From IMG/VR virus record IMGVR_UViG_2609460332_000003: 5,212 bases of DNA; one strand, given 5' to 3'. The notes beneath the pieces were generated by a model, which was given only the letters and a program-made list of their open reading frames with translations, did not search any database and was not told where the DNA came from. The stretch is from a virus. Lineage: Duplodnaviria; Heunggongvirae; Uroviricota; Caudoviricetes. Below are positions 1-5,212 of this stretch, in pieces. The position numbers were made by a program, and so were the translations under genes. How positions within the stretch are numbered: position 1 is the first letter of the stretch; each line of letters opens with the position of its first letter.

Positions 1-264
1 CTTATTTCGGGGAGATCTGTTTACAGTATCGGATCTTCGGTCCGTGGTGATGACGTTGCCATTAGTCCAGCGCTGAAGTGTCCGAATAGAAATACCGATA
101 CACCTACAAGCCTGACTTTTCCGGGCGCCGTTGATAACGGCCTCGTGGATAAGAGAAATAATTTTACGCCGCTCCAGGAGAGGGGTCAGTCTTCCTCGCT
201 GTTGTCCCAGAGGGCATTGAACTTTTCCCTTAATATAAGCAGGGCCGCTGCTTCCGCCAGAGCT
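1..264 (-). CDS. IS3-family transposase OrfB, N-terminal fragment (-1 frame relative to orfA; partial, runs off window start)
   Basis: The minus-strand frame -1 relative to orfA is open from the TAA at 267-265 to position 1 (88 codons with no stop) and overlaps the last ~26 codons of orfA. Its translation (...RRKIISLIHEAVINGARKSQACRCIGISIRTLQRWTNGNVITTDRRSD...) has the HTH-like motif seen at the start of IS3-family OrfB proteins. A candidate A-AAG slip site sits at minus-strand GGGAAAAG (plus coordinates 229-222). Confidence 0.5.
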
Positions 265-698
265 TTATCTTTGCGCTTAAGCTCTTTCTCCAGTTCTCGT
301 AACTTATTTTTTGCGTCACGCAATGCCCTGTCTGTTCGGATATTTTCCGTCAATTTCTTTTCATGCGCCTGAATTGAGATAGCCCGCCATTCTTTAACCT
401 GTTCAACAAACAATCCCATGCGTCGGCAATAATCAGCTAGTTCCATTTCTGACAGCGTAGCCGTCTCAAGAACAACTGAGAATCGACGCTCCGGTGTCCA
501 GTCTTCAACATCAACGGAGGTAATCTTTTCATTTTCAGGTAAAAGTCCTTGCTCCACTAACTCACATCTCCATTTTGATACAACTGAGGCACTGATCTTC
601 AGCTTACGGGCTATCTGACGATGTGACCAGCAGTATGGTGGTAAAAGCCATATCAGTCCTTTCTCTTTGAGTTCACTTGGTATTGGTTGTCCTGGCAT
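186..698 (-). CDS. IS3-family transposase OrfA (N-terminal HTH, C-terminal leucine-zipper-like coiled coil)
   Basis: ORF track gives 186..728 (180 aa) from a TTG. The in-frame ATG at 698-696 (MPGQPIPSELKEKG...) is preceded by a strong Shine-Dalgarno (minus strand AAGGAGATAACA-ATG), so I place the start at 698 (170 aa). The protein has HTH-like segments (IARKLKISASVVSKW; LSEMELADYCRRMGLFVEQVKEW) and a C-terminal heptad-repeat region (LRDAKNKLRELEKELKRKDKALAEAAALLILREKF), typical of IS3/IS150-group OrfA. The exact IS name is not recognised. Confidence 0.75.
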   Translation of the reverse strand: MPGQPIPSELKEKGLIWLLPPYCWSHRQIARKLKISASVVSKWRCELVEQGLLPENEKITSVDVEDWTPERRFSVVLETATLSEMELADYCRRMGLFVEQVKEWRAISIQAHEKKLTENIRTDRALRDAKNKLRELEKELKRKDKALAEAAALLILREKFNALWDNSEED

Positions 699-772
699 TG
701 TTATCTCCTTAAAAAATTGAGGCGACAACTATGCTGACACAGGGGGTTACTCACCGATCTCCTTCACGGTAA

Positions 773-1003
773 TACGCAACTTTCTCCGGGGATTATCTCC
801 GCGTAACTGACAACAAGGGGAAAACGCACGATGTGCTGACCGGAAGTGATGACGGTCGCCACAGCAACACGTCTCTGGCGTGGGGGGCTGGCGTGCAGTT
901 TAACCCGACCGAATCCGTGACCATTGACCTTGCTTATGAAGGTTCCGGTAGTGGCGACTGGCGAACGGATGCATTTATTGTTGGTATCGGATACCGTTTC
1001 TGA
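773..1003 (+). pseudogene. lom: 5'-truncated lom-like gene (Ail/Lom/OmpX-family outer membrane protein), C-terminal ~76 codons only
   Basis: The frame ending at TGA 1001-1003 translates to YATFSGDYLRVTDNKGKTHDVLTGSDDGRHSNTSLAWGAGVQFNPTESVTIDLAYEGSGSGDWRTDAFIVGIGYRF*. The ...AYEGSGSGDWRTD.FIVG.GY.F terminus is the characteristic last beta-strand region of lambda Lom/Ail-family proteins. There is no N-terminal signal peptide or first ~130 codons; the frame is closed by TAA at 770-772 right next to the IS. Gene order lom then stf then tfa matches lambda. Confidence 0.8.
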
Positions 1004-1107
1004 CAACAGACGCCGATTTATCTTCTGTAAATATTGTTATGATACGCAGGTTCATCCACCTTATGGGGTGAACTGCGTTTGAGGAAACGTAAAGTTACAC
1101 TGTCCTG

Positions 1108-1141
1108 AAGCCCGTGGCGTCACTGCTGCGGGCTTTTTTTA
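1108..1141 (+). terminator. Putative rho-independent terminator downstream of lom
   Basis: AAGCCCG (1108-1114) pairs with CGGGCTT (1129-1135) as a 7-bp GC-rich stem, with a 14-nt loop, followed by a T-run (1134-1141). It lies 13 nt upstream of the stf ATG. Confidence 0.5.
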
Positions 1142-1154
1142 TTGGTGGAAAAGT

Positions 1155-2792
1155 ATGACAGTAAAAATTTCTGGCGTGCTTAAAGATGGCACAGGAAAAC
1201 CAGTACAGAACTGCACCATTGTGCTGAAGGCCAGACGAACCAGCAGCACGGTGGTGGTGAACACGGTGGCCTCTGAAAATCCGGATGAAGCCGGACGTTA
1301 CAGCATGGATGTTGAGCATGGTCAGTACAGCGTCACCCTGCTGGTTGAAGGTTTTCCGCCTTCACATGCCGGGACCATTACCGTCTATGAAGGTTCCAGA
1401 CCAGGTACGCTGAATGATTTTCTCGGTGCCATGACGGAGGATGATGTACGACCGGAGGCACTGCGCCGCTTTGAGCAGATGGTAGAAGAGGTGTCACGTA
1501 ACGCCTCCGCGGTTGCACAGAATACGGCAGCCGCGAAAAAATCAGCCAGCGATGCCAGTGCATCAGCCAGCGAGGCGGCAACTCATGCAACCGATGCTGC
1601 AGCCTCATCACGTGCCGCCAGCACGTCAGCCGGACAGGCCGCGTCGTCGGCTCAGTCAGCGTCTTCCAGCGCAGGAACGGCATCGACAAAGGCCCGTGAA
1701 GCAGCAAAAAGTGCTGCTGCTGCAGAGTCATCAAAAAGCGCGGCAGCTACCAGCGCCAGTGCCGCGAAAACGTCAGAAACGAATGCCGCAGCATCACAAA
1801 AATCGGCAGCCACTTCTGCATCCACAGCGACCACGAAGGCGTCAGAAGCTGCCACCTCGGCACGGGGTGCGGCGGCCTCAAAAGAGGCAGCGAAATCTTC
1901 AGAAACGAATGCATCATCAAGTGCCAGTAGTGCAGCTTCCTCGGCAACGGCGGCAGGAAATTCCGCGAAGGCGGCAAAAACGTCCGAGACGAACGCTAAG
2001 TCTTCTGAAACAGCAGCGGGACAGAGCGCCTCAGCTGCGGCAGGTTCAAAAACAGCGGCTGCATTATCTGCCAGTGCCGCGTCAACAAGTGCCGGGCAGG
2101 CCTCAGCCAGTGCCACCGCCGCCGGAAAATCGGCAGAAAGCGCCGCATCATCCGCTTCAACAGCCACAACGAAGGCTGGCAAAGCCACTGAGCAAGCCAC
2201 TGCAGCAGCGAGGTCTGCTTCTGCAGCAAAAACCTCTGAAACAAATGCAAAGACTTCAGCAGACAATGCTGCTTCCTCTAAGGCGGCAGCCGCATCGTCA
2301 GCCAGTTCAGCGGCGTCATCGGCATCATCTGCGTCTGCTTCAAAAGATGAGGCGACCAGACAGGCGTCAGCAGCAAAGGGCAGCGCCACGACGGCATCCA
2401 CGAAGGCGACAGAGGCAGCTGGCAGTGCGACGGCGGCAGCTCAGAGCAAAAGTACGGCGGAATCCGCGGCAACGCGCGCCGAGACAGCGGCAAAACGGGC
2501 AGAGGATATTGCATCCGCCGTGGCGCTTGAGGATGCGAGCACGACGAAAAAGGGGATAGTACAGCTCAGCAGTGCGACCAACAGCACTTCCGAGTCACTG
2601 GCGGCAACGCCAAAAGCGGTTAAGGCGGTAATGGGTGAAACGAACAAGAAAGCGCCCTTAAATAGTCCTGCACTGACCGGAACGCCAACAACACCAACTG
2701 CGCGACAGGGAACGAATAATACCCAAATCGCAAGCACGGCTTATGTTATGGCTGCGATCGCTGCCTCGTGGACTCGTCGCCTGACGCACTGA
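1155..2792 (+). CDS. stf: Side tail fibre protein Stf, N-terminal portion (545 codons; reading frame terminated prematurely by an apparent 1-nt deletion)
   Basis: ATG at 1155 preceded by GGTGG (1144-1148). N-terminus MTVKISGVLKDGTGKPVQNCTIVLKA... followed by a long Ala/Ser/Thr-rich repeat region with recurring K(T/S)SETNA motifs, as in lambdoid prophage side tail fibres. The frame ends ...TAYVMAAIAASWTRRLTH*, whereas the conserved tail-fibre motif ...AAIAALVDSSPDALNTLNELAAALGNDP... continues in the next frame. Confidence 0.85.
   Translation: MTVKISGVLKDGTGKPVQNCTIVLKARRTSSTVVVNTVASENPDEAGRYSMDVEHGQYSVTLLVEGFPPSHAGTITVYEGSRPGTLNDFLGAMTEDDVRPEALRRFEQMVEEVSRNASAVAQNTAAAKKSASDASASASEAATHATDAAASSRAASTSAGQAASSAQSASSSAGTASTKAREAAKSAAAAESSKSAAATSASAAKTSETNAAASQKSAATSASTATTKASEAATSARGAAASKEAAKSSETNASSSASSAASSATAAGNSAKAAKTSETNAKSSETAAGQSASAAAGSKTAAALSASAASTSAGQASASATAAGKSAESAASSASTATTKAGKATEQATAAARSASAAKTSETNAKTSADNAASSKAAAASSASSAASSASSASASKDEATRQASAAKGSATTASTKATEAAGSATAAAQSKSTAESAATRAETAAKRAEDIASAVALEDASTTKKGIVQLSSATNSTSESLAATPKAVKAVMGETNKKAPLNSPALTGTPTTPTARQGTNNTQIASTAYVMAAIAASWTRRLTH
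1497..2520 (+). repeat. Imperfect in-frame tandem repeats encoding an Ala/Ser/Thr-rich low-complexity region of Stf
   Basis: Recurrent near-identical DNA words: AAAACGTCAGAAACGAATGC (1767-1786), AAATCTTCAGAAACGAATGC (1893-1912), AAAACGTCCGAGACGAACGC (1977-1996), AAAACCTCTGAAACAAATGC (2228-2247). The GCN/TCN codon periodicity leaves alternative frames open on both strands. Confidence 0.75.
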
Positions 2793-4060
2793 ATACGCTG
2801 AACGAGCTGGCTGCGGCGTTGGGCAACGACCCGAATTTTGCGACCACCATGACTAGCGCGCTTGCGGGTAAGCAACCGAAAGATGCCACCCTGACGGCGC
2901 TGGCCGGGCTTGCTACTGCGGCAGACAGGTTTCCGTATTTTACGGGGAATGATGTTGCCAGTCTGGCAACCCTGACAAAAGTTGGGCGGGATATTCTTGC
3001 GAAATCGACCGTTGCCGCCGTTATCGAATACCTCGGTTTACAGGAAACGGTAAACAAGGCTGGTAACGCCGTTCAGCGTTCCGGCGATAAAATGACCGGA
3101 GAACTGAAAATTGGCACGGTGAATGCGCTGCGAATTTTCAATGATGCCTTCGGTCTTATTTTCCGTCGTTCAGAAGATTTTCTTCATTTCATTCCGACGG
3201 CTGAAGGACAAGGCGAAAACGGTGATATCGGCCCATTAAGGCCATTCGCTATAAATCTGAGAACAGGTGCTATATCTGTCAGCCACGGGGCCAAAATTGA
3301 TGGTGGGCTGGCGCTTGGTACAGATAACGCACTGGGCGGTAATTCCATTACTCTCGGAGATAACGACACTGGTATTAAACAGGGCGGCGACGGTGTCCTT
3401 TTATTCTATTCAAATGGACAACTGGCATTTGGGCTTCAACCCGCATCTGCTGATTTTTATAAGCGGGTTGCATATATTCATCAGGGAATAATTCCTGATG
3501 GAAGTGGCGCATTTGCAGACCAGTTGAATAATGCCACCGCGCCTTTTGTTCAGACGCAGTTTGCCTGGAATCCCACTCCTGGTGGTCTTTACGTGCCGAT
3601 AGTTAAGGGCTTGTCCATTCGCAATGGACAGGGCTATCCCGGCGCGGTCAGCTTTGGGTATTTACTGACAGAACAGTATGGATTTCCGGTTCCATGTATT
3701 CATATGCGTGGCGATGGCGGTAATGATGCTTTATGGCAGTTTAACCCGAACGATAAATCCTTTATTTCACCGGGTGCTCTTATTGCGGGTGGCGTCCGTT
3801 ATAACACCGATGGAAATATATTTGGTGGGTGCTGGGGGTCAAACTTAAATGATTACCTGAATAGTTCTTTTATCAGAAATGTGCGTCTGGGAGGCAGACG
3901 TTCTGACACATTATATCGCGGAGGACTTTGCGAACCAGGTAATGGTCATGTGACAACAGGATTGCAAATTATTGGTGAGGTTGATGGAGATGACTGGATG
4001 GTGTCACGACCACTACAAAAATACATTTCTGGTAACTGGTATAACGTTGAACAGGCATAG
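2768..4060 (+). CDS. stf: Side tail fibre protein Stf, C-terminal portion: conserved collar region (2768-3046) plus variable receptor-binding domain (3047-4060); in a different frame from the N-terminal portion
   Basis: Translation from the ORF-track start (GTG 2768) reads (M)DSSPDALNTLNELAAALGNDPNFATTMTSALAGKQPKDATLTALAGL...FPYF...VGRDILAKSTVAAVIEYLGLQE..., the conserved collar shared by P2 H, Mu S, lambda Stf and T4 gp37-type fibres. It ends ...KYISGNWYNVEQA* (TAG 4058-4060). The true protein is most likely continuous with 1155-2792. Confidence 0.85.
   Translation: MDSSPDALNTLNELAAALGNDPNFATTMTSALAGKQPKDATLTALAGLATAADRFPYFTGNDVASLATLTKVGRDILAKSTVAAVIEYLGLQETVNKAGNAVQRSGDKMTGELKIGTVNALRIFNDAFGLIFRRSEDFLHFIPTAEGQGENGDIGPLRPFAINLRTGAISVSHGAKIDGGLALGTDNALGGNSITLGDNDTGIKQGGDGVLLFYSNGQLAFGLQPASADFYKRVAYIHQGIIPDGSGAFADQLNNATAPFVQTQFAWNPTPGGLYVPIVKGLSIRNGQGYPGAVSFGYLLTEQYGFPVPCIHMRGDGGNDALWQFNPNDKSFISPGALIAGGVRYNTDGNIFGGCWGSNLNDYLNSSFIRNVRLGGRRSDTLYRGGLCEPGNGHVTTGLQIIGEVDGDDWMVSRPLQKYISGNWYNVEQA
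3021..3046. other. Gin/Pin/Cin/Hin-family 26-bp DNA-inversion crossover site (gix/pix-like), left boundary of an invertible segment
   Basis: TTATCGAATACCTCGGTTTACAGGAA. From memory, Mu gixR is TTATCCAAAACCTCGGTTTACAGGAA, giving 24/26 identity. It has the 12-2-12 layout with a central TC, and lies in frame inside stf (encoding VIEYLGLQE) at the conserved/variable junction. Confidence 0.7.
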
Positions 4061-4075
4061 CCATCAGGAGAATAT

Positions 4076-4603
4076 ATGCAACATCTGAAAAATATTACCG
4101 CCGGAAACCCCAAAACCATTGAGCAGTATCAGCTTACGAAAAAAGCTGGCGTTATCTGGCTATATACAGAAGACGGTAAAAACTGGTATGACGAATTAAA
4201 AAACTTTCAGGATGATACTTTAAAAATAGCTTATGACCAGAAGGGGATTATTCGTTGTATTGAGAAAGACGTATCAACACTTAACCCTGACGGGTTAAGT
4301 GTTGTTGAGTTACCGAATATAACAGCCAACCGTCGCGCCGATATCTCGGGAAACTGGAAGTTTCTGGATGGTAAAGTAGTAAAGCGGGAATATACAAAAC
4401 AGGAACTGCAACAGCAGGCAGAGTTACAAAAAGCCGCTTTGCTTTCCGAAGCGGAGTCTGTGATTCAACCGCTGGAACGTGCTGTCAGACTGAATATGGC
4501 AACTGATGAGGAACGCACACGACTGGAATCATGGGAACGCTACAGCGTTATGGTCAGCCGTGTGGATACTGCAAAGCCTGAATGGCCACAGAAACCAGAA
4601 TAA
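4076..4603 (+). CDS. tfa: Tail fibre assembly protein (Tfa; Mu U / lambda Tfa family)
   Basis: ATG 4076 preceded by AGGAG (4066-4070) with 5-nt spacing, 15 nt after the stf stop. The 175-aa product [23 protein letters not shown]...ITANRRAD...[23 protein letters not shown] follows the stf-then-tfa arrangement and has the Tfa-family C-terminal pattern (W.RY...V...DT......P..PE). Confidence 0.9.
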
Positions 4604-4612
4604 CAACAAATT

Positions 4613-4630
4613 AAGGCCCGTACGGGCCTT
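4613..4630. terminator. Perfect 18-bp palindrome (AAGGCCCGTACGGGCCTT) between convergent tfa and tfa'; putative bidirectional rho-independent terminator
   Basis: 7-bp GC-rich stem with GTAC loop. It is followed by TTTTCTT on the plus strand and by TTAATTTGTTG on the minus strand, and lies in the 30-bp gap between the two convergent stop codons. Confidence 0.55.
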
Positions 4631-4633
4631 TTC

Positions 4634-5167
4634 TTATTCTGGTGGTTCCGGGAATGTTACAGGAAGAACCGAGGTATCAGTTGTCTCAACCTGTTGCACG
4701 TATCGCATCCAGTTCATCAGTTGCTGTCTGTCTGAATCAGTGATAATCCCCAAAGTAAGCTGTGTTTGCCAGAACTGCGTTTTTTCTCTGGCCTGCTGTA
4801 ATAATATTTTTTTCTGGTTTTCCGTCTGTAGGCGCAACTCTTCTTCGGTATATACACGTTTAATGACTGCGCCATCTTTAAACATCCATTTACCTGAGTC
4901 GTCAGCACGCCGGTTGGCGGTAATATCAGGAATCTCAACGACGCTATAACCTTCAGGGTTAAGTGTGGAGGCATCTTTGGTTATGGCAACAATAATATTA
5001 TTTTCATCGTAAACAATCTTTATGGTGTCTGGCTGAAAGTTTTTCACTTCCTCATACCAGTTTTTTCCGTCCTCAGAGTAAAGCCAGATAACTCCGTGTT
5101 TCTTTGTTAACTCATACTGTTCCAGTGTTTTAGCATTACCCGCTTTTATGTTCTTTAAGTGCATCAT
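4634..5167 (-). CDS. Alternate tail fibre assembly protein (Tfa'; Mu U'-like), inverted relative to tfa
   Basis: 177-aa [41 protein letters not shown]...ITANRRAD...[25 protein letters not shown]. By eye it is about 70% identical to Tfa over the first ~110 residues and diverged after that. Its start is 1 nt downstream of the stf' stop, suggesting translational coupling. Confidence 0.9.
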
Positions 5168-5168
5168 A

Positions 5169-5212
5169 TTAAACGCTCGCTACATTATACCAGGTGCCAT
5201 TTATATACTTTG
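5169..5212 (-). CDS. 3' end (last 13 codons plus stop) of an alternate side-tail-fibre variable domain (stf'), partial at window edge
   Basis: Minus strand 5210..5169 translates to [13 protein letters not shown], which parallels the Stf C-terminus KYISGNWYNVEQA*. The stop TAA (5171-5169) is immediately followed by the tfa' ATG (5167). Confidence 0.6.

What the first reader, a model, noticed from the sequence alone, without database searches (positions are those of the whole stretch)
1..1003. IS3-family element inserted into the prophage lom gene, leaving only its C-terminal third
lom is present only as its last ~76 codons (773-1003). Directly upstream, on the opposite strand, is an IS3-like orfA/orfB pair whose end falls at about 765-780. 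The window shows one IS end and roughly half of the element. IS disruption of lom-like genes in cryptic lambdoid prophages is known, and here it marks prophage decay alongside the stf frameshift.
Basis: inference. Interest (0 to 1): 0.4.

Follow-up and report, generated by a model that had tools for sequence, protein, structure and literature searches.

The report
IS nested in IS splitting lom

Summary
Window 1-746 (minus strand) is the orfA-side 46% of a 1630-bp IS3-family element. Window 779-1003 is the last 74 codons plus stop of lom, 100% identical to an intact lom.

The IS3-family element ends at 746, not 765-780. Window 747-778 is the outermost 32-bp terminal repeat (R1) of the IS21-family element ISEc12. 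The R1/lom junction, with the 5-bp duplication ACTTT, is the one found in ST131-type genomes such as EC958, where a complete ISEc12 splits lom. Window 746-5211 differs from EC958 by a single 1-bp deletion, the stf frameshift.

So ISEc12 disrupted lom. The IS3-family element later landed in ISEc12's right end. One plasmid shows the same nested insertion, in the same orientation, with both copies of a TTAC duplication. What lies left of the window cannot be seen.

Side observation: in E. coli this IS3 lineage repeatedly inserts 29-33 bp from the tips of two different IS21-family elements, and the ISEc12 interior is often lost afterwards.

Verdict: ordinary, already present in annotated genomes, low interest. 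The target preference is the only mildly new point.

The parts
1..746 (-). orfA-proximal 746 bp (46%) of a 1630-bp IS3-family insertion sequence; the rest runs off the left edge of the window
   Evidence: megablast to many E. coli copies annotated 'IS3 family transposase, programmed frameshift'. End mapped by flank comparison of more than 10 copies. 771/778 identical to the copy in plasmid NZ_AP022299.
186..698 (-). orfA (170 aa, HTH plus coiled-coil region), intact
   Evidence: ORF list. The exact protein is found on 801 contigs, named 'putative transposase' or 'hypothetical'.
223..231 (-). -1 programmed frameshift motif AGGGAAAAG joining orfA to orfB
   Evidence: Reading through it gives a 512-aa OrfAB in the full copy and an open 233-aa fusion in the window. 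PGAP annotates a programmed frameshift.
1..230 (-). 5' part of orfB (second HTH region), open to the window edge; the DDE/rve domain lies outside the window
   Evidence: Translation in the -1 frame. Pfam HTH_23/HTH_32 at residues 176-280 and rve at 305-403 of the full OrfAB.
721..746 (-). terminal inverted repeat of the IS3-family element (CCCCCTGTGTCAGCATAGTTGTCGCC on the minus strand)
   Evidence: Same 26 bp at the orfA-side end of every copy, with different DNA beyond it. It pairs with CGGCGTTTTTCAAGGTAGTTGTCGCC at the other end.
747..778 (+). R1, the outermost 32-bp terminal repeat of IS21-family ISEc12 (TTACTCACCGATCTCCTTCACGGTAATACGCA), cut off from the rest of ISEc12 by the IS3-family element
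   Evidence: Identical to the right tip of ISEc12 (the ISEc12-bearing loci are PGAP-annotated with istA/istB in L002) at six sites with different flanks. It belongs to ISEc12's set of repeated end motifs.
747..750 (+). TTAC, inferred right-hand copy of the 4-bp target duplication made by the IS3-family element
   Evidence: L023 shows ...GATGTTAC|IS3-like|TTACTCACC... at the same site and in the same orientation. The left-hand copy is outside the window.
779..783 (+). ACTTT, right-hand copy of the 5-bp target duplication made by ISEc12 in lom
   Evidence: Intact lom reads GTCGACTTTCTCC. In L002 and L014 the sequence ACTTT flanks both ISEc12 tips. A 5-bp duplication for ISEc12 is also published (PMC10711316).
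779..1003 (+). lom 3' remnant: codons 126-199 plus stop, with no start codon or signal peptide
   Evidence: Pfam Ail_Lom positions 126-199/199. 225/225 identical to intact lom.

Best explanation
Two successive insertions, one element inside the other. First, ISEc12 (IS21 family, istA/istB, about 2.58 kb) inserted into lom of a lambdoid prophage next to the trp operon, duplicating lom nt 376-380 (ACTTT). This state is fixed in ST131-type genomes such as EC958. Second, in the lineage that gave this window, a 1630-bp IS3-family element inserted into ISEc12's right end. OrfA is 170 aa, and a -1 frameshift gives a 512-aa OrfAB. The insertion is at the boundary between the second and the outermost terminal repeat, 32 bp from the ISEc12 tip. 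Its orfA side faces the tip, and it probably duplicated TTAC. The window therefore reads: IS3-family element (1-746), orphaned ISEc12 R1 (747-778), lom 3' remnant (779-1003). Shown: the element boundaries, the identity of the 32 bp, the identity of the lom junction with ISEc12::lom genomes, and the same nested insertion elsewhere with its duplication. Inferred: the order of events, and what lies left of the window. That is either the rest of ISEc12 and then lom 5', or only the 33-bp left repeat L1 and then lom 5', because the ISEc12 interior is often lost after such insertions. lom was already dead before the second event, so the second event has no further effect on lom. Splitting off R1 probably disables that ISEc12 copy (inference).
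For: 1. The IS3-family end is at 746. More than 10 copies share sequence up to CCCCCTGTG.../...AACGCCG and diverge beyond it. Clean 4-bp duplications occur in motB (ATAG) and miaB (GTCA).
2. Window 747-778 is identical to the ISEc12 right tip at six different sites, each with its own 5-bp duplication where both flanks are visible: ACTTT, AGGGC, CCAGG, GTTTG, GGGGA. PMC10711316 reports the 5-bp duplication ACTGC for ISEc12 in tssM.
3. Window 746-5211 equals EC958 and four other ISEc12::lom loci, with 0 mismatches and one 1-bp gap. lom in those loci is split at the same nucleotide.
4. Plasmid NZ_AP022299 (L023) has the simple nested form ...istB...GATGTTAC|IS3-like|TTACTCACC...TACGCA.
5. The junction between the IS3-like orfA end and R1 occurs in 241 of 5426 complete E. 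coli genomes.
6. At two other loci that carry L1-IS3like-R1, other genomes have the left end of a full ISEc12 at the same site: 39 genomes at one locus, 1-3 at the other. So such structures form in place from resident ISEc12 copies.
Against: The IS3like-R1-lom junction itself was found nowhere else. It is absent from 5426 complete E. coli genomes, from IMG/VR and from JGI metagenome contigs. The frameshifted 545-aa Stf product is not on record either. The source genome could not be recovered and the left side is unseen. A mis-join through the 32-bp repeat during assembly cannot be formally excluded.
Confidence: 0.85

Rival explanations
1. One reading: the IS3-family element itself transposed into lom, its end is at 765-780, and a 3-4-bp duplication of lom flanks it.
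For: The element and the lom remnant are only 32 bp apart. megablast alignments of whole IS3-like copies run to 778-781, because many copies carry the same 32 bp.
Against: Copies in motB, miaB and other contexts end at the base equivalent to window 746. Window 747-778 is the ISEc12 tip. The lom junction is that of ISEc12::lom, with a 5-bp duplication.
Confidence: 0.03
2. A chimeric unit L1-IS3like-R1 (1695 bp, with ISEc12 tips) moved into lom as a whole, driven in trans by the ISEc12 IstA/IstB proteins.
For: Such units exist at several loci, each flanked by a 5-bp duplication typical of ISEc12: L001 CCAGG, L008 GTTTG, L005 GGGGA.
Against: It would have had to hit the same nucleotide, in the same orientation, as the ISEc12 resident in a lineage whose flanking 4.4 kb is identical. 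At the L001 and L008 sites other genomes carry the left end of a full ISEc12, so those units arose in place rather than by transposition.
Confidence: 0.05
3. Assembly artefact: a contig wrongly joined through the 32-bp R1 repeat. R1 is shared by an IS3like|R1 junction elsewhere in the genome and by the ISEc12::lom junction.
For: Each half-junction is common on its own, but the combination is unique to this window. The only other difference from EC958 is a homopolymer 1-bp deletion, a typical sequencing error.
Against: A 32-bp repeat is shorter than the k-mers or reads that normally decide joins. Insertion at exactly this ISEc12 site is documented elsewhere, so the structure is biologically expected.
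Confidence: 0.07

Closest known systems
ISEc12 (IS21 family) insertions in E. coli ST131, e.g. ISEc12::tssM (PMC10711316) and ISEc12::lom in EC958 (HG941718)
   Same: Same element tip, same 5-bp target duplication, and the same lom junction as in the window.
   Different: In the window only the last 32 bp of ISEc12 are visible. An IS3-family element separates them from whatever remains of ISEc12.
Nested form ISEc12::IS3-family element in plasmid pBEC1-S17-ESBL-09_1 (NZ_AP022299)
   Same: Same IS (771/778 identical), same site and orientation in ISEc12, with a visible TTAC duplication.
   Different: The ISEc12 there lies next to repA on an IncF plasmid, not in lom, and is itself truncated by another IS3-family element.
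IS-disrupted lom in cryptic lambdoid prophages, e.g. lomR::IS5 in Rac of E. coli K-12 (from memory, not tested here)
   Same: The same kind of prophage decay: an Ail/Lom gene next to stf, split by an IS.
   Different: A different IS family, and a single insertion rather than a nested pair.
IS1353 (IS3 family) inside IS1326 (IS21 family) in integron In2 of Tn21 (from memory; the two papers searches gave no details)
   Same: An IS3-family element residing inside an IS21-family element.
   Different: No IS1353-labelled relative appeared among the 40 listed rows of the tblastn hits at E<=1e-20. The position of IS1353 within IS1326 was not checked here.
ISAs20 and ISPsy31 (IS3 family)
   Same: About 56% identity over the OrfB part. 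Relatives in Pseudomonas share the inverted-repeat core TAGTTGTCGCC.
   Different: No evidence that they insert at IS21-type tips.

Membership tests
IS3 family (element at window 1-746) | DDE transposase with an rve catalytic core; whole protein passes the curated IS3 model | tested here: met
   OrfAB of the 99%-identical full copy scores 212 bits on NF033516 transpos_IS3 (cutoff 160), and matches rve (E 5.8e-17) and rve_3. The catalytic part lies outside the window. The window holds the first 233 residues, which differ at three positions (M94T, I205V, N215K).
IS3 family (element at window 1-746) | Two overlapping frames, orfA and orfB, fused by a -1 programmed frameshift at a slippery run | tested here: met
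   The motif AGGGAAAAG lies at the end of orfA. The -1 frame is open for 512 aa in full copies. PGAP annotates a programmed frameshift. Frameshifting itself was not tested experimentally. There is no Rfam hit.
IS3 family (element at window 1-746) | Short target duplication of 3-5 bp | tested here: met
   ATAG in motB, GTCA in miaB, TTAC in ISEc12.
IS3 family (element at window 1-746) | Terminal inverted repeats ending 5'-TG...CA-3' | tested here: inconclusive
   The 26-bp imperfect repeats are CCCCCTGTGTCAGCATAGTTGTCGCC and CGGCGTTTTTCAAGGTAGTTGTCGCC. The tips are CCCCC and CGGCG, and TG appears only at positions 6-7 of one end.
IS21 family / ISEc12 (window 747-778) | Identity to the tip of an element that carries istA and istB | tested here: met
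   32/32 identical to the right tip of the element whose genes PGAP annotates as 'IS21-like element ISEc12 family' istA/istB. No ist gene lies in the window.
IS21 family / ISEc12 (window 747-778) | Ends with several repeated motifs, tips TG...CA, and a 4-8-bp duplication (5 bp for ISEc12) | tested here: met
   Repeat families D1, D3, I1, I2 and I5 at both ends of ISEc12. Tips are TGCGTA...TACGCA. 5-bp duplications at five sites, also published.
Ail/Lom outer-membrane protein (window 779-1003) | Match to the family profile, and a complete beta-barrel with signal peptide | tested here: not met
   Only profile positions 126-199 of 199 are present. The first 125 codons are missing from this position, so it is a gene remnant and not a functional member.

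The most novel reading that the evidence does not exclude
The E. coli lineage of this IS3-family element, including a variant only 77% identical in protein, behaves as a site-specific parasite of IS21-family elements. It inserts at the boundaries between the terminal repeats, above all 29-33 bp from the tip. It does so in two IS21-like elements whose 32-bp terminal units differ in sequence apart from the tip (AATACGCA) and a GATC: ISEc12, and a relative with tip TGCGTATTCCGCTCTATTCGATCACGGATTGG. That suggests it recognises the architecture of the end, or bound IstA, rather than a plain sequence. The ISEc12 interior is then repeatedly lost, leaving L1-IS3like-R1 chimeras. Eight of 10 sampled contexts and about 250 of 389 E. 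coli records that carry the element show it abutting such a repeat. I found no description of this in the paper library, but ISfinder could not be consulted.
Probability: 0.4. Interest if true: 0.45.

Novelty: already known. Interest (0 to 1): 0.2.

Why it matters
For annotation, the right reading changes the predictions. The element that killed lom is ISEc12. The duplication in lom is 5 bp (ACTTT). The upstream sequence should contain ISEc12 sequence, at least the 33-bp L1 repeat, before the lom 5' part. It also ties the window to the ST131-type prophage lineage, because the ISEc12::lom junction is a shared derived marker. Biologically it is routine prophage and IS decay with no new function. 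The only point of wider interest is that this IS3 lineage seems to home in on the ends of IS21-family elements. If the preference is specific, that would be a compact case of one IS targeting and disabling another, and a source of chimeric IS ends that confuse automated boundary calling, as happened here: whole-copy BLAST alignments ran on to 778.

Tried and rejected
1. Looked for the source genome or the same junction. There is no complete E. coli genome with IS3like+R1+lom, and no exact 57-nt junction in IMG/VR or JGI metagenome contigs. The 545-aa frameshifted Stf is not on record. Contigs with the exact Tfa all carry plain ISEc12::lom, an intact lom, or a truncated tail region without lom (L017).
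2. Considered that the 32-34-bp outer repeats are the IS3-family element's own ends, as the first alignments suggested. Rejected, because copies without them exist and have their own 4-bp duplications.
3. Considered that L1-IS3like-R1 moves as a unit using ISEc12 proteins. Weakened, because the left end of a full ISEc12 occupies the same sites in other genomes.
4. Tested for kinship with IS1353, the IS3 element inside IS1326. No IS1353-labelled relative appeared among the 40 listed rows of the plasmid tblastn hits, and the papers searched gave no site details.
5. Asked whether relatives in other species also sit at IS21 tips. Only 3 of 80 loci have IS21-type genes within 1.5 kb, and none shows the tip-proximal junction.
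6. Tried to name the IS. PGAP and the protein cluster give only 'IS3 family transposase', 'putative transposase' or 'hypothetical', and ISfinder is not available.
7. Rfam scan of the window: no hit.
8. The counts for the L1 and R1 junctions (252 and 248 records) probably overlap, because the two 93-bp queries cross-match. They are used only as 'about 250'.

Full report
WHAT IS IN THE WINDOW

On the minus strand, 186-698 is a 170-aa ORF preceded by AAGGAG. Its last codons contain AGGGAAAAG (window 231-223). Reading on from there in the -1 frame stays open to the left edge of the window. A 99%-identical full copy (L001, NZ_CP048304) is annotated by PGAP as 'IS3 family transposase, programmed frameshift'. 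Its 512-aa OrfAB scores 212 bits on NCBIfam transpos_IS3 (cutoff 160) and matches Pfam rve, rve_3 and HTH_32.

On the plus strand, 779-1003 matches Pfam Ail_Lom profile positions 126-199 of 199. It is 225/225 identical to the 3' end of an intact 199-aa lom (L019).

WHERE THE IS3-FAMILY ELEMENT ENDS

But the lom/stf side matches ST131-type genomes at 100% from window 746 onward. That gives a 33-bp overlap, which cannot be explained by one simple junction.

Contigs that encode exactly the window's OrfA gave ten copies in different contexts. Aligning their flanks shows that all copies share sequence only between CCCCCTGTGTCAGCATAGTTGTCGCC... and ...GGCGACAACTACCTTGAAAAACGCCG, a span of 1630 bp. 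Copies in motB and miaB carry clean 4-bp duplications (ATAG and GTCA). In the window this end is at 746.

WHAT 747-778 IS

In E. coli 4/1-1 (L002), EC958 (L014) and others, lom is split by an element that PGAP annotates in L002 as the IS21-like element ISEc12, with istA and istB. The structure there is lom nt 1-380, then TGCGTATTTTCATGAAAGGAGATCACTCAATAAC..., then ...GATGTTACTCACCGATCTCCTTCACGGTAATACGCA, then lom nt 376-600. ACTTT is duplicated.

The last 32 bp are identical to window 747-778, and the junction with lom is the same. The 32 bp form one unit of ISEc12's set of repeated end motifs. They terminate ISEc12 at six sites with different flanks, five of which show their own 5-bp duplications. 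A 5-bp duplication for ISEc12 is also published (ACTGC in tssM of EC958; PMC10711316).

Window 746-5211 is identical to EC958 and four other ISEc12::lom loci except for one missing C in a CCC run at 2763-2765. That deletion is the stf frameshift. The window therefore descends from the ISEc12::lom lineage. ISEc12, not the IS3-family element, disrupted lom.

HOW THE IS3-FAMILY ELEMENT GOT THERE

A synthetic query joined the ISEc12 right interior (ending GATGTTAC) to the far end of the IS3-family element. It found plasmid NZ_AP022299 at 100% over its full length. In that plasmid the sequence reads ...CCATCGATGTTAC|CGGCG...IS3-like...GGGGG|TTACTCACC...TACGCA. This is a simple insertion with a 4-bp TTAC duplication, at the same site and in the same orientation as in the window. 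The opposite orientation at the same site also exists.

The junction seen in the window (IS3-like orfA end next to R1) occurs in 241 of 5426 complete E. coli genomes. The best reading is therefore a second insertion in place, into the ISEc12 already resident in lom.

WHAT LIES TO THE LEFT

This cannot be seen. In many genomes the IS3-family element sits directly between the 33-bp L1 and the 32-bp R1, with the ISEc12 interior gone (L001, L005, L008). The L1|IS3-like junction is in up to 127 genomes, against 22 for the junction with the interior retained. Either form may lie upstream.

I tested whether such L1-IS3like-R1 units move as units. At the L001 and L008 sites, other genomes carry the left end of a full ISEc12 at the same position (39 genomes and 1-3 genomes). 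So the units arise in place, presumably by recombination between, or deletion from, IS3-like insertions at both ISEc12 ends.

SIDE OBSERVATION: TARGET PREFERENCE

- Eight of the ten sampled contexts have the IS3-family element inside the terminal repeats of an IS21-family element.
- In ISEc12 the hit sites are the boundaries after L1, L2 and L3, and before R1.
- A variant only 77% identical in protein is also inserted after L1 (L024).
- A second IS21-like element (IstA 511 aa), whose 32-bp terminal unit shares only the tip (AATACGCA) and a GATC with ISEc12's, is hit at the same distance from its tip (L003, L025, and the native end in L007).
- L009 shows GATGTTACCGGTTACTCACC at the R2/R1 boundary. 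This is a 7-bp insertion that looks like an excision footprint at that site.
- The element occurs in 375 of 5426 complete genomes (441 places). About 250 records have its orfA end against an ISEc12 repeat. Those two counts overlap, and neither is corrected for shared ancestry.
- Relatives in other species (40-65% identity) share the inverted-repeat core TAGTTGTCGCC but show no such junction.
- I found no description of this preference in the paper library. ISfinder could not be consulted, and the element remains unnamed.

COMPARISON WITH KNOWN SYSTEMS, AND VERDICT

IS-split lom genes, ISEc12 insertions in ST131 and nested ISs are all familiar. Both elements and both half-junctions are already in annotated public genomes. 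Only their combination at lom is new: it was found in none of 5426 complete genomes and in no viral or metagenome contig.

The finding is a real but ordinary mark of prophage decay. An assembly mis-join through the 32-bp repeat is the only rival that cannot be excluded without reads, and I rate it at about 7%.

Noticed in passing
window 2763-2765: The stf frameshift is the loss of one C from a CCC run. It is the only difference from EC958 over window 746-5211. It splits a 968-aa Stf into 545-aa and 430-aa ORFs. It could be a real mutation or a homopolymer sequencing error.
   Followed up: partly
window 3015-5211 (crossover within 3015-3041): This block holds the stf 3' part, tfa at 4076-4603, and a second, oppositely oriented tfa at 4634-5167. 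In other genomes (L013, L015, L017, L018, L022) it is inverted relative to the stf 5' part. It is therefore an invertible tail-fibre segment of the Pin/Gin type. Only a 60-aa resolvase fragment was seen nearby, in L019 and L022.
   Followed up: partly
L009 about 14050-14070: The ISEc12 R2/R1 boundary reads GATGTTACCGGTTACTCACC, with 7 extra bases (a second TTAC plus CGG). This looks like an excision footprint of the IS3-family element at exactly the site it occupies in the window.
   Followed up: no
L001 584-2278; L005 7085-8779; L008 9920-11614: These are chimeric units of ISEc12 L1 (33 bp) + IS3-family element + ISEc12 R1 (32 bp), in both orientations, each flanked by a 5-bp duplication. At two of the sites other genomes hold the left end of a full ISEc12, so the units formed in place by loss of the ISEc12 interior.
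   Followed up: yes
L003 9921-9952; L025 4567-4598; L007 13274-13305: A second IS21-like element (tip TGCGTATTCCGCTCTATTCGATCACGGATTGG) is hit by the IS3-family element at the same 32-bp distance from its tip as ISEc12. The two terminal units share only the tip (AATACGCA) and a GATC.
   Followed up: partly
L006 about 9950-11590; L010 about 9950-11590: Copies of the IS3-family element interrupt motB (duplication ATAG) and miaB (duplication GTCA) in two E. coli genomes. These are likely loss-of-function insertions.
   Followed up: no
window 1107-1136: A terminator-like hairpin followed by a T run lies between the lom stop and the stf start (13-pair stem). It is probably the lom terminator.
   Followed up: no
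L007 about 10520-14225: Triple nesting: the IS3-family element sits in the left-end repeats of an ISEc12, and is itself interrupted in orfB by the second IS21-like element.
   Followed up: no

What the first reader, a model, noticed from the sequence alone, without database searches (positions are those of the whole stretch)
2757..2770. Apparent 1-nt deletion splitting the side tail fibre gene in its conserved collar motif
The frame from 1155 reads ...TAYVMAAIAASWTRRLTH* and stops at 2790-2792. The next frame reads (L)VDSSPDALNTLNELAAALGNDPNF..., the conserved tail-fibre motif. One extra base near 2763-2768 (GCTGCCTCGTGG to GCTGCCCTCGTGG) would give AAIAALVDSSPDAL and a single ~970-aa Stf. There is no slippery heptamer, so this is a sequencing error or a real inactivating mutation, not programmed frameshifting. 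It lies upstream of the crossover site, so it would disable the fibre in both orientations. This recalls the frameshifted stf of laboratory lambda. The intact downstream ORFs suggest the lesion is recent or artefactual.
Basis: partly seen in the sequence, partly recalled or inferred. Interest (0 to 1): 0.5.

Follow-up and report, generated by a model that had tools for sequence, protein, structure and literature searches.

The report
One-base deletion breaking prophage tail-fibre gene
One C is missing from a CCC run in the side tail fibre gene of a common E. coli prophage; it splits a 968-residue protein into two reading frames, is seen almost nowhere else, and is either a recent knockout mutation or an assembly error, so it is ordinary.

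Summary
The window is the whole draft contig CBWJ010000029.1. Positions 746-5211 are identical to E. coli ST131 EC958 apart from one gap: GCTGCCTCGTGG here, GCTGCCCTCGTGG in EC958 (C3 to C2 at 2764-2765). The EC958 gene is one open 968-aa stf ORF. Here it reads as 545 aa (1155-2792) plus a 430-aa ORF (2768-4060).

All 398 copies of this segment in 390 complete E. coli genomes have CCC, as do 23 viral and 17 metagenome contigs. The only other CC carrier has 12 indels in its surrounding 6 kb.

Programmed frameshifting has no support: there is no slippery heptamer, no unusual downstream RNA fold, and homologues (P2 gpH, P1/P7 S, lambda Stf) read straight through.

The lesion lies about 250 nt upstream of the crossover site (3015-3041) of an invertible tip segment, which occurs in both orientations in other genomes. 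If real, it removes the fibre in both orientations.

Lambda PaPa's stf deletion is a true analogue but lies about 110 nt upstream. "Collar motif" is a misnomer: the lambda collar is Stf residues 1-94.

Real mutation and consensus error cannot be separated without reads; I put them at roughly 45:50. Low interest.

The parts
1..745 (-). Part of an IS3-family insertion sequence (orfA-like ORF 186-728); context, not part of the lesion
   Evidence: Matches to elements annotated as IS3-family transposase, 98-99% identity. Weak HTH transposase Pfam hits.
746..778 (.). 33 nt identical to the outer end of the ISEc12 (IS21-family) copy that interrupts lom in EC958, abutting the same lom base
   Evidence: The junction is absent from 5426 complete genomes and from IMG/VR.
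776..1003 (+). 3' remnant of the lom (Ail/Lom) gene
   Evidence: EC958 annotation transferred through the identical alignment. Ail_Lom Pfam family on the 833-1003 product.
1155..2792 (+). stf 5' reading frame: 537 native residues plus 8 frameshifted residues (SWTRRLTH), then the stop
   Evidence: PF08400 prophage tail fibre N-terminal domain at residues 1-134, E = 2e-70. Residues 1-94 match PDB 9e7m tail fibre protein.
2764..2765 (+). The lesion: CC where every homologue has CCC (codons Ala537-Leu538 of the intact protein)
2768..4060 (+). stf 3' reading frame (430 aa counted from GTG; frame open from 2720): conserved shaft module plus the variable tip in the current orientation
   Evidence: PHROG tail-fibre families. 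There is no Shine-Dalgarno-like sequence upstream of GTG 2768 (my reading of the sequence printed).
3015..3041 (.). Left crossover site of the invertible tip segment (inverted repeat of a site outside the window, at EC958 locus L001 6709-6735)
   Evidence: Inverted repeat, 32 nt at 84%. The segment L001 3617-6735 is inverted relative to its flanks in 7 other assemblies. Identity to Mu-like Yersinia phages begins at 3014.
4076..4603 (+). tfa, tail fibre assembly protein for the current tip
   Evidence: PF02413 Caudo_TAP, E = 9e-35.
4634..5167 (-). Alternative tfa', used after inversion
   Evidence: PF02413, E = 6e-32. EC958 annotation.
5169..5212 (-). 3' end of the alternative variable tip Sv', cut off by the contig end
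   Evidence: EC958 ORF L001 5771-6556 (-), mapped through the alignment.

Best explanation
The window is a draft-assembly contig. It carries the distal tail-fibre region of a lambdoid prophage that is widespread in E. coli and is identical to the copy next to trpA in ST131 strain EC958. The region runs: lom (interrupted by an IS), stf, tfa, then inverted tfa' and an alternative stf tip.

One C of a CCC run in the constant part of stf is missing from this contig. Translation starting at 1155 therefore leaves the native frame after Ala537, reads 8 wrong residues and stops at 2790-2792. The remaining 430 codons sit in the -1 frame. They encode the conserved shaft module and the receptor-binding tip, have no ribosome-binding site of their own, and would not be made as part of the fibre.

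The deletion lies about 250 nt upstream of the DNA-inversion crossover site. Neither of the two alternative tips could therefore be joined to the tail-binding N-terminal domain. If the base is truly absent from the cell's DNA, this is a null side-tail-fibre allele of the same kind as laboratory lambda's orf-401/orf-314.

The lesion is not programmed. It is private to this assembly, apart from one error-laden assembly. My split is about 50% consensus or assembly error and about 45% genuine very recent mutation. The confidence value below covers the union: a non-programmed one-base deletion of either origin.

Shown: the deletion, the intact homologues, the missing frameshift signals, and the position relative to the inversion site. 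Inferred: the loss of function and the origin.
For: - Window 746-5211 is identical to EC958 except for one gap at the CCC run.
- EC958 has an open 968-aa ORF. Other gene callers report a 968-aa product with PF08400 for it.
- None of 398 places in 390 complete E. coli genomes has the CC allele.
- CC allele: 0 viral and 0 metagenome contigs. CCC allele: 23 viral and 17 metagenome contigs. The frame is open across the junction in all 40.
- The exact 430-aa product is on record on only 2 contigs. The neighbouring Tfa is listed in 11,259 blocks of the same collection.
- P2 gpH, P1/P7 S and lambda-type Stf align as one piece across the junction; 90 phage records cover at least 80% of a 160-aa query centred on it.
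- There is no slippery heptamer and no run of 4 or more in 2720-2792. Downstream RNA fold z = 0.19.
- The crossover site and both orientations are documented.
- Lambda precedent: a frameshift in stf abolishes side fibres (PMC12617516). Stf-minus frameshifts arise readily under selection, 15 of 19 mutated isolates (PMC2762979).
Against: Nothing found contradicts a one-base deletion. What is unresolved is its origin.

Points favouring a real mutation:
- The rest of the contig has no other indel, although it contains 67 homopolymers of 4-7 nt that are more error-prone than a 3-run.
- A second assembly, GCA_016389245.2, shows the same CC.

Points favouring an error:
- That second assembly has 12 indels in the surrounding 6.1 kb.
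- Another low-quality assembly has short-homopolymer deletions in the same gene segment.
- The segment is multi-copy in many genomes.
- The contig's left junction is also unique and could be a repeat-induced misjoin.

Loss of function is inferred, not measured.
Confidence: 0.93

Rival explanations
1. Sub-case A of the best explanation: the missing C is a sequencing, consensus or assembly error, and the strain really carries the intact 968-aa stf.
For: - The allele is private. It is absent from 390 complete genomes, 40 viral or metagenome contigs, and all but one of the assemblies that carry the neighbouring tfa.
- The only other carrier is error-laden in exactly this repeat-rich stretch.
- The site is a homopolymer.
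- This module is repeated among prophages within one genome, 2-5 places per record, where consensus quality is usually poorer (general knowledge).
- The same short contig also has a left junction seen nowhere else, made across a 33-nt repeat.
Against: - There is no other indel in 4466 nt, even though longer homopolymers (G6, T7) are present.
- The run is only 3 nt long.
- The sequencing technology and coverage are unknown. No paper or metadata was found.
Confidence: 0.5
2. Sub-case B of the best explanation: a genuine, very recent loss-of-function mutation in a decaying prophage. It would be pseudogenisation of stf, possibly favoured because side fibres are dispensable or costly.
For: - The same CC appears in an independent assembly.
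- The contig is otherwise clean.
- The prophage is already decaying in EC958: lom is split by an IS and the invertase is reduced to a 60-aa stub.
- stf frameshifts are known to arise and to be selected in lambda.
Against: - No well-assembled genome or short-read assembly shares the allele, although this locus has been sampled thousands of times. It is therefore not a clade marker.
- With more than 11,000 blocks carrying the locus, one coincident error in a low-quality assembly is not unlikely. My estimate is about 0.6% per such assembly.
Confidence: 0.43
3. Programmed -1 ribosomal frameshifting or transcriptional slippage restores full-length Stf, so the two-frame layout is functional.
For: The downstream frame is -1 relative to the upstream one, and the two overlap by 73 nt. 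That geometry alone is compatible with this reading.
Against: - There is no X XXY YYZ heptamer in phase and no run of 4 or more in the overlap.
- There is no unusual downstream structure, z = 0.19.
- The two-frame layout is not conserved. Every homologue is in a single frame.
Confidence: 0.02
4. A functional split fibre: the 430-aa C-terminal ORF is translated on its own, by reinitiation at GTG 2768, and associates with the 545-aa N-terminal piece.
For: GTG 2768 lies 22 nt upstream of the upstream ORF's stop codon, so some reinitiation is conceivable (inference).
Against: - There is no Shine-Dalgarno-like sequence upstream of GTG 2768 (sequence printed).
- No homologue is split at this point.
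- In lambda the analogous split abolishes side fibres.
Confidence: 0.02

Closest known systems
Laboratory lambda (PaPa) stf frameshift: orf-401 / orf-314 versus the intact 774-aa Stf of Ur-lambda
   Same: A one-base deletion in the constant part of a lambdoid stf gene splits it into an N-terminal ORF with a short out-of-frame tail and a C-terminal ORF in the next frame. Side fibres are lost (PMC12617516; lambda annotation; alignment).
   Different: The site differs. The lambda gap lies about 110 nt upstream, in the codons homologous to KAPLNSP (near window 2652). The lambda allele is experimentally established as real; this one is not. Lambda has no invertible tip.
The intact allele of the same prophage gene in E. 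coli ST131 EC958 (NZ_HG941718.1 1482917-1485823) and about 390 other complete genomes
   Same: 100% identical over window 746-5211 apart from the one base. The flanking genes are the same.
   Different: CCC rather than CC. EC958 has the ISEc12 core where the window has an IS3-family core to the left of position 746.
Invertible tail-fibre segments of phage Mu (G segment, Gin), P1/P7 (C segment, Cin) and e14 (P segment, Pin)
   Same: - A constant stf/S part is followed by a crossover site inside the gene.
- There are two opposed sets of variable tip plus assembly gene.
- Both orientations are observed.
- P1/P7 Sc aligns across the lesion region, and the cix site is annotated at the corresponding place.
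- The segment is 97.3% identical to that of Mu-like Yersinia phages.
   Different: Here the constant part has a lambdoid Stf N-terminus (PF08400). The adjacent invertase gene is only a 60-aa stub in EC958 and lies outside the window. The finding itself is a lesion upstream of this system, not part of its mechanism.
Phage P2 tail fibre gpH
   Same: The 160 residues around the lesion are 95.6% identical to gpH, in a single continuous alignment.
   Different: The N-terminal attachment domain differs, as does the tail type (myovirus).

Membership tests
Lambdoid side tail fibre gene (stf) | N-terminal prophage tail-fibre domain that forms the collar on the tail | tested here: met
   PF08400 at residues 1-134, E = 2e-70. 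Residues 1-94 match PDB 9e7m, E = 2.9e-47.
Lambdoid side tail fibre gene (stf) | Position downstream of J and lom, followed by a tail fibre assembly gene | tested here: met
   EC958 context is gpJ, lom, stf, tfa. The lom remnant and tfa are in the window.
Lambdoid side tail fibre gene (stf) | One continuous reading frame from the N-terminal domain to the receptor-binding tip | tested here: not met
   In the window it is split into 545 + 430 aa. It is continuous at 968 aa in EC958 and in all other copies.
Programmed -1 ribosomal frameshift site | Slippery heptamer X XXY YYZ in phase within the overlap of the two frames | tested here: not met
   None in 2720-2792.
Programmed -1 ribosomal frameshift site | Downstream stimulatory RNA structure | tested here: not met
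   The fold of 2766-2865 is no better than shuffles, z = 0.19. Pseudoknots were not modelled.
Programmed -1 ribosomal frameshift site | The two-frame arrangement is conserved in homologues | tested here: not met
   0 of 398 places in complete genomes and 0 of 40 viral or metagenome contigs. Phage homologues are in a single frame.
Gin/Cin/Pin-type invertible tail-fibre segment | Inverted crossover sites, one of them inside the fibre gene | tested here: met
   L001 3617-3648 against 6704-6735, 84% over 32 nt. The left site is window 3015-3046. Its resemblance to Mu gix is from memory only.
Gin/Cin/Pin-type invertible tail-fibre segment | Both orientations occur | tested here: met
   The segment is inverted relative to its flanks in L057, L060 and L062-L066, and direct in L058 and EC958.
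Gin/Cin/Pin-type invertible tail-fibre segment | Adjacent functional serine invertase | tested here: not met
   Outside the window. In EC958 only a 180-nt, 60-aa Resolvase-family stub remains. Whether inversion is catalysed in trans was not tested.
Lambda PaPa-type stf null allele | A single-base deletion splits stf into two ORFs | tested here: met
Lambda PaPa-type stf null allele | Same mutational site as lambda PaPa | tested here: not met
   The lambda gap is about 110 nt upstream in the alignment.
Sequencing or assembly indel artefact | Reads disagree with the consensus at the site | not testable with these tools
   No reads are available, and no metadata was found for GCA_000529615.1.
Sequencing or assembly indel artefact | The allele is unique to the assembly and sits in a homopolymer or repeat context | tested here: inconclusive
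   It is a C3 run and is private, except for one error-laden assembly. However, the contig has no other indel.

The most novel reading that the evidence does not exclude
The same C is lost in two different strains: this contig, and GCA_016389245.2, which lacks the IS3-family core at the left junction. That could reflect a recurrent or clade-level real deletion, meaning a small mutational hotspot or selection against expressing this prophage's side fibre in some ST131-like lineages.
Probability: 0.1. Interest if true: 0.2.

Novelty: already known. Interest (0 to 1): 0.07.

Why it matters
It matters little. If the deletion is real, it is one more example of stf inactivation in a decaying prophage, the lambda PaPa story repeated at a different base. 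It would mean that any particles from this prophage lack side fibres whichever way the invertible tip points.

If it is an artefact, the practical lesson concerns annotation. The contig should be read as carrying an intact 968-aa invertible-tip Stf. The split calls on record for it are by-products: a 90-aa fragment, a 430-aa ORF and an antisense 249-aa ORF.

It is also a reminder that tail-fibre modules shared among prophages are places where draft and long-read assemblies accumulate indels.

Tried and rejected
- **Programmed frameshifting.** Rejected: no heptamer, no structure, no conservation.
- **Exact-product look-ups as a proxy for reads.** The 545-aa product is not on record. The 90-aa frameshifted fragment is found only in the window's own contig. 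The 430-aa product is found in the window's contig and one other assembly.
- **The second carrier as proof of a real allele.** Rejected as decisive. It has 12 indels clustered in the same 6.1 kb, and the locus is present in more than 11,000 blocks, so a coincidence is plausible.
- **Batch-specific systematic error.** Not supported. A sister assembly, GCA_016389995.2, has CCC and no indels here.
- **Metadata for the assemblies.** The paper search found nothing relevant; the single hit was a different accession containing the same letters.
- **GTDB representative genomes.** Neither allele is present, so this was uninformative.
- **Same site as lambda PaPa.** Rejected; the lambda site is about 110 nt upstream.
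- **Tracing the strain through the IS3-family orfA product.** It is too common to discriminate, 66 blocks.
- **Exact boundaries of the IS3-family element and ISEc12.** I tried to work out how they come to share ends and did not resolve it.

Full report
**Provenance.** The window is the complete 5212-bp contig CBWJ010000029.1 of draft assembly GCA_000529615.1. The locus returned for it is identical to the window. A paper search found no description of the assembly.

**Checking the observation.** ORF listing and direct reading confirm two ORFs. The first is 545 aa (1155-2792) and ends ...TAYVMAAIAASWTRRLTH*. The second is 430 aa (2768-4060, GTG start) and begins (V)DSSPDALNTLNELAAALGNDPNF. The second frame is -1 relative to the first and is open from 2720, so both frames are open over 2720-2792.

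A megablast of 2400-3200 against 5426 complete E. coli genomes gave hundreds of hits at 99.9% identity, each covering 802 record bases for 801 query bases. The alignment to ST131 strain EC958 shows window 746-5211 identical over 4466 nt, with no mismatch and exactly one gap. The window has GCTG-CCTCGTGG and EC958 has GCTGCCCTCGTGG. With it, EC958 has one open 968-aa ORF reading ...AAIAALVDSSPDAL....

**How unusual the CC allele is.**
- A 64-nt query centred on the site found 398 places in 390 complete genomes. All were at 98.5% identity, meaning all carry the extra C, and none was at 100%.
- An exact 34-nt pattern with CC found 0 contigs in IMG/VR, 0 in the metagenome collection and 0 in the GTDB representatives.
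- The 35-nt pattern with CCC found 23 viral and 17 metagenome contigs. It found none in the GTDB representatives, so that collection is uninformative.
- In all 40 of those contigs the frame is open across the junction.
- At the protein level, a 160-aa query centred on the junction aligns as one piece in 90 phage records. These include P2 gpH (95.6% identity), P1/P7 S (constant part Sc) and lambda-type Stf. The motif is therefore normally contiguous with the upstream frame.

**Exact-product look-ups as a proxy for other assemblies.** The 545-aa product is not on record. The 90-aa fragment that the source's gene caller made from the frameshifted end occurs only in the window's own contig. The 430-aa product occurs on two contigs: the window, and a 5.1-Mb contig of GCA_016389245.2. 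That second assembly does have the same CC.

That second assembly differs from EC958 by 12 indel events, all within one 6.1-kb repeat-rich stretch (ISEc12, stf, tfa, Sv') and none in the 7 kb around it. This suggests uncorrected errors in repeats. A sister assembly of the same accession series has CCC and no indels here. Another low-quality assembly, STO_Bone4, has T4-to-T3 and A3-to-A2 deletions in the same 500 nt but CCC at the site.

The neighbouring Tfa protein is listed in 11,259 blocks of the same collection, so the locus has been sampled thousands of times. Given roughly 12 events per 6.1 kb, I estimate the chance that a given low-quality assembly hits this particular 3-nt run at about 0.6%. 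One coincidence among that many assemblies is not remarkable. The second carrier is therefore weak evidence for a real allele.

**Error or mutation.**

For a real mutation:
- The contig has no other indel relative to EC958, although 746-5211 holds 43 runs of 4 nt, 16 of 5, 6 of 6 and 2 of 7. Those would be hit first by homopolymer-type errors.
- The prophage is already decaying. In EC958, lom is split by an IS and the invertase is a 60-aa stub.
- stf frameshifts are known to arise and to be selected in lambda.

For an artefact:
- The allele is private.
- The conserved module is multi-copy within genomes, 2-5 places per record.
- The contig's left end is also unique. An IS3-family core (1-745) is joined to 33 nt (746-778) that are identical to the outer end of the ISEc12 copy splitting lom in EC958, at the same lom base. 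That junction is in none of 5426 complete genomes and in no IMG/VR contig. It could be a further IS insertion or a misjoin across a short repeat.

I cannot decide without reads. My split is about 50% error, 45% real.

**Not programmed.** There is no in-phase X XXY YYZ heptamer and no run of 4 or more in the overlap. The 100 nt downstream fold no better than shuffled sequence, z = 0.19. The two-frame layout is not conserved anywhere. GTG 2768 has no Shine-Dalgarno-like sequence upstream (sequence printed), so independent expression of the distal 430 aa is unlikely.

**What the gene is and what the lesion would do.** The intact protein has the following parts:
- The prophage tail-fibre N-terminal domain (PF08400, residues 1-134). 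Residues 1-94 match a solved tail fibre chain, 9e7m. In Ur-lambda, residues 1-94 of Stf form the dodecameric collar on the tail (PMC12617516).
- An Ala/Ser-rich repetitive shaft.
- The module shared with P2 gpH, P1 S and lambda Stf.
- A variable tip, followed by tfa (PF02413).

The lesion falls at Ala537/Leu538, at the start of the shared shaft module.

An inverted repeat marks a crossover site at EC958 locus L001 3617-3648 against 6704-6735, which is window 3015-3046. In 7 of 10 other assemblies examined, the segment between these sites is inverted relative to its flanks. Inversion fuses the constant part to the alternative tip, giving a 940-941-aa Stf. The deletion lies about 250 nt upstream of the crossover. 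That consequence is inferred from the lambda precedent and has not been measured.

**Comparison with lambda PaPa.** Lambda's orf-401 ends ...MDETNRKAHWTVRH*. The alignment places lambda's one-base gap in AAAGC-CCACTGG, homologous to window position ~2652 (KAPLNSP). That is about 110 nt upstream of the present lesion. The kind of lesion and the region of the gene are the same, but the site is different.

**Verdict.** The finding is ordinary: a one-base deletion in a well-known gene, either a recent pseudogenising mutation or a consensus error.

Noticed in passing
window 3015-3041 to the contig end; EC958 locus L001 3617-6735: The tip of the fibre gene with its two tfa genes is a DNA-inversion segment. 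It is found in both orientations among otherwise near-identical assemblies, inverted in 7 of 10 examined. The adjacent invertase gene is nevertheless only a 60-aa stub in EC958, so inversion would need an invertase supplied in trans or must predate the truncation.
   Followed up: partly
window 3014-5211; 2595-3075; 779-2626: Mosaic joints. The invertible segment is 97.3% identical to Mu-like Yersinia phages vB_YpM_3/23, with identity starting exactly at the crossover site. The 160 aa around the lesion are 95.6% identical to P2 gpH. The N-terminal part is about 90% identical to lambdoid phages.
   Followed up: partly
window 1-778: An IS3-family core (1-745) abuts 33 nt that are identical to the outer end of the ISEc12 copy interrupting lom in EC958, at the same lom base. 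The junction occurs in no complete E. coli genome and no IMG/VR contig. In other genomes the same IS3-family core is flanked by ISEc12-like ends on both sides, with a 5-bp duplication (L005). This is either a further IS insertion into the ISEc12 end or a repeat-induced misjoin, and the relation between the two elements is unresolved.
   Followed up: partly
EC958 locus L001 1756-4662 (corresponds to window 1155-4060): RefSeq/PGAP annotates the intact 968-aa EC958 ORF as an 'incomplete' pseudogene covering only its first 1497 nt, and leaves the rest unannotated. The ORF is open, and other gene callers report a 968-aa product.
   Followed up: yes
window 1652-2401 (-) and 1513-2559 (+): Long alternative-frame and antisense ORFs run through the Ala/Ser-rich repeats of stf. 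The 249-aa antisense ORF was called as a gene in the source record in place of the real 5' stf ORF. Lambda carries the annotated 'orf206b' in the same antisense position. These are probably compositional artefacts.
   Followed up: no
L002 (GCA_016389245.2) 2957-9035: There are 12 indels relative to EC958 within one 6.1-kb repeat-rich stretch and none in the flanking 7 kb. This pattern suggests long-read errors left unpolished where short reads map to more than one copy.
   Followed up: partly
window 5212 (right contig end): The contig ends 44 nt into the alternative tip gene, next to an imperfect inverted repeat (4018-4047 against 5182-5211, 73%) formed by the conserved C-terminal ends of the two tips. 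The break is not at the crossover site, so it probably reflects a repeat shared with another prophage rather than a mixed-orientation population.
   Followed up: no

Follow-up and report, generated by a model that had tools for sequence, protein, structure and literature searches.

In the Escherichia coli prophage collagen-like tail fibres EPclA and EPclB, a domain named PCoil follows PfN and is built from the heptad Ala-x-x-Ala/Ser-x-x-Ser, with length differences that are multiples of 7 (Ghosh et al. 2012, PMC3368898). The same study reported that the CD spectrum was alpha-helical and the melting, near 50 C, reversible, that the protein was a trimer and that EM showed a stalk of ~16 nm. For the side fibre protein Stf of Ur-lambda, Yu et al. 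2025 (PMC12617516) assigned a collar (residues 1-91), a linker, a proximal trimeric coiled coil (102-393) and a hinge (394-422), and the lambda proximal domain was seen as a rigid rod by cryo-ET (PMC12617516).

Herein, we analysed a stretch of 5,212 nucleotides (the window) from a virus of the Caudoviricetes (IMG/VR record IMGVR_UViG_2609460332_000003), in which the original prediction had noticed roughly 1 kb of repetitive, Ala/Ser/Thr-coding sequence in a fibre shaft. This GC-rich repetitive kilobase is the already described PCoil, or proximal coiled-coil shaft, of a lambda-type Stf; it is real but ordinary. Positions 1491-2519 very probably encode the proximal alpha-helical coiled-coil rod (PCoil), in which three chains would form a stiff spacer. 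The stf and tfa features of the window are as follows.

1155..1490, + strand: stf codons 1-112, N-terminal collar/attachment domain (PfN, PF08400) and linker (Pfam, 9e7m, AF2)
1491..2519, + strand: probable proximal coiled-coil shaft (PCoil), 49 uninterrupted A-x-x-S-A-x-x heptads, aa 113-455 (heptad listing, 21-nt autocorrelation, AF2, PMC3368898, PMC12617516)
2520..2639, + strand: conserved hinge segment VALEDASTTKKGIVQLSSATNSTSESLAATPKAVKAVMGE, directly after the coiled coil (identical motif in lambda)
2764..2766, + strand: site of a 1-base deletion, GCC here and GCCC in EC958, which splits stf into the ORFs 1155-2792 and 2768-4060
2768..4060, + strand: distal stf in the shifted frame, distal rod and receptor-binding tip (PHROG tail-fibre families, phrog_454 E = 2.5e-125)
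4076..4603, + strand: tfa, tail fibre assembly chaperone (PF02413 E = 9e-35; phrog_136)

The assignment to a fibre shaft was borne out by the stf gene itself, its PF08400 N-domain and the gene order lom-stf-tfa. The PF08400 model is covered over its residues 1-134 of 134 (E = 2e-70), and Stf residues 1-94 match PDB chain 9e7m_Ta, a 94-residue 'Tail fiber protein' (E = 1e-47) whose entry stems from the work on Ur-lambda (Yu et al. 2025, PMC12617516). The last ~15 residues of codons 1-112 (F106, M109), followed by V113, are already in heptad register, and the hinge segment matches residues 91-151 of the Mu tail fibre protein S (5yvq). The stf gene lies in a lambdoid prophage that is 100% identical to E. 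coli ST131 EC958 with the exception of the 1-base deletion at 2764-2766. The EC958 locus is ordered gpJ, lom (IS-disrupted), stf and tfa, and J-lom-stf-tfa is also the order in lambda, PhiR26_1, mEp460 and SPF_0923.

In the window, stf does not run through to the receptor-binding tip as a single intact ORF. Homologues carry AAIAALVDSSPDALNTL uninterrupted across the 2764-2766 site, and the EC958 copy (968 aa, no stops) joins the part corresponding to 2768..4060 to the N-terminal part without interruption; no exact match was found for the product of the 545-aa ORF (1155-2792) that the frameshift creates. The deletion, if a real frameshift and not a homopolymer error, would change function in the window's genome and leaves the domain identity of the rod unaffected. 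Since stf is broken downstream of it, the rod in this genome may lack attachment to a functional tip. The distal part of stf sits in a remnant invertible cassette. An inverted-repeat search for a second invertase site found none at seed 10 or at ≤3 mismatches, and a degenerate copy of the site was spotted by eye.

The heptad listing revealed 49 consecutive heptads at 1491-2519, in a single register and with no break, and the span originally proposed (1497-2520) fits this block almost exactly. Position a is occupied by Ala in 47 of the 49 heptads and by Val in 2, position d by Ser in 37 of 49 and by Ile in just 1, and position e by Ala in 35 of 49. The GC-rich, Ala/Ser/Thr-coding character of the kilobase was confirmed: the shaft has 133 Ala, 83 Ser and 39 Thr among its 343 residues (74%), and the GC content is 60.1% in 1497-2520 versus 47.5% elsewhere in the window. 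As in a canonical coiled coil, the heptad periodicity runs without frequent discontinuities; the large aliphatic residues (Leu/Ile/Val) of a canonical hydrophobic core are not found at a and d. Larger hydrophobic residues stand at the rod ends (F106, M109, V113 and V120 at the start; I452, V456 and L458 at the finish). A core of Ala and Ser is unusual in a stable coiled coil; it is a small-residue-core variant, noted already by Ghosh et al. The protein heptad, the mark of a coiled coil of alpha helices, was missed by the original prediction and is what actually accounts for the repeat.

The periodicity was evident in protein and DNA. Over the 343-residue shaft, the lag-7 protein identity was 0.43 versus 0.23 in shuffles (z = 9.8), and every multiple of 21 nt as far as 315 (15 in all) was within the top 21 lags of the DNA autocorrelation. 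A self dot-plot had been proposed as a check for internal periodicity; in the blastn self-comparison, 11 of 15 matches had offsets of 0 mod 21, compared with 0-4 of 4-17 when the codons were shuffled. The DNA word reported to recur, AAAACGTCAGAAACGAATGC, was located at the following positions.

1767..1786, + strand: word copy 1, 0 mismatches, encodes K-T-S-E-T-N-A, heptad positions b to a
1893..1912, + strand: word copy 2, 2 mismatches, encodes KSSETNA
1977..1996, + strand: word copy 3, 3 mismatches, encodes KTSETNA
2229..2248, + strand: word copy 4, 3 mismatches, encodes KTSETNA

No copies were expected in shuffles, so that the recurrence stands, with the fourth copy at 2229 instead of 2228. 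The spacings of 126, 84 and 252 are multiples of 21; they hint at a 42-nt period, but the autocorrelation showed no preference for it over 21. The SE(T/V)NA peptide of the copies is also present in T7 gp17 and 9cod.

The repeat is indeed imperfect and has 21 nt (7 aa) as its true period; neither a scattered 20-mer nor a DNA tandem array describes it. Tandem Repeats Finder (TRF) returned just two tiny arrays in the shaft (12 nt x 2.1 and 9 nt x 3.2), and the view of a tandem DNA repeat was dropped for that of a protein periodicity since no substantial array was found. The longest exact internal repeat is 14 nt, common to word copies 1 and 2, and the self-similar pieces are ≤52 nt at 76-88% identity. 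The DNA repeat reflects the protein periodicity, with GCN (Ala), TCN/AGY (Ser) and ACN (Thr) codons every 21 nt, and this recurrence makes the region GC-rich and leaves two alternative frames open. Two features bear on the length of the shaft.

2307..2335, + strand: 9-nt micro-tandem array, 3.2 copies, SSA/ASS codons (TRF)
2064..2378, + strand: 315-nt block, 105 aa or exactly 15 heptads, absent from lambda Stf (pairwise alignment with lambda orf-401; junction sequences)

The 2064..2378 block is the sole indel between the shafts of the window (49 heptads) and lambda (34 heptads). The lengths of other homologues were compared by an anchor-distance test, because a heptad-run detector was too crude and also caught the e-position Ala register. 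The 163 homologues with both anchors had shafts of ~10 to 49 heptads; in 15 of the 26 anchor-distance classes the difference from the window's allele is a multiple of 7 (binomial P = 3e-7), and in the other 11 it is not. The expectation that shaft length varies among homologues was therefore correct, from 34 heptads in lambda to 49 here and over classes of ~10 to 49. The original prediction was to fall if the dot-plot lacked periodicity or all homologues had one repeat number; the periodicity is present and the length differs, so neither outcome was found. Some close alleles have deletions of 1, 3, 4 or 5 aa that would break the register, and in the close allele P0028 a 3-aa deletion lies exactly at the micro-array 2307..2335. 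These off-register deletions imply either that strict continuity is not obligatory or that those prophage alleles are decaying. Among the matches listed, 25 complete ST131 genomes share one shaft length and an identical sequence, and PhiR26_1 and SPF_0923 have exactly 49 heptads despite ~10% DNA divergence, which indicates that length changes are rare on an evolutionary time scale.

It had been proposed that the imperfect repeats are substrates for slipped-strand mispairing or unequal homologous recombination, which would make the shaft a contingency-type hot spot of rapid length change. The spread of shaft lengths (34 heptads in lambda versus 49 here, classes from ~10 to 49) and the small in-frame deletions of close alleles, of which one falls precisely on the 9-nt micro-array, are in line with this proposal. 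However, the frequent variation that it entails was not seen, the length being constant at 49 heptads in the 25 listed ST131 genomes and in the ~10% diverged PhiR26_1 and SPF_0923. The 14-nt longest exact repeat, the short self-similar pieces (≤52 nt, 76-88% identity) and the lack of a substantial TRF array also stand against it. Efficient RecA-type recombination usually needs ~20-30 bp of identity, and the shaft repeats are below this. The long near-perfect tandem DNA repeats of a contingency locus are missing from the shaft, and in place of a copy number that differs among close strains there are only sporadic small deletions. With so short an exact repeat and so stable a length, the region is neither a slippage hot spot nor at risk of assembly collapse, and we consider rapid length switching improbable. 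Rod length would instead evolve by rare gain or loss of whole heptads, by which the register is preserved, plus module exchange between phages.

It is conceivable, if rather unlikely, that the heptad number is a selected 'molecular ruler' with discrete rod-length classes (e.g. 34 versus 49 heptads, ~16 nm apart); what the data show is quantised length variation and stable length classes. The classes might be matched to the thickness of the host surface layer, be it O-antigen or capsule, or to how far the central fibre reaches, and new ones might arise when units that code for heptads undergo unequal exchange in register. In that case, rod length would help to determine host range independently of the receptor-binding tip.

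An Ala/Ser/Thr-rich stretch can also be read as a low-complexity, intrinsically disordered linker with no folded rod, a reading consistent with the 74% Ala/Ser/Thr, the near lack of large hydrophobic residues and the low AF2 confidence for residues 239-338. The AF2 monomer model has helices at 98-242 and 330-468 (pLDDT 64-86) and beta strands in 2-77; its mean pLDDT is 57.7 and its pTM 0.33, residues 239-338 are below 50, and the helix is folded back on itself. Given this folded-back, low-confidence form, the model served as a basis for secondary structure only. A disordered linker gives no reason for a strict 7-residue phase across 343 residues or for a length that varies mostly by multiples of 7. 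Moreover, the homologous PCoil is alpha-helical by CD, melts cooperatively and appears as a stalk in EM (PMC3368898), and the lambda proximal domain is a rigid cryo-ET rod (PMC12617516). Disorder is thus very unlikely. A search of a PDB copy yielded no solved rod structure; of the lambda-type homologue, this copy covers residues 1-94 only.

In the coiled-coil rod, three Stf chains would be fixed to the tail through their N-terminal collar domains (aa 1-~95), and from about residue 100, by analogy with the homologues, they would form one parallel three-stranded coiled coil. Its core would consist of very small residues (Ala at positions a and e, Ser at d). At ~0.148 nm per residue, the 343 residues would span ~51 nm, ~16 nm more than the 34-heptad rod of lambda. 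The rod probably acts as a stiff spacer that keeps hinge, distal rod and receptor-binding tip, parts presumably folded with the help of Tfa, away from the tail; such a spacer would let the side fibre touch the cell surface ahead of the central fibre. Our analysis itself supplied the heptad pattern, the lambda Stf homology, the gene context, the helix prediction and the length variation in heptad quanta. That the CD spectrum is alpha-helical, that the protein is a trimer and that EM and cryo-ET reveal a rod comes from literature on homologues; the core packing, the length in nm, the spacer function and the mechanism of length change are what we infer.

All frames on both strands had been described as open, which was not the case. 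In 1497-2520, the coding, +1 and +2 frames contain 0, 0 and 9 stops and the minus frames 3, 29 and 3, so that only two plus frames are stop-free. Two long overlapping ORFs were evaluated.

1513..2559, + strand: 348-aa ORF in the +1 frame, non-coding by-product (codon shuffles, no excess synonymous constraint)
1652..2401, - strand: 249-aa antisense ORF, by-product, counterpart of lambda's annotated orf206b (T|A junction depletion)

Their length, the antisense frame with fewer stops than shuffles predict, and the annotation of orf206b at the equivalent place in lambda might suggest that one of them is a real second gene. The +1 frame, however, was also stop-free in 17% of codon shuffles and is open as expected from codon content. 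The antisense frame has 3 stops versus ~10 in codon or synonymous shuffles (P ~ 0.003), and this deficit is attributable to a general depletion of T|A codon junctions (8 observed versus 18.6 expected in the heptads), which is shared by the N-domain (3 versus 8.2), where there is no such ORF. The synonymous divergence of the host frame is not lowered in the overlap, the differences from lambda per codon being 0.25-0.28 in the heptads and 0.25 in the N-domain, which argues that no second reading frame is constrained. In addition, the translations are low-complexity, either Arg/Gln/Pro-rich or Ala/Asp/Phe-rich. The idea of an overlapping gene was rejected, as T|A depletion accounts for the antisense frame and composition for the +1 frame, and a second gene is highly improbable. 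Both ORFs are by-products, as originally supposed; since shuffling the codon order keeps long ORFs, their source is amino-acid and codon composition and T|A junction avoidance, not the periodicity.

That the shaft is an assembly artefact, a collapsed or mis-assembled repeat as the original prediction had warned, has nothing in its favour except the repetitive look of the sequence and can practically be dismissed, given the one length and identical sequence in 25 listed independent complete genomes, a longest exact repeat that, at 14 nt, does not reach the length of assembler k-mers, and a reading frame and heptad phase intact throughout.

The shaft finding is already known and matters little beyond annotation. 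For annotation, the heptad-coded Stf rod explains spurious long ORFs that are still annotated, such as lambda orf206b, and the shaft region poses no difficulty for assembly. Where side fibres are engineered or compared, the simple rule is to alter rod length by whole heptads (21 nt). Because no atomic rod structure was found in the PDB copy searched, the very regular Ala/Ser core over 49 heptads could interest structural biologists.

Among known systems, there is a likeness to the Ala-rich coiled coils of honeybee silk, which also have heptads and small core residues, mainly Ala (PMC12284834, PMC6403662); this is an analogy only, the silk being a heterotetramer of unrelated sequence. Residues 172-265 of T7 gp17 (proximal fibre, N-terminal half) share the A-x-x-S heptads and the SE(V/T)NA motif and are likewise flanked by an N-terminal domain for tail attachment and a distal part that binds the receptor. 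The phmmer match to them was marginal (E = 0.035-0.07 over ~94 residues) in compositionally biased sequence; the T7 region is far shorter, and there are differences in N-terminal adaptor and phage morphotype. The rod has a weak similarity of the same kind, with A-x-x-S heptads and the SE(T/V)NA motif, to 9cod 124-250, an entry for which our literature search found no paper mentioning it.

The PCoil of EPclA/EPclB (PMC3368898) resembles the window's rod in following PfN (PF08400), in its Ala-x-x-Ala/Ser-x-x-Ser heptad nearly without Leu and Ile, and in lengths that differ by multiples of seven. It has been shown to be alpha-helical within a trimeric protein. The EPcl PCoil is much the shorter of the two (~110 residues, ~16 nm) and precedes a collagen triple helix, unlike the window's rod of 343 residues, which leads into a lambda-type hinge and distal rod.

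The Stf of lambda and Ur-lambda (PMC12617516) is alike in its collar domain, its Ala/Ser heptad rod in equal register and its lom-stf-tfa context, and lambda Stf also has the hinge motif VALEDA..KGIVQLSSATNS. Lambda Stf differs in having 34 heptads as against 49, through the one 15-heptad block, and the window departs from it in the distal part and tip, with the remnant invertible cassette. The stf genes of lambda and the window are each broken by a 1-base frameshift, at different sites; in the aligned parts, lambda orf-401 is collinear with the window's Stf, with ~85% identical residues by eye.

Nucleotides 746-5211 of the window are 100% identical, except for one missing base, to a lambdoid prophage found in E. 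coli ST131 genomes such as EC958. The EC958 prophage locus adjoins ompW/trpA and has the gene order gpJ, lom (interrupted by an IS), stf, tfa, an inverted tfa', a fibre fragment and a truncated recombinase. The features that place the repeat region are as follows.

1155-2792: N-terminal part of the side tail fibre gene stf, encoding at its start a complete PF08400 ('prophage tail fibre N-terminal') domain (E = 2e-70)
4076-4603, plus strand: tail-fibre assembly chaperone gene tfa (PF02413)
4634-5167, minus strand: tail-fibre assembly chaperone gene tfa' (PF02413)

The ORF at 1155-2792 also matched PHROG tail-fibre families, and its residues 1-94 matched PDB chain 9e7m_Ta, a 94-residue 'Tail fiber protein' (E = 1e-47) from the Ur-lambda study of Yu et al. 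2025 (PMC12617516). Given these matches and the PF02413 neighbours, the repeat region (1497-2520) lies inside stf. In RefSeq/PGAP, EC958 stf (6410-7906 of the prophage locus, L001) is labelled a pseudogene 'missing C-terminus', and ~1.4 kb has no annotation. Since the EC958 ORF stays open for 968 aa, as far as the tip, this label looks like an annotation artefact of a mosaic gene.

The lom gene of the window is disrupted (731-1003). The end of an IS3-family element occupies nucleotides 1 to ~780, with an orfA-like ORF at 186-728 on the minus strand, and its match overlaps the EC958 match at 746-780; at the equivalent lom site EC958 carries the IS21-family ISEc12 instead. The window's IS/prophage junction was found in no complete E. 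coli genome of the collection searched. Between lom' and stf (1095-1140), a GC-rich hairpin is followed by a T run (gcccgtggcgtcactgctgcgggcttttttt), and a rho-independent terminator is annotated at the equivalent place in mEp460.

The original prediction described the region as GC-rich and internally repeated, and the GC content was indeed 60.1% in 1497-2520 compared with 47.5% elsewhere in the window. The recurring 20-mer was found in four copies, where none is expected by chance, at 1767, 1893, 1977 and 2229 (the last had been placed at 2228), with 0, 2, 3 and 3 mismatches; the copies lie 126, 84 and 252 nt apart, each a multiple of 21. In the DNA autocorrelation of 1497-2520, all multiples of 21 nt up to 315 were within the 21 highest lags, with identities of 0.40-0.46 compared with an average of 0.377 over lags divisible by 3. 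A 42-nt period was rejected, as the autocorrelation had no preference for 42 over 21. A blastn self dot-plot confirmed the internal periodicity: 11 of 15 off-diagonal matches fell at offsets of 0 mod 21, whereas codon-shuffled controls gave only 0-4 such matches out of 4-17. The similarity between units was low, with pieces of ≤52 nt at 76-88% identity and a longest exact repeat of 14 nt, and Tandem Repeats Finder reported two tiny arrays only. The observation is real in essence, with one detail wrong, and its interpretation is partly right. All frames on both strands had been said to be open; within 1497-2520 only the coding (+0) and +1 frames are stop-free (0 stops each), and the +2 frame contains 9 stops and the three minus frames 3, 29 and 3.

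At the protein level, residues 113-455 (nt 1491-2519) form 49 consecutive heptads in unbroken register, with Ala at position a in 47/49, Ser at d in 37/49 and Ala at e in 35/49. This 343-residue segment comprises 133 Ala, 83 Ser and 39 Thr, and its lag-7 identity is 0.43 compared with 0.23 ± 0.02 in shuffles (z = 9.8). Larger hydrophobics occur only at its two ends (F106, M109, V113 and V120 towards the N-terminus; I452, V456 and L458 towards the C-terminus). These heptads are the coiled-coil rod, already well known, of lambda-type side tail fibres. The 20-mer that recurs in the DNA encodes K-T-S-E-T-N-A; as in the rod, SE(T/V)NA lies within A-x-x-S heptads in T7 gp17 (172-265) and PDB 9cod (124-250), both marginal matches (E 0.01-0.07). 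An AF2 monomer model of low overall confidence (mean pLDDT 57.7) predicted helices at 98-242, 253-296 and 330-468, the two long ones (pLDDT 64-86) being folded back on each other. Three Stf chains, fixed to the tail through their collar domains, would assemble into a parallel three-helix rod around a tightly packed core of Ala and Ser, and the few larger hydrophobics at both ends may help set its register. With a rise of ~0.148 nm per residue, such a rod would measure ~51 nm, versus ~35 nm for 34 heptads, and would serve as a spacer presenting the hinge, distal rod and receptor-binding tip to the cell surface.

Rod length was assessed in 163 homologues, comprising close relatives and 50%-identity representatives, as the distance from the end of PfN (the PF08400 collar/attachment domain) to the hinge motif, both serving as conserved anchors. 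The distances fell into 26 classes of 86 to 420 residues; for 15 of them the difference from this allele was divisible by 7 (3.7 expected; binomial P = 3e-7), corresponding to ~10 to 49 heptads. Exceptions were deletions of 1+7, 3, 4 or 5 residues in some close prophage alleles, and the 3-residue deletion of one falls exactly in a 9-nt micro-array (2307-2335). Shaft length thus differs among relatives, as predicted (34 heptads in lambda, 49 here). Slipped-strand or homologous recombination was the proposed cause. Against its being frequent stand the intact Stf proteins of two isolated phages, Salmonella phage SPF_0923 and PhiR26_1 (whose host is E. coli K-12), which keep exactly 49 heptads at ~10% DNA divergence, and an internal DNA identity too low for frequent homologous exchange, given the minimal homology that recombination requires. 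Assembly collapse, also raised, is no concern, because the longest exact repeat is so short and the length is the same in 25 listed complete genomes. Rod length does change, mostly by whole heptads, and a given class of length persists while the sequence diverges substantially; this is change on an evolutionary scale rather than at a hot spot.

In mEp460 the heptad run stops earlier and gives way to an unrelated distal module, and several 50%-identity representatives keep the rod with a different N-terminus, an instance of the mosaicism familiar from fibre genes. The homologous proteins P0144, P0149, P0158, P0167, P0181 and P0220 carry an Ala/Ser heptad rod (~42-44 heptads) behind non-PfN N-termini, and one 2820-aa protein has several such runs, which suggests that the rod is a mobile module common to different fibre types.

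The overlapping 348-aa and 249-aa ORFs are by-products, as proposed, but of composition rather than periodicity. Only 1% of the region's codons have T at the second position, and the +1 frame is stop-free because NTA/NTG codons, the possible starts of out-of-frame TAA/TAG/TGA, are almost absent; zero +1 stops were also seen in 17% of codon-order shuffles. The antisense frame of the 249-aa ORF has 3 stops versus ~10 in shuffles. Stops there would come from NCT codons followed by A-starting codons, and such T-A codon junctions are depleted in the heptad region (8 observed, 18.6 expected) and equally in the N-domain (3 versus 8.2), although no such ORF exists there. Synonymous divergence from lambda is not reduced in the heptads (0.25-0.28 per codon, against 0.25 in the N-domain), so a second frame is under no constraint. 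The lambda reference annotation (NC_001416) lists orf206b (20147-20767, minus strand) antisense within the Stf heptad region; this counterpart of the 249-aa ORF is most likely a compositional by-product too.

A C run at 2764-2766 is one base short (GCC, versus GCCC in EC958 and 25 listed ST131 genomes), which splits stf into ORFs 1155-2792 and 2768-4060 and separates the rod from the distal part. Homologues read through this site, and no exact match to the truncated 545-aa product is recorded in public assemblies. The deletion could be a real mutation (pseudogene) or a homopolymer sequencing error; it is reminiscent of the lambda PaPa stf frameshift, at a different site. Further along stf (3028-3055) lies TTATCGAATACCTCGGTTTACAGGAAAC, which resembles the crossover sites of Gin/Pin/Cin-type invertases. 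A degenerate copy in inverted orientation, TTATCTAAAACCTCGGTTTACGAGAAC, is present in EC958 (L001 ~11346-11372), beside a 180-nt recombinase gene remnant (L001 11438-11617) and adjoining an alternative fibre tip truncated at its N-terminus. With tfa and tfa' facing each other, the arrangement fits an invertible fibre-tip cassette that has decayed and is probably frozen.

Lambda orf-401, the N-terminal part of the frameshifted lambda PaPa stf, is collinear with ORF 1155-2792 except for one gap of 105 aa, exactly 15 heptads, present here at nt 2064-2378; its heptads share their register with those of the window, and the hinge motif VALEDA..KGIVQLSSATNSTSE follows them in both. Ghosh et al. 2012 (PLoS One, PMC3368898) named the low-complexity region after PfN 'PCoil' and described an Ala-x-x-Ala/Ser-x-x-Ser heptad almost without Leu and Ile, with lengths differing by multiples of seven. 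By CD, PfN-PCoil was alpha-helical with reversible melting near 50 C; the PCoil-bearing protein was trimeric, and EM showed PCoil as a stalk of ~16 nm. Yu et al. 2025 (Sci Adv, PMC12617516), using cryo-EM, cryo-ET and AlphaFold3, divided Ur-lambda Stf into collar (1-91), linker (92-101), proximal trimeric coiled coil (102-393) and hinge (394-422), with a distal rod and tip beyond; each virion has 4 side fibres, each a trimer, which speed up adsorption via OmpC. Given these two descriptions, what the region is, and even that its length is quantised in heptads, has already been published.

Follow-up and report, generated by a model that had tools for sequence, protein, structure and literature searches.

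The DNA invertases of the P1 C segment (Cin), the e14 P region (Pin), p15B (Min) and Salmonella (Hin) recombine 26-bp crossover sites with a 2-bp core, depend on Fis and on an enhancer located within the 5′ end of their own genes, and members of this family complement each other in trans. The recombinational enhancer carries two Fis sites about 47–48 bp apart and acts in cis. This background on sites, enhancer and trans-complementation is said to be set out by Sandmeier in 1994. In the G segment of phage Mu (Gin; S/U and S′/U′), and likewise in the Mu-like phage vB_YpM_3, the order of elements is a site in the fibre gene, tip, chaperone, inverted chaperone, inverted tip, site and invertase gene.

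The stretch of DNA analysed here (5,212 nt, called the window below) is laid out alike, and its locus has been described already: it is that of prophage Phi4 of Escherichia coli ST131 strain EC958 (Forde et al. 2014, PLoS One 9:e104400, PMC4134206), for which an invertible segment of 3106 bp was given, together with one of 2773 bp, lying within 508-bp imperfect inverted repeats, in the P2-like prophage Phi1. The same study described the invertase gene of Phi4 as severely truncated and proposed that the invertase of Phi1 acts in trans (PMC4134206).

Over positions 746–5211 the window matches E. coli ST131 genomes with zero substitutions, and in EC958 this interval corresponds to 1482508–1486974. 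The parts to the right of the window were therefore read from these near-identical genomes, and the window's own genome presumably has the same right flank. Coordinates with the prefix L001 refer to the EC958 locus, and those with the prefix L002 to the record CP015087. Taken as a whole, positions 3034–5212 very probably represent the left part, about 70%, of a Mu G/P1 C/e14 P-type invertible segment of ∼3.1 kb in the side tail fibre gene, stf, of the lambdoid prophage Phi4. An invertible tail-fibre cassette had been proposed in the first-pass annotation from the letters of the window alone, and the cassette is there, with its elements where that annotation had put them. They are as follows:

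1155–3034, plus strand: constant part of stf (N-terminal domain, then the Ala/Ser-rich shaft as far as the crossover point), with PF08400 over residues 1–134 (E 2e-70)
2763–2766, plus strand: loss of 1 nt from a C run (GCCC to GCC), which frameshifts stf; the first difference from EC958, at window position 2766
3021–3046, plus strand: left 26-bp crossover site of the gix/cix/pix type, TTATCGAATACC-TC-GGTTTACAGGAA, with the central TC at 3033–3034
3035–4060, plus strand: tip A, the variable C-terminal end of Stf (341 aa), expressed in the window's orientation, 99.7% identical to the S-gene tip of the Mu-like Yersinia phage vB_YpM_3
4076–4603, plus strand: tfa, encoding the tail fibre assembly chaperone that goes with tip A and is homologous to Mu U (PF02413, E 9e-35)
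4613–4630, no strand assigned: GC-rich palindromic hairpin AAGGCCCGTACGGGCCTT between the convergent chaperone genes, terminator-like on both strands
4634–5167, minus strand: tfa′, the alternative chaperone, silent in the window's orientation (PF02413, E 6e-32)
5169–5212, minus strand: 3′ end of stf′ (tip B, like the C-terminus of P2 gpH), identified by translation, the remainder lying beyond the window

The Mu gix site (TTATCCAAAACCTCGGTTTACAGGAA) matched the window once, at 3021–3046 on the plus strand with 2 mismatches of 26, and matched none of 200 shuffled sequences (0 expected by chance). The crossover site lies inside stf, as had been claimed, and it is the same site that was listed as Phi4_5prime at 1484784..1484809 (Table 3 of PMC4134206). 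Its partner, TTCTCGTAAACCGAGGTTTTAGATAA, which had been expected as an inverted copy just beyond the right end of the window, was found in inverted orientation at L001 13358–13383, 3055 nt from the left site and ∼0.9 kb past the window end. Together, the left and right sites in L001 form a 32-nt inverted repeat with 84% complementarity and share the central TC/GA dinucleotide, so that there are two inverted 26-bp sites, in each of which the same 2-bp core is flanked by two 12-bp half-sites, with the right one seen in the near-identical genomes.

Within the segment, the frame of stf runs across the crossover site to a stop codon at 4058–4060, and tfa follows it directly in the list above, which is the order of variable domain and chaperone first proposed. 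The last ∼65 aa of tip A match Mu S in PDB 5YVQ_A, and the product of tfa matches Mu protein U (PDB 5YVQ_B), a close homologue, over its full length with an E-value of 2.8e-86; in PDB 5YVQ the structure of Mu U was solved together with the S tip. A Pfam search of the variable tip returned no domain at E below 0.01. The two chaperones are 57% identical, while similarity between tips A and B is only patchy, and the full tip B (L001 12425–13369) is ∼82% identical to the C-termini of P2 H. From this divergence and from the relatives of each tip, tips A and B would be expected to differ in receptor specificity, and hence possibly in host range. The palindrome between the two tfa genes, previously called a terminator, has a 7-bp stem with 5 GC pairs, and its T tail is good on the plus strand (TTCTTATTCT) and weaker on the minus strand. 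The inverted tfa′ and the last codons of an inverted stf′ complete the arrangement on the minus strand, again as the first-pass annotation had read them.

The closest relatives of the parts come from different phages. In vB_YpM_3, a Mu-like phage isolated on Yersinia pestis, the DNA of tip A, tfa and tfa′ is 97% identical to that of the window from the crossover site on. However, the fibre gene of Mu is the S gene of a myovirus, whereas the window has a lambda-type stf with a PF08400 N-terminus in a lambdoid prophage; tip B is like P2 H and not like Mu S′; and, unlike in the Mu G system, the cassette's own invertase gene is not intact in Phi4. The 1,516 bp that the P2-like prophage Phi1 of EC958 shares with Phi4 at 96.5% identity run from the 3′ half of tfa′ through tip B and the right site into the invertase gene, of which they cover the first ∼190 nt; Phi1 differs in having an intact invertase and another active tip. 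The P1, e14, p15B and Hin systems are likened to the Phi4 cassette by description, as Fis- and enhancer-dependent invertases of the same class; Hin flips a promoter, whereas the Phi4 segment is coding. The crossover site inside stf, the alternative in-frame tips and the two chaperone genes support assignment to the class of Gin/Cin/Pin-type invertible host-range cassettes, and the gix-type site, the layout and the occurrence of both orientations agree with the earlier view that this is a serine-invertase switch of a known rather than a new kind. The feature itself is ordinary.

Inversion of the segment in silico gave an uninterrupted fusion, in which …AAVIEYLGL of the constant part is joined to RELGTSGEK… of the alternative tip and the protein ends in NVASV before the stop codon; in L002 this orientation B fusion carries an annotation as a protein of 941 aa. 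The fibre gene thus keeps its constant 5′ part outside the segment, which itself holds two alternative 3′ parts, both in frame and each accompanied by a chaperone gene of its own, as seen from ORFs, domains and fusions. In inverted genomes tfa′ is found directly 3′ of the fused stf (L002 10249–10782), so that the alternate chaperone goes with the alternate tip, as had been predicted along with the fusion to the constant N-terminus.

Both orientations exist in nature. Among complete genomes with at least 80% coverage of the junction query, the inverted junction was present in 226 and the junction of the window's orientation in 243, and the inverted-junction matches listed had 100% coverage and 99.8% identity. 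Moreover, some of the listed isolates bear similar strain labels and neighbouring accessions yet have opposite orientations (4/1-1 and 4/4 versus 2/0 and 4/0; p4A versus p11A; THO-015 versus THO-003), and one assembly holds both, with orientation A in the chromosome CP015085 and orientation B in the 32.7-kb record CP015087. When L001 and L002 were compared, the flanks were collinear at no less than 99.9% identity and L001 10271–13389 was inverted at 99.8%. The breakpoints fall inside the 26-bp sites with the half-sites swapped, and L002 has at its left site the hybrid TTATCGAATACCTCGGTTTACGAGAA, whose half-sites were exchanged at the central TC. From an EC958 culture, PacBio reads also yielded a contig in the alternative orientation (PMC4134206). 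Given both orientations in complete genomes, and in one assembly with the half-sites exchanged at the central TC, we conclude that the segment really flips.

In the window, a frameshift 255 bp upstream of the crossover site divides stf into two ORFs (1155–2792 and 2768 onwards); the same DNA in EC958 is a single intact ORF of 968 aa (L001 8410–11316, orientation A). Over 746–5211 the window differs from EC958 by two 1-nt homopolymer contractions, at 2763–2766 and 5208–5211, the former being this frameshift, and by no substitutions. The deletion at 2763–2766 is absent from all top matches listed, in both orientations and at 99.8% identity, and there is no product of the frameshifted 545-aa ORF on record. 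Because the deletion is private, lies in a homopolymer and is accompanied by a second homopolymer contraction and by no substitutions, it is probably a sequencing error. If it were true, a full-length fibre would be made from neither orientation in this strain. Beside the cassette, the lom gene is disrupted by an IS element, which is of the IS3 family in the window and ISEc12 in EC958; the IS/lom junction at 1–1150 is covered by no complete E. coli genome.

A serine recombinase gene of ∼190 aa had also been expected just outside the window, and here the expectation failed: in the near-identical genomes EC958 and CP015087, the invertase gene beside the right site is a 60-codon stub. It keeps the catalytic-serine motif GYVRVST, after which a TGG codon has become TGA, and homology stops at L001 13628. 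An intact 199-aa invertase, the product of EC958_RS04620 and 93% identical to the stub over the latter's length, is encoded by Phi1 in the same genome, about 525 kb away.

The stub, the frameshifted stf of the window and the IS element in the adjoining lom would all suit a frozen relic, in which the invertase is lost, neither inversion nor fibre production takes place and the two orientations are old inherited states. This is quite improbable, since the orientations are about equally frequent among near-identical ST131 genomes, including the listed isolates with similar labels and neighbouring accessions, since both occur inside one assembly and in the reads of an EC958 culture (PMC4134206), and since the frameshift, private to the window, has the pattern of a sequencing error. 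A segment that does move might instead be turned by RecA-dependent homologous recombination between short inverted repeats, with no site-specific invertase, and the sites are indeed embedded in an imperfect inverted repeat of 32–36 bp (PMC4134206). Such a repeat, very short and imperfect (84%), would serve homologous recombination poorly; the sites fit the gix consensus and exchange takes place at the site centre; the ∼1:1 split of orientations and their coexistence in one culture imply that switching is frequent; and the same genome encodes an intact invertase whose own sites are nearly identical. On these grounds the RecA route is less probable still, to the point of being hardly credible.

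As the cassette's own invertase gene is a stub, site-specific inversion must be catalysed in trans. The crossover sites of Phi1 are almost identical to those of Phi4, with 1–2 bases different (PMC4134206), and the intact invertase of Phi1 is most likely the source of the enzyme. Recombination between a Phi4 site and a Phi1 site would invert about 525 kb of chromosome and leave a hybrid junction in which the Phi1 active tip is joined to the constant part from Phi4; for this junction no match above 97.3% identity was found, and the matches up to that value are native P2-like junctions in unrelated strains.

The retained ∼190 nt of the invertase gene are 92–96% identical to the gixR-gin 5′ region of Mu and include the region that matches the position of the hin enhancer. 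When the stub was scanned with the Fis consensus, the sole strict match in the expected region was centred at nt 78, and a looser candidate was centred near nt 29, which places it about 96 bp away from the crossover centre (−67); taken alone, a scan with this simple consensus is weak. The spacing of these candidate sites fits the geometry of the Hin enhancer (∼100 bp and 47 bp; PMC3798978), with the assignment made by positional homology and the proximal site fitting loosely. The stub thus appears to hold the stretch that corresponds to the Fis-bound enhancer, and this stretch may still work as one. We tentatively suggest, with somewhat less than even confidence, that the cassette is a functional orphan switch, which has lost its own invertase but kept the first ∼190 nt of the gene for a cis-acting Fis enhancer, such that an unrelated P2-like prophage in the same cell would, through its invertase, determine the host range of Phi4 particles, a form of cross-prophage control. 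What would be new in this reading is only the retention of the enhancer under selection, as supply in trans was already put forward by Forde et al. 2014.

In the mechanism we propose, a serine DNA invertase would cut both 26-bp sites at the central TC/GA and rotate the strands, whereupon the segment flips. With the segment placed as in the window, the constant Stf shaft carries tip A, and the chaperone encoded next is the Mu U-like Tfa; after inversion, the shaft is in frame with the P2 H-like tip B, followed by Tfa′. The hairpin between the convergent chaperone genes would terminate whichever transcript is made. The enzyme would come from elsewhere, most likely from Phi1, and the stub would supply the matching stretch of the Fis-bound enhancer, which must act in cis.

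Segments of this type yield spurious alternative contigs, one of which was deposited as an "extrachromosomal" record, and fibre genes annotated as incomplete are another of their effects; beyond correct annotation, the importance of the present locus is small. For the phages themselves, invertible tail-fibre cassettes travel as modules among Mu-like, P2-like and lambdoid phages, and such a cassette can go on flipping after the loss of its own recombinase. In Phi4, the locus sets which receptor-binding tip the phage particles would carry.

We mapped the window by reading the sequence and its ORFs and by scanning the ORFs against Pfam, which gave the following features.

1-778, minus strand: end of an IS3-family element, with orfA at 186-728
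776-1003, plus strand: lom 3' remnant (PF06316, E 2e-28)
1155 onwards, plus strand: stf, side tail fibre gene of lambda type (PF08400, E 2e-70); its long shaft is rich in Ala and Ser
4076-4603, plus strand: tfa, chaperone gene (PF02413)
4613-4630, both strands: 18-nt GC-rich palindrome
4634-5167, minus strand: tfa', second chaperone gene (PF02413)
5169-5212, minus strand: last codons of the other fibre gene, stf' (sequence reading)

This map matches the layout proposed in the first-pass annotation, in which a site in stf is followed by a variable end, tfa, a palindromic terminator, inverted tfa' and the inverted tail of stf'; the hairpin at 4613-4630 has a terminator-like score, alike on the plus and minus strands. 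The repetitive stf shaft (window 1500-2560) also gives long spurious ORFs, some in other frames and some on the opposite strand; those at 1513-2559 (plus) and 1652-2401 (minus) are examples of such non-genes. Another GC-rich hairpin with a T7 run (gaagcccg...cgggcttttttt, window ~1097-1140) lies 3' of the lom remnant, directly before the stf start at 1155, and is probably the lom terminator.

The crossover site claimed inside stf at 3021-3046 was recovered there as the only Mu gix match in the window, with 2 mismatches, and none of 200 shuffles gave a match. This left site, TTATCGAATACC-TC-GGTTTACAGGAA, sits in frame within stf and is translated as ...AAVIEYLGLQETVNK.... Window 746-5211 shows no substitutions and one 1-nt gap against EC958 and many other E. 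coli ST131 genomes, and the region past the window end was described from the near-identical EC958 locus (L001).

L001 12425-13369, minus strand: remainder of stf'
L001 13358-13383, inverted relative to the left site: partner site TTCTCGTAAACC-GA-GGTTTTAGATAA

The right site predicted just outside the window is thus present in EC958, and the two sites form an inverted repeat of 32 nt, 84% complementary and 3055 nt apart in L001. From these positions, the invertible segment is ~3.1 kb, of which ~2.18 kb lies within the window. In-silico inversion at the central dinucleotide gave an uninterrupted fusion of ...AAVIEYLGL to RELGTSGEK...NVASV and a stop, in agreement with the proposed joining of the constant Stf N-terminus to the alternate tip.

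Both orientations occur among complete E. coli genomes. A 601-nt inverted-junction query (300 nt of constant stf and 300 nt of reverse-complemented stf') was searched against all of them and was found in 226 genomes, with 100% coverage and 99.8% identity among the matches listed, and the window's own junction was found in 243. Orientation differs between listed isolates that have similar strain labels as well as neighbouring accessions (4/1-1 and 4/4 versus 2/0 and 4/0; p4A versus p11A; THO-015 versus THO-003). Moreover, one assembly holds both: its chromosome, CP015085, has the window orientation, and CP015087 (L002; 32.7 kb, labelled "extrachromosomal") represents this same locus of the chromosome, gpJ to trpCF, in which the segment is flipped. 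When L001 and L002 were aligned, the flanks were collinear at an identity of at least 99.9%, L001 10271-13389 was inverted (99.8%), and the breakpoints fell within the 26-bp sites. L002 carries the hybrid TTATCGAATACCTCGGTTTACGAGAA as its left site, which is what exchange at the central TC predicts. The annotation of L002 gives the fused gene as a complete protein of 941 aa, with the former tfa' next downstream. The L002 record (NZ_CP015087.1) has many frameshifted genes and is not a replicon; this alternative-orientation contig is an assembly by-product of a mixed-orientation culture.

A serine recombinase gene of ~190 aa had been expected just right of the window, but in EC958 only a stub is found there. 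It begins 55 bp past the partner site and stops after 60 codons, codon 61 being changed from TGG to TGA, and its product (MLIGYVRVSTNDQ...GDALVV) includes the catalytic-serine motif. The stub shares 93% identity with residues 1-60 of the intact 199-aa invertase of Phi1, a P2-like prophage of the same genome, and the DNA that begins with the right site and runs to gene nt ~190 is 92-96% identical to Mu gixR-gin; likeness to invertase genes stops at L001 13628. Since this cassette of the lambdoid prophage Phi4 keeps only an invertase stub, the enzyme must act on it in trans. Invertases of this kind also require an enhancer in cis that is bound by Fis. The hin enhancer has a pair of Fis sites separated by 47 bp, at about 100 bp from hixL (PMC3798978), and that of gin is located inside the invertase gene (Kahmann 1985, cited in PMC3798978). 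Counted from the start of the stub gene, the crossover centre is at position -67, and a Fis-consensus scan gave a strict match with its centre at nt 78 as well as a looser candidate centred near nt 29, a spacing that fits hin geometry. These positions would correspond to the hin sites. By homology, the retained stub would supply the enhancer.

The L001 sequence downstream of the stub holds tfa remnants and a methyltransferase gene, and the prophage ends near ompW/trpA. Two tfa 3' remnants (L001 13667-13813 and 14716-14863, 88.5% mutual identity) lie either side of the methyltransferase, which is class I SAM-dependent and stands between the stub and the prophage end; the stretch looks like a rearranged cargo region.

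Against near-identical genomes, the window shows zero substitutions and two homopolymer contractions over 4.4 kb. One C of a CCC run (2763-2766) is missing relative to every ST131 genome listed, dividing stf into ORFs 1155-2792 and 2768-4060, and at 5208-5211 the final base of the window implies TTT in place of TTTT, a contraction that would frameshift the stf' end. Both are probably sequencing or assembly errors; if real, this strain would make no full-length fibre in either orientation. In EC958 the stf ORF (L001 8410-11316) is intact at 968 aa. RefSeq annotates this gene as incomplete, with the C-terminus missing, an end at 9906 and 9907-11316 unannotated, an artefact of the kind that mosaic fibre genes typically cause in annotation.

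In the window, lom is broken by the IS3-family element (1-778; IS end ...AATACGCA at 778; L006, a further locus, 2230-2278), and this IS/lom junction is absent from complete E. coli genomes. EC958 has ISEc12 at the same spot instead, and keeps the last 33 bp of the IS3-type end (window 746-778; L001 8001-8033) adjoining the ISEc12 right end, which suggests successive IS events at lom.

Forde et al. 2014 described the same locus as EC958 prophage Phi4, with crossover sites at 1484784..1484809 and c1487865..1487890, an invertible segment of 3106 bp, the alternative orientation as a separate PacBio contig and a "severely truncated" invertase gene; because the crossover sites are nearly identical, the Phi1 invertase was proposed to act in trans on Phi4 (PMC4134206). 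The published sites map to window 3021-3046 and L001 13358-13383, and our analysis independently reproduces all of these points. It adds the split of 226 versus 243 genomes, the precisely reciprocal structure of the inversion, the mosaic origin of the cassette and the finding that the stub keeps the enhancer-equivalent region. The feature is of a textbook type, at a locus already in the literature, and the first-pass annotation rightly called it a known class; its observation is confirmed, and its interpretation is supported with the qualification that the cassette's own invertase is only a stub, so that the switch works in trans.

By its matches, the cassette is a mosaic. In L001 10270-12479, the left site, tip A (the Stf end active in the window orientation), tfa and the greater part of tfa' match the G-type segment of the Mu-like Yersinia phage vB_YpM_3 at 97% identity; this phage has the full S-U-U'-S'-invertase layout. 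L001 12113-13628 covers the 3' half of tfa', tip B (the alternative end), the right site and the stub, and this 1.5 kb matches Phi1 (L003, the Phi1 locus in EC958, 3578-5093) at 96.5% identity. Upstream of the left site, Phi4 and Phi1 have another ~500 bp in common, with 92.5% identity. A Phi4/Phi1 hybrid junction, the expected sign of invertase-mediated inter-prophage recombination, was searched for and not found. Over its full length, Tfa is homologous to Mu U (E 2.8e-86), whose structure was determined jointly with that of the S tip (PDB 5YVQ); the final ~65 residues of tip A match the Mu S C-terminus in the same structure. Tip B shares about 82% identity with the C-termini of P2 gpH. Likeness between the tips is limited to short patches and the chaperones are 57% identical, a divergence that would be expected of alternative receptor-binding ends. 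Thus, the two orientations may confer different host ranges.

Follow-up and report, generated by a model that had tools for sequence, protein, structure and literature searches.

Does a 26-bp sequence that resembles the gix crossover site of phage Mu, and that is embedded in frame in a tail-fibre gene, mark a working DNA switch, or is it a stretch of coding sequence that happens to look like one? Tail-fibre inversion switches have been known since Mu, P1, e14 and p15B, and the question is raised here by a window of 5,212 nucleotides (the whole stretch of DNA that was analysed, IMG/VR record IMGVR_UViG_2609460332_000003), which covers the tail-fibre end of Phi4, a lambdoid prophage of E. coli ST131. 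A first-pass annotation made from the letters alone had proposed an invertase crossover site at 3021-3046, within stf, and this reading is supported by an inverted partner site, by genomes in which the intervening segment is flipped and hybrid sites are found, and by published work on the same locus (PMC4134206). We regard it as very likely that this sequence, hereafter site A, is one of the two sites of a Fis-dependent serine invertase switch of the Gin/Pin/Cin type, homologous to the Mu G segment and placed at the 3' end of the side tail fibre gene stf in Phi4 of ST131. The site, its partner and the switch were already known, having been published by Forde et al. in 2014 (PLoS One 9:e104400, PMC4134206).

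The end of prophage Phi4 and its split fibre gene

Bar a 1-bp deletion, positions 746-5211 of the window agree at 100% identity with the chromosomes of many E. coli ST131 strains, that of EC958 among them. The left part of the window, up to the crossover site, contains the following features.

1 to about 780 (1-781): end of an IS3-family element, with an OrfA-like ORF at 186..728 on the minus strand, interrupting a lom-type gene
Ending at 1003: C-terminal remnant of the lom-type gene disrupted by the IS element
1107-1136: terminator-like hairpin of 13 pairs followed by a T-run, downstream of the lom remnant
1155..3034, plus strand: constant part of stf (Sc), up to the crossover, with a Pfam phage_tail_N match (E=5e-70), common to the native and flipped fusion proteins
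3021..3046, plus strand: crossover site A, the promoter-proximal gix/pix-type site named 'Phi4_5prime' in Table 3 of PMC4134206

In the constant part, an N-terminal domain of lambda type is combined with a shaft rich in Ala and Ser. In EC958, stf is a single intact ORF of 968 aa, whereas in the window one C is missing from the C-run at about 2764-2766 (CC versus CCC), which splits the gene into ORFs 1155..2792 and 2768..4060; the best 20 matching genomes each span one base more than the window. Site A therefore sits in the downstream fragment of a split gene, so that its placement in frame in the stf coding sequence stands, while the frameshift upstream of it had been missed by the first-pass annotation. 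This deletion may truly have made a pseudogene of stf, or it may be an error in sequencing the homopolymer. If it is real, the switch in the window's strain flips DNA without making a full-length fibre and, taken together with the IS-disrupted lom gene, this means that the prophage may be defective and the switch perhaps without phenotypic consequence in that strain.

Besides the deletion, the window differs from EC958 Phi4 by its IS3-family element, in place of which EC958 has ISEc12 (IS21-like), ending at window position 745. The exact IS3/lom junction of the window was absent from all complete E. coli genomes searched. EC958 retains window positions 746-781, which likewise match an IS3-type end, and this suggests that ISEc12 was inserted into, or replaced most of, an IS3-type element in EC958.

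The middle of Stf (window positions ~1500-2500) is a long, low-complexity stretch rich in Ala, Ser and Thr with repeated SETNA-like motifs, of high GC (about 0.6) and strong AT skew (0.3-0.4), in which all three other long ORFs are overlapping artefacts of composition. As for the annotation of EC958, RefSeq/PGAP calls part of the intact 968-aa stf (8410-9906 of L001:8410-11316, L001 being the numbering of the EC958 locus) a truncated pseudogene and leaves 9907-11331 unannotated, and it labels the silent Sv' cassette (L001:12425-13318) an 'incomplete' tail fibre protein; these labels are artefacts of the kind that invertible fibre genes typically produce in annotation.

A gix-like site at the constant/variable boundary

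The 26-mer TTATCGAATACCTCGGTTTACAGGAA, on the plus strand, is made of two 12-bp half-sites around a 2-bp core (TTATCGAATACC-TC-GGTTTACAGGAA, central TC at 3033-3034), and the half-sites are symmetric at 7/12 positions, in agreement with the imperfect symmetry that had been described. Mu gixL and gixR (AF083977) both have the sequence TTATCCAAAACCTCGGTTTACAGGAA, from which site A differs at 2/26 positions, exactly the number given in the first-pass annotation. Codons 3020-3046 of ORF 2768..4060 read V I E Y L G L Q E, as was also pointed out, and the central TC forms positions 2-3 of a Leu codon. The start of an AT-richer variable region just after the site, seen by eye, is borne out by GC content, which drops from 0.58 in 2750-3049 to 0.48 in 3050-3349 and to about 0.40 by 3800-4400. 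The site had also been placed where a conserved collar gives way to a divergent receptor-binding domain; the boundary is real, the two alternative C-terminal cassettes diverging straight after GL(Q/R)E, with only two local similarity blocks further on, while 'collar' can serve only as a loose name for the conserved part before site A, since a search of Stf found no Pfam match to a collar domain at E<=0.01.

How much weight can such a match bear? The 26-mer motif belongs to a stretch of tail-fibre coding sequence that is conserved, and phage P2 has a copy in gpH (TTATCGAATATCTCGGTTTACAGGAA) that differs from site A by 1 mismatch and encodes the same motif. Unlike Phi4, P2 has no partner site within +/-3.5 kb of it, no alternative cassette and no recombinase or invertase gene nearby. 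A gix match alone is therefore not diagnostic, because the motif can persist as a relic, and the 26-mer of Phi4 might likewise be kept only for coding VIEYLGLQE and no longer recombine. The dead invertase gene of Phi4, described below, would fit such a relic. A working switch is told apart from a relic like that of P2 gpH by the partner-site test, not by the match to the motif.

An inverted partner beyond the window

The window itself holds no second match to site A with up to 3 mismatches, nor did any turn up in 200 shuffles, and the same threshold returned nothing in the EC958 locus, in which the DNA beyond the window end can be followed. The partner, site B, was found by reading the sequence upstream of an invertase stub; the search had missed it because it has 4 mismatches. 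The invertible segment and what lies beyond it are organised as follows.

3035..4060, plus strand: Sv, variable C-terminal cassette and receptor-binding tip in the window's orientation, starting with the right half-site (GLQE)
4076..4603, plus strand: tfa, encoding a U-type tail fibre assembly chaperone cognate to Sv (Pfam Caudo_TAP, E=9e-35)
4613..4630, no strand assigned: hairpin AAGGCCCGTACGGGCCTT where tfa and tfa' converge in the middle of the invertible segment, with T-rich tails on both strands
4634..5167, minus strand: tfa', encoding a U'-type chaperone cognate to the silent Sv' (Pfam Caudo_TAP, E=6e-32)
5169..5212, minus strand: last codons of Sv', the silent alternative cassette, which runs off the window and continues in EC958 at L001:12425-13369
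L001:13358-13383, inverted relative to site A: partner site B, TTCTCGTAAACC-GA-GGTTTTAGATAA
L001:13438-13617: invertase stub of 60 codons (Pfam Resolvase, E=3e-15)

Site B lies ~3.06 kb downstream of site A, between Sv' and the stub, and its reverse complement (TTATCTAAAACC-TC-GGTTTACGAGAA) has the same central TC as site A, from which it differs at 4/26 positions. The inverted partner that a crossover site calls for is thus present in the flanking genome. Sv-tfa and the convergent tfa'-Sv' lie within the 3,083 bp that separate the central dinucleotides of sites A and B, and tfa' is expressed only after inversion. The hairpin between the two chaperone genes looks like a bidirectional terminator, judging from its match to the consensus.

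A third site was considered within tfa', where an inverted exact copy of the 11-bp core, ATACCTCGGTT, occurs at 4667-4677 (full 26-mer at 4659-4684, minus strand). It was rejected, since the full 26-mer agrees at 13/26 positions, below the best chance matches in shuffles (15-17), has no counterpart in Mu, and inversion there would truncate the fibre. This core copy falls in the C-terminal codons of tfa' (…TDTSVLPV…) and is probably a coincidence.

The locus is the one listed for EC958 by Forde et al., whose Table 3 gives Phi4_5prime at 1484784..1484809 and Phi4_3prime at c1487865..1487890 (PMC4134206); both listed sites are identical to sites A and B, and the coordinates agree. The segment is 3106 bp long in that paper, by outer site edges, and the corresponding outer span is 3,107 bp here. 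The Mu G segment has the same gene order (Sc-site-Sv-U-U'-Sv'-site-invertase), its gix sequence differs from site B at 3/26 positions, and its chaperones U and U' are 78% and 69% identical to Tfa and Tfa', respectively. Unlike in Mu, the constant part in Phi4, which is a lambdoid prophage, belongs to a Stf of lambda type (phage_tail_N, 968 aa) rather than to Mu S, the Sv tips are largely different (the homology of Sv to Mu S is weak) and the cis invertase is a pseudogene.

Both orientations occur in nature

When the 3,083 bp between the central dinucleotides were flipped in silico and the product was searched in all complete E. coli genomes, it was found in one piece at 100% identity (5,700/5,700 nt) in many of them. 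The flipped configuration is present in 136 complete genomes, against 230 with the window's orientation (in each case a place covering >=80%, that is at least 80%), which are counts of genomes irrespective of phylogeny and not of separate flips. The flip swaps GLQE-Sv and Tfa for GLRE-Sv' and Tfa', in frame, so that each orientation pairs a complete fibre ORF with its own chaperone: 968 aa with Tfa in the native form and 941 aa with Tfa' in the flipped form, the window's own ORF being broken by the upstream frameshift. The PGAP annotation of strain 4/0, which is flipped, shows the 941-aa fibre protein as complete, with the gene for the other chaperone after it. Published PacBio data from a single EC958 culture also include contigs, assembled separately, with the Phi4 segment in the alternative orientation (PMC4134206).

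It might be argued that such differences between genomes are assembly artefacts, a repeat-flanked segment having been placed in an arbitrary orientation, all the more so since spurious extra contigs from mixed orientations were noted in EC958 (PMC4134206). However, behind those contigs themselves there are real reads of each orientation, the reads are far longer than the flanking repeats of only about 36 bp, and 136 independent complete assemblies agree with the predicted product, which leaves the artefact with a negligible probability. A relic kept only for its codons has hardly better prospects, and we judge it very unlikely: a correctly oriented partner and a complete Sv'/tfa' cassette exist, the inversion product is found with hybrid sites among the 136 flipped genomes, and both orientations were present within one EC958 culture (PMC4134206).

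Real inversion could still have been brought about by RecA-dependent homologous recombination between short inverted repeats rather than by a site-specific invertase, and the sites do belong to an imperfect inverted repeat of about 36 bp (Table 3 of PMC4134206). Where strands were exchanged can be read from strain 4/0, in which both parental sites are absent and the two hybrids, A-left/B-right and B-left/A-right, are present instead; the exchange therefore took place within the shared 12-bp stretch ACCTCGGTTTAC, which contains the central TC. This stretch of identity is bounded by mismatches and coincides with the invertase cleavage core. Given the substrate-length requirements of RecA, 12 bp of identity is too short for efficient recombination. 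Moreover, at the analogous locus of Phi1 about half of the reads from a single culture were in the flipped orientation (PMC4134206), a share that implies frequent inversion, and intact invertases of the Gin family are present. We accordingly hold a RecA origin of the two orientations to be highly improbable, and favour inversion by a site-specific invertase acting at the cores of sites A and B.

Three Swedish strains, 4/0 (flipped) and 4/1-1 and 4/4 (both native), were at one point read as serial isolates showing flipping over months. This was withdrawn because their Phi1 regions are organised differently.

A dead local invertase and a probable enzyme in trans

Which enzyme works the switch? 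Next to site B there is only the 60-codon stub, a 180-nt 'recombinase family protein' pseudogene in the EC958 annotation, which is identical to Mu gin at 174/180 nt (97%). Beyond it come stop codons, degeneration (23/45 identity to Mu gin) and fusion to a tfa fragment, and the stub therefore encodes no enzyme. The absence of an adjacent functional serine invertase gene bears on the autonomy of the system, not on the identity of the site. Further downstream (L001:13681-13764 and 14637-15188) there are several tfa/DUF4376 fragments and a gene for a SAM-dependent methyltransferase; these point to repeated rearrangement or decay at the prophage end, beside the disrupted ompW attachment region.

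Since the local invertase is dead, the enzyme must come in trans, and Forde et al., who described the Phi4 invertase as severely truncated, proposed that the Phi1 invertase acts in this way (PMC4134206). Phi1 is a P2-like prophage of EC958, about 0.5 Mb away, with an intact Gin-like invertase (WP_000905061.1) that is 85% identical to Gin and is encoded beside a second invertible fibre cassette, and intact invertase genes are found in the Phi1 region of strains 4/0 and 4/1-1 as well. Its crossover sites, which lie in a 508-bp inverted repeat (PMC4134206), are near-identical to those of Phi4; between the Phi1 5' site and site A there are 2/26 mismatches, and a hybrid site formed on Phi4 inversion has exactly the sequence of that Phi1 site. 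Phi1 has likewise been seen in both orientations, its tail-fibre cassette being opposite in EC958 (L004, 955500-964500) and 4/1-1 (L007), but unlike Phi4 it is a different prophage at a different chromosomal site and has its own working enzyme. Judging by these near-identical sites, the Phi1 invertase is the most likely source of a trans-acting enzyme for Phi4. The Phi1 region of strain 4/0 (L006) is a remnant of different organisation, in which two recombinase genes occur together with several short pieces of tail-protein genes, and it recalls a multi-site, shufflon-like arrangement.

In the Hin and Gin systems, the two sites, each bound by invertase dimers, come together in supercoiled DNA on an enhancer occupied by Fis; the invertase then makes cuts staggered by 2 nt at the central dinucleotide, rotates by 180 degrees and religates the DNA (PMC3798978, PMC3575834). 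By analogy, inversion of the Phi4 segment would involve (i) invertase, supplied in trans and likeliest from Phi1, binding as dimers to sites A and B, (ii) synapsis of the bound sites on a Fis-bound enhancer in supercoiled DNA and (iii) 2-nt staggered cuts at the central dinucleotide, rotation by 180 degrees and religation.

The enhancer of the Hin system, 65 bp in length, begins about 100 bp away from hix (PMC3798978), and the coding region of gin holds three Fis sites (PMC3378877). In the interval of the stub placed by the position of the Hin enhancer, 100-165 bp from site B, 64/66 nt are identical to Mu gin, and this conservation suggests that the 5' stub probably still supplies a putative cis-acting enhancer. 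It is possible, and we put it forward tentatively and with some doubt, that the Phi4 switch is an 'orphan' cassette, whose decayed invertase stub has been retained (at 97% DNA identity to Mu gin) for its Fis enhancer, while variation is driven wholly by the invertase of the P2-like prophage. Retention of the stub for a cis enhancer is the only element of this account that we did not find in print, and it is one that we infer. A literature search for intragenic invertons in tail fibres returned no papers.

Implications

It is the partner site and the flipped genomes that prove the switch, the gix match being only a lead. That a real recombination site could be recognised from sequence by a reader without tools matters little beyond the confirmation given here. 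The Phi4 switch is a documented source of confusion in both assembly and annotation. In the pandemic ST131 lineage it makes a prophage tail fibre alternate between two receptor-binding tips and, if the orphan-cassette reading were true, it would represent a functional dependency between unrelated prophages residing in the same cell.
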